From Pseudogymnoascus verrucosus (lineage: Eukaryota), in NCBI GenBank assembly GCA_001662655.1, contig KV460216.1: a stretch of DNA of 64,000 nucleotides; one strand, 5' to 3'. This document shows positions 1 to 64,000 of this stretch, piece by piece. A model generated the notes under the pieces. The model was not told the DNA's origin. It searched no databases and saw only the letters and a list, made by a program, of their open reading frames with translations. The translations under genes and the position numbers were made by a program. Numbering within the stretch: position 1 is the first letter of the stretch; each line of letters opens with the position of its first letter.

Positions 1-535
1 GGCGTATGCATTGGCTGGAATCCGCACCGGCTGGATAGCCTGCCGCAACCCTGAAATCATCGAGGCATTGGCCAGTGCCAGAGATTACACAACGATATCT
101 GTGTCTCAGCTCGATGATCAAGTGGCAAGTTATGCATTATCTGCGAACGTCATACACGCATTGCTCTCGAGGAACATAAACTTGGCCAAAACAAACGTGG
201 CTCTGGTTGAAAAGTTCGTGAATGATCACAGCTCAGTGTGCTCCTGGGTAAAGCCGTTAGCAGGGACAACTGCCTTCATCCAATTCAAGAAGAACGGCGA
301 ACCAGTGGACGACGTGGCATTCTGTTTGGACGTACTGGAGAAGACCAAGGCCATGATACTGCCTGGCTCCAAGGGATTTGGACACGAGAGGGGGTTCGAC
401 TATAAGGGATATGTCAGAATTGGCTACGTCTGCCATACTGCCGTCTTGAAAGAGGCTTTGGAGAGGATGTCGAAGTATGTAGCTGAGGAGCTGGTAGGAG
501 GTGCATTCCCGAGTGGGCAGTTACCCCTTAGATGA
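1..535 (+). CDS. 3' part of a PLP-dependent class I/II aminotransferase (5' end outside window)
   Basis: Open frame AYALAGIRTGW...ARDYTTISVSQLDD...WVKPLAGTTAF...GYVRIGY, typical of the class I/II aminotransferase C-terminus; stop at 533-535. Confidence 0.85.
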   Translation, partial: AYALAGIRTGWIACRNPEIIEALASARDYTTISVSQLDDQVASYALSANVIHALLSRNINLAKTNVALVEKFVNDHSSVCSWVKPLAGTTAFIQFKKNGEPVDDVAFCLDVLEKTKAMILPGSKGFGHERGFDYKGYVRIGYVCHTAVLKEALERMSKYVAEELVGGAFPSGQLPLR

Positions 536-849
536 GAATATTCAAAAAAATGAAGCTCATGATCACCCCGAGGCCGATGGTCCCCACGTCGTAAGCTTGA
601 AAGTGTTTATTGTGCCCTGCTTCATAGTGAATCTCTTATCGTGCTGTCTGTTATCGATAACAATTAATCCTATCTTGATGGGTTGGGCTGCCCAAATATG
701 TGAAGTTGATCTCGCGTAGCAACTTTTAGCCTTTGTTATTCCTCCCCCTTCCTCTTTTCCTCCTTTTCACAACACAAATCATCATTCTATACTATGAATA
801 CCACTATACTTTTATTTGTATTATGGATTATTCAAAACCGACGGTGATA

Positions 850-1670
850 TGACCATCGTTTGGTCAATCCCAAAGTAGGTTCTCCATCCTCAGTGTTTCC
901 ATAACACAAGCATTCTTCCAGAATTTGGACCCGAAACAGAGCTGACTTTCTTCACTTTGCTCCAGAATACCGGTCGATATCTTTGGCGAGAACCACTCGC
1001 CACGGCGAAAAGCCAGGATTGGCTGGCCCGTAAGTCATCTCACTCTTCATTTCCACCCTTTTCCCTGCCGTGCCTCGAATAGCCAGACCTCAGGGACCAC
1101 ATGTGAACCTATGACCGGACTGGGCCTTGCTTTGTGGGCCTGCTGTCATCTTCGATCCTCGATCTCCCATGATCTCTGTTTGAAAGCAAGCCACTGACAC
1201 TCATACAGGCTGGCGGGCGGCCTTCTGCCGTCCCGCGAGGTCAACATTACCGGCGAGGTTAGCGTGCGCCTCTCTGTCGCCCGCTGATTAAGAATGAAGA
1301 ATCAGCGGGTGACGCGGATGCAAACGAGATGGGCTGATGGGCGGAGGAAGTTTTCGTAGCACTCGAGATCAAGGCTAGGAAACTGATAATACGTTTTATC
1401 AGTTTCGTAGCCTTGATCTCGAGTGCTACGAAAACTTCCTCCGCGGTTACCACCAGCGATCCCACTCTCCGCGAGGTCATGAACCTCTAGGGCATGGACC
1501 CACGCGACATCGACCCGACGGAGGGTGGGATCGCAGCTCCCTTGTAAGTGCTCTCCCTTGCTCCTTCCAGTTGTATGTGCTGACTGATGTTTGATCTAGG
1601 CCAGCATCGCTACACTGTACTGCCGCAAGATACTGGCTTAGGCTTTGTTTCTTCGCCATCTTCGACGTAA
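850..1670 (+). ncRNA. Putative spliced, highly structured non-coding transcript (lncRNA/milRNA host or long 5' leader of the SET gene)
   Basis: Consecutive canonical introns: GTAGGT 875..GCTGAC..CAG 965, GTAAGT 1030..ACTGAC..CAG 1208, GTAAGT 1544..GCTGAC..TAG 1599, further donor GTAAGT 1667. Only a ~47-codon spliced ORF. Exon 1209-1543 contains three hairpins. Confidence 0.5.
1341..1444. repeat. 49-bp near-perfect inverted repeat with 6-nt loop
   Basis: 1341-1389 GCGGAGGAAG...CTGATAA is the reverse complement of 1396-1444 except one G/G mismatch (1378/1407); loop TACGTT. Confidence 0.97.
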
Positions 1671-2551
1671 GTTAGTTTTTATTTCATGATATTGGATTCT
1701 TGTTACCGCAATGTTTGCTGGCACCCCATGAATTTCCTTCTACGGATCTGTCTTGTGTGGACTGTTGGAGTTGGCTGTTGGTGTTGCCATGCAGCCTGCT
1801 GCTGTCGATACGTTCTTGCCGTCTGCCCCTTTTCTTGTCACCGGCGGCGTCCTCAGGACGCCAATGACAGTCTTTGTTCTTGCTGCACACCCCCTTATAT
1901 CCGCCAGAATTCTTAGGCAGTGCCGATGATAGCCTCTGGTTTTTGTGTATAAAGCAACCTCTTTCAACCCTGACCACTATTCTTCTTTCTTCTTTTGTTC
2001 GTAACACAGCACGCACATCACGCACAGCACGCTCAATCTCTTTCACACACAATCGTCGCAGTATTATCGTACTCTAGCTTTACATTACACATCTTCTTTG
2101 AGCTCTACCTGCACTGGCTTCCAAATCCTCTACCTCCAACATCATATTTGAGCATCGTTTACGCTGAGCATTTGCACCTTCATTAGGTATTTGCTTCATC
2201 CACCACTGGGCTTTGCTTCATTAACCACAACCAATCACTCCTTGACATTTTGCTTCATCCGCCACGATCAATCTTGCCGATCTTTTGCTTTGTCCACGAC
2301 AAACTTTCAAATATTCCGAAGACTTTGCCCCGTCCACAGCAGCACTTCACCCTTCAAGCCTTTCAAGCCTTCCTCAACTTCCTCGGGCTCCACCAACAAC
2401 CAGTTCATTCTTTTTTCGAAGTGCGTTTCATAGAAATTTATTCTGCACACATTCTTTTCCTTTCTCAATCATTGTGTCATATCTCCCTTATTCTTTGTTG
2501 GAGTTCACCAAAGGCACTATGCAGACTTGGCTAACATTTTCCGCAATCAAG

Positions 2552-3611
2552 ATGTCAACAGACAAAATGGTGTCGTCGGCTGGCGTCTGCTGGACGTTGG
2601 CAGACGACTTTGCCCAATGGTGGGCAGAGGTGCGTTCTTTCACATTTCCACCTCACTCTTACTGCGGATTAAACTGACTCGATCTAGGGGGAGGTAGTTA
2701 CGGGAAAGGAGAAGGGAGTGGGATCGGTGGGATCGGTGACGCCGATTTCACCAGAATCGACGGCTGCGGTGGCACCGACTCCTGGTCCGATGGAGCAGGT
2801 GACATGCCCCTCCCTAGTGGAGGAGGCCTCCCATGCCGCCGTCACCGCGCAAACTTCCGGTTCTTCGAGAGATTCCGGTTCGCCTCTTTTCTCGATCCGC
2901 CCATCTCCCAAGGGTGGCATGGGTGCTTTCGCACTCTCGGACATTGCAGAATCCACTGTCATCATGAAAGAGCTGGCTCTCTTTCTAGCGACAGATGGCA
3001 AGGGGCACTTGGCGGAGGAATTGGAGAAACTCAGCGTGGAGGAAAGAACGGAGTTTTCAAAACTCGCGTGTTATGAGCTGCTAGACCGGGACCGGGACAC
3101 TGCCATCTTCAAAACAAATCGGTATGCTTGCTTTATTTTCTTCTTCTATGATGTTTGTTTTCTCGATCCCCTGGTTTGACTAGGGATGGAACACGACCTA
3201 ATGATGGACTTATCTCCTTCATATCAACACTTACTCGTGCTCCTGTACATTTTAATTTTTTGCTTTGAGATCGCGAAAGAAGGGACGCATCACATCATAT
3301 ACTGACTATAATACAGATTCCGCACCGGTTCCTCCTCCGGAATCTTTCTCGTCGCGTCGCGCTTCAACCACTCATGCAACCCCGTGATCCGCTACAGCTA
3401 CGACTACAGCAACCGCCAGCTGATCTTCTCGACGAAACGCGACGTCAAAGAAGGCGAAGAGCTCACAATCATGTACACGCCCAACTCGCAATACCTCAGC
3501 ATGGATTACGGGTTCCTTTGTGACTGCGGGGTCTGTGATCCACCTCTCAAGGTGCCGGTATACTATGATCGATGGGCGGACAAAGTGCCACACGAAACCG
3601 ACGACTGGTGA
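2552..3611 (+). CDS. SET-domain protein (3 coding exons: 2552-2629, 2688-3121, 3317-3611)
   Basis: Spliced frame gives SPKGGMGAFALSDI...IFKTNRF...GIFLVASRFNHSCNP...RDVKEGEELTIMY...YGFLCDCGVC (SET NHSC, ELxxxY and post-SET cysteines); canonical intron signals. Confidence 0.85.
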
Positions 3612-3682
3612 AGGGTGGACCAGTGGGTGAGGAGGGTGCTGAGCGATGGAGATTCTTGGGACGATGGAAATGTTGGCCGAAA

Positions 3683-3780
3683 GGAATGATCGAGAGGTCA
3701 GGGGGAAGTGCAAACGAAATGGTTTAATTTGGGGGTGGGAATGATCGGGAGGTCAGGGGGAAGTGCAAACAAATGGTTTT
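3683..3780. repeat. Direct repeat of ~42 bp, 2 copies, period 55 bp
   Basis: GGAATGATCG(A/G)GAGGTCAGGGGGAAGTGCAAAC(G)AAATGGTTT at 3683 and 3738. Confidence 0.9.
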
Positions 3781-4150
3781 ACTCGGGGGTGAAGTTTGTG
3801 ATGGAAGGGTGCGCGATGGGGGTTGGCAAATGTGTACAAAAGAGAGCACATAGAAATTACGTTGATCAATCGAAGCTTTTTTCCCCCTTTCTTTTTTGAA
3901 CCAAAACGCAAATCAATGATGTACAGAAGCCAGCTCTTTCAACAACCGGTCCACATCCTTATTTGTCTGTTCACAGGATGTCGATGGAATGGAATCAGTT
4001 GCCGTTCAAGTATAATGCCAGATCTTCAAACTCCTATCTATGCTTCTGAATCACTGTGAATGAATATGTGCATGGCTAAAAGTATTCCATTGGTGGTATA
4101 CAAGACAATATTGGTACAAAACATTTCCCCATATACAATACAACCCCTCT

Positions 4151-5071
4151 CTAATCCATCTTTCCTCCAGTCAACTCCTCCGCAATCTTCACCATTCTCT
4201 TGCCCGTCACCTTCGCCGGCGTCTGATAGTAATCCACAGCCTTCTTCTGTGTATTGCTGACCTCGCTCAGCATACTGAAGACCGTCATTGGCGATCCTTC
4301 GGCATCCCAAATATTCGTCTCGTTCTCCCTTCCGTGAACATGTGCAAACGGCCTCTCCGTGAAGATCTTGTCGATCTCAGCATCCAGCTCCTTCTCGGTG
4401 GTGATGAAAGAGCGTGCATGCATGTATAACGAGTGCAGCGAATCGCGGCGTGCCTCCTCCTGAGCCTTGATCTTCGCAGCCACCTTCTCCGCGGACGCAG
4501 CAATGCGAGCCGCTCTGTTCGGGTCGGGGAGGGCACCGTGCTGGAACGTGGCCATGGCGGCTGTGATGGTGGGTGAAGTGAGACGATCGGATTCTCGCTG
4601 GGGTGCATCAACAAGGCGTTGGTTGTTCTCTTGCGTAATGCTGCTCTTGCGTGCAACCTGAGCGTCCTTCTTCACCTTACGGTCGTAAAGCTTGGTCAGC
4701 CCCTCTCGCAGATTCTCACGCCGGGATGCGGCCATGCGTCGTTTCCACGCCGTGTATTCAGAAGGGGTCTTGGTGAGCTGGTGGGCGGCGGTTGGCTCGA
4801 AAGTGGCGCGGGCAATGTATTCAGGGGAGGACTTGTCGCCGGCTCGTTTCGGGAAGATGTTTCGGGGAACTGGGAGGACACCCTTGACATCGACATGCTT
4901 TTGGGCGAAGCGTTGCCGGGGAAGGGGGATCTCGATAAATTTTGGAGATTCAGGGCCAATGGCCTGGCACTGGGACGAGGAGGTGAAAGTGCGCGCTGCG
5001 GACTTGAAGCATAGCGATTGCTTCCCGCGGGCCAAGCTGCCCAGCGAGCTGGAGGGGAGTGACGGCGGCAT
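4151..5071 (-). CDS. Probable mitochondrial small-subunit ribosomal protein (mS26-like)
   Basis: Intronless ~306-aa ORF from MPPSLPSS. Presequence-like N-terminus (ARTFTSSSQCQA), GPESPKFIEIP and WKRRMAASRRENLREGL motifs recalled from fungal mS26-type proteins. Confidence 0.6.
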   Translation of the reverse strand: MPPSLPSSSLGSLARGKQSLCFKSAARTFTSSSQCQAIGPESPKFIEIPLPRQRFAQKHVDVKGVLPVPRNIFPKRAGDKSSPEYIARATFEPTAAHQLTKTPSEYTAWKRRMAASRRENLREGLTKLYDRKVKKDAQVARKSSITQENNQRLVDAPQRESDRLTSPTITAAMATFQHGALPDPNRAARIAASAEKVAAKIKAQEEARRDSLHSLYMHARSFITTEKELDAEIDKIFTERPFAHVHGRENETNIWDAEGSPMTVFSMLSEVSNTQKKAVDYYQTPAKVTGKRMVKIAEELTGGKMD

Positions 5072-5321
5072 TGTTGGAATTATATCCTCCCTATTGAGGT
5101 TCGTCGTCGAAATTCCGAAGACGAGCGTCCAGCGAGGTTTGGATTTCCTTAGCGTGTGGCTCGTGCTTTGATGTCTTGGCGCTAGATACCAGCCACGCTG
5201 ATAGTAAACTTTTTGCCGATAAACTTTTCTGCCAATCTGGAGAGGGACCATTTCTTCTTCATACCAAGAACATTTCCCCCATACCAACCACAATTAGAGG
5301 ATATTAATCCTCGTTGTCGCT

Positions 5322-7652
5322 ATGGGTACCGGAAAGAAAGAAGCGACCAGGAAGGTCCGCCAGGGAAAGGTCGGAGATGGCATGGAAAACGTCAAGGTCA
5401 AGGGCGAGAATTTTTATCGGTATGTTGTACCGTCAAGGCGCAATCCGCCGAAAACCACACCGTTCAAGAGCCAGAACTAACGTCGCACAGTACTGGTAAA
5501 CAAGCCAAGGTGTTGAAGATCTTCACTGGTGGTAAGGAGAGGAGAAACGCTGCTGGAAAAATCACACAATCTGCTGTATTCCAAGGCCGTGAAGTCCCAG
5601 CCGCCCGTATCGAGCCAAACAGGAAATGGTTCACCAACTCGAGAGTTATCAGCCAGGATGCGCTTTCTTCCTTTCGCGATGCCATGGCAGAGAGAGCAGC
5701 GGACCCATACACCGTGCTGCTGAAGACGAACAAATTACCTATGACCTTGATCAGAGATGGAGAAGGCAAGAATGGCATCAAGCAGCATCAAGCGAAGATT
5801 GCGGTCGAAGCTTCACCTTTCAGCGATACCTTCGGACCGAAATCACAGCGTAAGCGTGTTAAGCTCAGCGTCAACTCTCTGGCGGATCTTGCGGACGATA
5901 GTGTCAAGAGCCACGATACATACCTGGACAGACTTGAGCAAGCCAAGCTTCTGAGCGGCAATCCCGAGGAAAAAGAGACTGTTGGAGAGGCAGCACCTGA
6001 AGATTACGGCTACGTCTCGAGCGCAAGGGAAGCTATCTTCAGCAAGGGACAGAGCAAACGTATTTGGAACGAGCTTTACAAGGTTATCGATTCTTCTGAC
6101 GTTGTCATCCACGTTCTCGATGCAAGAGACCCGCTCGGCACGAGGTGTCGCAGCGTCGAGAAATACATCAAGGAGGAGGCACCGCACAAGCATCTCATCT
6201 TCGTTCTCAACAAGTGCGATTTAGTACCTACTGGCGTTGCTGTAAGTTCACCCATTTTTTCAAATAATCTCTTTAGTTTTCCTGCGTTTCCATCGTTAAG
6301 TCAAGACATCTTCTGCATATTATGTGCTCCTCACAATGGAAGTTTGCCTGTTACAACTTTGGTATATTGACTCCATTCTCGCCGCTCTTGATCCAAGAAT
6401 CTTGACGACTGGGCCACGTGCCCGACAGTCTCGATTTGAGGACGGATCTCGAGTAGACAGCGGCCCGTCTTGGGACGCCTGTCGTAAAGAGTTTGGTTCT
6501 GTTTCGTTTGAGTTGAAGGCCGCTCCCACTCTTATGGTGGCTTGTAGCAGCCTTCTTAGTAATGATTCATACATACCCCCCAAAAACAACATATTTTGTC
6601 GCATAACTGACATTTATATTCAGGCTGCCTGGGTCCGCTATTTATCGAAAGATTACCCCACCCTCGCCTTCCACGCCTCCATCACCAACTCCTTCGGCAA
6701 GGGCTCCCTCATCCAACTCCTCCGCCAATTCTCCAGCCTCCACTCCGACCGCAAGCAAGTCTCCGTCGGCTTCATCGGCTACCCCAACACCGGCAAATCC
6801 TCCATCATCAACACCCTCCGCAACAAGAAGGTCTGCACCGTCGCTCCCATCCCCGGAGAGACCAAGATCTGGCAGTACATCACCCTCATGAAGCGCATCT
6901 ACCTGATCGACTGCCCCGGTGTCGTCCCACCCTCCTCATCCGACACCCCGCAGGATATTCTCCTCCGTGGTGTCGTGCGTGTCGAGAACGTCGAGAACCC
7001 TGAGCAGTACATCCCCGCCGTTCTGGCGAAGACCAAGCCTCAGCACATCGAGCGCACCTACGCGCTGCGCGGCTACAAGGACCACATTGAGTTCCTGGAG
7101 CTGCTCGCTCGCAAGGGTGGACGTCTGTTGCACGGTGGCGAGCCGGATGTGGATGGTGTTGCCAAGATGGTGCTGAATGATTTCCTTCGCGGAAAAATTC
7201 CTTGGTTCACCCCGCCGCCGCTTTTGGAGGGCGCGGAGGCTGATGTGAAGGGCGTCGAGGGCCGTATGGGGAAGCTGGGCGAGATGGGCAAGAAGAGGAA
7301 GAGAGAGGATGCTGAGTCGACTGTTGCCGAGTCCGAGGCGGCTGATACTTCTATGGCTGATGTGACTGGTGACGATTTCGAGGGCTTTGGCTCGGATGGT
7401 GGAGCAGACCTGTCGGATGATGGGATGCCGGATAGTGATTCTGAGGTTGAGGAGGGCGGTGCGGAGCTTGAAGATGATGATGAGGACAATGAGGATGCCG
7501 AGGATGTGGACGAAGAAGAAGAGGAGGAGGATGAGGAGGGTTTAGAAGATGCGATTGCACAGCAGATTCGCGAGACGATAAAAAGTAATCCGAAAACCAG
7601 GGGTACGGTGAAGATACCGACGCCGAGAAAGGAGCGGCGGACGAAGCGTTAA
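5322..7652 (+). CDS. NOG2: Nucleolar GTP-binding protein 2 (exons 5322-5419, 5491-6241, 6624-7652)
   Basis: MGTGKKE...VKGENFY start, NGP1NT region ([28 protein letters not shown]), circularly permuted GTPase motifs [17 protein letters not shown], acidic tail. Confidence 0.97.
6288..6576 (+). ncRNA. snR191: Intronic H/ACA snoRNA, snR191/U19 orthologue
   Basis: Lies in the 382-nt NOG2 intron (6242-6623), the known host of yeast snR191. Pocket 1 AGTCA (6299-6303)/GTTAC (6350-6354) is followed 14 nt later by H-like ATATTG. Pocket 2 GAGT/TAGT flanks a GAAGGC/GCCTTC stem, with ACA at 6571-6573 14 nt later. Both pockets complement 25S helix 69 GUAACUAUGACUC. Confidence 0.85.
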
Positions 7653-7908
7653 GATATGTATATAGTTGAAGAAGATAAACAATGAATAATGTCAAAAGCG
7701 CTTCATTCTTTCAATCACAAGAACTGCATCAAAAGCTGAGCAATGTAATTAATTTGCAGTGTGTTGAGAGTCTAATAGTCTACAGTATGACTGGATATAT
7801 ACAACTATATTCCCCCCACATCTATATATGCAGGCCACCGTTATATTTCAATCCAATCATACAATCATCAATCGTTGCCCTGCGGCGTCTCCGGTCCTTT
7901 ATTTTCTA

Positions 7909-8803
7909 TTATTTTGACTCCGAACCGGTCTCCTTTGTATCTACATCCACCACCGTTGCCGGAGCCGGTGGCGCCCTCACAAGGACCTTTTGCTCCTCGC
8001 CCATAACCACTGGTATAGTCAGTATCATCCCATGTCACAGAGTCCCCAAACAAAAAGGGAAACTCACATCGCTGCCACAGCACGTAGCTCGTCACAATTG
8101 CAATCGGCAATGCCACAATAGTCATCGTCACCTTCCTCGCCACAGGCTTATACCCCTTCGGCAACTGCTGCTGCCCTCCTGGCAAAGGCCTTGCCCCAGC
8201 CGGTTTACTGATATTATCCACAATCTGCGCATTCAGCGCACGTAGTGGTATCTTCGGTGCCGGCGGCTTCACGGGCGGTGCAGGCTTGGGAGTCGGCGTT
8301 TTGGCGGCCGTCTTGGCGGGGGGCTTGGGCGTTGAGGTTTTGGAGGGTGTGCGTGGGTGGGAGACTGGCTTGTTGGAGGGAGAGGGTTTTGGGGCCGGAG
8401 AGGCTTTGGTGGAGAGTTCGCGAACGGCGGTGAGGATTGCGGAGGGGCGGTGCTGTGGTGTTGGTGAGGCGGTTGGGCGGGGTGAAGGAGGGGGAACGCT
8501 GGTGGTCTGATTTGACGGCTCAACGGATTCGGGGATTGGAGAAGGCGCGGGGGCCGCAGCCTTGGGCTGGATTGGGGTTATGGGCATGGCGACTTCGGGT
8601 GAGGGTGTTTCTGGGGTTGGAGTCTTCGCTTTCCTTGTTCGTGGTTTGGCGGGCTCTGTTGCTGCTGGGGTTGTCTTTGGGGCGGCGGTTTTGCGTGCGG
8701 TGGTGGTTTTGGCGGGAGCAGGCGAGGATGGAGCGGCTGTCTCTGGGAGGGGGTTCTTCCGGGGACGCCCTCGTTTCTTCGCAACTGTTTGTTCGGTCGA
8801 CAT
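7909..8803 (-). CDS. Pro-rich protein with N-terminal AT-hook and C-terminal TM helix (intron 8010-8067)
   Basis: KKRGRPRK AT-hook, P/T/A-rich body, ARKVTMTIVALPIAIVTSYVLWQR. A GTGAGT..CAG intron restores the frame to VMGEEQK...ESK*. Confidence 0.8.
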
Positions 8804-8884
8804 TGGCACGGTTGGGGAGAGATAAGTAGTGATTCTGATGGGGTGAGTCGTGGTTGTCTTGGATTTTTTTTGGGGGGAGTTTAG

Positions 8885-8920
8885 ACGCGTGCCTGGGGTG
8901 GGTTAGACGCGTTTTTCGCG
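8885..8920. promoter_or_regulatory. Two MCB-like ACGCGT elements plus TTCGCG upstream of the AT-hook gene
   Basis: TTAGACGCGT repeated at 8881 and 8903, about 80-110 bp upstream of ATG 8803. Confidence 0.4.
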
Positions 8921-9870
8921 TTGGTAATTTACCTTGCGGGGTTGATGGCAGTAACGACTGGGATGTTGAAACGCAACGACGATACAGTAATGATATCGAT
9001 GACTGATTGACAACTTTGTTTATATTTACGAAGACTGAAGAACGAGAGGGGAGTCAGAGGTCAATTTTCTTATCGTCAATTACGAATTCAGGAGTTAGTG
9101 TTCGATTCTGTGGAGTTAACTGGTTATCCACGAGTTTGCATGAATAAAGGGAAATTAACCCACGAAGTCTGTGCCGCTCATAATCCCCCGCTCTATATGG
9201 ACAAATCAAGTTTTTTGACGGTGTGACTATCATTGGAGTCTAACAACGAACTTTCGGCTCCCTTTGTCCCTTTGTCGGCCAGCGAACATTTGCTTTGACA
9301 AGCCAAAACTAAACCATCAACCTGCTGCCACAAACTCCCAAATCCTCCCTGTACCCGCTGAAATGCCGAACAGTGCTGTCGGTATAAAATGCCAAACAGC
9401 GTGGTTGATATAAAATGCCCTTCTGTAAAAAAAACCGTAGCCCTGGCCGGCGACATCTCATGACGGCTACACCGAACGTATATTTGTGTTGATTTGTGTT
9501 AAAGTCGCAACTCTAGGGCTAGAGAGTCCAGGGGTGCTCTTGCCATTGTTGTTAAAATCCGGTGAGTAAAGAAGGTCTAAGGAAATGCTCAAAAGAATAC
9601 TCTACCCGCGAGAAACGAGAAACGAGAGTACTCGTCGTTTGTCGAGGGCAGGTCTGATCATTCCCGGCTGTTCCTACTGCTTGTGCTCCGACAATGCTGT
9701 CTCAAACATACCTCGCAGCCTGAATATATTCCAAAGTGTACCCTAGGGCCTATCTAGACTCATGATGCATGTTCTAAATCCGTGTATGCTCAAGTCTCCG
9801 AGGTTCACTTCGACGGCGGGACTTGGAAATATTTTATATTCAAGTGCTGTGAGGAAGTATGTGCGACACT

Positions 9871-10230
9871 TTATTTGGCGGAAATCGACGTTTTACTAAA
9901 GACAGAAGTCGCTCTCCTCAAAAGTTTGACACCCTTTTCAAATGTCGAAGTTCTGTCTCCACGTTTAAGGGGCGTAGGCTCGGGGTTGTGTTTTGGCTTT
10001 CCTACGGCACGGTAGCAAAGTAAGCGTTTGCATCTCTCGACAAGACACTTTAGTCTAGCATTCTGCTCACCTGTTGACCTTTGCCTGGATGCCTCCTGCT
10101 CAGCCTCGAATTTTCTCCTCTGTGTGCTTGGATCCGCCGTCATTCGCTCTATCCGTTGAGCTTCTTCTCTCGAAAGGAGATTTGTGGGAGAAGCCCGCTT
10201 TGGCTTTGGGTCAATAGCAATGATTGACAT
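9871..10230 (-). CDS. Small hypothetical protein
   Basis: 119-aa ATG-initiated charged ORF, no recognisable motif. Confidence 0.3.
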   Translation of the reverse strand: MSIIAIDPKPKRASPTNLLSREEAQRIERMTADPSTQRRKFEAEQEASRQRSTGEQNARLKCLVERCKRLLCYRAVGKPKHNPEPTPLKRGDRTSTFEKGVKLLRRATSVFSKTSISAK

Positions 10231-11284
10231 GTCTAGCGAGCAAGAATATATGTTATTGTAGTATAAATCGACGATAGTATTGAGGATGAAAAGGTGGCGG
10301 GATGGTATCTAGGCATATATACGAAGATCTCCTTGTCACCAGTTCGCCACGAGCAGGTGTGTGACACCTCGCAAGTGCGACACCTCCCAGGCACTTCGCC
10401 AAGCGTCGAACTGTCACCGCCACCACCATGGTGATTCCACGAGTACATTAGGGATACTAATAGGTACGGCTAAAATCTATGCTTATATCCAATCGCGTTA
10501 TCTCTACGCCTAAGTTTGAAGATACCCAGCCTATCAGAACTGCCATACCCGCATATACGTGGAATAGCAAATATCTTTGTTTTCCTCATATGATGACCTG
10601 TCCAATGACTGCGCCCTGCGCGTGGTCTAACTATGATAAAAGGGCGACCAATACATAAAGGAACAATAAAACTACATCTATTGTAAATGCCGGAGAGAAA
10701 ACGCCACGTTGATGCAGAGTGCCCCGTCGCGCGCCTAACAAGGCTATGAAGGCCGAAAAGGATGCACATCCCAGCCTCACTTTTTCTTTACTTCTCTTCC
10801 CATCTCTCAGTTAGAGATACGGAAGTGCATTGGGGTGGGGTGTAAACATATGGCATTATTTATGCCTAAGGTCTTATTTCCCTACTAATCTTTTGACAGC
10901 TTTACTAATATATCCATAGGAGAACCGTGGGCTTACTACTAGCATAGTTTGTTTAATATCTAACACAAGCCACTGTCTGCACTGCACTAGGATGGTCGAC
11001 TATGCTGCATCAAATACATCGCTGCTCTTACGAAGTAGTTAGACGATACCAATTAACAAGGATCGCAAATGCCACCATTGCTGCCCAGTGAGAGCTGAGA
11101 GATTGTGTCGGTGATGCTCTTCAAGAGCCGCTTTCCCCAAAAGTATGGGTGTCCAGGTTGTAGCCTTGTCGATTCCAATATCTTGCTACCCCCCCTCTGA
11201 ATTGTCGTCGCATCAGCTACTATAGTACAATCATGAGATATCCCCAAACTGAGGGAGTTATTGAGCCAGGACGCCTCGCTCACC

Positions 11285-12533
11285 ATGTCTCTATCACCTC
11301 CAGAATCAGTCCGAAGACCGAGTCAAGCGCCAGCTTCGGCTCAAGACACAATCCAAACTACACCACTGGATTGGTCATCAACCGCACCGTCTGCACCGCA
11401 AGGTTCCACGAAATCCCTACTTGAAAAAGAATCAAATATTCTAAGCACAGATGCTACTACGAATGTTTCAACAGCAAGTGATCCGACTAATGCTCTGACT
11501 TCAAGCGACTCGGCTCTAAATGAGCCAACTGAGCAAGAAATTGCGGAGAACCCCTGGAAATACAGTATGTATTGGATCGCAGCTCCGTAGTTTGCAGTCA
11601 TAGCTGGACTTAAGTTATACAAGATATATATGTTAATCTGCTACTTTAGTTGGCTATCCGCAATTCTCCCGATGGGTCGCCTCAGATCAAGCATGGTTTA
11701 TCACCCGACGTTTCAGCACCCTTAACGCTCGAGTAATACTTTTACTTCAAGACAGAATTGTCGAGCTCGAGGATAAACTTAACGCTCTGGATGAGGTCTA
11801 TAGTCTGCCCCGTAATATTATCGGCGACGAAGACTTGACGCACAATGGCTCTTTTCGAATAGACCGCGAGTCTCAGCGGACAACGGTGTTAAATGATCTA
11901 AGTAAAGCATTGGCCCAATATAGTAAGCAAGAAGAGAATCACAGAATATAATACGCAAAACTGATATTTCTACGAATAGACTCCTTTGTCAACGAATACT
12001 CGCAACTTGCGTCTCGTCCATCAGTGAGAATGGATGACGTGAAGGCCGTGCGTCAGTGGCTAGCTAACCACGAATCTGCTATTGACGATCTTGAGGCTGC
12101 CTATATCAATGAAAACCACAACGATGACCTCATCCCCGTCCACCCAAAACCACGATCCTGGTTTAGAATGGTCCTTGAGAAATCATCTATACTACGCCAT
12201 CGCCCACTGAAACGGTTCCTTTCACGAGAACCGTCTGACCCCTTGATAAAGAAGAAAGATGAGGGACAAACTGTATGGCATAATGATCGGCGCGTCGAAC
12301 GTCTTTCTGCAGTCGTTATTGGCATAGTTGGACTTTCGATGCTAATTGGACCGATCTGGGCATTGTATGAAGTGGAACCTAGTAATAAGAGGCTGGGTAT
12401 TATTACTGGGTTTATTGTGGCTTTCTACATTCTCGTAGTAATTGCAACTACGGCGAAGTTGTTTGAGAGCCTGGCAGCCGTGGCGGCGTACTCGGCGGTC
12501 TTAATGGTGTTTATGCAGATACAAAAGCAATGA
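11285..12533 (+). CDS. DUF6594-like membrane protein (introns ~11565-11649, 11923-11979)
   Basis: Spliced PWKYIGYPQFSRWVASD...RRFSTLNARVILLLQDRIVELEDKL and three C-terminal TM helices ending AAVAAYSAVLMVF. Confidence 0.8.
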
Positions 12534-13487
12534 CTATTTCTAGTTTTGTTCTTAGCTATAATGGGGAATGTTTATACTCCCGTGCTGTTCTAGTCGATAC
12601 CGATTTAATGTAATTGCTACAAGCTCTAGGTTATAGCGTCCTAGGAAATCATCTTTGGATGCGCTCTCTGTCTAAGACCAAGTCGTTAAGGGGCCATGGT
12701 AGGGGTATTGTATGTGAGACTACGAACCCTTTTCCAGGACTGGGCTTGAGGCGCCCAAAAGCCGCCAGACTGAGAAATCGCCTATATAAAACGCATGGGT
12801 CACTCAACAAGAAAAACCAAGGGATCTATTGGCGATTAAAGTTGGCGGGAATAGCGTAAACATGAAGACGATGCCTTCTTGTATGGCTGTTGATGTTGTA
12901 CATGGGTGCCTTGAGACAAAAGCCGAAGTGCCCCACTGTGGGGAGTAGTCTGGCAGCGCTAGAGACGCCATGGGCCGCCAGCCGCCTTGTCAATTGTAGA
13001 TCCCGCCACTAATTTTAGACCTAACATCTGAACAAATAGGCCAACGGCGACTCCAGAGATCCCGCCCTTCACCCAGGCCACGCCGCTGCTGACGACGTGC
13101 AACCAGACTGAATTATTTTGACAACTGCAAGATAATATTGCAACCGATGCGCGGCTAACTTTGAAACCGTAGTATTTACACATTTCTAGCGAAGTGCAGA
13201 TGATCGCAAAGGCCTCTAATGTGGCAGGATTGTGGCGAAGTGTAGATCCAACCCTCTTCGCGGGCTAACCCACGAACCCGAACCAGAATAGATTATTTAC
13301 GCAGCATGGCTGCCTTCGTTCCTCCTTCTTCTACACATATCTTGAAGTCCTGTTGTGTGATCCCCCTCGCACTCCCACAGACCTACCAGCACCTTTACCT
13401 CGCTTTAAGGATAGCATCCTGATGAACTGAAGCATAGCCGTTGTATTTTTCCTTGATCAAGACACCCGAAAGGTGGCCCAAATAAAT

Positions 13488-14305
13488 ATGGAGTCCAGAT
13501 CTCCTCGGAAGTCAAAAGGCGTTGGATCCAGTGTCCAGACACTTCGATGTCGGCAAAGGTCAATATGGTTGTTAGCATTATACCTCCCATTACTTGTCGT
13601 TCCATGGATTGCGACATGTATTCTTATGTCACGGCCAATAGGCCTGTCATCATACATTGACCAACAAGGGCGTTATTCTCCTGACGATGTACGAAACATG
13701 GAGCGGTGGCTCAAATCAGTCGATGTCTTGGGAAAAATCTCTGGAGTCTTTGCAGTTCCTGTCAACTCTGCACTTCTTGCTCAAGCTGCGGTCCGGTATT
13801 CCCAGCGTCAAAAAGCAATCCAGAGCCTAAGTGTAGAGCAACTCTTTACGCTCGCAGACCGGGCTTGGGCCGATGCCATTCTTTTATACAGGGCATATAG
13901 GCACCCAAGTATGAGATCACGCTTACTCTGGCTTGGGGCCGCTCTAGTGTTTATAGGTGAGAGAATTCCCTTGATACAATATGATTCTTACAACACTAAC
14001 ATCGTTTAGCTGTCATCCAGCCACCTATTCAGTCTCTGCTAGTCCAGATTGAACCAACCATGGTGGTCATGTGTAATGACACTCCCATTGTTGTGTTAAG
14101 CAATAGTCCCTCCTGTGATAACACTGGAGTTTCAAATAAAGTCGTAGGCTATAACCCTGAACCAGGAGACCTCGAAACTTGCCCACAAGATGTTGTGGTT
14201 CAGCGGTTGGAGACAATCCAATCGCATTCGGCTGGATCACCCACTTGCCTGATCCTTCAACGATCACGTCGTTGGATTTGGATTCCATCCGAGAGACACA
14301 TCTAG
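13488..14305 (+). pseudogene. 5' half of a fungal multi-TM hypothetical gene, truncated at ~14210
   Basis: TM helices, SALLAQAAVRYSQR..LFTLADRAW, intron 13957-14009, QPPIQSLLV..CNDTP..VVGYNPEPGDL; the frame then runs into unrelated sequence and stops at 14305. Confidence 0.55.
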
Positions 14306-14913
14306 GTCGAATTCTGTCGGTGACCCCAGGGCTTAAAAGTCTTACGTGGGACTGGTTCCACAACTCTCAGTCTAGAAATTCATCGAACACACCGCTAATT
14401 GACCTTGACGAGGTTGCTACCGCACTTATTCACGTTCGTAATACGCTGAAGCAGCTATCTATTACTGCTGATTGTATTTTCCATACCGGATGGGGAACTA
14501 GTGAATTTCCAGTCCTGGAGATAAAGGGGTCCTTAACCCCTCTGGTTGACTTCAATCAGTTGGAAAGTCTTGACATCCCACCACTGCCATTTCTTGCCAG
14601 TTTTACACCAAAGACTGGAATTCAGCTTGAAGACGTGGTTCCTAGGAATGTTAAGCACCTGCGAATCTCAGATGACTTAGAGATGCACGAGCGGTATGAT
14701 TGGGACGACACATCGCTTTTACGCACCATAGAATCATGGCGGAACAGTTTGAGAGCCTCTAACCCCAATCTAAGCACTATTTCTCTTTGGGTAAACGGGA
14801 AGAATTCCGACTGGTGCCCTGAGACAAGAGGGGAATTTCAAACACTATGTGATAAACACGGAGTTAGGGCGAAGGTGGGCAAATTATTTAATGGCGTGTA
14901 TTATGGCATGTAA
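14206..14913 (+). pseudogene. 3' half of an F-box/LRR-like protein gene lacking its N-terminus
   Basis: Different frame: DNPIAFGW..ITSLDLDSIRETHLGRILSVTPGLKSLTWDWF...LKQLSI...LESLDIP...VKHLRISDDL, an LRR-like periodicity. No credible start. Confidence 0.55.
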
Positions 14914-15046
14914 TAAATTATGAAAACTATTTGGCACGCCTCGAAAGCTACGTGGGAACTCTTTGAAGATCCTGCCAGAAGTCGATTCCGTGGCTGTCAG
15001 ATCTCAATGAAAAACATGGAATAATTTTGCACAGGAGGTACTTGTC

Positions 15047-18000
15047 CTACATAAGGGTATCTCCATCTATTGAGAATGATGTTGCCCCATGGCTGAGAAG
15101 TAAGGCTTTAATCCTCCCTAATTTGAAGCCATCAGGCATACCCTCATTTCCATTATTTCCATAGGGGGTGCCTTGAGAATTTTCGAATATTTGAAGAGGA
15201 CTATCGCCATGTAGCGCGTTAAATTGACCTAAATATGTGTCGTCTTCCCATTTAGCACCGAAATTATTCCCAGTGTCGTTAGAGTTTGCACCAGCTTCAA
15301 GAAGCATCCGGCATCCTTCGTAATCTGATGTTACAACAGCGATTTGTATTGGTGCCACATAGTAATCCATTCCCGTTGGATCAGCGCCAATTTGTAGTAA
15401 CACCTCAACCGGGCAAGACTGTCTGCAATTTTTCTCGTGGATGTGGGACCCGATGTATGATACGAGTAACGCCGAAGGATCGGTTTCTTTACACCTGTAG
15501 CTTAGAAAAAATCCAAATGCTTCAGGGTAAAAGAAGCCTAATTGTGCGAGGATTTCGAGTAATTGACCAGAAAACACGTAACGAGCGGAATCTTTTCCGG
15601 GCTGCCTGTTCACGACTATTTCGAAGGCTAAGTGCGTTGTTGTCCATGCCTGAAGTATTTGTGCGCCATGGTCCGGCTGTTTAGTGAAAACTAAGTTCTT
15701 AGTCCACAATAGTAGGAGAAATATTGCACCAACATCTGCTGGGGGAGGTGATTTCCACTCGATTTCCCAGAAGGTTGAACCTGGGTCATAGCGATGCTTA
15801 TCATCATATAGCAAAGTGCTAGTGCTGATGAACGAGTGTAAATCTTCAAGACAACGAATGAAATAAAAAAGCGGGTTGTAGTGAGGTGCAGATGGGTTAT
15901 ATAGGGCGAATACAAGTGCGTTTAAATCTTCTCGCCTACTAATTTGTTCGGACCAGTGATTTATTGATAGAACTGCTGACGCGGCGCAGTATGCGGCGAA
16001 GTTCTCGATCAACTTCCTGTTGTTCCAGTCTTCTGTTTCTCGTATTTCGTCAGAGCAATTTGAGGGTATTACGCAGGAGTCCTGGTTTATGCTCCTATCA
16101 ACGTCGTTTTGGAGGAAATTATCTGCTGAGTATGAAATTTCTTCGTCGCTACCGTGTCCATCTCTGTAAGTAGTAGGATTGAGCGCTATAAGGATTGCTG
16201 CCTTTACTGAATCTAGCGGAATATGATCTTTCGGAAATGAAAAATAAGAAGCGCGGCTTCTAGATATGCGCTCCGAGTCAAGGAATTCGAGTACAGTGTA
16301 ATGGGCAAACGATATAGAGGGAGGCCTAAAGACAAGGTCGTCGTTCTCAACCTCGTCGTCATCATCGTTCTCTTCGTCCTCGCTGTCGTCGCCCTCATAG
16401 TCTTCGTCTGCACCCTCATCATACTCATCCTCGTTATATTCGTCCTCGTCTTCGGAAACCTCGTTGTCATCCTCGCTCTCATCCTCGTCATCAGTTTCCG
16501 CGACTCCAATAAAGCCAAATGGGCGTCCATTTGATATGGTAATGAGACAGCCACATAGCTCTCTAATGGTTGTTTCATCGTAAAAGTTACCATTGCCATA
16601 TGTATCCGAGAGAGGATTCTTCTCTAGTGCTTGAATTACTATTCCACATGGGACTTTAGCTCCATAAAGTTTACTGTGAAATAAAGTCCATTCGAAAACC
16701 TGCCGGACAACTGCCCAGTCCTCCTGGGGGATCTCAAGAAATATTCTTTCATAGGTCTCATCTAGCGTCTTCGGTAAGTTGTGGAGAGCTTCCATAATAA
16801 TGAGGCGTTCGGGCTTCATTCGCTGTAGCCGGTCGATCTGGCAAACAGCCCAGCGGAACCTAATATATTAGTTTAGATTCTAGACACTTTTAAATTAATA
16901 AAAAAAACTTACATTCCTTTTGCCTTGGTTGGTATTGTATTTTCGACCTCTTCAAGAAGCTGCTGGGGCCAGCGTAAAAATCTAATATTTCTCTGCAACT
17001 CTACTTGCACATAAGATCGGATGTCGTTGGTAACATCTTCGTTATCCATCGAAACAGCACATGATATATTTTCGAGCGCTGTTTCAATATCGACATACTC
17101 TCTACTAGTTGCCAGAAGTCGTATCTTGGCAAACCGTGGATCAGTTGCCAAATCCCTGAGCATCTTGAGCAGATCTTGTCGTGGAGACATGCTTTCGTCG
17201 ACTGCATCTATAACAACAAAGACACATTCAAACTCTGCGAGGCAACTCTCGAGGATATCTAGAAGATCTAGAATACTAGGTTGTAATCCGGATTTGAATT
17301 GCTCGTACGCCGTTATAGGGACCGAGTTTGATTTTCGGAGCAGTTGGCTCACAATCCAGTGGAGCAAAGGGTATGCTTCATTCTGGTTGTGGGTGTACGA
17401 GCAGTAGTAATACATACAGCCGTATTGTTTCCTGACGGTGCGACAATGCTTCGAAATGGTTTCTATTAAATAGGAAGCCAAAACGGTCTTGCCTGCACCA
17501 GGAATACCATGAATCCATAAGAACTTATTGTCACCGCAAATCCAGTCTTTCCAGTCTGAGGACTGTAGCATCCAGTCGCCAGTTCCTACTACATAATGTC
17601 CATAGGCGACATTGTGTAGTGGGGAAGGATCAGTTCGTTGAAACCATGCGGAAATGTCTCTCTTTTGGTTATCTATTCCTGGTAAGCAAAAATATAAATT
17701 ATTAAGCCCGAGGCAGCTATTCGAACCTGTTAAGTCTTCTTTAATCCAAGTCGTTGTATCTTTAATCATCTTGATATCTTGGCTAAACGACTTAGATTAG
17801 TTATGTATAGTAGATACAACCAGTTGAATTGTACATAGAGCTCCTCACCTAGATTCCGTAGTGAGTGTTAAACTGATGGTTGTCTTGCATCTGGCAATTT
17901 CACTCATTAACTTTGCGGCCTTGCTTTCCTTCAGGGGCCAAGCTAAGGTAATCAATGCCCTCTTTGCTTTGTTACGCATTGGTTGGTTTGCCTTGGAGTC

Positions 18001-18300
18001 AGCCGCCTGAAGACGATCCTGCGATGGGATCAGTTTCTCTAGCTCAAGCACTAATTTATGTGAATGGTCGATAGGCCCATCTGTATTGAACAGAGCATTC
18101 AAGTTGGTCGATTTCTTGGCATCGGGTAGATTGCTGATAAATTGGAGAAACTCCAGAATGGCTTTGAACGAAGAAATTTCTATGAGAATCGACCGCAAGT
18201 CTAATGGGGCGCCATCTGCCGTTTCAATGTAAAACTTGCACAGCCCAACCACTCTGTCGGCGACCTGGATGATAGCGATAATCGTTCCAACGCTATCCAT
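15047..18300 (-). CDS. Fungal NLR-like STAND protein: HeLo-like/SesA N-terminus, NACHT, winged helix, ankyrin (introns 17783-17848, ~17675-17728, 16860-16912)
   Basis: N-terminus MDSVGTIIAIIQVADRVV...LAWPLKESK; GTGDW; Walker A GIPGAGKT; Walker B VVIDAVDES; GMFRWAVCQ; LPKTLDETYERI; AHYTVLEFL; ankyrin-like LLQIGADP, LLEAGAN, LLLSHGA. Confidence 0.9.
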
Positions 18301-18892
18301 TGTGCAGAGTGAGACTACCTAGGTCTGAACGCTGTAAAATTGCAGGTGATAGTGATTGGAAGCATTTACAAATGCCGCAGATGTCTTGTCTTGAAGAGTT
18401 GCGACAAAAAACAGTTACAACAAGGCTGTGAGCGGATCTATTGTGGTTAGGCATCAGCCGTGAGTGAGCCTTTCTTATTCCAATCAGCACATGATCTGCG
18501 ACGTACAACTCGTGGCGCAGTGTGCCTATTTATAGCATTAATCATTCAGTAAGGAACTGCGAGTGGAATTTGAGTAGTAGAATGAAAGTTGTAATATTTG
18601 CGCATTATTTACACCCAAACTGGAAGGAGGCCATCTGTTGCGACCTCGGTGAACAGAGAGGTAATAGACGCACAGGCCACCTTCATCAACCCAACTCAGA
18701 GTAAAGGGCGCGAAGCTGACCCATGTGCGGGGCACAGCAACCACAGAAGTTATGAGAAGTAGTATAACCAAAATAATGTGTTTGCTGTCTTGTGAAAGCA
18801 ATTAAAAGGGGCCGCCCTCCTCCGTCATCTTTCTTTTTTTCCCCATCGTTCTCTTCATCGCTGTTAAATGATTATATTGAAAATAGCTCAAA

Positions 18893-21300
18893 ATGTCCGA
18901 ACGAGGCAGTTCTCTCCAGTATCACAGGAGTGAGGGATCATCGTCTCAAAGCATTGTATGCCTAAATCCCCTTACCATGTTCCCGGGTATGAGATTATAG
19001 AGTAACAAATTCCAGTCCGAGATGAGTATCGATTCGGACTACACCCCCGAGTTCAGCCTGGGCATGAGGCCGGAAACGAAGCAGCTCTATCGACCCGACG
19101 ATAGATCAACTTGGGATGAGTGGAACCCTGGTAATATCCACACCGATGCAGAGGCTGGCTCCTTTTCCCAGGAGTGCGCTCTCATCGTCCGCCGTGAACC
19201 GCATCCGAGCAACAACAACCAAGCCGCGTTGCATTCTATTACTGTTCAAAGCCCGTTGATCAAGAAGGTTCTCGAGGGCACGTTTGAGGGATTTGAGGGT
19301 CTCAATACGCAGTTGAAACAGCTGACTTTTAAGGCTCCCTTTCACCCTTTCTACTATCGCTGGCACCGCTTTGAGAAGCTTCGCCAGGATGAGCAGGACC
19401 AGGACACCAAGAACCACCTCGATTTGCTATATGCCATTCTGAGCAAGGAAATTTTGCCACATATAGAGGCCATGGAAGATCTCACCAAAAACAAGGTGAT
19501 AAGCTTTGACTACTTATGGACCATCTTTTCGCCGGGAATGGAAGTGTACACCAAGATTGACGGCCACGACCGCATCGTGTTACTGAGGGATAGTAGGTAC
19601 GGAGCTAACATGAGTGGGGAGTACTTTTCCCTGGAGTGTCGGTATATCGACTGCAACGGTTCGAGGTTTGGATACGTCGAAACCTCACTAGAAATCAATT
19701 CATTTGACGGCGTGAAGAAACTCGTGGATCTCGATGCGTTCCCTTCCCACCTTCATCCTGATGTCGAGGGGCTTGTGAGTAGATTGCACGCGCGCGGCGA
19801 CAATCTCGAGCAACTCAATGGATTCCATCATATGTCGTATTCGGGGTTTTACACAGCCAGGTCCACGAGACAGGTTCGGAAACGACATGTAAGTGCTGGC
19901 CTGTGTGCTGGCGGCCGCACTATGCTCACTGATCGTTTTATATAGGTAGAAAGTGGTCGTATCATCATTGACCCGCACACTTTCAATATTTACGGAATGC
20001 CGGGACCTAATATTGAGTCGATCGAGTCCGATGCGTCAACAAATTCTGCCGATGACAAGTTATTCGGCGGAATTCGCAATGTGATATACAAGGCAACAAG
20101 CCAGGCATTCCAGGAATATGAAAACGCCTTGAAAAGGCTCGGGAAAGACCAGAAAAGCAGTAAGCAATCTTCTTATGTATTTTAACCACTGTGGCCGTGA
20201 TTAATCCCTCGCCAGCCAAAACTTTGAGTCCCAAGCAACGGTTGCTCTGCACTCCGATTGTTCGAGGCTACTGCCTGACATCCAAATCCTGGGGTAAGGC
20301 TCCAATTCGAATGGGACGGCGATTTGTGCGCTAATGTGTATATTCATTTCCCAGCCGAGTTTGACATTGAGAACGTTGGCCCAGTACGCTGGAGTGGGAA
20401 TGCATTCGCCAGACTCGTTCTCCCTCATGGGTATAAGGACATCATCCGTGCTTTTGTTCAAGAGCAACTCTCTCGCGACGATGATTTCGATGATATTATC
20501 TCCGGAAAAGGTTGGGACGGCTGTTATTACCCATTCTTGCACGAAGTAAGCTGCTAATAGAACAAACACAGGTCTTGGCTTTATCATGTTGCTCAGCGGA
20601 GATCCAGGAGTTGGGAAAACCCTCACGGCAGAATCTGGTCAGTTTACCCTGTTTCATAACTGATGGATCATGCCGTGCTAAATTAGCCTAGTTGCTGAAG
20701 AGATGCACCAGCCACTTTACTCGATGAGTGCTGGTGAACTGGGAGAGACAGCTGCTGAGGTGGAAGACTCCCTCGAACTCGTTCTTGAGCTTACTAGCAA
20801 GTGGAATGCTATTCTTCTCCTCGATGAATGTGACATGTTTTTGGAGGCCCGTACAACTGCCGACATAAGGCGCAACCGCCTCATATCTAGTGAGTTTCAT
20901 CTGTTTCCCTTGGCCATATATGCTGTTCGGCGCTTACCATCCACCTCGCCCAGTTTTCTTGAAAAAACTCGAGTACTACCGCGGTGTAATGTTCCTCACC
21001 AGCAACCGCATCAGCGACTTTGACCCTGCGTTCGAATCCCGGATTCATCTCACAGTTCACTATCCAGCCCTGGATACCGCCAGCAGGCTGCATATATGGA
21101 AGACGTTTGTCAGGATGGGGAATTCGGACAGTCGGCTGAGCGATAAGGACATAGCAATTCTGGCGAAGAATGAGATTAACGGGAGACAGATCAAGAATAT
21201 CATCAAGACGGGTAGATTGCTTTCGAAGCAACAGAAGGTCCCTTTGGGTATGGAACATGTGGAGATGGTGTTGAAAGTTAAGAGGGGGGATTTTCGTTGA
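18893..21300 (+). CDS. Fungal AAA+ ATPase with long N-terminal domain (multi-exon)
   Basis: Walker A GDPGVGKTLTAES, Walker B LLLDECD, LEYYRGVMFLTSNR..FDPAFESRIH, NGRQIKN; N-terminal ISFDYLWTIF region; canonical introns. Confidence 0.9.
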
Positions 21301-21457
21301 TGGGAAATGGTACACAGAACATTTTAAAACCTTCATTAGATCTATTGGCTTATGTTAGAGAAATGTTCATTGGAGTATGTAGGTCAATGATATTCTATCC
21401 TATATGTCTGATACCATATATCTTTTGTAAGTTGTGTAATCCCGCCGTGTAACCTCG

Positions 21458-23412
21458 TCACATTATTTCACTGGCGAACTTAGATCGTCTCCGAATAGCC
21501 GGGCCATAGAGGATTAGAACCCATGGAACAAGAGCCAAGAGAATAGCCTAGCGACATAAAATCAGTATTTGTCAAACACAGTGCACGGAATCAAACTCAC
21601 AATCCCACCCAACATACTACACGCGGCGCCAATCCCCAACCCCCCGAACAACGCCGCCGTCACAAGCGGAAACACTGCACCCAACATATTCCGACAGAAG
21701 CTCTGCGCCGCCAGGGCACTACTAGCATACTTATGATACACGTCGGCCAGATAGTTGAATGTAGCGAGGTACACGGCATAAATGCCCATGGTCGCGATCG
21801 TAACGCCGATGCACGGCACGAACCAATGGATTCCAGGGTTCGCCGTCCATCCTAGCCAGAACAACCCTATCGGTAGGAGCGGGGAATGCAGACACGCGAT
21901 GGCGAGGCGAATTTCGGGATCATCTTCCGTGGGTGGCGGGTGGCCGGGGCGGAGGCGCGAGAAGAAGCGGGCTAGTGCGAGGGCATGCGAGTCTTGGACG
22001 ATGGCGAGGTAGGAGGCGAGTATGCCGCCGATGGACATGGCAGCGAAGACGGCGCCGCATTCTTGGAGATTGAAGGAGTAGGTTGTGCGGAAGATGAGGG
22101 GGAGGGAGGCGAAGGTTAGGTAGAGGACAGCCCAGGCAAATGACACCCATAGCGAGAAGAAGAAGACGACTGGTTCGGTGGCGAGGAGATCTGTGGTTGT
22201 TAGTTGGATATTGTAAATGGGACAGAGAGACGAAAAGGGTTAAGATGACATACGAATAGGTCGCCAGACGGAAATCTTGATCATCTTCATGAGCGATTCG
22301 CGCTCTTCATCCGCCTTGACGCGCCACCTGATCCGCTGGGGAACCTCACCACAACCACTCTCATCAGGCATATCAAACCCCACATAACCGGCCGCCTCTC
22401 TCGCCTCATACCACTTATTCAGCGCCGCAGCCTTTTTGCTCAACAACACGCTCCCCCGCGACTCCTTCAGAAACAAAATGACGGCTAAAATCACAACACC
22501 ACACATGATAGCTTGCACCCAGAACACCCACCGCCAGGGCAGGTGCTGTGCAATCGCACTCGCAATAAGCGGCCCCATTCCAGTCCCGAATATCGCAGCA
22601 CCGGCAAACAACGCCATAGGGGTGTTCCGCTCATTGGAGCTGTACAGGTCGCTGATAACGCCACCGATCATGGATGAGAAGACAGATGAGCCGCAACCGG
22701 AAAGAAAACGCATCACAATCATCCCCGCAAGACTAGGCGTCAGCGCGCACGCAATCTGAAAAGCTTCGAACACGATTCCGGCGCCGACGAAAACGGGGTA
22801 GCGGCCCTGGATCTCGGAGAGGGGTGCCAGGACCATGGGGGTGATGGCGAAGCCGACGCAGAAGGAGGTAATGCCTGTGAGGACGGCGATCTCGGAGGAG
22901 GCAAACTCGCGAATCATGCCGGCGGCGGGGGGAGCGTAGGAGCCAGCATTGTAGGCGGCGACGAAGGTGGCGACGGAGCCGAGATAGACGGCAAAGCGTT
23001 TGCGGAGAGGGGACCAGAGGAGGGGGTCGGTGAAGGGACTTAGGTTCGGACATGGGGGCGGGGGGGAAGAAACGGATGATGGGGAGCTGGAGGCGAATGG
23101 AAGAGGAGTTCCGAAGGTGAGATAGTGGTAGGTGATGGGTGTTTCGCCATTGAGACCGGTGTGGGTGGTAGTTGACGTGCTGGGGTTGCTGCCGTCATAT
23201 TTCTCGTGGTAGGGGACATCTGCTATCTGTTCGTTGAGGCTCGGCGATGAATCTGAGCGCGGTGACGCATCGCGAATTGGCAGCTTTTCAACGGAGGAGT
23301 CATGGTGTTCTACTCCGGGCTGTGACTCAACAGTCTGCTGTTTGCCCTGGACTCTTCCATCGTCTGAAGTTCCGGCATCTCTCTCACTCGCTTCTAGCTT
23401 CTTCATTACCAT
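21458..23412 (-). CDS. MFS transporter, DHA1 drug:H+ antiporter family
   Basis: DPLLWS..RK, LAPLSEIQGRYPV, GGVISDLY..ER, WRWVFW, PEIRL, YLADVY..YASSALAA, PW..YGPAIRRRSKFA. Confidence 0.92.
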
Positions 23413-24318
23413 TACCAGCAGCGACGGCAGCTCCAATCCAACTCGACAAAGTATGAAGAAGAAGAGACATATATACTAGGACAAACGGTATATTACAAAG
23501 CCCACCTACCCCCGCCTTTTTTGTCAAGACAAGGGCGTGAAACCCACCCCGTAAACGGAAGTATCATAGCCGCGACCACCATTCCGCCATCCGATGCAAG
23601 CCTTTTACGTTATCCGGCCCCCCTCAAAAAAAGAGACGTGCGCTTGCATTGGCAATGGCTGAAGAAAACCATGATGAGTGGCTGCATGTGCCGTGCCATG
23701 TGGGCCAAAGCGGAGAGATATTGCAGATGTGGACGAGGATGTTATTCCCGCGGTGCTGGCATTCCCGTCTTAGCGAGGCGCGATGTTACTGGGCTTCTAT
23801 CTGTAGCCAATCTGGATGGCGAAATACGATCTGGCGTGGGTTTTAGTGTGTTTAGCGCGGGAAGGTGCGGGCCTCCTCATATCCGAGCTTGTTGCCGAAG
23901 AACACCGATATACGGAAGGTACAACCCAGAGTAAGCTTTGTAATTGGAGACGGAAGGAGCTTCTTTCCTACATTGGTAATCACTTGTACAGTAAAGGCAA
24001 GAAATCGGGATTGATAAGCAAAATGGTGAAGCCACAGACGAGTTAAGGATTTGGAGATTTGGAATTTGGAGATTCAGAGATCAACGTAAGAGGGGGAGAA
24101 CGATGAGGATAGCATCACAATGAAGGCACATAAATGTTGGTAAGATTGGTCACAGCCTAGCTCTTGACTCGAACCCATACGTGAACATTCCTCTCGTCGG
24201 TGTTGCGCTCAGAGCGGAGATCATCTCCCTTTCCTCACCCTCAACCATCCCAGCCACTTCCTTCGACAGCTCCTCGCCAATTCCCACATGGATAGGCTGT
24301 ATTCAAGCACTTCCCACA

Positions 24319-26338
24319 CTACAAAACGTACCTAAACCCTGGGTTAAGAACCAACAGTCCTCCAACTCCTTCCAACACAATCTCATCATGAGACACACCC
24401 TTCTCGTCCGAGTTTTCGACAATGCTCTGTTGTGTTTCAATAGCTTCGAGCTTCTTATTTTCGCGCACGAGGCAGAAGCGGAGTAGGAGGGCAATCATGA
24501 TGGATGCGAAAACAAATACGGCTATTTATAATGTAAGTCAAGGTTCGAGTTCGTTCATAAAAGGGGTGATAATGTGGCGTACTGTTTGCAACCATGGCGG
24601 GGAGGTATTGAGGCCCGCTGGTCTTTTTGTATAGATACGGCGAGTAGATCTGGGCAAAGTTTCCAACCATCTGTTTATCTCCACATTAGAATATTATCAA
24701 TAGAGAGGGGTTTATCAACACAGATAATGCCAGGGCTAGGATAACTTACGTTCACAAAAGCCAAAGCCGCAGCTCTCTTCTCCATCGGTCGAGGCAGCTA
24801 TAATCTCCAGTCAGACATCTCCTCAATAAAAAACAGCGAGATAAAATTACCGTAGAAGACACCCACGCAAGTCCAACATTAAAACCACCATACACACCAC
24901 CAAGCATGAGAAATAGCGAGAAATACCGCGGAGCCAGACCCGTGGTGGCCGCAGCGATGATAAACCCAATCATGCCAAACGTCAACGGCACAACCAGATG
25001 TCCACAGCGCTCGAGCCTCCTATCACTGCTCATGGAAATACTCATTGCGCAGATTGCTGCAAAGACGTATGGCGGGGCTGTGAGAAGGAGGGAGTCGACT
25101 TTGTTGTACTTGAATGTAGCGACTAGGGTGGGGATGAACGAGGTGACAGCTGCCGCGCTTGTTTTTGTGATGACAATCATCCTGTAATCATGTTAGGGAG
25201 TACTCAGTTGTGGGGATCAGAGATTCCATACGCAAGAAGCCAGACTTTATAATCAGTCACAGCCATCCAAACGCCCTTTACCAATGATCCTCGCTCTTCG
25301 TCCTGGGCTCCGCTCCCCTCTCTGAGTCTATATGCGGCGAGGCTTCTTTCTTCTGGGGTGAGCCACTTTGTAGTTGATGGGAAATCTGGGAGGACAAATC
25401 TGTGGATATCAGTAAAGGCTAAAACAAAGGGGGATAGGTCGGATACATACATGCAACCAAGAGCGAAAGCAACAGTCACAGTTCCCTCAATGATAAATAG
25501 CCATCTACATTATTAGTTCGGCTTTTCAGCGTCAGGAAACACGACTTACCTCCAAGACTCCAACCCACGCTTCCCATGAAGACCATACTCAACACCCGCG
25601 CCAACGAGGCCACCGAATCCACTCGAGAGAAGACTGCCGGTGTATAGCACTGCAGTCCTAGTAGCCAGTTCTTTGCGCGTGTACCAACTTGATAGAAGGA
25701 AGAGAGCTCCCGGGAAGTAAGGCCTGGGGTTGTCAGTGATTGCTCTCAGCGCAAGATTAGAACGTAGATACGTACGCTTCCATGAATCCGAGGAAGAATC
25801 GCGCAACGACAAGGCCGTTGAAGTTATGTACAAGAGCGGTACAGGCAGATACAACGCCCCAGATTGCCATGCAAACAGGCTGCAGCTTGTTAGAACATGT
25901 ATTTAACTGGAGATCTGTTGGTTGTTGTGCTTACTAGATAGATACTCGGCCGAACTCTCGTCAGCAGCATATTGGACGGGATCTGGAGAGCAATATAACC
26001 CGCAAAAAGCACAGAAATAGCAGTATTATACTGGTCTCCAACAAGACCGAGGTCGTCTTCAATTCCTTGAATCCTTGCATTAGGTAGGGCATTGCGGTCG
26101 AGATAACTAGTAAGTGTGAATATCAACCCTTTTTACGCGATAGTCTGTGAAAGGGCACTGACTTGAGAACAATCATCCCCAGAAGACATGGCATAAGGCG
26201 ATAATCGATCTTACGCAACAGAGCTTTCTCTCTACGCGCAAATTCAACAGGATCAAGACTTTCAAAATGTTCGTGGACTGCATCGGGCCTTTCCATCGTG
26301 GCACTGGTTGTCTTTTCCATTCCCTCGGTTGGAGTCAT
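24319..26338 (-). CDS. MFS transporter, allantoate/nicotinate permease (Dal5/Tna1-like) family, many introns
   Basis: LLRKIDYRLMP, YLDRNAL, QIPSNMLL, YFPGALFLLSSWYTRKEL, GLESWRWLFIIEG, LPDFPSTTKWLT, LLTAPPY, C-terminal GFRYVL*. Confidence 0.92.
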
Positions 26339-27438
26339 GGTCGCGTCAAGAGAGCTTTTGATTTCGAGCTCAATGCTGTGAAGGGAGACGAGAACCACCA
26401 AAATCTGAGATGGGGTTACACGATCACGTCCTCATCCCCATATATATATCTACCCATGAGAAGGATCTTTACTAACCACATCTGCTCTCCATCACTTCGG
26501 GCATCTTTTCCCGCACCTCCAACATCACCTCCACCGCGATCTCCACTGACCCCAGCTCGAGCATCCTCCACTGCATACATCCCCCATCACCAACCCCCCA
26601 TCCACCACACTAATCAACACCCGCGCAAGCTTTTCCGCCACATAAAAACCACGGCAACACGGCTCTACTAACGTTCAAGGTTATTACCTTAGTTCGTAGT
26701 TCGGGATTTCCAGGACGCGTCCCACTGCGCGCGCCGCGCTAAGAATACCCCGCCAATGGAGGTTCGGACAACTTCCGAGTTAACATAAGCTGTGGGGATT
26801 TTTTGACAACTGTTGGTGGTATGTTATTCAGAGCTGCTGAGAGCTCCTGGGGTAATTATTGTGGAGATGGGGGATGGGGGATGGGGTTGCTTGGGGAAAG
26901 CTTCTCTCCGCAACCCCACAAAGTAAGTGGTGGCGTCTATATCTAGCGAATTTGAGTCGGAGGTTGTCCGAACCTCAACTGGATTAAGATGCGAAGCAGG
27001 CAAAAAAAAACTGTGAAGGGGCTAAAAGCAAAGTATTGTGAAATGTGTTGTCTTGTTTGCTGTCTGTCCTTGATTTGATCCATGGTCGTCTGAATCGCGA
27101 ATACAAATATTTTCTGCATTTCACTGTCAGTTGCTCCCACTCCCCAACTTTGAATGACGAGAGCTTCATTATCACCATCTATCTCAGCTAACTCCATCAA
27201 GTTGCGTGAATCCATTACTTCTATCCATGATACCGATACTCCTTTCGCCATCCCACAACGCAGTCGACGCAAAAAGAATTGCAAGCCCCCAAAAGCATAA
27301 CAGCAACCGGTAACACCACAACTTCCCCAATACTCCAGACCATAGCCTCACTCTAGGCATTAACCGCGATCGGGCCACCATTACCTGCAAATACAGCTCC
27401 CCAAATCATCCTTCTCTCATCAGCGCCGTCCCAATCTG

Positions 27439-29206
27439 TCACACCGCTTCTGCTTCTGCCCTTGCAATCGTAAGTGTAACACCCATCTCTCTCTCTATCC
27501 CCGCCCACATCAGCACGGGCGCCTGCGACAACGAAAATGTTCGCACAAACCCTTGCTCCCCAGGCCGCGGCTGGTCCATAGTATTTATCACATTGGAATA
27601 CCACGTCACTATGGCGGTTGTGTACCTCGTGCCTATGCCGTACACCTTGTTCGCCTGCATCAGCAGTTCGTTCAAGAGCCCAATGAAGAAATACCGAAAT
27701 CTCCGCATATCAGGTATACCAAATTGAGGGGCGCCTGGTGTGATTATAAATTGTTCCAAGTACAGGAGGCATACGTGCAGGGAGTCCACCCACTCGGGGC
27801 CAGAGCGATTTGTCGTTGAGAGGCAGCCTTTGAGGGCGTGCATAGCGGCTTGGAGGTGGTTGTTGGACAGTCTCGCGAGGCAGAACCTTATGGTACCTAT
27901 GGGCTTGAGGGTATCCGGCCAAGGTCGGGTGGTGAAGATGGCTCTGGTGTGGGCATCGAGGGCCGCCTCTAGTTGTTCGGCGGTGTATGTAAAAACTTGG
28001 TTCCCCAAATTAATAAGTTTCATTTCCGTGTCAGCGAAGTCATTGAGAGAGAAGCCCTCATTTGTTGTCAGAGCGGAGATTATCATATGCTCTACTTCGC
28101 ATCTGATACCTGTATGACATAAGCTAACTGTTTATTAGAAATAATTTGAAACCTTTGACTTACAACTGCAGGTGAAGGAGGCCCTGATCGATAACTCCTG
28201 CCTGCGCACCAACACGCCTGCCTTGAGGTCTGTGTACGTTTGCGTTATTTCGTCGCCAGCACGGATCGGCTTCAGTGACCGCAATCGAAGCTGGCCACAT
28301 TCGAAGACCATAACCGTGTTTGGATCACATGAGTGGTTGATCAAGGACCCTACGAGATCGAGCATTCCTCCGTAACTCTCTTCGCCAGGGGGCTTTATGA
28401 GCATACCATTCGAGAGAACCTCAAAAACGTGAGTCCTCCCAGCCTAATGTCCGAAAATGCAATGAAGGCCTTACCTTACAATAAAGATCCTGTATTTTCT
28501 CATCCCCAAGCTCCGACTGTATCAAGGTCTCTACATTCGTGACAGTGGTAACAATTATGTCGCTGCTAACGCCATAGGGATTCTGTCCCCGGTGACCCCA
28601 GAGGTGACGGAGAGCATCCGCCTCATGGTCCGAGATAGCTCCCAGTTTATGCATCGCGAGCATTCGATACAGCATGCGAGTCAAGAATCCCGCAGTTGGA
28701 AACTGAGCTAAAGCATCACACTCGAATTTGTGGTACTCTTCAAAGGACTTCGTGAAGCAGTTCTGACAGAGGTTAGTTAGTATTTGCGTAGTCGACATGG
28801 CGAAATTCAAGATAACAGCCAGGATCCTCACCACAGAGCAATACCCACATACTCCGCATACTATGCACATAGTGATCTCGGGTATCGCTATCGCATCGAA
28901 TGTAGGTTTCATACTATCAATGCCATTAAAATTGGGGGCCATGCTGGCAAAGCAGTAATCGCAAGTAATATGTTGTCGGCCGTCCGCGACACAGGTGACT
29001 AATGGCGTCGACCGGAAGATCTCCGATCCTTCGGGAATCGCTTCCTTTGCAAAGAGACCACTGCCATTGTCATGGATCTTTGACGGTAAGATTTCGAGAA
29101 TGTGTGAGGCGTTGACATTTTGTAAGAGCTGAAGACAGAGTTCTTGGCGGTCGTGCATGGCAGCAGTTTCCGGGAGATTGGCTGGGGGGAGTGCTTGGCT
29201 CGCCAT
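27439..29206 (-). CDS. SET and MYND domain (SMYD-like) protein, multi-exon
   Basis: GSGLFAKEAI..GSEI, CDYC..CIVC..YCS..C..HKFEC (MYND), SLINHSCDPN, LRSLKPIRAGDEITQTY, FTCSC. Confidence 0.85.
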
Positions 29207-29341
29207 TTCAGCTCATGTAACGTATGCTAATCCGTGAGCAATACTCTGTAATAAGAATGGACGGTGCTCAAAATAGTGATACGTTGTGTTGGTAGAATGA
29301 TTTGAGCGTTCTGGAGATTTGAGAGAAGCCATGTTGAGTGT

Positions 29342-29620
29342 AGTTTGTTGGTTGCGTGCGGCAGGTGAGAACCGCTTGGTCGTTCCTTCCCAGTGAACAC
29401 AATTCTTATAACCCAGCAACGCAGCAATAAAATGGAATAAATAAAGTATAGTATATATGTCACTTAGCCTATTGAATTTCAATACCTCCATTTTAAATCG
29501 CTAAATTATGTAAAGTTGCAGTTTGTTGGTTGCGCGGCAGCTGCGAACCCCTTGGACGTTCCTTCTCCCAGCGAACATGAATCTTTATAACCCAGCAACG
29601 CAGCTATGAAAGTGAACAAC
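29342..29620. repeat. Diverged ~100-bp direct repeat, 2 copies (29342, 29520)
   Basis: AGTTTGTTGGTTGCG..GGCAG..CTTGG.CGTTCCTTC..TTATAACCCAGCAACGCAGC occurs twice, 178 bp apart. Confidence 0.9.
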
Positions 29621-29888
29621 GTGGTAATTGGCTAATTATTACTTAGGATGGAACTAGATTTCACTGGCAGGCTGTACTACCACCTCTCTGAACTCCACCC
29701 TTGACTTCGATTCCACAACGCCCAGGCGGAAACTAATATGGCTCCCGCTGGCTGCAGGGTCGACTATGCATGGAGAGCAGCCAATGGGGTAAATGTGAAG
29801 CTGTGCGAGGAGGAAGGGAAACGGTTTTGTCTCAGGCATAGGCAGGTATGCATCGAGTTACCAAGTCCGCGGCAGGGTATGCAGTCGA

Positions 29889-29960
29889 TAACCTCAGTAA
29901 CCTCAATAGCCTCAGTAACATTAATATCCTCAATAACCTCAAGAACCTCAAGAACCTCTG
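29889..29960. repeat. 9-bp minisatellite (TAACCTCAR), ~8 degenerate copies
   Basis: taacctcag taacctcaa tagcctcag taacattaa tatcctcaa taacctcaa gaacctcaa gaacctctg. Confidence 0.85.
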
Positions 29961-31087
29961 GGAACAACTCGGTTCTTCTACATTATACCACCCTGAAGTC
30001 TCCCGGTTTAACTTATTGTATGTATAAGTAACATCCATCCAGCATCCAGCATCCAGCTTTTCCGACTTGGCCTGTATTCACATGAAACCCAGAATCCAGA
30101 GCGAGTAACCCCTCATATCCCTCATATCACAGTCAGACACAACACCAATATGCCTCACACCACCCTCAAACACAACACCAATCCCTTCAACCCCCCTTAC
30201 CTTCCCCACCAAACCACGGCCAACGGCGGGCAAAATCGTCAGTGACATATCGAGGCCTTCTCATACGCGGAGAAGGCGGAGAAGGCGGAGGTGCATCGAA
30301 ATGGCGGGATCGGGCAGGGAGGGGAAGCAGGTAGATTTATTGGCTACCCGGGGGATGTGTGGTGGAAGCCACCCGCTGTGGTGTGAATGCGTGGGATGTT
30401 GTGGAATGAGCTCATGTGTGCATACAGTATGGTGGGGTATATGGGATGTAGTTTCCCTGGAGTCAATAATAGAATATTATTGTCTATTAATCCTTTGAAT
30501 AAATCCAGAAGCTACAATCCAGAAGCTACAACAACTATATCTCTACGTAAAAAATAATTAATAATCGAAAATCGAAAATCAACAATTATCCCATTGTTGA
30601 GTTAACAAGTACCCCCGCCAACCCCCCACCACCACCAAAAAACCCACGATCACGTCACCCTGCTTACTAATCAACCCCTCCATACCATTTTATACTTTTC
30701 CCCTACCCAAACACCAAGTACCACTTCCACAGCCTCGCGCTACGGCCAACCGAGACGAGGCTACCACAATATCCAGCTTCAATAACCAATCACATCGAGT
30801 CTTGGCGTGGATTGCGTGCTTGAGGGGTGTGGTGTGTGGAGGGGGTGGATGGAGGGGTTCATTGCGTTTCTTACCTGGTGCGGGTACAGATTACTCTTCC
30901 GCCCACTACTCCCTCCACTAATCACCTATAAGACCACTCTGTCCCTGCTTGTTTTCTTCTCTTTCTGCTCTCTTTCTCCCTCCTCTTCAATCTTCAATCT
31001 TCAATCTTCATACTTCTATTACTCACGTAGTAGCTTCGCCATATTCTCATCTCTACAACATCTCCAAATAACGTCACAAACGTCATC

Positions 31088-32018
31088 ATGTCTGCTTCCG
31101 AAGAGAGAGCTGCTCCGTAAGTCGGAAGAAACACCCAACACCACCTGATCACAATAATTCCCTCAAAACCCTGAATGGTCCTCGAATCAAGCTCGATCAA
31201 CCTTCAAAACCCCCCCTCCCCATCTCAGTCTCCTCACAAACTCACTCCACCTCCTTCAGACCGAACCACCCAGCTAACCTCCCCCCCACAGCCTCCGCCT
31301 GGGTTCCATCGCCCCCAACTTCAAGGCCGAGACCACCGGCGGCGACATCGACTTCCACGAGTTCATCGGCGACAAGTGGGTGATCTTCTTCTCTCACCCC
31401 GAGGACTACACCCCCGTGTGCACCACCGAGCTCGGCGCCTTCGCCAAGCTCGAGCCCGAGTTCACCAAGCGCGGCGCGAAGCTCATCGGCCTCTCCGCCA
31501 ACACCATCGAGTCCCACGGCGGCTGGATCAAGGATATCGATGAGATCTCCGGGTCCAAGCTGACTTTCCCTATCATTGGCGATAAGCAGCGCCAGATTGC
31601 TTTCGCGTATGATATGCTCGATCACCAGGATGCTACCAATGTCGATTCTAAGGGCATTGCTTTCACGATCCGCTCGGTCTTCATCATTGACCCCAAGAAG
31701 ACTATCCGTACTATCCTTTCTTACCCCGCCTCTACCGGCCGCAACACCGCTGAGGTCCTCCGTATCCTTGACTCCCTCCAGACGTAAGTTTTTTCATTCT
31801 TCCTTTCCCTTGCCAGGCTCAAAAACCTAACACCCCCCCGCAGCGGTGACAAGAACCGCATCACCACCCCCATCAACTGGATCCCCGGAGACGACGTCAT
31901 CGTCCACCCCTCCGTCACCAACGACGAGGCCAAGACCCTCTTCCCCCAGTTCCGCATCGTGAAGCCATACCTGCGCTTCACCCCTCTCCCAAAGGAGAAG
32001 ACCTCTGCCAACATCTAA
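31088..32018 (+). CDS. PRX1: 1-Cys peroxiredoxin (introns 31117-31291, 31784-31843)
   Basis: LRLGSIAPNF, FSHPEDYTPVCTTELG (peroxidatic Cys), SYPASTGRN, TTPINWIPGD, KPYLRFT. Confidence 0.96.
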
Positions 32019-32270
32019 GTTAAAAAAGGTGTGGATGTGGTAGGAGATGATGGGACGGGATGGATGGATGGAGTTAAATTTGTTTGTTTTAGCGGAGAGG
32101 GGAGGATAGGGGTGTGGTAGTCGAATGAGATGAGATACCCCATGCATGTGTGGATTGTGTTTGTGTGTGATTGCTGTGCTGTGATGATATGTGCTGGTGT
32201 TGTGAGATGATGAGGGGGTGTTCATTCATCGATTGACCCTGATCAACCCGTGGGGGTTTTGAATATAACC

Positions 32271-32615
32271 GGCAGCTGCGACTGGTGCTTGCTTGGTGAC
32301 CGTTCCTTCCATGCCTACCAGGATTTGAAGGTTTTAAGGAAGCTGCGATCGAGGCTTGCTTGATAATCATTCCTTCCATATCTAGAACTTATAACGTTCT
32401 AAGTTAGTTGCGACTGAGGCTTGCTTTCTAATCGTTCCTTCAATATCTATAACTTATAACCTCTTGAGGAAGCTGCGATTGAGGCTGCTTTATGATCATT
32501 CCTTCATATTCAGAAGTTCAACAACGTTCCGAGGAAGTTGCGATGGAAGGCTTGCTTGGTAATCGTTCTTTCCAATATAAGCTTTAGAAAGCTTTGAAGA
32601 AGCTGCGATCGAGGT
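32271..32615. repeat. Degenerate tandem array, ~65-bp unit, about 5.3 units
   Basis: AG(C/T)TGCGA anchors at 32274, 32341, 32406, 32471, 32536 and 32601; the first five are followed by GCTTGCTT..(A)TC(G/A)TTCCTTC. Confidence 0.9.
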
Positions 32616-33843
32616 TGTTTACTTCCCCCCTTCCGCAGTCAATGTAGTCAAATCCTCTCGACTCATCAAGCTCTAAACAGCTTCCCCTCGAGCTCACTTA
32701 CTACATATAGGGCCCCCAATCCAATGGTATATAAATATACGTTCCACTGATATTCAATAGAACTCATTGTAGCCACCCATTGCGTGTTCCCATCTGCCGA
32801 GCACAGCTTTTAATGTGTGATAGAAGTAAAATGCGGGAGCATCAATTATGATACACGAACGAAACAATTAATTTAATTTTACTGCTTGCTTTTAATATAT
32901 TTGCACGATTTTAAGTTAACACCATGTTTCATTTAGACTTCGTCTTTATACCGAGATTAATGCACGTTAATATTTAGTGTGCATATATTCAAACAAACAA
33001 TTAATAAACTTTCCTGCAAACGCCAATTTAAAAGGTGTCTAAAACGTGTATCCCCAGGGTCCATCAAACACATACCCCAGCCCCTTTACAAAACCCCAAA
33101 TCCCAAACAACCAGAACAACCAAACCCTCAAAATCCCACCCCCCCAACATTTCAGCCACCAAAACACCTCCGCCCCCAATCTTTCATCCGATCTCTCTAC
33201 TGCATATACTACTGTAACCCCCCCCTAAAATCACGTGTCACCCCAGCCATGCGGCCCTCCATTTCATCCCATCATCATCTCGCCTCCAGCGCCTCAGCGC
33301 TTGGACCACCCACGCTACAGCACTACGCAACCACGCAACCACGCACTTCCCACGCTACGGGGTCAAAGCGCGCGGTCCCCGCGTTTAGGCTGTGAGTGGA
33401 GTAGAGTAGAGTGAAGGAGTCTAGTTTGTTCGCACAACGAACGGGACGACGACAGACAGGACAGGACGACGGCTTAGGCTTTGAGTGTGCGACAGCTTGA
33501 CGATCAGGACGACTTTATACGACTTTTTTTTGAGGGTACGAGAGAGAGAATTTGAGGGCTAGGAAGCCATTGGAAAGACAGAGTTTTTTGGGGCCAAGAT
33601 TCGTTGGGTTTGGAGATTGGGTTAGGAAACGACGGTGTCAGATACAAGGTGTCAACCACGACCACAAGAACAGAAGAGCATAGCTGAACGAACTACACGA
33701 ATACAACAGCAACAGCAACTCCGCCGGTGATCGAGCAGCACACAAATCCATCCATCCACCCAAACCACGCACCCACCAACCCACACCGATTCGATCGAAA
33801 CCCACCCACCACACCGCGGCTTCGCCGCAACCACACACATCAG

Positions 33844-36270
33844 ATGTCACGCCCCATCCTCCACCGCGCCAGCACCATGGACAGCGCGACCGCCAGCGGC
33901 AGCAGCGGGGACGCCTACACGCGGCGTCGCGAGGGCGAGTCTCCCTATCTCGGGACCGCGAATGGGCACCCTTCCTCCAGCCTGCCATCGCGGGGGTTCG
34001 AGGACGACGGGAGAGGAGGAGGAGGAGATGATGCAGGAGGGGGGCATTCGAGCTCCACGCCTCGCAGCGCGGGGTCGGCTGCTAGTCCTGCGCAGCCTGG
34101 GAGTGGGGGCCCGAGTGGTGGAGGGGGAGGCGGGGGAACGCATTTGTCGGGGTTGATGTGTAATGTGCATCGTACTACGGGGAGGGAGCCTCATGCGCTT
34201 GTTGGGGCGACGACGACGATATTGGGGGATAAATTGTATGTCTTTGGCGGGAAGATACTTTCGCGTACGCGCGCGGCGTTGACGGCGGATTTGTATGAGT
34301 TGGATCTCATCAGGCGGCATTGGACGAAGCTTGAGCCTTCGGGGGCGGCGGTGCCGCCGAGGTACTTTCATAGTATGTGTTCGGTCGGCGATACGAAGTT
34401 GGTGTGTTATGGTGGCATGTCGCCTGCTACTGGTGCGAATGGACAGCCCCTGCCACCGGCGCCGCCGCAGAATGGACAGGAGGCGCAGCCGGAGGTGGTG
34501 GTCATGTCTGATATTCATATCTATGATGCGCCGACTAATACGTGGACGTATGTCCCGACGTCTGATACGCCGCAGGGGCGGTACGCGCATTGTGCTACGA
34601 TCTTGCCTTCAGCGGCGTCCTTTGCGAATGCGTCTTCTGCACCCTTGTCAGCTCTTCAGCATAACCCCGCTGGGGAGAACCCTAATCAGGGCGTGCTAGG
34701 TGTGCATATCGATGGCACAGGCGGAGCTGAGATGGTCGTTGTCGGCGGCCAAGACAGCGCAAACCACTACATCGAGCAAATCAGCGTCTTCAACCTCCGC
34801 TCCCTCTCCTGGACACGCACCCAACTCCTCGGAAAAAGCTGCGGCGCCTACCGCAGCGTCGTCGCCCCCGTCTCCGCCACCGTAGCCTCACGCATCGGAA
34901 AGGGAAACTCCAAACCCGACACCACGCCCGGCCCAGACCGCGACACAGCATCCTCGATGCTCATCTACAGTAACTACAACTTCCTCGACGTGAAACTGGA
35001 GCTCCAACTCCGCGGCTCCGACGGCTCTCTGGTCGAGAAACCCATGTCCGGCGCCTTTACCCCTCCTGGCCTGCGCTTCCCCAACGGCGCGGTAATCGCT
35101 AATACCTTCGTGGTAAGCGGGACGTACCTCACCTCCTCCAAACAGGAATACGCGCTCTGGGCCCTCGATCTACCATCCCTAACATGGTCCCGCATCGACG
35201 CCGGCGGCAACGTCTTCTCCACCGGCTCCTGGAACCGCGGCGTCCTCTGGTCGCGACGCTCTGCGTTCGTGGTGCTGGGTTCGAGGAAAAGGGCGCTGGT
35301 GGATGATTATAACCACCGTCGTCTCAATTTTAGCGATGTTTGCGTGGTGGAGTTAGAGGCGTTCGGGTTGTATGAGAATCCCCGCCGTGCGTCCCCGTCG
35401 AGCTCTTATGTCTCTGCTTCTGCTGCGCTACCTGCATCTCGCCCTGGACCGTGGCAGCCAGGCGGACGCACTTTGAGCGCTGCGGCGGAAGAACTCGGCG
35501 CGCTGGCAATGGCTGCCACAGAGGTGGCGGATATGGATATCCTCGCCGTAGGGGGTGAGCGCGTCCCCGTCAACTCGCGCCTCCTCGCTCGGCGATGGGG
35601 TGCGTACATCGAGACGCTCGAGCGCGAAGGCACAGCCGTGCAAGAAGGTGTTGATGTCGCCACGCTCCGCGGCGGGGAATCAGGTCGTCGTATCAGCGGT
35701 TCCACCATCACGGGGTCCGGCGGGGGAGGAAGGCCAAGGACGCTGTATATGCCTCATACTGTCCTGACTATCCAGGCGCTCGTTGCGTATCTCTACTCTG
35801 GTAGTCTGCCGAGGGGGTGTACACCGCAGGTTTTATGTAGTTTGTTGCAAGTCGCTAGACCGTATCGCGTGGAGGGACTGCTGGAGGCGGTGGTGGAGGG
35901 GTTGCATGGGGTGTTGGATTCGAGGAATGCGGCGGCGGTGTTTAATGCTGCTGCTATGGGGGCTGGTGGCGGGAGAGGTGTGGGAGAAGGGGGAGCGTGG
36001 GAGGAGGAGAGGGGTGGTGGTGGGGGTGGGGGAGGGGGAGGGAGGGATGATAGGGGCTGGGATGGCGGGGATGGGGGGAGCGAGGGGGGGAGTGGGAGTG
36101 AAGGCGGAGGCTGGGATAGGGGGGGGAGGGAGGAGTGGAGGGGCGGGGTGAGCGCGGTTATTGGGTTGCAGAAGAGGGGGTTGAGGGGGTTGATGGAGGG
36201 GAGGAGGTTGAGGGAACGGGGGATGAGTGCGGGGAGGCAGCAGCAGGAGGTGGGGTTGGGGATTAGTTAG
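33844..36270 (+). CDS. ral2: Kelch-repeat/BTB regulatory protein, Ral2/Mds3/Pmd1-like
   Basis: Intronless; LVGATTTILGDKLYVFGG, PRYFHS, LIYSNYNFLDVKLEL, PPGLRFP, LVDDYNHRR, BTB-like ADMDILA..RVPVNSRLLARRWG, AAVFNAAAM. Confidence 0.85.
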   Translation: MSRPILHRASTMDSATASGSSGDAYTRRREGESPYLGTANGHPSSSLPSRGFEDDGRGGGGDDAGGGHSSSTPRSAGSAASPAQPGSGGPSGGGGGGGTHLSGLMCNVHRTTGREPHALVGATTTILGDKLYVFGGKILSRTRAALTADLYELDLIRRHWTKLEPSGAAVPPRYFHSMCSVGDTKLVCYGGMSPATGANGQPLPPAPPQNGQEAQPEVVVMSDIHIYDAPTNTWTYVPTSDTPQGRYAHCATILPSAASFANASSAPLSALQHNPAGENPNQGVLGVHIDGTGGAEMVVVGGQDSANHYIEQISVFNLRSLSWTRTQLLGKSCGAYRSVVAPVSATVASRIGKGNSKPDTTPGPDRDTASSMLIYSNYNFLDVKLELQLRGSDGSLVEKPMSGAFTPPGLRFPNGAVIANTFVVSGTYLTSSKQEYALWALDLPSLTWSRIDAGGNVFSTGSWNRGVLWSRRSAFVVLGSRKRALVDDYNHRRLNFSDVCVVELEAFGLYENPRRASPSSSYVSASAALPASRPGPWQPGGRTLSAAAEELGALAMAATEVADMDILAVGGERVPVNSRLLARRWGAYIETLEREGTAVQEGVDVATLRGGESGRRISGSTITGSGGGGRPRTLYMPHTVLTIQALVAYLYSGSLPRGCTPQVLCSLLQVARPYRVEGLLEAVVEGLHGVLDSRNAAAVFNAAAMGAGGGRGVGEGGAWEEERGGGGGGGGGGRDDRGWDGGDGGSEGGSGSEGGGWDRGGREEWRGGVSAVIGLQKRGLRGLMEGRRLRERGMSAGRQQQEVGLGIS

Positions 36271-36869
36271 TGGGGGTTGGAAGGGGGGGGGTGTATGTTT
36301 GATGGTTAGGATGGGGGGCCGGGGGGTGGGGGGTGGGTAGATAGATTGGTTGGATTGGATTGGATTGGGAAAGTGGCATAGCCAGCGGGAGAATTTTGGT
36401 CTATTTTTTCGTTTCTATGGATTGAAGTTGGGCACACAACAGGTTATTTTTCTTCAATGGCAAATATTGAATCTGTCGATCACTGGAAAGGGGATATGAG
36501 ATAAGTGATAATTAGACATGATTTTGCCCTGAGTGGCGACTAAGAAACGATGATAAGAGCAGAGCAGAGAGTATCCTGATCTAGCAACAACATTACCAAT
36601 GGAAGAGTCGTTGGGTTCACAACGGGACATGAACTACAAATTGCAAACTCGCGAAAAGAAAACAGGAACGGTGAACTTCAAATCGCAAGCTCACCAAAAA
36701 CACGCTTTGATGCATGGCGCATACGCGCCGCACACTGTGGTAGTAGTGGAGACGAGGTGAGAAGAGAGAGCGGTGGCGAGGAGAGGGGCGGTGGTGGTGA
36801 CAGTGGAGTGGTGAGAGGATTAGTACGACAGCGTTCAGATCGTCTGGGACATCACCATCTGGAATTCCC

Positions 36870-37080
36870 ATCGTATGGCATTGGTTCTTGAACTCCGGGA
36901 TCGAAATTCTCGTGTGGATGTCTTTGGCTTCTGCCATATATTCAGCTAAGCTTCGACCTCGTTGATGGAAGTTGTTCAACTCTGCCGCCACTCTGCCGCC
37001 ACTCTTTGCCGCAGAAACGGCCTTTGGCGGACTTCATCCCTTCCATATATAGCCACCAGTAAACTAACCTGTTTGATTTC
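36870..37080 (-). mobile_element. Possible degenerate retrotransposon gag fragment
   Basis: Translation ELNNFHQRGRSLAEYMAEAKDIH resembles the Ty3/gypsy gag motif L..Q..G.S..EY; no LTR or pol seen. Confidence 0.35.
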
Positions 37081-37293
37081 TGATTCTACAGTAGACAAGG
37101 TGGTTATTTGTTACAATAATCCATACGAAGCTACAGCCAGATAAGACGATCAGGGCGTCAATCCATTTTACTGAATCATTTTGCTTGTCGACTCTGCGGT
37201 CATCTGCGGTCAACAAAACAACATCTCAAGCGTCAGATACGAACAAAGTGTTTTTCATTCCCAGTCCTAATCATCAATACACACCATCGGATA

Positions 37294-38864
37294 TTACGCA
37301 GCGTTCAACGGCTTGCGTGCCCAAACTCGTCTCCTAAAAGCATTGTTAGCATCAAGCAATTCCACCCCCCGCAAGAAACCGGAAAAAACTCACGTAAAAT
37401 GATAAATATGCAACCCCACCGCCGCCCCCTCCGTCAACTCCCTCCTCACCTTCGCCACATAAACCCTCACCTCATCCGCACTCCACGGCGTCGGCCTTCC
37501 ATGCTTCGTCAACAACCACATCGCCCACCCCTCCAGCCCACTCTTCCAATGCACCGCATTCACCCTTCCCGCATCCTTATACACCGGATGCTTCGGCCAC
37601 TCGCCAATGGGGCACTTATACAATTTCTCCCTGATCTCGGTGAACCCCGCCGCGGCGATCGAGTCGCGCATCGTGGTTTGGGTGTTTAGGGGGCGCCCGG
37701 CGTCGGAGGCGCAGTCGAGGAAGGTCTGGCCCCAGCCGGCCAGGAGGGAGTCGGGCTTGAGAGAGCCGTCGTCGGACATGACGCGTACGTCGAGCTCGAC
37801 TTGTTCTATCCAGCCGCCAGGTTGGAGGTTACTGGGGAGACGGTTAGTAGAGTGGACGGGTAAGCGGGGGGGGGGGGGCAGACGCACTCGTAGCATTGCC
37901 TGTAAAGCTTTGCCCACTCGTCTTGTTTGAAGGCGCCGAGGAGGAGGCGGAGATGGATCAGGTCGAACTTGTTGTTCCATGTCCAGTCTTGGGTGATGTC
38001 GTCTACTTCAAAGATGCAGTTGGGGGGGACCCAGGTTACGGGTGGGGGGTAGAGGTCAACCCCGTGGACGGTAACTAAGATACATCGTCAGCTCAGTGGG
38101 GACGTTGGCAGGCACATGTCGACCTACTCCCAGGAAACCTGTCGGCGACTTGAACGGCCCACGTTCCGTCTCCGGTGCCGAGGTCGATGATATGCTACTC
38201 GGAGGGTTAGCAGGCAGTCTCAACTGCGGAATGAGCATTGACTTACCTGAGCATTCGCCGGAATGGGGGAGCGGAAGAGGGTGTTCTCTTCCTGACAATC
38301 GAGGATCTGGTACACGAGGTGGCCAGCCTCGAAGGTCTCGAATTGCTGCTCGTCAGACGGTCCCCAGTACTTATCTTCTCTTACTGTCTGATAGCGCCTG
38401 CCATTCTCTATGTATCCCCTGTACATAGAGGACGCAATAGAGGTTGTCTCACTGCCGACTATTAGAGGGTGTTCTATCTGAAAAGGGGCTGCGCAGAGCA
38501 CTCACGATTGGGAGTCATCGCCACCATACGCGGAGTCCTCGTCATCCTGCGCGAGGGAAGGTAAGAAACGGCACCAAAGATGCTAGCAAGCATACATAGT
38601 ATAAGAACTCACGATCTCTACGAGTCCATCCTCCGGGAGTGGCTCCTGTGGTATCTCGGCGTATGCTGGAGCTGTTGGGGCTCCCGGGGATGAGGCTAGG
38701 GGAGGGGTTCTGGATTTGCCAGCAGACCCGACTGACGCCGGGGAGCTCGGTTTCGGTGGAGAGCTCGATTTGGCCGGAGAGCTAGGTTTCGGCGGAGAAG
38801 CAGAGATCTGCACCGGGGCCGACGCTGCCACGTTCTGAACGTCTGGGGATGCTGGATCCGTCAT
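37294..38864 (-). CDS. SAM-dependent methyltransferase, LaeA-like/TAM family, multi-exon
   Basis: SETTSIASS..ENGRRY..YWGPSDEQQ, IIDLGTGDGTW, GVDLYP, WVPPNC, LQPGGWIEQVE, CPIGEWP, VWARKP. Confidence 0.92.
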
Positions 38865-40027
38865 GTTAGAGTAGGATGAGGATGTGCGGCGTAGAGGCGT
38901 GGGCGCTTGACTCGTAAAAAGCCGGGCATATATGTAGGGTATGTAGGTATTTTAGTTTCCCCTCACCACTTTAGCGTCGGTTTTTTAATATTTGGTAAGA
39001 AGTGGCCAAGAAGTGGCTAAGAAGTAGCTGCCTATTAAAACAGGTTTTGTAGAAGGGACATAAGTCGCAGCTTCGCTCTGGTCACTTTAATGTATATTTT
39101 AGTATTTTATACGTAAACAAGTTGTAGAGTCGTATTTAGGATATTGTGATCACCTCAATAGTGAGATTTATCCCGTGTTGATGTCCCTTAGGGTGAGGTT
39201 CTAGCTTTATGGGGTATGCTAATGGAAGTATACTACCCTAAGAAAACTAAAGAAAACTCCCCCTTAGTACTTTCGTAGCTAGAGTTAGCTGGGGGTTAGC
39301 CGTAGGGGTTTGACCCACTAGAATGACAGCTACTAATGTAATTATTCGTTCTAGGTACCACCGTGCAGAGTACAGTACATAGAAGTAAGGTTGCTGAAAC
39401 CTGTAGTTTAATAGATAGTTTCGCAATCAAGAAGACGACGTGGAGAGTTATTTGTACGTACGTTAGAAGAGCTACCAAGAAGATTATAGAGAACACGAAG
39501 CCATTCCCTCCCTATCTCCTGCCTCCTTAGCAGGTCCAAACCATTTACTCTAGGACCGCACCGGTACCGGACCGTACCGCGGCGCACCGAGCGCTCATTG
39601 CCATGTGGAAGTTGTGGTTGTGGAATTACCTAACTAGGTATTACTTTACCCCACTCGTAACAGAAACTGCGTACTCCGCTCAATATTCAACTACATAACC
39701 CCTCTTTTACATACAGACACACAGATAACAGAGTAGTATCTGCAGCCAGTATGCTAGATTTCCAAGGATCCTCCGCGGACTACTAGGACTAACCCACGTG
39801 TTATCATCGTTCTAACATCCTAGGCTTACTGGACTCGTAACAGTTCCACATAACTTGCCTTAGTTAGTCTCCTACCAGTTATTTGTTCGTAACATTGAAA
39901 TAAAGTGGTCTCCCTGCTGTGTCACACACACTCTCTGATTATCCATCTCCATCCCCTCACATTCGCCTCCAGTCTGTCGGGTTTCAACAATCAAATCAAC
40001 CACCATCATTCACTGCCGCTGCCCACC

Positions 40028-40729
40028 ATGACAGCCACCAACACTGATCCTCTCCCCTCCCGGATCCTCGCCGGCGTATCAATCCCCGACACCCCCCTCA
40101 TCGCCAAGGCCCTCGAGTTCGCGCGCGCCCACAGCGACGACTTCGCCTACAACCACATCATCCGCTCCATGCTTTTGGGGTTCATCATCAGCGCTAAGAT
40201 CCCGTCCATCGCCGATCGCGACCTCGAGGTCCACGCCGTCGCGGCCCTTCTGCACGACATCGGCTGGGACCCAACCGGCGAGCTGGTGTCGGAGGATAAG
40301 CGCTTCGAGGTCGACGGCGCGAATGCCGCGCGGGACTTCCTCCATCGCGAGGTCCCGCACTGGGATAAGCATCGCGTGCAGCTGGTCTGGGATGCGATCG
40401 CGTTGCATACTATTGGCTCGGTGGTGTTCTATAAGGAGGCGGAGGTGCAGGCGTCCAGTTATGGGATTTGGGCCGATTTTCAGGGGCCGGATCGCGTGCA
40501 GGGGGGCTTGTTGACGTGGGAGGAGTATAATAAGGTTGTGGAGGAGTTTCCGAGGTTGGAGCTGATGGCGAACTTGAAGAAGGTGATGTGTCACTTGTGT
40601 GTTACGAAGCCGCAGACGACTTATGATAATACTGTTGGAGAGTGGGGTGATAAGTATGTTGATACTTATGATCGCAAGGGGAAGCTGACCCAGGATCTGT
40701 TGGATACGTGCGATCTCGACTCGAGGTAG
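40028..40729 (+). CDS. HD-domain metal-dependent hydrolase (cyanamide hydratase-like)
   Basis: Intronless; IPDTPL, YNHIIRS, AALLHDIG, RFEVDGANAARDFL, VWDAIALHT, KPQTTYDN. Confidence 0.88.
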   Translation: MTATNTDPLPSRILAGVSIPDTPLIAKALEFARAHSDDFAYNHIIRSMLLGFIISAKIPSIADRDLEVHAVAALLHDIGWDPTGELVSEDKRFEVDGANAARDFLHREVPHWDKHRVQLVWDAIALHTIGSVVFYKEAEVQASSYGIWADFQGPDRVQGGLLTWEEYNKVVEEFPRLELMANLKKVMCHLCVTKPQTTYDNTVGEWGDKYVDTYDRKGKLTQDLLDTCDLDSR

Positions 40730-41200
40730 TCGTGGAATAGCGTTGCTTTTCATCGTGGCTTCATGAATTACGATTAGCTAGGAGGATCAACTGGAGACTT
40801 TACGAACGATTGTGAAAGGTCACTTTTAGTCATTAGTTTACGAATAATTATAACGATCAATCCAACTCAAGCCCCTTCTATGCGTGTGCATGGTACAAGG
40901 TTATCATTGTGATAACGCATCTTAATACAAGTGGGATTGATATCTGTTTACTAGTTCAAGCACTGCGTATCTAATAGATCTAAGACCTAACAATGATTCT
41001 TTCTTATTCATCAACTATTATCATGTAGATTGTAATTTAAATGATAGTATCTCAACATGAATGGAGTAGTATTTAATATAAATGGCTCGAAAATGAAACC
41101 TCCTCTTTTCGCCAAAATGCAACGCCGCTGAAGACTCAAAAAGGAAAATAACAAGCCGGCAATCCAACTGCTGCATCTACCTCATCAGCACCTCTCATTT

Positions 41201-43028
41201 CTATCTTCTGCAAACCTGACCATGTACCAACCCCCACACAGCCCTTGTATAGCACTTCACCCCTCCCTTAGCCATCCACACCGCCACAGCCACCCCAATC
41301 ACCGGCACCACCAGCGCCCCGGCAGCCAAAATCACATTCCCCTGATGCCGACTCGCCTCCACAACCTCACTATACCTCATATTCCCAAAGCTAACCCTCG
41401 AATACTGCGTCGCCCACCCCAGCGCCGGGAAATACTGACTCAGCGTCTCCTCCAAGCGCTTCCTCAGCTTGTAAAGCGGGGACACAACACCCTCGCGCAT
41501 CTCGACGTAGTTAGCCAGCGCGAGGGCACCGATGGCTGCTGCGTCGGGGGCGCGGAGGGCGGTGTAACGGTCTAGTGATTCTGGGGTTGGGGTGATGGAG
41601 GGGGGAAGGAGGTCGAAGAGGACGCGCACGTCTTCGAGGCCAGCGTTCATGCCCTGGCCGTAGAAGGGGACCATAGCGTGTGCAGCGTCACCGAGGATGA
41701 CGGCCGAGGCGCGGAAGTGGTAAGGGGAGCAGGTGAGGGAGATCAAGGGGAGGTGGGGGTTTGCCTCGAACTGGGCTATGAGAGAGGCAGGGGGGATGAG
41801 GGCGGTGACGCCGGGGAAGGAGGCGTTGAAGAAGGCGGGGATGGTGGAGGGGTCGGTGGCGAGGCAGGAGAACTCGCCAGAGGGGAGGAAGAGTGTGCAG
41901 GTGAAGGAGCCGTCGAGGGAGGGGATCGCGATGAACATCCTGTCGCTGCCGGGCCAGATGTGGAGGTGGTTGGGGGAGATGGCGTGTTTGGAGGTTGAGG
42001 TGGGGTTGGCTTTTGGGGTGATGGTGAATTCGCACCAGAGCGTGTCGATGTACTCTTGCCTGTAGTCCATGCGTGTGTACTTCATAAGGTGGTAGCGGGT
42101 GGCGGAGTGGGCACCGTCGGCGCCGATGAGGAGGTCGAAGGTGATTTCGATTTCTTGCGTTTCGCCGGCGGGGGATTTTGTCTCGAGCCAGGCTTTGTTG
42201 TCGGCGAAGTTTGCGCCGACGAGCTTGTGGTTGAAGAAGATCTTCACGTTGGGCATTGATTCTAGCTCGTCAAGGAGGTGCTTGTTCAGTCCGCCACGGT
42301 CAACGGCGAAAATGGTCTGACGATGTTAGAAGGGTTTGATAGGGATGTGAGATGACTTACCCTGCCGTGGATATCGTAGTCCTGGGCTTCTTCGTAGATG
42401 CTTCCCGAAGCTTTCTTGCCGTGGATCATACGGCCTCGCATGGGGATGGTGTCGGCCATGATGCGCTCAAGTAAGCCGTCTCTTCCACTGGCCCGCAGGG
42501 AATTGATCCCACGCTCGGAGAGGGCGAGATTGATGGACCGGGTAAAATTCAACGGTGTTGTTGAAGGGTCGCGGAGATCTGTTACGTATTAGATTCTGCC
42601 TCGGAGAGATGAAAATGCACGTAGTTCCTGCATGACTGGGAACTCTCAAAATGAGATGCTTCTCGAATCGGCACAAAACCATGACAAAACCCCAATGGAT
42701 GACAAAGGAACATAGCAACTGCGTATAAAAAAGAATATATATTCGTAGGCGATAGATAATAAATGATATAATTACCATTGCGTAGCTCATACACCTCCAC
42801 CTCAAAGCCCCGTTCAGCCGCATATATGGCGGCCAGCGCTCCCACCGGCCCCGCGCCGACGACGACAATCTTGCTCTTTGTCCCCGATTCATGCTGATTT
42901 TGGCTTTCCCGACCATCCGAGACAGAATCCGAACCCCGAGAGCCCGTGACCGTCGATGTCACGCCTGGCTGGTGCTGCTCTGAGTCTGAGCCGAGGTCTG
43001 ACTCGACGATGGAATATGAAGAATCCAT
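41201..43028 (-). CDS. BNA4: Kynurenine 3-monooxygenase (introns 42579-42775, ~42316-42360)
   Basis: [11 protein letters not shown] motif, [56 protein letters not shown]. Confidence 0.96.
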
Positions 43029-43516
43029 GGTGCGAATAATAAGTATGTGCGTATAGACAAAATATATACAGAAAAAGAAAAGGAAACAGATGGGAAATGA
43101 CGGAGCTTTAAGCAAATATTGTTACGCAAACCATGGCGTGTCACTCGGGGCAAAAGATGAGGCCGATGACACTCCGATGAGTAAACTTTAAACAAGCTTT
43201 AAAACGTGCCAAGCCATTTTATTCTAGCCTCGTGGAAATTGTTCAGCCTCGTCATGATTTTGTCAGCCTTGCGGATGTTTTCAGCCGACTCAGCCTTGTG
43301 TGGCTAAGTCAGCAAATATTGTGGCGCAAAATGTTGGTCGGCTGAAGGAACTTCTGGTTTTGGAAGTTGTCTTGGGGAAGGCGCAACGCTTTGCATCGGA
43401 AAGGAATAATCTTCACTGAACATACTTAACTCCACAGACTACAGCGGGAGATCAGGCATACATAGGATATATTCGATATCCAGTTTTGTATAGCTCTACG
43501 CCCCATCGCCAGCAAT

Positions 43517-44903
43517 ATGACTGCAACCACGGACCAAAAGCGCATGTGCATCGGCGCCGACTGCCCCAACGAGGCTGGCACTCTGCAATGCCCGACGTGC
43601 TTGAAGCTTGATATCAAGGATAGCTTTTTCTGCTCGCAGGATTGCTTCAAGAAGAATTGGGTATGTGAACTCCATGGCTCTTCTTTCATGCCCCACGCGA
43701 CACCAACGAGTACAAAACTAACACGCACCCCGCAGTCCACCCACAAGACCGCCCACAAGTCAAGTAACTTCCTCCGAAACCTCATAGTGCCTGGTGTCGT
43801 ATCTAAACCGGATCCCATTACAGGTCTCTTCAATCCCTTCCCCACCTACCCCTTCGCAGGGCCCCTCAGGCCTGTATACCCGCTGTCTGAGACACGAACC
43901 CTCCCCGCATCGATACCCCGCCCCGACTACGCCAGAGATGGCATCCCAAGGAGCGAGCGCGCGCAGGGACGCCAAAAGATCGAGATTCTAGACAAGGCAG
44001 CACAGGATGGGATGCGCAAGGTGTGCCGGTTGGCGAGAGAGGTCCTGGATATTGCGGCTGCGGCGGCGGTTCCTGGCGTCACGACTGACCACATCGATGA
44101 GATCGTCCACAACGCCTGCATCGAGAGAAACGTATGCCATTATACCCCATGTTTGTAGGAACATTTGCTGACGTCTACGCAGTCATACCCCTCGCCACTG
44201 AACTACTGCCACTTCCCGAAATCCGTATGCACCTCCCTTAACGAAATTATCTGCCACGGCATTCCCGATAAGCGCGTCCTGGTCGACGGCGACATCCTCA
44301 ACATCGACGTCACCCTCTACCACGGCGGCTACCACGGTGACCTCAACGAGACATACTACATCGGCGAGAAGGCTCGTAACGATCCCGACTCCGTCCGTGT
44401 TGTTGAGGCAGCACGCACCTGCCTGAACGACGCCATTGCGATGGTCAAGCCCGGCGTCCTCTTCCGCGACTTCGGAACTGCGATCGACAAGCACGCCAAG
44501 TCGCAAAAATGCGACGTCGTCAAGGCGTACGTCGGCCACGGCATCAACAGCCTGTTCCATTGCGCACCGAACATTCCGCATTACAAGAACAACAAGGCGG
44601 TTGGGCAGGCGAAGGAGGGAATGTGCTTTACGATCGAGCCTATGATCAACCTGGGGTCGCACAGGGATAAGACCTGGCCAGATGACTGGACCAGCACGAC
44701 GGCGGACGGAAAGAGGTCTGCACAGTTTGGTAGGTGTTGCGGATGTGATATTTGTGTACTTGGCTGACTTTCTTATAGAACACACACTTTTGGTGACAGC
44801 GGATGGAGTGGAGGTTCTCACGGCAAGGTTACCAAACTCACCTGGCGGCCCGGTGCCAATGCCAGTCGTAGAAAAGGTAGAGAATGGGACAAAAGCAGAG
44901 TAG
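43517..44903 (+). CDS. MAP1: Methionine aminopeptidase 1 (multi-exon)
   Basis: N-terminal zinc finger [57 protein letters not shown]. Confidence 0.96.
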
Positions 44904-45666
44904 TGGCAGTGTCATGTTATGCCTTTGGTGGTTTGGTCGGCACGGGGCGGTCCCACAGTGTAAATAGCTGAAATCAGGGGAATTAACTGAGCCACTGAAC
45001 CCTTAGACTGCCTCAAGACATGACGGTTGACAGTTCGTTTGAAGTCTGACGTAGATATGAAGTATGAACCTACTCAGGTACACACAAAAACTCACCATTA
45101 TGAACAAAATACAACAATAAAGAGTGAAGAATTGATCGTCCCTTGCATATCTTCACGTGCAGTAATATTTGCCCCCTATTACCCCCAAAAACCAACAAAA
45201 ATGAAAAAATATGAGGTGGCTGGTGGCAGTGCACTGTAAGGGTTTAGTAGTGTGGCTGGCTCCTGCACCGCACCGGAAGGCGAAGATTCTCCATCGCCCG
45301 TGCGCGCCAAAACACCCATTTCATCATCTCGGCCTCGAGCTACCCAACCAAGCTTTCCACCGCCTCACGCTTCCTCCTCGTCGCAACTCCCACCAACGCC
45401 CACGAGAACTCCTAGAGAAGAATACGATATTCTCGCCGAATCTCCATCTCCTCCCGTCTATCTTCAGCTTTCCGTTCCGAGTCCGAAGCCCGCGAACGAC
45501 CAACACCCCCGCGTCATCACAGCTTCATCACCAACAGGAGTCACGAATCGCAAGTCGAAAGGGAGGGAAGAGAAGAAGAGACGAAGCTTCGCTGTGAGAA
45601 AAAAGGGACATATACACATCTCTAGCCCGCACGCGATCCCGCTAGGAAACTTATCTGCCTATCATG

Positions 45667-46342
45667 ATGTCCGGCGAGGCCTGGTTATACCTGTTGGCGG
45701 TCATTATCAATGCCGTCAACCTGTTCCTGCAGGTCTTCTTCACTATCATGTACAGTGATCTCGAGTGGTGAGTTTCCTCCGCACCCTGGACTCGGTTTCT
45801 TGGCGCAGCACGCGCCGAGAGGGGGTCATACACTGTGAGTGCTGGACTGACTGGGCGTAGTGACTACATCAACCCGATCGACCTCTGCAACCGCCTTAAC
45901 ACATATATTATCCCCGAGGCTGCGGTGCATGGATTCCTGACTTTCCTCTTCCTCATCAATGGCTACTGGGTTGCGCTCATCCTCAACCTGCCGCTCCTGG
46001 CATACAACGTGAACAAGTACGTCACCCCGTCTGCCTGCGTGGCATCGTACTCTGGGTGGGGTTTGGGACTAACACGCGCGCAGGATCGTGAGCAACTCGC
46101 ATCTCCTGGATGCGACTGAGATCTTCCGTAAGCTGAATGTGCACAAGAGGGTATGTGGAGCTCCTATCTACCGACACGACATCTGCTAACACGACCAGGA
46201 ATCCTTCTCCAAGCTTGGTTTCCACCTCATTATGTTCTTCTTCTATCTTTACAGGTATGCTCGAACCAACCCATTTCACAATAAACTTAAACTAACACCA
46301 CGCAGCATGATTGTCGCCCTTATCCGCGACGAGACGCACTAA
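45667..46342 (+). CDS. ERV14: Cornichon ER cargo receptor (5 exons)
   Basis: [47 protein letters not shown]...[32 protein letters not shown]. Confidence 0.95.
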
Positions 46343-46859
46343 ATAGCGGACACGTTCTAGACGGGACAGCGATGAATGAATGATGTGCTTGGAAATGTTG
46401 GGATAATGACTGAGGACAGCGGGCATCATAGCGAGAGCTTGTCTGTGCGGAGGATCGTAATGTGAGAAGTGTTGTGAGAGAGAAAGTCGGAGTCGGAGTC
46501 GCGGGGTCGAGCGAGGAGAATTGGAGGATATCTGTGTGTGGGTACGGTACGGAGTAGTTATATGCGATATATAGCTGGAAGGGGACGGTACAGCGATTGG
46601 GGGCGCGATAGATGGGATGAAGTTGTGAATATGAATGGTATTATGTATGCATTTACAGCAGTGTATCGTTTCTCTTAAATCCGTTTTGACAGCGTCACTC
46701 CCCATAGCTCAAGCCCTCGTGGGCGAGATTCTGATAACAGCAAACCGATCACGTGACCACTTATTTATCGCCGCGAACCTCTCAGCCAACCTTAAATTTC
46801 CTGAGTCCAGAACGTCAACATCCACAGCTCTCCCAAACAACCTCACACCACACACAACC

Positions 46860-48443
46860 ATGGCGGACCTCAACGCCTACCCAGCGGACATGGCGCCCCA
46901 AAACGCGCTGGTCGCGCGCCAGCTCTCCGGCCCCGACCACGCCGTCGTACCCTACAGCGCCGAAAACCTGTCGCGCCCCACGCAAGGGCCCGCGAACCCA
47001 TTTAAAGACGACGTGAATAGCTTGAAGCGCAAGAACGTGCCGACGGGGTTCGCGCAGGAGACGTACATGAGCGAACATACGTTCCGGTCGCAGCAGCTTG
47101 CTGGGGTGAGGGGCGCGAGGGGGGGGATGACGGGCCCGGAACTGAAGGCGGAGGCGGAGCGGATAAAGGCGAAGAGGATGAAGAGGGGGGATGCGCTGGT
47201 GGTGGAGGGGGAGGGGGAGTATGTTGGGCCGTGGGCGGGGTATAAGAGGGCGGAGTATGAGGAGAGGGATGCGGAGGATGGGGGGGAGTTGGGGAGCGGG
47301 GAGGAGTATGAGGAGGTTACGGATGAGGAGGGGGTGGTGGAGAGTGGGACGGTGGTGAAGGCGCTGCCGCAGGCTGTGGCGAAGAGGAAGGAGGAGGAGG
47401 GACAAGGGGGGGAGACGACGACGTTTCATGGGGAGGAGGAACGCGATTATCAGGGCAGGACGTATATGCATGTTCCGCAGGACTTGGATGTGGATCTGAG
47501 GAAGGAGGAGGGAAGCATCAAGAACTTCGTGCCGAAGAAGTTGATACATACGTGGAAGGGACATACCAAGCCTGTCGTGGCGCTGCGCTTCTTCCCGAGC
47601 AGCGGACATGTCATGCTCAGCGCCAGCGCGGACTCGACTGTCAAGCTATGGGACGTTTACCACCAGCGCGAGCTCCTGCGTACGTTCTCCGGCCACACCA
47701 AGGCGCTGTCGGATATCACTTTCAACACTTCCGGCTCGCAATTCCTCTCCGCATCATATGATCGCATGATCAAGCTCTGGGACACCGAGACGGGCCAATG
47801 CATCAACCGCTTCACGACGGGCAAGACCCCGCACGTGGTGCGCTTCAACCCCGACCCGGAGAACGCGCACGAGTTCCTGGCTGGTATGAGCGATAAGAAG
47901 ATCGTGCAGTTCGATACGCGCACGCGCGCCATCGTGCAGGAGTACGATCACCATCTCGCAGCTGTCAATACGCTCACCTTCGTCGACGAGGCGAGGCGCT
48001 TCATCTCGACGTCTGATGATAAGAGTTTAAGAGCCTGGGACTACCATATACCCGTCCCGATCAAGTACGTTGCTGAGCCATACATGTACCCTCTCGTGCG
48101 CTCGTACGCCCATCCGAACGGCAAGGCGGTGCTGTTCCAGAGCGCGGATAACCAGATCGTGGTATACGCTGCTGGGGACAAGTTCAGGCAGAACAGGAAG
48201 AAGGTGTACAAGGGGCACAACAACGCGGGATACGCGATTGATGTTGTGGTGAGCCCTGATGGGCAGTTCGTGGCCAGTGGTGATAGTGGGGGTTATGTGT
48301 GCGTGTGGGACTGGAAGACGTGTAAGATGTGGCATAAGATTAAGGTTGCCGAGGGGGCGGTGACGGCGCTGGCGTGGCAGCCGCAGGAGAGTAGTCGTGT
48401 GGCGGCGGCAGGGTTGGATGGGAAGATTAGGTATTTTGATTAA
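46860..48443 (+). CDS. PRP17: Pre-mRNA splicing factor, WD40
   Basis: DYQGRTYMHVP, PKKLIHTWKGH, seven WD repeats, QEYDHHL, FQSADNQI, WDWKT. Confidence 0.95.
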   Translation: MADLNAYPADMAPQNALVARQLSGPDHAVVPYSAENLSRPTQGPANPFKDDVNSLKRKNVPTGFAQETYMSEHTFRSQQLAGVRGARGGMTGPELKAEAERIKAKRMKRGDALVVEGEGEYVGPWAGYKRAEYEERDAEDGGELGSGEEYEEVTDEEGVVESGTVVKALPQAVAKRKEEEGQGGETTTFHGEEERDYQGRTYMHVPQDLDVDLRKEEGSIKNFVPKKLIHTWKGHTKPVVALRFFPSSGHVMLSASADSTVKLWDVYHQRELLRTFSGHTKALSDITFNTSGSQFLSASYDRMIKLWDTETGQCINRFTTGKTPHVVRFNPDPENAHEFLAGMSDKKIVQFDTRTRAIVQEYDHHLAAVNTLTFVDEARRFISTSDDKSLRAWDYHIPVPIKYVAEPYMYPLVRSYAHPNGKAVLFQSADNQIVVYAAGDKFRQNRKKVYKGHNNAGYAIDVVVSPDGQFVASGDSGGYVCVWDWKTCKMWHKIKVAEGAVTALAWQPQESSRVAAAGLDGKIRYFD

Positions 48444-50267
48444 TGGAAAAGGGATGAGATTGGGATTGTGAGCATATGGTGGTGGGATTGCAGATGGCGT
48501 TTTCGGGCAGCGGGAGGGAAGGGGGTTACATGTAATTCTAAGCGTTGCTCTGAGGGTAGTTCTTGAAGCTAGACTACTTTACCCTAAGGATGAAATCTAG
48601 ATATGATATTGGCAAGCACGCTACTGTCTTGACGCATCGCGACTACCGTCTCTAACATGTTTGGTTTGTCATCAAACGTAGAGGAGGAAGGGGCGACTGG
48701 GTTGACTCTCAACCATAGATGAGGAAGGAGCGAAGAGCAGATTCCCAATACTCGAACAGCAGGAGCCTCAAGGCCCTTTCCAATATCCTCGAGATCAGCC
48801 TTTCTCTAGTCCGTCTCTGCCGCGCAGGCCACGAAACGCGAAGGAGCGAGCCGTGTTATATCCACAGTACTGAGGAAAATTGCACTTAGCAAACAATAAG
48901 CAGCGGCCCAACCCAACGCCGCCACACTCTCTCTACCAGTTTTCCCGTCATAAGGCGTCCTAGCGGTGAGTGCGGCTCCTGCAGGCATACCATACTTGGC
49001 CATAGCGGCGCCAATTCGATCCTGCCGGCTCGTGCGGCGCTGTTGGGACCAATTGGTAGCGGTGTGGCGTGGGGTAGTGGGTGGTTGAAACGGGATGGGG
49101 GGATTAGGAATCTTTTTCTGTCGCTGTGGGGTGGGAGGGGAGGGGGGGTGGGGGGAGGAAGTGGTTGGGGATATGGATCAGCGGTTTGGGATGGGCGGGG
49201 GAGATGAGGTGGGATGAGATGAGATGAGATGATGGAGGAGAGGGGGGTAAGCGCGTAGACGCAGTACGTAAGTAAGGCTTTGTTGGTTTTACTGTCTTCG
49301 TCTTCATCTTCGAGGAGGGGTGATGGAGAGGAAGGGAGGCTGTAGGGAATATTCCGCCATATCACGAGTATAATCAGAATGTAATCAGAATAGAATATAC
49401 TATCCCTATAGAAGATTAGAAGAAGAGGAGGCTGGTATCTCTGGCGCCAATATCAAAATAAATATCAAACTAGTCGACCAGTCCCAGTCTCCAGTCCTGA
49501 GGGATTGCGGCTGTGAATATATTTCTATATTTAGCTCCCCGGCTGTCACCGTCCATTGGGTCCACCAGGGGTCAAATCCCACGCACACCATAGTACCTAG
49601 CCTGTCATAGCTAGTTACTTCCAATTTAGCGTGCATGCCACCAACAACTTCAGTACCATCCTAAGTACCTGTCCATGATGTCTTGGCGAGGGGGAGAGCT
49701 GGCTGACGCTAGCCGGACTGGTTGACGCCGTAAGCCCTACCGCCGCAGACGAGAGAGGACCTTTCGCGCTTCGATTCCCGTAGGATTACTAGACTTCCTT
49801 CTCTCCTTCTTCTTCTTATTGTCATGTATTCTGCTTCTACTTCTGCTTCTTTGAGCCTTCTGTACGCGCTGTTGTTGTGAATTGAGCTTGCTATTGTTGT
49901 GCTGAGCGGGAGAACGGCAAGCTGTGCTACTATTGTGCATACGGCTGGACCCTGGGCTTTTTCAGCTGGAGGTGTCAGCCTTGGGCGTGTCAGCCTGAAG
50001 AAGGACGACGACGACGACGACGTGGAACGAGTTGAGAGGAGGATTGTGGATTAATAGGAGGAAGGAGAAGAGAAGGAAAATATCCGGACAGAGACGCGTT
50101 GAGGTCAACGACAGCAGATATACCCGGACGCTGTGAGGAGGACAGTAATACCCGAAGTCTGAGAGCCCAAGATACACGATATCGACGATTCGAGATACTC
50201 GGAACAAGAGCTCGACAAAGACAAAACAGGGACAAGATCCCACGGTCCATATACACACAGTGTCACC

Positions 50268-52317
50268 ATGTTCATCGATCAGCCGCGTCTGTCGCGGCGT
50301 GAGATGAAGGGAACCCAGCTGGGTCAGATTGTAGGTTTTCCCCCAGACCCCTACTTTAAGACAATCCCGGCATGATTCTACACTCGAATACCCTCATTCT
50401 CCTGCTACCAAAGGCACTACCTTCACTGCCCTCAATTTTATCCATCCCCGTCACCCTCCCTCAGAGAATACACAGCTGACATCCCCCAAGATAGCAGGCT
50501 CAATCATACTCGCCCTCGCTGCCAGCATAATCGCCTACTACTCCCTCCGCAGTTTCCGCCGCAACCATTCCAAACCAACATACCTACCAACCGCCTACCT
50601 CAAACGCAAATGGATACACTGGGACGTCCCCCAATACCGCATGTCCCGCACCGATGCCACCCACCTCGAACCCATCTCCAGCAACAGCACCGCAGGCCCC
50701 AACCGAGGTCAACCCCCCTCCACAGGCGACAGCAGCGCCATCCTGTCCGCCCCCTTCAACTTCGGCGTAAATTCCACCTCCAATCCTAATGCGGCGCCCT
50801 CGAGCGCCTCGGCAATTGACCGCAACACCTCCGTGCGGTCCATCGCCACCCTCCCCGAATACGCCTTCTACCCCAAGTCGACGGAGCAAGTGCTCGGCCG
50901 CGCCGGCGAGCGCGACGGCATAGACACCGTCGTCAAGTTCCCTGACATCGCCGAGGCGGCCGAGGAAGAGCGCCGCGAAGATGAAATGGAAGCACTGTAC
51001 CAGGTCCGCCTCGCACGACGCAACGAGATCGCTGCTCGCGAGGAAAGGCGGCGGTTGAGACGCGAGGCCCGCGACCGCGGCGACCTCGATGCTCTTGCTG
51101 AGCTGAGGACCAGAGGGCGCGCAGAAAGCAACACTAACCTCGATGCCCTCCGCGCGGAGCACTCGCGGCTACGTGAGCGCGAGCGTGCTGTCAGCCAAGT
51201 CTCATACGAAGGCCTAGGCGTAGCCCACCTCGACGGCTCACGCGTTCGCGCCAACTCCGAGGAATCCGAGCGTCCCCTCCTCGGAGACGCGGGCGATATG
51301 GGTGGTGGTGGACGCGCAAGCATGGGCAGTTTCTCGACCTTCGACAACACCACCCGCTACAGCGAACGCTACAGCGAAGACGACCCCGGCCGCCCACCAA
51401 TGTACGACGAGATTTCCCTCGGAGCCGGCCGCGACGTCCCACCAGGATACATGCCCAGCGCGCACGCCAGTGGGGGAAACAGTCCACGCACGCGCCCAGA
51501 TCTCTCACTCGGCTCGCACCCAGTCACTGAACTCGATCTCGGCCTTGGCATCTCACCAGCCCCCATCATCGAGCGCCGCGCTAGTGCATCCCCACCCGTT
51601 CCCTTCCCCGATATCGAGGAAGGGTATGACACCGACGACGCCGCGGAGCTGAACAGACTGAACAGACTTAACAACGCCAGCGGTAGCGGCGCGAGTAGTT
51701 CCGGTGCCGCCGCAAACGCATCGAACTCCCGCCGCGCATCAGCTACGTTTATCGATCCCGTCGCACAGCGCCGCCTCTCTCCCAGCCCAGGCCGTCGCGT
51801 CTCTCCGCCTCGGCACATCCAGCTCCCGCGCGCGGCGTCGTTTCCCGTCGTCGCTTCGTCGGAGGGGGGATTAACACCTCCTTCGCAATCACCTTCGCCC
51901 ACACCACACGGCGCTGCTCCAGGCGGAGGGGCATCTGGTGGTTCTAGCGGTTCTGGTAGCGCGAGTGGAGACCCAGCGCCCCGTCGTATGTCGACGCTTG
52001 CGCGGAGGAGGATCTCGGTGAATGATTTGATGGGCACAGTTGGTCGTGCGGCAGAGGATGTGATACCCCAGAAGACGACGTATGTGTTGCATACACCCCC
52101 GATACCGTCTACCACCCCACCGCTGGGTGAGAGGAGGAGGAGTTCGTTTATGGGACTCCCGCGCCTGGGCGGTGGGGGTGGGGGGAATGCAGGACAGGTG
52201 CAGGGGGGGTTGGGGGTGGGACCTAGTATTGTTGTTGAGAGCGCTACGCCTGTTGTTGGACCTGGAGGGAGGGGGAGGGGGGCGTTGGGGTGGGAGAATG
52301 AGAGGGCTGGTGGGTGA
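50268..52317 (+). CDS. Conserved fungal hypothetical protein with N-terminal TM helix (intron 50331-50490)
   Basis: Spliced frame gives the TM IAGSIILALAASIIAYYSL, then PTYLPTAYLKRKW, DRNTSVRSIATLPEY, EQVLGRAGERDGID, REDEMEALYQVR; disordered tail. Confidence 0.8.
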
Positions 52318-52837
52318 AGAGGGGATGGAGAAGGGGAGGTTGGTTGGGTGTGGATTTAGCGGGTGAATATGGGGCGGGCGTTTTTGGTTCTTTGCGGAAA
52401 CTTTTCGCGGTTTTTTTCTTGAAGGTTCTTTATATTGGCATATATTGCCGTTATCACTTACTAACTAACTCTTTCTTTTCGTTGTTTAATTTTTTGGGGG
52501 GGTAGATTATAGGGGGGGGGGGGGAGGGGTTGTATGAAAACAGAGACGACTATACAATAGGGGCGTACATTAGGGGTGTAGTGAGAGAAATCTGACATAA
52601 GATGAAGTTATATAACCTGCTGTGCTTCGTGAAACCGACGATGCGATTAGTGACACCTGGTGTTGCAGGGTTGCACGGTGAACAAGGGAGAGATGAGGTG
52701 ACATAGATGTTAAAACCCAAAAGAGTAAATTTGCTTTCAAAGAAAATATCACACTAAATTCAAATATCCCATCCCACCCGCTCTCCTCCCCAAACCACTA
52801 AACTACCACCAACCCCCCCCAACCAACACGACAACAC

Positions 52838-54079
52838 TTACCCATACTTCTTCTCAAACTTCTTCAAGAACCCCGTAACCCCCTTCTCCAACCTCACCGC
52901 ATTCTGCCCCAACTTACTCTTCTCCCCCTCCACCGGCTTCACCTTCCCCATCGCCTCCCCCTCCGTCGGCCTATACACCTGCTGATGCACACCATACTCC
53001 GCCTGTCCCTGCGCCGGCTGCCCGCCCTGCGCATACGAGTAATTCGCATACGCTAGCCCTGACGCCGCTGTGGCTGGCTGGGCAGCTGCTGGCGCGCTGC
53101 CGGGGTGGGGAGCTGAGGGGGGGGAGGTGGTAGGTGCGTATTGCCCGCCGGATGCGCTGGGGGGGCCGGGGAAGTAAACTGCCCCGCCCGGGGGTGGCGT
53201 GGGTTGGTATTGCTGCTGCTGCTGGTGATCGTGCGTCGCGGCATGGAGGGGGTTAGTCCCTGCATCTGGTGGCGGGGGTGTTTTCTCGCGGTGAGCGATT
53301 GCCTCGGGCGCAGCGGGGGCAGCGGGGTTATACGCTAGTGGCGCGAAGGACTGCGCTGCCTGCGGGGAGGTGGAGGCGGGTGGTGCGGTGGTGGGTGGAC
53401 CAGCGAAGGGGGGGGAGTGTTCCTGGATCGCGATGTTCTCAAGCTGTTGGACTATAGGGCTCATGGCTTGGGCGTGGGGTGGTGGGGGGAGGACAGCGCC
53501 GGCGATGGCGAGGTGGTTAGAGGGGAGGAGGCGCTGGAGGGTGGTGAGGAGGAGGGTGGCGTCGGCGGGGGTGTAGAGGTAGATGTCGATTGTGTGGAGG
53601 CGGTAGAGGTATTTGTTCTCATTTCGCGGGTCGTAGGTGGGGAGGCGGAAGTCGGTGGGGGAGGGGGGGGGGAGGGGGGGGAAGGCGTCGATAGTGATGG
53701 TGAGGAGGGTGGGGTGCTTGTGGTCGTAGGTTATGAGGACGTTGTCGAGGACTGGGATGGGTTAGTTGGCGGGGGTGTATGGAGGGGTTGGGGGGGGACT
53801 CACGGCCCTCGAAGGCGTCTTGGTCTGGTGTCCCTGCTGAATTGGCGACCTCGATACGTGCGCGTCGCTGGGAGGCATTCTCGTAGAGGTAGAGGTAGGA
53901 GCCTTTGTCGAAGCGGTGGTGAGGCGGCTTTGCAGTGGGCGGGCCGTAGAAGTAGTGGACGTCGGCGAAGCTGTGGTTTCTTGTCAGTATACAGCTTCTC
54001 TCTCTATAGATATGTAGGAAGATGCAGTGAAGCAAACTTACAGTGTCGCAGTGACTTCTTCGCCCGGATGAGCAGCCAT
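52838..54079 (-). CDS. Conserved fungal protein with Pro/Gln-rich C-terminus (introns ~53971-54040, 53752-53802)
   Basis: MAAHPGEEVTATL|FADVHYFY..KPPHHRFDKGSYLYL..IEVAN..DQDAFEG; C-terminal HQQVYRPTEGE, RLEKGVTGFLKKFEKKYG. Confidence 0.8.
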
Positions 54080-54454
54080 CGTGGCCTCTCTCCTCCTGCC
54101 AGCTGCTTACGGAGTGCGGGGTTCGCTCTCAGCTCGGCGCCTATGTGTATATGAAGCTGTGTCTATGACGCTGTAGCTGTACAGCTCAAGTGAATAACGT
54201 CGTGATCGCAAACAACGACCACAAACCTCATAAAACCGCAGAAAAAGAGAGAAACAGTGAGAGATATATAGGAAAGCAAGGGGAAGAACAGAAAAGACAA
54301 AGAGAAGTAAGGGAAGTACCACCTAACTGTAACTTAGCAGTGTGATACATGCTGCAGTGCGTGATCCCTCGGCGGCTGCTGGTCTTGGCATTTCCGATGG
54401 GGACCGTTCCTGTTGGCTATCGCGATAACAGGGGGACCAGGGGGGAAGTTGCCC

Positions 54455-54575
54455 GATAATTGATACCTAATATTTAAGGCAAACTCCGAAAGGATTGATA
54501 CCTGATATGTAAGGCAAACACGGAACGGAGCAAGGAGTTGACCGATAATACGACACCTAATATTTAAGGCAAACA
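54455..54575. promoter_or_regulatory. Three copies of a ~23-bp motif GATACCTAATATTTAAGGCAAAC in a divergent promoter
   Basis: Copies at 54462, 54497 (2 mismatches) and 54552 (1 mismatch), with unequal spacers. Confidence 0.75.
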
Positions 54576-54906
54576 CTGCGACCACCCATGCTCAAATAAT
54601 TTCTCGATTGGATAGACAAGAAGACGTGAAGCTCCAGTGAGGCCAATATATACAAATATATATCCCACGACCACAACTGCGCCCTCATCCACCGCGCGCT
54701 TCTCCACCTCGCCGCTCCCACGCTCAATTGAGCTCCACGCGCCCTCAGGTATTCCCTCCTCGTCCCCCCCGATCCCGCAACTCCCCCATCTAACTTCCTC
54801 CCCCAGAACCACTCCAAACCCCCCAACTGCGCACCACCACACCCGCCGCCCTCGCGGGCCAACGAATCTTCTCCCACACACCACCACCACCACCGCCAAC
54901 CTCACC

Positions 54907-55395
54907 ATGTCTCTCGTCAACCTCGCAAACGTGTGCTCGCACCTCCAAAACGCCAGCCGGGCACGCCTAGGCCTCACCTCCGTCCCCGCCTCGAACATGA
55001 TCCTCGGCCTCTCCCTCTCGCTCCAACAATCCGGGTTCCTCCGCTCCGTGACGCGAGGCGGCGCCCAACCCCCCCCCGTCGACGCGCTGAGCACCTACGT
55101 CCCCGAGCCGGTGACGCAGGAGAACGTAGCGAGCAGGCGGTTGTGGCTGGGTCTGAAGTACTGGAATAACGCGCCGGTGCTGAGTCAGATGGCGATGGTG
55201 AGTAAGCCGACTAAGAGGATTTATGTGGATGCGGTGGGGATTGCGAAGTTGGTGAGGGGGAGGGATGCGGGGACTGTGAGGGGGTTGAGGAAGCCGGGAG
55301 AGTGTATTTTTGTCAGTACTGATAGGGGGATTTTGGAGGCGAGGGAGTGTGCGGAGAGGAAGATTGGGGGGATGTTGTTGTGTAGGGTGTTATAA
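54907..55395 (+). CDS. MRPS8: Mitochondrial ribosomal protein uS8m
   Basis: MSLVNLANVCSHLQNASRARLGLTSVP, RRLWLGLKY, VSKPTKR, STDRGILEAREC..RKIGGMLLCRV. Confidence 0.95.
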   Translation: MSLVNLANVCSHLQNASRARLGLTSVPASNMILGLSLSLQQSGFLRSVTRGGAQPPPVDALSTYVPEPVTQENVASRRLWLGLKYWNNAPVLSQMAMVSKPTKRIYVDAVGIAKLVRGRDAGTVRGLRKPGECIFVSTDRGILEARECAERKIGGMLLCRVL

Positions 55396-55741
55396 GGGGG
55401 TGTTGTATGGAATATGGGGGTGGAAAATGGGGGATGGGGGGGGGGTGTATGATACGTGTAACTGCATTGCGCGGTGCTGGTGTGTATAAACCAATTTATT
55501 CTCTTTTACTTTTCGTTCATTGTGTCATTCCATGTCTTGTTCACTTTCACCCGCCGAATCGAGCTTCAGCGGATGCGTCGTCCATTCAGCGTCCGCAATC
55601 AAAAAATCCGACCAGTGATTCACCACTTCTTCTCCTTATATCGAGTCCAACTTCAACTCAGCTGGACGATTTCCTCCTCCACCTACTACCAACGCACCCT
55701 CATACCAGTCCTTTCTATACAACCCATGCAAACCAACAACC

Positions 55742-56674
55742 ATGGATTACAACGACTGGCTATACTTCTACTCACAGTTCTTCTGCCCCGACTGCGGCAG
55801 CTTCCACCCCCCCGACGACGGCGGCTACGGAGGCTACCCAGGACAGCAAGGAGGCTACCCCGGCCAACAAGGAGGTTACCCTGGCCCACAAGGAGGTTAT
55901 CCCGGACCCTAAGGCAGCGGAGGCTACCCCCCAGGCGTCGGCGGATACCCCCCTCAAAGCAACAACACCACCCCCCTCCCCGCCGGCCGCGGCGGCCCCC
56001 CCATCTACGGCCCCTCCACCGAAACCGCCGACGGCAACACCCCCGTCACCAGCGGTCTCGGCAGTCTCTCCTCTCCCCTCCCTCCCCTCCCCCCTCCCGG
56101 CCCCGGCCTCCTCACCCCTCTGGATCCATCCCAGACATTCTTTAATAACTCCTTACACGGCCACCTACCCGGGTCACGCACGCACCCGGCTGACGAGGGG
56201 TTTCCGAAGCGGCTGTATACGAGGGTGCCGGATGTGAGTTCCATGACTGCTGAGGAGCAGTCTGCGAGGGCTTTTGTGCTTACCGCTCTCGAAATGCTCA
56301 ACTGGCGCGCCTTCGGCGAAGACATGCATTCTCTCCTCACCCTCACCCCCTCCCCCCTCCCCCCCGCCCTAGCATCCCAAATCCGCTACCTCCTCTACTG
56401 CACAATCCCCCACCTCGAAGACGGAGGCGACGTCCCGCCGGGGGATTACTGTAAGATCCGCGCTGTGCTGGATAGGTGCGCAGAGGTTGGAGAGGTGTGG
56501 GGCGGGGCGCTGACGTGGGGGTTTGGGTTTGGGAAGGGGGGGGGGAGGGCGAGGGAGAGGGGGTGGTGGAGGACTGAGAGGGAGGGGTGGCCGGATGGGG
56601 GGGCGGTGAATTCGGGGGATATTTTGGGGGGTGGAGGCGAAATGGGGGGGTGGTGGTGGGAGGAAGTGCGGTGA
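55742..56674 (+). pseudogene. GGYPGQQ-repeat protein gene interrupted by in-frame TAA at 55910-55912
   Basis: One frame from ATG 55742 to TGA 56674, broken only by a TAA at a position where the repeat predicts CAA. Confidence 0.7.
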
Positions 56675-56837
56675 TTTTTTGGGGGGGGGAGATGGAGTGG
56701 AGGGCATAGTAAGGTTTTGTTTGTTTGTACGTCTAATTTAGCATATCGAGGATGCTGTGAACTCCTTCCGTCGCGCCTGGTTGTAGTGACAACTATATAC
56801 ATGCTCCAAGCCACCATCATCTATAAGCTACCAGCTA

Positions 56838-58155
56838 TCAATCCATCCCCTGAAACCCAATAACTCCATTCGGCGTCCCCCCCTCCCCCTTCGCACCTCC
56901 CTTCCCACCCTTCCTCCTCTTCTTCTGCGGCTTCTCCTCCTCACTATCACTGCTATCCTTCTCACTATCCTCCTCGCTGTCGCTATCACTCCCACTACTC
57001 CCCCCCTCTCCCTCCTTCTCCGCCCAAACCTTGACCACGTCTCCACCCCCCGAAATCAGACGGCCGTAGCAATCATATCCCACAGCGATGACACTCTCAA
57101 CCTCGTCGTGCCTCAACACATGCCTCACCCCCCTCCCCGTCAAATCCACAATCCTCACCTTCCCATCTCCGCATCCAACAACCACCTCCCTACTCCCCGG
57201 CACACGCGCCAACGCATCCAGACTCTCGCCCTCCGCCTTCCCACCAGGAACAACAACGACCCTCTCCCCCTGATCATCCCACACCCCCCTCTCCCATAAT
57301 GTAATCACGCCATTCCCACCGCCAACAACGACTTTCTCCCCACTTCCCCCCGCCCTGGTGGAAAACCCATCCACACTCAACGAACTTAGCAACTCCTCCT
57401 CCTGCTCCTCACTCTTCACCAACACGCCCCTCCTTAAATCCGTGACCGCCAATGTCCCTCCCCCCGTAGTAACCCACTGCTTCGCGAACCCGGAGGTACT
57501 CGCATCAGATGGCTTGAGCGGGGTGAGCGAGGAGATATAGTCGTCGTGAGGCCTGTGCGTCGCTGCTGGCTTGGCCGCGCCAAATGCGGACGAGGAGCGT
57601 AGGTCGAAGAGGTGAAGGGCGCTGGAGTCGGTGGCGAGGAGGAGGGTTTGCGGGGAGAGGGCGTGCAGGAGGGTGGGGTGGTCAGGGAGGTCGTTGTGTG
57701 TGGGGATACGGAGCTTGGAGGTTACGATGCCGGTGAGGGGGGAGAAGGCTTTGAGGAGGGTGTCGGTGCCTGCTGAGTAGAGGACTAAGAGCAGGAGAGT
57801 TAGTTTACGCTATAAGTGACAAGTAAGGTGGGGGAGAATGGGTGGGGGAGGACGTACCTTCACCGTCTGGACTGAAGCCTAGGGAGCGGCAGGAGCCTTT
57901 GTGGCGGCGGGTGCGCCATTGCGTTTCAATGTGGCTTTTGCCATTGGAAAGCGCAGAAAGCGTCGTAGTGTCCCCCTCATCATCATCATCATCGTCAGAC
58001 CCAGCATTGTCCTCCTCCTCCTCAGCCGGAAGTCGGAAAGCCTGAACGTGTCCGCTGGAGAGACCAACAGCGACAATAGGCTCAGACGGGTGGATGGCCT
58101 GGCAGAAGAGCTCGGAGCTGAGGGGGAGCTGGCAGAGATTCTCGTACAGCGACAT
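56838..58155 (-). CDS. JIP5: WD-repeat ribosome biogenesis protein (WDR55 family; intron 57785-57857)
   Basis: [59 protein letters not shown], acidic/basic tail ending FQGMD. Confidence 0.9.
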
Positions 58156-58814
58156 CTTTGCGATTGGGGGACCGCTGGGCGGAGACGGTGGATTGGTCCT
58201 TGGTGATAGTGGGGAGTGTTGGTGAGGGTTTGAGTGGTTGGGGTTCGGGGGGGAGGTTTTGGAGATCTTTTTGGCGGCAGAATTGGTCTCACCGCTTTTG
58301 GGTGGGCGAGGCTGGGAATTATTTTTCTCTTGGCGTTGACGACAATCTCTGAAATGCGCGAAGGGTCCTATTTTGCAGTTTGGGCGTGAAATGTGTAGAT
58401 ATCTCTGGGTTATTATGGTAGGGTCTTCATGAAAGATGGAGTCAGGCTGAGGATGATCTATATGAAAGGTCGGGTACTCAAACAAAGAGAATTCCAATGG
58501 CTCGTACAAAAATTTCACATGATCGGTTATCACATTCTTCCAGTCAGATATTTTCAACATGTGGTTACGAGCATTCTATGGAATAAACAGCTATGCACAT
58601 CCCAGAAACATAACAGTAACAGTCCATGGAACCAGCCGTGTCCAGGGAAATCTCCCAATGAACGTAACCATCACTCCAAGTTGAACTTCCACCAGATAAA
58701 CACAACCATAGTCAAACCGAAACTTCCCAGTCTCACCATACTTCCTCACAAACAGCTAATTCTTCCTCACAACCAAGCATCAAGCCCAGCCTGCAATGAA
58801 AAAAGAAGACAAAA

Positions 58815-59169
58815 GCCTGTCAGACATCCATCACCACCCACCCAATCCACGCGCCCGAAGGCAGACCGCAAGACCGGGACAAGATCATCACCACTCTCTA
58901 ATACAGCCGCCTCTTGCGAGAACAACCGCCACGCTTGCGCGCAGAGCGAGAGTATAAGGTATCACTCTTGGGCAGTGAGGAGATAAGTCATCAACCAGGT
59001 TGGAATCTGTGGCTTTCGTGAGAAACACAGTATGGGGATGTTTACTAAAGAAAATGATTCCATCTGGTGAAGGTGTTAGCTGGTGTTCAGATATAATCTG
59101 TTTGACTGGCAACTCTTGTGTGAGTGAAGTCGGAGCTGGGAGGGTAGACTCACGAAGTAAAATCGACAT
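58815..59169 (-). ncRNA. U3: U3 snoRNA with spliceosomal intron (59064-59153)
   Basis: Minus strand: exon 1 ATGTCGATTTTACTTC (GAC/A' boxes), GTGAGT..GCTAAC..CAG intron, box A GGAATCATTT, hinge GCCACAGATTCCAACCTGG, box C' TGATGA, box B AGAGTGA, box C GTGATGA, box D CTGA closed by a CCTG/CAGG stem; TATA-like GATATATAA ~40 bp upstream. Confidence 0.93.
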
Positions 59170-59753
59170 GAAAAGAAAAGAAGAGAATTTGGGGGGGAAA
59201 GGGAGTTTATATATCTTTTCTCGCGTCGCGCTAGTCGGGGTAGGCGAGGCTGGCGCATTTTCCAGATTGAGAAAATTTCGGGGTTGACTTGGTGATTGAT
59301 GGAGCAAACTGTGCAAACGCTGCAAACTTAGAGCAAACTGTGGAAATGGGAAATGGGCAAGCGGACAAACGGGGCAAACTATACGGAGAATGATCATAAG
59401 TAAGAATAAAGGGTCATAAGGGTTCATAAGGTAGGTACAAGTGGATCGAGAGCGCAGAAAAAAGAGTGAGAATGAAATGACGAGGTGGATATTGTTATAT
59501 GAGGAATCAATCAGTAGAAAAAGTGAAACTAGAAAAATGGGATTCTCTCGTTGCACAGACAAGCCAGAAAAGTTCAAATCAAATCAAATCAAATCATTCA
59601 TTCGATCCTGAAATCCAGACTCAGCCGTCGTCTCTATCTAATACATCCAAATAAACGCCAGCATGGTATCATCCCTTCCCTCCCTCGATCAATATAATCG
59701 GCCGTTAAATCACCCCAAATGTACTCCCACCATTCCCCCTTCCCTCCCCTGGC

Positions 59754-60439
59754 TTAAACATAAGCCCTGCTTCCCTCCCCACTCCTCCTGCTGCCCCTGC
59801 TACCCCTGCTTCCCCTCCTCGACCTATGCCCATGCCTGCTCCCATGGCTCTCCCTCTTCACCACCACCACCTCCTCCTTATGCCCCCCATGCATAAACGC
59901 CAACATACTCGTAAAGAAAAAGAACAAACAATTCATAATCGACAGCGCCCAGCTCGCCTTAAGCATCGCACACGTCTTACTCAACGGAATCCCATACCCC
60001 CCAAACCTCACGCTCCCCAGGAGCGCAAAGCTCGCCGTATACGAAGTCGTCGAGGTCAGCCCGGTACAGTTATCCCCGGAGATGCCGCGGAGGGTGTAGA
60101 TCCCCCCGATGAAGGCGCCGACGAAGGCGAGGTCGACGAGCGCGACGAAGCGGGCGTTGTTCTTGGAGCGGTGGTAGGTGAAGAGCGTGCCGATGGCCCA
60201 GACGACGGCGAGGACCACGACGATGAAGAGGACGAGGATGGCGTCGGGGGTGAGGGCGTTGGCGGTTACGTAGAGGTGGATGAACCAGGATAGCATGCCT
60301 ACTGCTGGGATCTGGGGGGGGATGTTAGCTAGTTGTTCGAGGAGGAGGTGGGTAGTATGTATGGAGGCAGCAAGGGAGGACGTACGAGGGTGAAGATCTG
60401 GGAGAAGCGCCAGAAGGCGAAGAAGAGTCCGAAGAGCAT
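59754..60439 (-). CDS. MARVEL-like four-TM membrane protein (intron 60312-60385)
   Basis: MLFGLFFAFWRFSQIFTL|IPAVGMLSWF..TPDAILVLFIV..DLAFVGAFI..LRGI..C..KTCAMLKASWAL. Confidence 0.85.
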
Positions 60440-61423
60440 TGTGAGTGGTTTGTAGATGTGAAAGAGGGTGGTGTGTTGGTGATCGGAATGATCGGAAGTG
60501 ATGTTGTCGAGGTCGCAGTGCAGGTGTTTGCGACGACGGATCAGGCGCCTTCTTGTCGCGCTTGGCTCACCGCCTAGGTATACTGAAAAGGACGAATGAA
60601 GCCTTCAGTCTATTTGTGGTGTCGAGTTTGTATTGTACTCGTTGTTGCGTCGATAGACTCTCAAACCGGTATTCTCACTTCGCAGCCTCGCAGTAGTGTT
60701 GAGTTACTGATAAGACAACTTCACGATGCGACAGCAATGAGAGACAGTGTATAAAATATCTCGAGCGATAGATTTATGAAGAGAATAGATAAGTGAAGGT
60801 AGTACAGGAAAGATAGAAGAAGAAGTAGAAGAGTAGGAAGAGGGAATAAAAGCTGCAGGTCGAACGAGCCACTTACATATGTCGCTCCCCGCCATCTTTT
60901 TCTTGTTGCAACCTTGGCTGGTTGGCGAGGATTTGGGGATGGGGATTTGCCAGGGAAAATGGGAAAATGGAGGGGTTGGCGGGGGATTTGGGGGTGGTTG
61001 GGGGTAGTGGAGCCAGGGGTTTTAGGGGATTAGCGAACACGCGAATATTACCAGCTGGCTCTAACTTTTCGAGGGGACGGATATTTATCTTTATATTATT
61101 TATATTATCTATATTATATTGTATATATTTATTACTACGGTATACATTAATATATAATCGATATATAATTGTTGTATTATTAGCGAGATGCTTCCACGTG
61201 GATGAAATGCGGGATTTCATCTCTAAGCCAGGTATAATCAATCACGTGATATCGAGTTTAATAAACCACGTGACCATAATTATAACAACTGGCAATGTGA
61301 CACCAACAATCCCCTCATCCAACGTTCACAAACTACATAACAAATAAACATATTCAAAAGTCCAGGTTCGTCTCTTAATCCACAAAAAACCTGTCCATAT
61401 TAAAACAAACAAACCCCTCCCTC

Positions 61424-61948
61424 ATGGCCACGGCATCCACCTCCACGACCACCCCAACCTCACCCCCTACCAACCCCCTCCTCCACCTCGAACCCCAAAC
61501 CCTCTACCTCCTCCTCTCCCGCCAACAAGTCTCCCTAAAATGGCACTGGTCGCTCTACATCCACGTCTCCCTCGCCTCCGGCGGCTACACGCAACACATC
61601 ACGCGCGCCGACTCCCTCTGGATCCTCGACGCCCGCCGCACCCCTGACGCGAGCTACAACGCTGACATCGTGTGCGCGCTCGCGCTGACGTGGGTCGAGG
61701 CTGAGCTGGAGGATGCGCTCAAAGAGAGGGTGAGGCAGGTGCCGTTGGAGGATACGGAGAGGTGGGGTGGGCTGACGTGTCGGACGTGGGTGTTGAGGGT
61801 GTTGGAGGAGTTGGATGCGGAGGGGTGGATCTCGGTGAGGGTGGGGAGTACGGTGGAGGATGTGGAAGCGGAGGCGAAGGATGGGGCGGCGGCGGCGGCG
61901 GAGGGGGAGGGGGATAGGGTGTTGAGGAGTAAGCATGTTATTCTTTGA
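61424..61948 (+). CDS. Conserved fungal hypothetical protein
   Basis: Intronless 174 aa; LYLLL..WHWSLY..GYTQHIT..VRQVP..LTCRTWVLRVLEEL, a small fungal protein family pattern. Confidence 0.75.
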   Translation: MATASTSTTTPTSPPTNPLLHLEPQTLYLLLSRQQVSLKWHWSLYIHVSLASGGYTQHITRADSLWILDARRTPDASYNADIVCALALTWVEAELEDALKERVRQVPLEDTERWGGLTCRTWVLRVLEELDAEGWISVRVGSTVEDVEAEAKDGAAAAAEGEGDRVLRSKHVIL

Positions 61949-61964
61949 GTGGGTGGGGGAGGGG

Positions 61965-62057
61965 AGGGAGTAAGGCGTAGGGAGTAAGGCGTAGGGAGTA
62001 AGGGGTAGGGAGTAAGGCGTAGGGAGTAAGGGGTAGGGAGTAAGGGGTAGGGAGTAA
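61965..62057. repeat. 14-bp minisatellite AGGGAGTAAGG(C/G)GT, ~6.6 copies
   Basis: Units at 61965, 61979, 61993, 62007, 62021, 62035 and a partial unit at 62049. Confidence 0.95.
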
Positions 62058-62244
62058 TGGGTTGATCACGGCTGAGGTTTTGCTATGGCAGGATTATGGC
62101 GGATATGATTTTATGACTATGACATGACACTACAATGAAAGTTTCCGAACCGCTTCTCCATTATCCAACTCCAAGCGCTAAACTCCCTCTCGCTCACCCC
62201 TGAATTAAAAAGTTACCCCCCTCATGTCCAACTCCACATTAAAC

Positions 62245-64000
62245 TCATGACCCATACGGAAATACTTTCCAAATCCACCTCTCCGTCTTCAGCTCCAGAT
62301 CAAACTCATGTCCCCACACCCCCCGATAAATCCCTACAGCCTCGTCACTCTTCGCCGTCCGCATTGCTTTCGTAAACTCCCAGTACGCCGGCATGAAAGA
62401 CGCGCCCTCCACAATCCCCGACAACCGTCCCCCATCCACGAGCACATTAGAGAAGAAGAGATCTCCATGCGTAAACACCGAGTCATGGGACCGCGAAAAC
62501 GCAGTCGGGATCTCATCCGTCAGGTACTTCATAAACTCGGTCCTACCTAAGAGGCGCATATTCAGGTCTCCCTCTGAGTTGTACGGGCCCGCATTATCTG
62601 AGAGGCGGTTGTCGTAGATAGATCCACCGGAGACATTGGAGTAGCGATATGGCGACGTGTTCTTGATCTTGTGCATTTGAGCGAGAATATTAGACAGGTC
62701 GGCGGCGAGCTGCGCGCGCTCGGCATACGAGGTGCGGTGGATGACGCTCTCGAGGCGCGTGCCGGGGACGCGGGTCATGATGAACCAGTCGACTGAGTCG
62801 TCGGTGAAGGTGTCGATGAGGAGGGGGGCAAGGATGGAAGGGGCTTCGCGCTCGAGGGTGCGGAGGGCGTGGACTTCGTTGTCTCCGGCTATGGTGCAGC
62901 GCTTTGCGTAGAGGCCAAAGGGGAGCTGCTGCACGACGTCGGAGATGTCGTGGCCGTATTTGGATTTTCCTTTTTCGAGGAGATGGCGGTAGCAGGTTAT
63001 GCGGATGAATTTTGGTACGAGGAGCCAGAGGGTGCGGACTATGAGTTGCGTGCTGCGACTGAAGTATGCTGCACAGCACGCAACTCATAGTCCGCACCCT
63101 ACGTTAGCACGTGGTATGTGATCAAGAGGGACAGGTGAACTCGCATTGGGATTGTAGAGGGCCCCAGCCGCCAGATATGCGCTCCTCAACATGGAACTGA
63201 TGGAGGGCGTTGGCAAACTTGAAATGCGTCTTGAGGAGAAAGGGGCTTGGTAGAGGGAGCTGCTTTGGATCCTCGGTCTGTAGAGCGATTGTGTAAGGGG
63301 AGCCAGGGCCGCAGAACGATGATCTATCAGCAAGAAGGATATGATCATAAGGTTCTGGATATATTTCAAAAATGAAGTACTACCCAAATTAGTAAATGCC
63401 GATGACAATGTGCGGCAGTCGATTAGATATGCTCACCTTAGCCGTCAAGTCGTCCTTGCCTGTATCCTCATCAAGCTTGTCCCAACTCTTCGCACCGTGG
63501 ATCCGAACCTGGAGATGCCCGTTTTTAAAGGCGTGCTGTACGCTTGGTGCAAGAAGCAATGCGTTTGCAAGTTTCCCCGGATCGGTTCTGTCTGAAACCA
63601 TGTTCTGCAACCGCGCCACTCTCGACGGCGTCATGAACGCGTCCAGCAGCGACTTTTATGAGTGCTACATTAAATGCGTCAGTATTAAATAGCATGGCCT
63701 GTAGGAATAAACACAATACCTCAGCTCCATCCGCATCTACCAGCTCTGATAGAGCGGGCGGGATAATAAACGTTGGTTCCGGTTCATCGAGCTGTTGGCG
63801 GTCAGGTGGGGTTACGCAACACCTGGCAGGATCGCGACGAGCAACCAGGTCTCTAAGGGAAGCATCAAATGGCGTTTGGTGAGAGACTACTTGAGGTTTT
63901 AGTACTGGTCTCGACTTGCGGGAATGAATGGAGATACTCACTGACAGCTACCAGCTCATGCCAGTCCTGTTTGAGGACGCGCAAAGCCTCTTCCACCGGC
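62245..64000 (-). pseudogene. HNH-like nuclease domain plus APH/choline-kinase-like fusion gene with lesions (5' end outside window)
   Basis: Spliced frame RDLVARRDPARCCVT..NALLLAPSVQHAFKNGH..LPLPSPFLLKTH|..VQQLPFGLYAK..NEVHAL..FIMTRVPG..FTHGDL..NVLV. Lesions: probable in-frame TAA 63656-63658 and loss of DW from the IVDWE motif. Confidence 0.75.
63029..63100. repeat. Perfect 27-bp inverted repeat, 18-nt loop
   Basis: AGGGTGCGGACTATGAGTTGCGTGCTG (63029-63055) and its exact reverse complement (63074-63100). Confidence 0.98.

What the first reader, a model, noticed from the sequence alone, without database searches (positions are those of the whole stretch)
1341..1444. 49-bp near-perfect hairpin: candidate milRNA/siRNA precursor
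Seen: a 49-bp stem with one G/G mismatch and a 6-nt loop. It may extend imperfectly, since GCTGATGG at 1333-1340 pairs with CCACCAGC at 1450-1457. It lies in an exon of an apparently non-coding spliced transcript. Known: long stems like this are Dicer substrates, and fungal microRNA-like RNAs arise from such precursors. Inference: an endogenous small-RNA locus just upstream of a SET-domain gene.
Basis: partly seen in the sequence, partly recalled or inferred. Interest (0 to 1): 0.8.

Follow-up and report, generated by a model that had tools for sequence, protein, structure and literature searches.

The report
Conserved 104-base palindrome between two genes
A real, nearly perfect 104-base DNA palindrome lies in the non-coding gap before a SET-domain gene of a filamentous fungus and is shared by a few close relatives; it probably arose from one copying error and could make small RNAs, but nothing yet shows that it does.

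Summary
Positions 1341-1444 form a spacer-less palindrome: 52-nt arms, a 49-position stem with one G/G mismatch, a 6-nt loop, fold z = -14.5. Read-derived contigs of four public runs confirm it, so it is not an assembly artefact. It is single-copy in the window and is not a multi-copy transposon.

The left arm and its upstream flank have an older, non-palindromic paralogue elsewhere in the genome. The right arm is therefore an inverted duplicate made in place, most simply by a template switch or fold-back priming.

The palindrome is present in two more diverged relatives, with one double compensatory change (1368/1417) and a G·U change. One relative has lost 20 nt of the right arm, and the hairpin evolves faster than its flanks. 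Two more distant syntenic relatives have no hairpin.

No RNA data could be found, so small-RNA production is untested. Best reading: a young, lineage-restricted inverted duplication, a potential but unproven Dicer substrate. Interest is moderate to low.

The parts
1341..1392 (+). Left arm of the palindrome. This is the presumed original copy, because it is contiguous with the sequence that has a paralogue elsewhere in the genome.
   Evidence: In one search, X2 record 6 and X3 record 10 match 1325-1375 and 1325-1373.
1393..1444 (+). Right arm, the inverted duplicate of 1341-1392. Mismatches lie at 1378/1407 (G/G) and 1390/1395 (T/T).
   Evidence: In one search the second locus matches in one orientation only and does not break its contig.
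1333..1340 (+). Outer imperfect extension of the stem, left side. It pairs with 1450-1457 at 7 of 8 positions, across a 5-nt bulge at 1445-1449.
1450..1457 (+). Outer imperfect extension of the stem, right side.
1258..1325 (+). Neighbouring upstream hairpin, with a 14-bp core stem 1276-1289 / 1300-1313 and a 10-nt loop.
   Evidence: I2. In one search the stretch 1209-1340 has z = -3.9 on + and -2.5 on -.
1456..1534 (+). Neighbouring downstream hairpin, with 23-nt arms that are 83% complementary.
   Evidence: I3. In one search the stretch 1445-1543 has z = -5.2 on + and -3.9 on -.
1233..1243 (+). First copy of an 11-nt direct repeat (CCGCGAGGTCA). Together with the second copy it brackets the upstream hairpin and the palindrome.
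   Evidence: D1, spacing 236.
1469..1479 (+). Second copy of the 11-nt direct repeat.
2..535 (+). 3' end of a class I/II aminotransferase gene, the upstream neighbour.
   Evidence: PF00155.
2519..3611 (+). Small SET-domain gene, the downstream neighbour. My own three-exon model, read from the sequence, is 2519-2629, 2688-3122 and 3317-3611.
   Evidence: (PF00856). The exon borders are inferred from GT..AG signals and reading frame, not from RNA.

Best explanation
The feature is a genuine, evolutionarily young, lineage-restricted inverted duplication in non-coding DNA. One event copied about 52-60 nt of local sequence back on itself and made a spacer-less palindrome. The likely event is a replication template switch or fold-back priming at the central ACGT.

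The copied sequence already had an older, non-palindromic paralogue elsewhere in the genome. The palindrome has been inherited by at least three differently named, closely related organisms.

Its arms have stayed largely complementary, most likely through arm-to-arm correction at the DNA level (template switching or mismatch repair in the folded state), possibly helped by weak selection on structure.

Any transcript through it would carry a 49-bp double-stranded stem. In a fungus with working RNA interference that stem would be diced into siRNA-like small RNAs. It is therefore raw material for a hairpin-RNA gene, but no dedicated function is shown.

Shown: that the palindrome exists, its copy number, its presence in relatives and the changes there, its absence from more distant syntenic relatives, and the paralogue.

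Inferred: how it arose, the arm correction, and any dicing.
For: 1. The palindrome is real and far beyond chance. Read-derived contigs of four runs hold it.

2. Origin in place. In X2 and X3 a second long contig (25,442 and 26,842 nt) matches 1325-1375 and 1325-1373, with 7 and 5 differing letters. It matches in one orientation only, and its loose ends still resemble the window on both sides up to about 1390 (compared by eye). The left arm and its flank are therefore an old paralogous sequence, and only the right arm is new.

3. The arms meet with no spacer at ACGT. That is the geometry expected from fold-back or template-switch copying.

4. It is not an old conserved element. L001 (84% aa identity in the aminotransferase) and L003 keep the order aminotransferase, then SET. 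Their spacers cannot be aligned to the window's, and they hold no stem of 20 bp or more. None of the 23 loci (143.5 kb) has one, apart from one at a contig end.

5. The sequence is not constrained. X3 differs at 5 of 104 hairpin positions against 13 of 863 in the near flanks (p = 0.036). The changes shared by X3 and X4 number 4 of 104 against 11 of 1298 (p = 0.02). X3 has also lost 20 nt of the right arm, which leaves a 28-bp stem.

6. Template switching is documented to make perfect hairpins in one step (PMC10710096, abstract and section 5 read). In yeast promoters it homogenises and expands inverted-repeat arms, including a 48-bp perfect arm (PMC13100816, abstract and passages read).
Against: Some pairing looks maintained.

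- 1368 A>G and 1417 T>C are partners and changed together in X3 and X4. The rough chance of that among 5 substitutions is about 0.03.
- 1409 A>G keeps a G·U pair.
- Of the single-sided changes that fall in predicted stems of the 335-nt block, 3 keep pairing only on the + strand RNA and 1 only on the - strand. This hints weakly at an RNA-level constraint on the + strand.
- The two flanking stretches are themselves more structured than shuffles (z = -3.9 and -5.2). The near flanks are less diverged in X3 than the DNA further downstream (13 of 863 against 22 of 435, p = 0.0004). A functional structured RNA would also produce that pattern.
- A perfect 52-nt-arm palindrome is expected to be unstable (recalled from the yeast literature, not checked here), yet it has survived speciation.

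The origin event cannot be reconstructed, because no relative with an alignable spacer that lacks the right arm was found. X4-only changes were cut from the table, so X4's arm complementarity is only partly known.
Confidence: 0.55

Rival explanations
1. It is a working hairpin small-RNA gene (milRNA or hpRNA/endo-siRNA precursor). The + strand is transcribed, perhaps as an exon (about 1209-1543) of a spliced non-coding RNA. Dicer cuts the 49-bp stem, and the small RNAs act on the paralogous second locus or another target.
For: - The stem length and perfection suit Dicer (general knowledge).
- It lies in an intergenic position and is present in at least 3 named relatives. Those are two of the three tier criteria for fungal mi/milRNAs (PMC9757828, sections 11 and 22 read).
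- There is one compensatory pair, and the G·U-preserving changes favour the + strand 3 to 1.
- The flanks are hairpin-rich and structured.
- Splice-like signals bound 1209-1543.
- The arm derives from a sequence with a paralogue. That resembles the inverted-duplication origin proposed for young plant miRNA genes (recalled, not checked).
Against: - There is no evidence of transcription or small RNAs of any kind.
- The hairpin's sequence evolves faster than its flanks, and no arm segment stands out as a conserved mature strand.
- X3 lost 20 nt of one arm.
- The second locus is only about 86-90% identical over about 50 nt, which is poor for siRNA-type targeting.
- No complement longer than 12 nt exists in the 64-kb window.
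- Fewer than half of the reported fungal mi/milRNA loci pass basic standards (PMC9757828, abstract). At least one filamentous ascomycete makes very few RNAi-dependent small RNAs (PMC12871901, abstract).
Confidence: 0.25
2. It is a cis-acting element of the SET-domain gene. It could work as a DNA palindrome in the upstream regulatory region, for example as a binding site for dimeric factors or through a cruciform. It could also work as a stable stem in a long 5' leader that blocks scanning or changes RNA stability.
For: - It lies about 1.1 kb upstream of the inferred SET start codon (2519), on the same strand.
- Inverted-repeat expansion in yeast promoters is frequent and changed the expression of GRE2 (PMC13100816, abstract).
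Against: - About 1 kb of pyrimidine-rich, promoter-like DNA lies between the hairpin and the gene, so the hairpin is probably outside the core promoter and the 5' UTR.
- 52-nt arms are far longer than any binding site.
- L001 and L003 keep the same gene pair without any hairpin.
Confidence: 0.1
3. It is a remnant of a mobile element (a miniature inverted-repeat or fold-back transposon), or an inserted segment of about 236 bp flanked by the 11-nt direct repeat.
For: - Terminal-inverted-repeat-like symmetry.
- An 11-nt direct repeat at 1233 and 1469 brackets the upstream hairpin and the palindrome.
- A second genomic locus shares part of the sequence.
Against: - Only one extra locus was laid, in X2 and in X3, at 80% likeness or more.
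- That locus shares one arm plus flank beyond the repeat boundary, so it is not a discrete element.
- There is no target-site duplication directly at the palindrome's ends.
- There are no copies in the 64-kb window.
- The 11-nt repeat does not bound the homology with the second locus.
Confidence: 0.07
4. It is an assembly or sequencing artefact, such as a chimeric fold-back read.
For: Palindromes are a known product of library artefacts (general knowledge). X1 and X2 may be the very data from which the window was assembled.
Against: Independent runs of other named organisms (X3, X4) carry it inside long contigs, with their own substitutions.
Confidence: 0.01

Closest known systems
Template-switch mutations that create perfect hairpins and de novo miRNA genes (Monttinen, Frilander & Loytynoja 2023, PMC10710096; abstract and section 5 read)
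   Same: A perfect inverted copy of adjacent sequence appears in one lineage. It makes a full stem at once in non-coding DNA, and later point changes follow.
   Different: Those cases are in primates, with inverted fragments mostly of tens of bases, and they were inferred from ancestral reconstruction. Here the pre-event state could not be recovered, the arms are 52 nt with no spacer, and no expression is known.
Inverted-repeat expansion by template switching in Saccharomyces promoters (Rozenfeld et al. 2026, PMC13100816; abstract and passages read)
   Same: It is a fungal, intergenic, upstream-of-gene setting. Arms are homogenised and expanded, and one strain carries a perfect 48-bp arm upstream of SPT8.
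   Different: The yeast events are strain-level polymorphisms with spacers of up to 70 bp, and they were studied as factor-binding sites. Here the palindrome is fixed across several named organisms, has no spacer and lies about 1.1 kb from the gene.
Fungal microRNA-like / hairpin small-RNA loci (Johnson et al. 2022, PMC9757828; abstract, sections 11 and 22 read)
   Same: It is an intergenic hairpin, conserved between related genomes, and it overlaps no transposon, coding sequence or Rfam structural RNA.
   Different: The defining small-RNA evidence is missing. This stem is long and almost perfect, with a 6-nt loop. That is closer to an inverted-repeat transgene or hpRNA than to a short imperfect miRNA-type hairpin.
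Young plant MIRNA genes from inverted duplication of target genes, and Drosophila hpRNA endo-siRNA loci (recalled from memory; no paper read here)
   Same: A long, near-perfect fold-back is derived from a sequence that also exists elsewhere in the genome, which could be its target.
   Different: The founder locus here is uncharacterised and only about 86-90% identical. No coding frame could be assigned to it: a 41-aa arm peptide found no protein.

Membership tests
Fungal mi/milRNA hairpin locus (tier criteria of PMC9757828) | Small RNAs of Dicer size map to the hairpin, confirmed and replicated by sRNA-seq. | not testable with these tools
   No RNA holder was listed.
Fungal mi/milRNA hairpin locus (tier criteria of PMC9757828) | Intergenic or non-CDS context. 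| tested here: met
   It lies between the aminotransferase stop (535) and the inferred SET start (2519). No ATG-started frame of note crosses it. No protein shares the arm peptide. No conserved ORF was found by tblastx against 23 related loci.
Fungal mi/milRNA hairpin locus (tier criteria of PMC9757828) | [quoted passage not shown] | tested here: met
   It is present in X1/X2, X3 and X4, which carry four organism labels. It is absent from the more distant syntenic loci L001 and L003.
Fungal mi/milRNA hairpin locus (tier criteria of PMC9757828) | No overlap with a transposon, a CDS or an Rfam structural RNA. | tested here: met
   Rfam gives only sub-threshold miRNA-shaped matches, with no structural RNA. 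It is not repetitive.
Template-switch / fold-back inverted duplication | A stretch is the exact reverse complement of directly adjacent sequence. | tested here: met
   The 52-nt arms are 96% complementary with 0 nt between them.
Template-switch / fold-back inverted duplication | A parental state without the inverted copy can be shown in an outgroup or ancestor. | tested here: inconclusive
   The paralogous second locus is not palindromic, which supports a non-palindromic ancestor. No orthologous spacer that lacks the right arm could be aligned: the spacers of L001 and L003 are too diverged.
Miniature inverted-repeat transposon | Many dispersed copies with defined ends. | tested here: not met
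   There are two matches in the window, which are the two arms themselves. Only one further locus was laid in X2 and in X3 at 80% likeness or more. The whole genome was not available.
Miniature inverted-repeat transposon | Target-site duplication flanking the terminal inverted repeats. | tested here: not met
   No direct repeat abuts 1341/1444 or 1333/1457. The only direct repeat (11 nt, at 1233 and 1469) lies 90-100 nt and 12-25 nt away from those ends.

The most novel reading that the evidence does not exclude
The 335-nt block 1209-1543 may be a newly born, + strand, spliced non-coding RNA gene that carries a row of hairpins. On this reading its central 49-bp stem is diced into small RNAs, and that stem was made in one step by inverted duplication of a fragment whose paralogue elsewhere in the genome is the founding target. 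It would be a fungal example of a template-switch-born hairpin small-RNA gene caught young, with pairing kept by compensatory change across species.
Probability: 0.12. Interest if true: 0.65.

Novelty: new member of a known kind. Interest (0 to 1): 0.33.

Why it matters
If it is only a fixed copying error, it is a clean natural example of three things. A 104-bp spacer-less palindrome can survive speciation in a fungus. Its arms co-evolve. It decays by arm deletion.

If it is expressed and diced, it would show how a fungal small-RNA gene is born in one mutational step from sequence related to another locus. This question is open because most reported fungal microRNA-like loci are poorly supported (PMC9757828, abstract).

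Either way the locus gives a simple, testable target: 104 bases to delete or to probe.

Tried and rejected
- **Whole genome.** None is held. Genome-wide copy number, targets and the presence of Dicer and Argonaute could not be checked.
- **RNA evidence.** No RNA holder was listed among the 14 runs. This says nothing about expression.
- **Rfam.** The region 1-6000 gave only 6 sub-threshold miRNA-family matches, on both strands. I rejected them as structure-only look-alikes.
- **Exact-pattern scan of metagenome contigs** with a 25-nt arm pattern found 0 hits.
- **Protein-anchored scan.** It gave 23 loci. Only L001 and L003 keep the SET neighbour. Their spacers gave no significant blastn or tblastx match to window 536-2700.
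- **Coding reading of the arm or of the second locus.** A 32-aa query was too short. The 41-aa query found no protein of 73-2000 aa sharing three 5-residue words. This is weak evidence. Only one of the open frames was tried, though the shared words would also have caught the same peptide read from the right arm on the + strand.
- **Earlier findings of this scan.** There was nothing for this place or this sequence. One unrelated 5-kb fungal palindrome turned up by words.
- **Targets inside the window.** The longest exact match of the arm elsewhere is 12 nt.
- **Strand call from G·U asymmetry.** The count is 3 to 1 for the + strand, and the MFE of 1209-1543 is -206.1 on + against -197.5 on -. 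This is too little to decide.
- **Constraint on the flanks.** X3's low divergence in 700-1666 is not mirrored in X4, whose 700-1220 piece has 47 differing letters in 521 nt. It may reflect mosaic ancestry rather than selection.
- **Taxon.** I did not try to name the organism. 'Filamentous ascomycete' is my inference from gene content (NACHT/NPHP3_N beside WD40) and from short introns with GTAAGT..CTGAC..AG-type signals.

Full report
**1. The observation**

The left arm is 1341-1389, the loop 1390-1395 and the right arm 1396-1444. The only break in the stem is the G/G mismatch at 1378/1407.

The repeat finder reads the feature as two 52-nt arms, 96% complementary, that abut with no spacer. The centre is the 4-nt palindrome ACGT at 1391-1394.

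The outer extension 1333-1340 / 1450-1457 pairs at 7 of 8 positions across a 5-nt bulge.

As RNA, 1300-1490 folds at -118.3 kcal/mol, against -54.5 +/- 4.4 for dinucleotide shuffles. That gives z = -14.5, with 0 of 200 shuffles as good. As DNA, 1333-1457 folds at -62.6 kcal/mol, z = -20.6.

Within the 64-kb window the arm occurs only at these two places, allowing up to 3 mismatches. Only one other short-spacer hairpin of note exists in the window, at 63029-63100.

**2. The palindrome is real in the organism**

No genome is held for the window. Public runs were found instead:

| Run | Share of sampled words | Note |
|---|---|---|
| X1 | 1.00 | may be the source data |
| X2 | 0.99 | may be the source data |
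| X3 | 0.29 | different organism label |
| X4 | 0.23 | different organism label |

I laid their contigs on 700-3700 at 80% likeness or more.
- The unitigs of X1 and X2 break at the arms, as a k-mer assembler must at a palindrome. A 90-nt unitig (1348-1437) and a 93-nt unitig (1352-1444) span the loop.
- A single 45-kb contig of X3 crosses the whole stretch.
- A 13.9-kb contig of X4 covers 1237-3700.

An assembly artefact is therefore excluded.

**3. Surroundings**

- Upstream, 2-535 (+) is the 3' end of a class I/II aminotransferase gene (PF00155).
- Downstream is a small SET-domain gene (PF00856). I read its start codon at 2519, with exons 2519-2629, 2688-3122 and 3317-3611. These borders come from reading frame and GT..AG signals, not from RNA.
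- The stretch from about 1670 to 2500 is strongly pyrimidine-rich on the + strand. I take that as promoter or leader DNA of the SET gene.

The palindrome therefore sits in a 2-kb non-coding spacer, about 0.8 kb after one gene and about 1.1 kb before the next.

Nothing suggests that it is coding:
- No meaningful ATG-started frame crosses it.
- Pfam finds nothing in the frames across it.
- A 41-aa arm peptide finds no protein of 73-2000 aa (weak evidence).
- tblastx against 23 related loci finds no conserved small ORF in 536-2700.

Rfam gives only six sub-threshold matches to miRNA families, on both strands. Any long hairpin would do the same.

This is plausible but untested.

**4. A row of hairpins**

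The palindrome has structured neighbours.

| Stretch | z on + strand | z on - strand | Main feature |
|---|---|---|---|
| 1209-1340 | -3.9 | -2.5 | 14-bp perfect core 1276-1289 / 1300-1313 |
| 1445-1543 | -5.2 | -3.9 | 23-nt arms at 1456-1478 / 1512-1534 |

The whole block 1209-1543 folds into four successive stems.

An 11-nt direct repeat (CCGCGAGGTCA) at 1233 and 1469 brackets the upstream hairpin and the palindrome.

**5. Origin**

In X2 and X3 a second long contig (25,442 and 26,842 nt) matches 1325-1375 and 1325-1373, with 7 and 5 differing letters. Each matches once, in one orientation, without breaking the contig.
- The loose ends on the left resemble window 1291-1324, with small insertions and deletions.
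- The loose ends on the right still match 9 of 10 letters at 1381-1390 and then diverge.

Both comparisons were made by eye.

So the left arm together with its upstream flank is an old paralogue of another, non-palindromic locus. The homology stops at the palindrome's centre. The right arm is therefore the new part, an inverted copy made in place.

Arms that meet exactly at a short natural palindrome fit fold-back priming or a replication template switch. This step is inference.

Such events are documented to create whole hairpins at once (PMC10710096, abstract and section 5 read). In yeast promoters they expand and homogenise inverted-repeat arms, including a perfect 48-bp arm in one strain (PMC13100816, abstract and passages read).

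**6. Evolution in relatives**

X3 differs from the window in the hairpin as follows:

| Position | Change in X3 | Effect on pairing |
|---|---|---|
| 1349 | A>T | partner 1436 is deleted in X3 |
| 1368 | A>G | pairs with 1417, changed together |
| 1417 | T>C | pairs with 1368, changed together |
| 1407 | G>C | closes the G/G mismatch, which is therefore a change on the window's own lineage |
| 1409 | A>G | keeps a G·U pair with U1376 on the + strand |
| 1423-1442 | 20 nt missing | removes part of the right arm |

X4 shares 1349, 1368, 1407 and 1417 but not the deletion. Changes seen in X4 alone were cut from the table, so its arms are only partly known.

Positions 1368 and 1417 are pairing partners, so A-U became G-C. 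This is a double, compensatory change. My rough estimate of that happening by chance among five substitutions is 0.03.

A model of the X3 form keeps a 28-bp stem. The X4 form, with only the four listed changes, keeps the full stem with one new mismatch at 1349/1436.

Of the single-sided changes in predicted stems of the 335-nt block, 1281, 1409 and 1457 keep a G·U pair only in + strand RNA, and 1314 only in - strand RNA. That is too few to decide the strand.

Against sequence constraint:
- X3 has 5 substitutions in 104 hairpin positions, against 13 in 863 in the near flanks (p = 0.036).
- The changes shared by X3 and X4 are 4 in 104, against 11 in 1298 elsewhere in 700-2101 (p = 0.02).

The hairpin therefore changes faster than its surroundings while mostly staying self-complementary. 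Arm-to-arm correction at the DNA level gives that pattern. So does selection on structure alone.

**7. How far back it goes**

A protein-anchored scan of metagenome contigs gave 23 loci with relatives of the aminotransferase, at 59-84% identity. Only L001 and L003 keep the SET neighbour.

Their spacers give no significant match to window 536-2700. None of the 23 loci (143.5 kb in all) holds a stem of 20 bp or more, apart from one at a contig end. An exact scan for the arm in metagenome contigs found nothing.

The palindrome is thus confined to a narrow group of close relatives.

**8. What it is and how it works**

Best reading (0.55): a young, fixed inverted duplication in non-coding DNA. Its complementarity is kept mainly by DNA-level arm correction. 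It would yield double-stranded RNA, and hence small RNAs, whenever it is transcribed in an RNAi-competent fungus. It has no shown function.

The working small-RNA-gene reading (0.25) is not excluded. The locus meets the context and conservation criteria used for fungal mi/milRNAs but lacks the essential small-RNA evidence (PMC9757828, sections 11 and 22).

That paper's abstract reports that fewer than half of the published fungal loci pass basic standards. The abstract of PMC12871901 reports very few RNAi-dependent small RNAs in one filamentous ascomycete, although inverted-repeat transgenes are diced there into 20-nt small RNAs with a 5' U.

The remaining readings are less likely:
- A cis-regulatory role for the SET gene: 0.1.
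- A mobile-element remnant: 0.07.
- An artefact: 0.01.

**9. Novelty and verdict**

This is a new member of a known kind, the template-switch or fold-back palindrome that is a candidate hairpin-RNA locus.

It is a well-defined and unusually clean example. It has a traceable paralogue, it persists across species, and it shows one compensatory change. Without RNA evidence it remains a candidate. Interest 0.33.

Noticed in passing
window 63029-63100: A second perfect hairpin: 27-bp arms with an 18-nt loop and fold z = -10. Its left arm overlaps the 5' end of a minus-strand ORF of the phosphotransferase (APH) family, 62245-63084. It may be another template-switch product.
   Followed up: partly
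window 1233-1243 and 1469-1479: An exact 11-nt direct repeat, 236 nt apart, brackets the upstream hairpin and the palindrome. It could mark the ends of an inserted or templated segment, or it could be chance.
   Followed up: partly
window 1453-1467 versus 2716-2730: A 15-nt stretch next to the palindrome is 93% complementary to a short tandem motif inside exon 2 of the SET gene (I5). By my rough estimate about 0.3 such matches are expected by chance in 4 kb.
   Followed up: no
window 700-3700, compared with X3 and X4: Divergence is uneven along the stretch. X3 differs by about 1.5% in 700-1666 but about 5% in 1667-2101. X4 differs by about 9% in 700-1220 and about 5% in 1237-3700. This suggests mosaic ancestry or local constraint. 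The X4 contigs also break at 1220-1237.
   Followed up: partly
window 16909-17796 (-) and 46635-48443 (+): One ORF has an NPHP3_N/NACHT NTPase domain and another is rich in WD40 repeats. Both are typical of fungal NLR-type genes.
   Followed up: no
window 26753-26982: An inverted repeat with 31-nt arms, 84% complementary, 168 nt apart.
   Followed up: no
L021 1-89: A 27-bp stem sits at the very end of a metagenome contig. It is probably an assembly end effect.
   Followed up: no

What the first reader, a model, noticed from the sequence alone, without database searches (positions are those of the whole stretch)
63029..63144. GC-AG intron whose 3' splice site is caged in the loop of a perfect 27-bp hairpin
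On the - strand the HNH and kinase frames join in phase through an intron with donor GCGAGT (63144), branch GCTAAC (63108-63103) and acceptor CAG (63071-63069). The 27 nt between branch and acceptor are an exact inverted copy of the downstream exon, so the acceptor lies in an 18-nt loop. This would be expected to block or gate splicing between an HNH-only and an HNH-kinase product, and it creates dsRNA. It is either a structural splice switch or a template-switch mutation that inactivated the gene.
Basis: partly seen in the sequence, partly recalled or inferred. Interest (0 to 1): 0.7.

Follow-up and report, generated by a model that had tools for sequence, protein, structure and literature searches.

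The report
Copying-error hairpin in decaying fungal gene
The perfect hairpin over this fungal intron's splice site is real, but it is a recent DNA-copying accident that close relatives lack, sitting in a gene that is damaged elsewhere too, so it is almost certainly not an evolved splicing switch.

Summary
The 76-nt GC-AG intron, the branch motif, the acceptor and the perfect 27-bp inverted repeat with an 18-nt spacer are all at the stated coordinates. Orthologous proteins confirm the exon junction.

The hairpin is not conserved. All 3 related organisms laid on the locus (96-97% identical) lack 22 nt of the intronic arm and have an ordinary 54-nt intron. The arm also copies an exon substitution that none of the three has, so it was copied from this lineage's own exon after the lineages split. 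The pattern fits one short-range template switch (type 3-2-1-4) primed by a 3-nt match.

The HNH-like/APH-kinase gene has two other lesions. One is a stop at codon 130, upstream of most of the HNH-like region, avoidable only through an AAG acceptor. The other is loss of the kinase's Asp-Trp, whose Asp aligns with the Mg-binding Asp. The stem does not melt in silico up to 95 C. Similar perfect hairpins occur about once per 300 kb in a sample of this genome.

Verdict: a known mutation type in a decaying gene. Whether it blocks splicing, or came first, is untested; no RNA run was listed.

The parts
63069..63144 (-). Intron 4 of the HNH-like/APH gene, GC-AG, 76 nt (54 nt in relatives)
63139..63144 (-). 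GC donor GCGAGT; older than the hairpin (X2 has the same GC)
   Evidence: all four G>A differences of X2 are listed and none is at 63143; X3 and X4 not readable at this place
63127..63132 (-). Alternative in-frame GT donor (GTCCCT) used by 4 database gene models (extra residues CEFT); absent from more distant homologues
63103..63108 (-). Branch motif GCTAAC (ACTAAC in X2); branch A at 63104
63074..63100 (-). Intronic arm: reverse-complement copy of the exon. About 24 nt (63077-63100) are new; 63074-63076 were already there
63084..63086 (-). New in-frame GAG inside the copied arm, 20 nt from the branch A; purine-AG and inside the stem
63056..63073 (-). 18-nt spacer holding the acceptor and the first 13 exon bases
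63069..63071 (-). Acceptor CAG; 35 nt from the branch A here, 13 nt in relatives
63029..63055 (-). Exonic arm (template of the copy), coding sequence of the kinase exon; 63053-63055 match 63074-63076 (priming microhomology)
63038..63038 (+). Substitution (A here, G in X2, X3 and X4) that the intronic arm mirrors at 63091
62245..63068 (-). Exon 5: APH-like kinase domain (PF01636, E 9e-16)
62407..62408 (-). Site of a 6-nt deletion removing Asp-Trp of the GIVDWE motif
63145..63379 (-). Exon 4 (end of the HNH-like region and linker)
63437..63664 (-). Exon 3 (HNH-like region)
63656..63658 (-). In-frame TAA at codon 130, where orthologues have a sense codon; an AAG at 63655-63653 would skip it in frame
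63720..63886 (-). Exon 2
63942..64000 (-). 3' part of exon 1 (start codon lies 155 nt beyond the window end, in L003)

Best explanation
The hairpin is the product of one short-range template-switch mutation, in a gene that is decaying. The ancestor had a 54-nt GC-AG intron with 13 nt from the branch A to the acceptor. During DNA synthesis the polymerase stopped just inside the intron's 3' end, where three bases (63074-63076) are complementary to three exon bases 18 nt away (63053-63055). It switched there, copied about 24 exon bases in reverse complement and returned, for a net gain of 22 nt. That single step made the perfect inverted repeat with the acceptor in its spacer (four-point type 3-2-1-4, mirror 1-4-3-2). 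The hairpin has no evolved regulatory role. If the gene is transcribed, the stem would form at all growth temperatures and probably lowers splicing, but the outcome hardly matters, since the gene also has a premature stop and a kinase lacking its metal-binding Asp. SHOWN: the ancestral and derived states, the direction of copying, the other lesions. INFERRED: that it was one replication event, the priming step, reduced splicing, loss of kinase activity.
For:: 3 of 3 other organisms laid (X2, X3, X4; 47 and 53 differing letters in 1421 for X2 and X4) show the same 22 nt missing inside the intronic arm. All three have the 6 nt for Asp-Trp. All three have G at 63038 where the window has A, and the arm mirrors the window's A; the relatives' state keeps the 3-nt match at the switch point and gives a 54-nt intron, the size of the gene's other introns (55, 55 and 57 nt). 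PMC5453318 (results read): this event type creates an inverted repeat and was 31% of 794 filtered human-chimp events; the orthologous splice pattern stops after 129 aa, while P0004, P0028-P0032, P0044, P0045, P0047 and P0050 read through that codon. Asp present in 15 of 17 aligned homologues and Trp in 17 of 17. One search aligns that Asp with the FIDC Asp of APH(3')-IIa; PMC3691515 names Asp208 of APH(3')-IIIa as a Mg ligand (equating the two is my inference); 2 perfect repeats with arms of 20 or more and loops up to 60 in 600 kb sampled from G000, 2 more in the window, and 0 mirror repeats in the same 664 kb.
Against: Only one isolate of this lineage was seen (X1, possibly the source), so whether the arm is strain-private or fixed in a species is unknown. 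No RNA was available, so silence and splice failure are unshown. The stop can be skipped in frame through AAG 63655-63653, giving a 551-aa frame; purine-AG acceptors were 5.69% of 2022 Fusarium introns (PMC5677156). One base (63101) is explained by neither the template nor the relatives' state. The relatives' intron is read from gap rows, and 60 of 100 substitution rows were not shown. P0050, a more distant homologue, also has Val at the 63038 codon. Sequence alone cannot separate replication switching from fold-back synthesis during break repair.
Confidence: 0.88

Rival explanations
1. An evolved structural splice switch gates intron 4 between an HNH-only product (retained intron) and an HNH-kinase product, for example with temperature.
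For: The geometry is right: the acceptor sits in the spacer and the stem starts 4 nt after the branch A. With the AAG rescue, retention gives a 284-aa product and splicing a 551-aa one. The GC donor is a weak site (established knowledge).
Against: Absent from 3 of 3 relatives. No covariation is possible in a single lineage. The exonic arm stays at least 93% paired from 4 to 95 C. The full product would lack the kinase's Asp-Trp, and the default splice pattern stops at codon 130. The GC donor predates the arm (X2).
Confidence: 0.03
2. The same inverted copy arose by fold-back (templated-insertion) synthesis during double-strand-break repair and not at a replication fork. It is equally accidental.
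For: A 3-nt priming match, a short templated tract and one unexplained junction base (63101) fit this too (the repair mechanism is recalled). The order 3-2-1-4 is compatible with intra-strand fold-back.
Against: Little ancestral sequence is lost at the junction (1-3 nt). PMC5453318 argues that events of these types are mostly inter-strand switches.
Confidence: 0.07
3. An assembly or library artefact (fold-back chimera).
For: Perfect inverted repeats are a known chimera shape (recalled), and X1 may be the same sample as the window.
Against: A separate assembly of run X1 holds the whole 1421-nt stretch in one 16-kb contig at depth 184 with 0 differences. The arms are shorter than the 31-letter words used by that assembly.
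Confidence: 0.01
4. A small mobile element, introner-like element or transposon footprint.
For: Such elements make hairpins (recalled).
Against: One arm is ancestral coding sequence shared with relatives and orthologous proteins. The only matches in G000 are the locus itself. No target-site duplication is visible.
Confidence: 0.01

Closest known systems
Short-range template-switch mutations, four-point model, type 1-4-3-2 / 3-2-1-4 (Loytynoja and Goldman 2017, PMC5453318; abstract and results read)
   Same: A cluster of indels against relatives is explained by one reverse-complement copy of an adjacent fragment. It creates a perfect inverted repeat with an uninverted spacer, the copied tract exceeds their 14-bp noise floor, and it is lineage-specific.
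   Different: Fungal genome. The copy crosses an intron-exon boundary so that the 3' splice site ends up in the spacer.
Template switching as the origin of RNA hairpins (Monttinen and Loytynoja 2022, PMC8794818, abstract read; de novo miRNAs, 10.1101/2023.04.19.537475, search listing only)
   Same: One mutation makes a perfect, Watson-Crick-only stem in a transcript.
   Different: No evidence that this stem is expressed, processed or retained by selection.
Template switching in S. cerevisiae coding genes (Abraham and Hazkani-Covo 2021, PMC8604942; abstract read)
   Same: Recent template-switch events inside fungal genes, found by comparing strains.
   Different: Those homogenise existing imperfect arms or invert spacers in coding DNA; here a new arm of about 24 nt was built from a 3-nt match, in an intron.
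RNA structures at yeast 3' splice sites (walking-stem reporter libraries, PMC12637734, sections 7 and 11 and passages read; the APE2 thermosensor is recalled, not read)
   Same: A stem across the branch-to-acceptor region and the exon. In the reporter study every 19-nt insertion between branch site and 3' splice site lowered output.
   Different: Natural switches are conserved and marginally stable (recalled); this stem is unconserved and does not melt in silico. The reporter study found splicing relatively insensitive to stems engaging the 3' splice site.
Fungal HNH_2-like + APH (PF01636) two-domain proteins; closest named homologues are Pseudogymnoascus hypothetical proteins (P0028, 94% in the kinase exon)
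   Same: Same exon junctions, length about 555 aa, APH fold.
   Different: This allele has a stop at codon 130, lacks Asp-Trp and carries the hairpin.

Membership tests
Short-range template-switch mutation (type 3-2-1-4) | Derived segment is the exact reverse complement of a nearby fragment | tested here: met
   27 of 27 nt, 18 nt away
Short-range template-switch mutation (type 3-2-1-4) | Relatives show the ancestral state, and a linear alignment shows a cluster of indels at the site | tested here: met
   3 of 3 relatives have four gap rows (1+6+4+11 nt) at 63077-63101
Short-range template-switch mutation (type 3-2-1-4) | Copied tract of 14 bp or more and above a reversed-copy control | tested here: met
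   About 24 nt new; 4 inverted versus 0 mirror repeats with arms of 20 or more in 664 kb. My control counts repeats in one genome, not events between genomes as in the paper.
Short-range template-switch mutation (type 3-2-1-4) | Arose in one step at a replication fork | not testable with these tools
   Inferred from parsimony; base 63101 unexplained
Regulatory RNA structure at a 3' splice site | Conserved in orthologues, with covariation | tested here: not met
   Absent in X2, X3, X4
Regulatory RNA structure at a 3' splice site | Switchable in the physiological range | tested here: not met
   In silico only: exonic arm unpaired 0.00-0.01 from 4 to 70 C and 0.07 at 95 C; protein- or helicase-driven opening not testable
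Regulatory RNA structure at a 3' splice site | Both isoforms can give functional products | tested here: not met
   Stop at codon 130 in the orthologous pattern; kinase lacks Asp-Trp
Regulatory RNA structure at a 3' splice site | Splicing changes when the stem is disrupted | not testable with these tools
   No RNA holder listed; needs a minigene
GC-AG spliceosomal intron | GC donor, CTRAY branch motif and YAG acceptor at a position that restores the orthologous protein | tested here: met
   GC shared with X2
GC-AG spliceosomal intron | Spliced reads using the GC donor | not testable with these tools
   No RNA; 4 database models use a GT 12 nt downstream instead
Active APH-family kinase | Brenner motif HxDxxxxN | tested here: met
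   HGDLFFSN present (motif from PMC3691515)
Active APH-family kinase | Mg-binding Asp of the D-W/D-x-G motif | tested here: not met
   Asp-Trp deleted
HNH_2 (PF13391) domain | Pfam hit above the gathering score | tested here: not met
   0 of 15 full-length homologues; best E 0.12 in P0039
HNH_2 (PF13391) domain | Nearest clusters by language-model features are HNH_2 | tested here: met
   P0028 residues 75-272: score 0.94, 206 of 256 features shared, HNH_2 on 67% of members; a lead, not calibrated for parts of proteins
MITE or introner-like element | Multiple dispersed copies with their own termini | tested here: not met
   Only self-matches in G000 (the tool warns that counts are lower bounds); one arm is coding sequence

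The most novel reading that the evidence does not exclude
The template switch was the first hit. One copying error caged the acceptor, blocked splicing of intron 4 or made the transcript a small-RNA source that silenced the locus, and the stop codon and Asp-Trp deletion followed once selection was lost. That would be a natural case of gene inactivation by de novo RNA structure with every splice signal and codon left intact, a route invisible to annotation pipelines. I did not see such a case among the 15 listed of 80 papers (titles and abstract starts only).
Probability: 0.12. Interest if true: 0.45.

Novelty: new member of a known kind. Interest (0 to 1): 0.15.

Why it matters
It is a clean fungal example of a template-switch mutation: ancestral state, priming match and direction of copying can all be read. 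It is also a caution for scans of this kind. A perfect, mismatch-free stem over a splice site points to a recent copying event more than to selection, and such hairpins occur roughly once per 300 kb in the part of this genome sampled. If the hairpin proved to be the first lesion, it would show that one mutation can switch off a gene through RNA structure alone. The ancestral and derived introns make a ready natural pair for testing how a filamentous-fungal spliceosome handles a long stem starting 4 nt after the branch point.

Tried and rejected
This is no evidence on expression.

Metagenome scan with the kinase exon returned 4 loci at 37-43% identity, too distant for the intron, so not used. 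Eight paralogous kinase matches in G000 at 25-40% identity were not analysed further. A paralogous contig in X3 (record 7) skips 206 nt with 183 other letters between; it is not counted as an orthologue.

One search listed 40 of 100 substitution rows and none above 63323, so the relatives' base at the stop codon could not be read there. X2 has one unlisted T>G, which is the change expected, but its place is not shown; the sense codon rests on protein records.

P0046 was dropped as independent evidence because it equals a spliced model of this same allele.

Other AGs after the branch: 63099 (5 nt from the branch A), 63059 and 63053 are out of frame; 63084 (GAG) and 63039 are in frame but inside the stem.

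The fold of P0028 (pLDDT 86.8) searched against PDB and BFVD listed only kinase-type matches near the top; the N-terminal domain was not searched alone, so this says nothing on HNH.

One search had an off-by-one at exon 1 and its frame results were discarded (redone). Searches of earlier findings returned nothing bearing on this locus. No supplements were read.

Full report
Observation. On the - strand the donor GCGAGT starts at 63144, the branch motif GCTAAC is at 63108-63103 and the acceptor CAG at 63071-63069, giving a 76-nt intron. Arms 63074-63100 and 63029-63055 are 27 nt, fully complementary and 18 nt apart. The chance expectation is about 2e-10 per window, and the RNA fold has z = -7.05 with 0 of 200 shuffles as stable. 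The stem begins 4 nt after the branch A. In the predicted fold two more pairs extend it into the spacer, the C and A of the acceptor are mostly unpaired and the G is mostly paired. A search of G000 with the whole gene finds only the locus and its own inverted match.

The gene. The window is G000:C11:186001-250000, in a 30.2-Mb genome. The gene has five exons and starts 155 nt past the window end. The last exon is an APH-like kinase (PF01636, E 9e-16). The closest named homologues are two-domain Pseudogymnoascus proteins of about 555 aa (P0028, 94% identical in the kinase exon). Their sequence across the junction matches splicing from 63144 to 63069. Four database models add the residues CEFT by using a GT 12 nt downstream; I infer a gene-finder preference for GT, since PMC5677156 (passages read) notes that Augustus did not recognise GC-AG introns. 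The N-terminal part is HNH-like only by a weak standard: 0 of 15 homologues pass Pfam's HNH_2 cut-off, while the ESM Atlas ranks HNH_2 clusters first at 0.94.

The decisive comparison. I laid four of 20 listed runs on 62300-63720. X1, which may be the source of this DNA, matches with 0 differences in one contig, which argues against an assembly error. X2, X3 and X4 are three other organisms from three studies, about 96-97% identical (47 and 53 differing letters in 1421 for X2 and X4). All three lack the same 22 nt inside the intronic arm (gap rows at 63077, 63079, 63086 and 63091 of 1, 6, 4 and 11 nt). Removing those positions gives a 54-nt intron with 13 nt from the branch A to the AG, like the gene's other introns of 55, 55 and 57 nt. 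All three also have G at 63038 in the exonic arm where the window has A, and the intronic arm mirrors the window's A at 63091. So the arm was most simply copied from this lineage's own exon after that substitution. The GC donor is older: all four G>A differences of X2 are listed and none is at 63143. The table showed 40 of 100 substitution rows, so X3 and X4 could not be read there.

Mechanism. In the relatives' state the three bases 63074-63076 already complement 63053-63055. A polymerase pausing there can switch strands, copy 63052-63029 in reverse complement and return, replacing 1-3 ancestral bases. In the four-point model of PMC5453318 (abstract and results read) this is order 3-2-1-4, mirror 1-4-3-2, which creates an inverted repeat and made up 31% of 794 filtered human-chimp events. 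PMC8794818 and PMC8604942 (abstracts read) report template switching as a source of RNA stems and of changes in yeast coding genes. Base 63101 fits neither the template nor the relatives and is unexplained. Replication switching and fold-back repair cannot be told apart for a single event.

The gene is damaged independently. With orthologous splice sites the frame stops after 129 aa at TAA 63658-63656, where P0004, P0028-P0032, P0044, P0045, P0047 and P0050 have a sense codon. An AAG 12 nt downstream skips the stop in frame (551 aa). P0046, a model of this same allele and so not independent, uses it. Purine-AG acceptors were 5.69% of 2022 Fusarium introns (PMC5677156), and a TAG comes first here. 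The kinase lacks Asp-Trp of GIVDWE. The six bases are present in X2, X3 and X4; the Asp is in 15 of 17 aligned homologues and the Trp in 17 of 17. That Asp aligns with the FIDC Asp of APH(3')-IIa, which I equate with Asp208 of APH(3')-IIIa, a Mg ligand according to PMC3691515 (two passages). Loss of kinase activity is inferred, not measured. The order of the three lesions is unknown.

What the stem would do. In silico the exonic arm is at least 99% paired from 4 to 70 C and 93% at 95 C, so a thermal switch is implausible. Whether it blocks splicing is open. In a yeast reporter study (PMC12637734; passages and sections 7 and 11) every 19-nt insertion between branch site and 3' splice site lowered output, which favours harm. 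My estimate is reduced splicing, by inference only. No RNA holder was listed.

Background. In 600 kb sampled from six contigs of G000 there are 2 perfect inverted repeats with arms of 20 nt or more and loops up to 60. The window holds 2 more, and mirror repeats number 0 in the same 664 kb. Extrapolating the unbiased 2 in 600 kb gives very roughly 100 in the genome. The other hairpin in the window (1341-1444) looks like the same kind of event: a related stretch on C29 matches its left arm and left flank but has no second arm.

Novelty and verdict. The mutation type is known. A search for template switch, intron, splice site, inverted repeat and splicing returned 80 papers; none of the 15 listed appeared from title and abstract start to describe a template switch caging a splice site, which is a weak negative. 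Earlier findings of this scan held nothing on this locus. Observation confirmed; switch reading not supported (0.03); template-switch origin in a decaying gene supported (0.88). The reading that the hairpin was the inactivating first hit stays open at about 0.12. Interest 0.15.

Noticed in passing
window 1341-1444: A second, larger palindrome: 52-nt arms, 96% complementary, no spacer (37-nt perfect core). A related stretch at G000:C29:284448-284505 (L019) matches the left arm and about 90 nt of left flank but has no right arm, suggesting another fold-back or template-switch copy. Two weaker hairpins flank it (1263-1326, 1456-1534).
   Followed up: partly
G000:C4:115578-115712 and G000:C3:154450-154499 (within L051-L060 and L041-L050): Perfect inverted repeats of 40 bp (55-nt loop) and 23 bp (4-nt loop) found in the background sample.
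   Followed up: no
window 61947-62072: Tandem array of a 14-nt unit downstream of the kinase gene's stop (7 overlapping copies reported at 14-nt spacing).
   Followed up: no
L003 about 3645-4400, - strand (beyond the window end): A two-exon gene upstream whose sequence reads like a secreted GH25 lysozyme (recalled resemblance, not searched).
   Followed up: no
window 63101-63112, - strand: The unexplained base at 63101 completes a 4-bp mini-hairpin (ACGT-GCTA-ACGT) that pairs the branch A in the minimum-energy fold and stacks on the long stem.
   Followed up: partly
alignment A1 (P0028-P0050): In most family members the position where fungal HNH_2 domains have a His (recalled motif) reads TFIIP; P0038 and P0042 keep a His there, suggesting a mostly inactive HNH-like domain. 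P0035 has also lost both kinase aspartates, so decay of this family recurs.
   Followed up: no
window 61379-61948 (+) and 59754-60460 (-): Neighbouring ORFs downstream of the kinase gene: a 189-aa frame on + and a two-exon membrane-protein-like gene on -; not searched.
   Followed up: no
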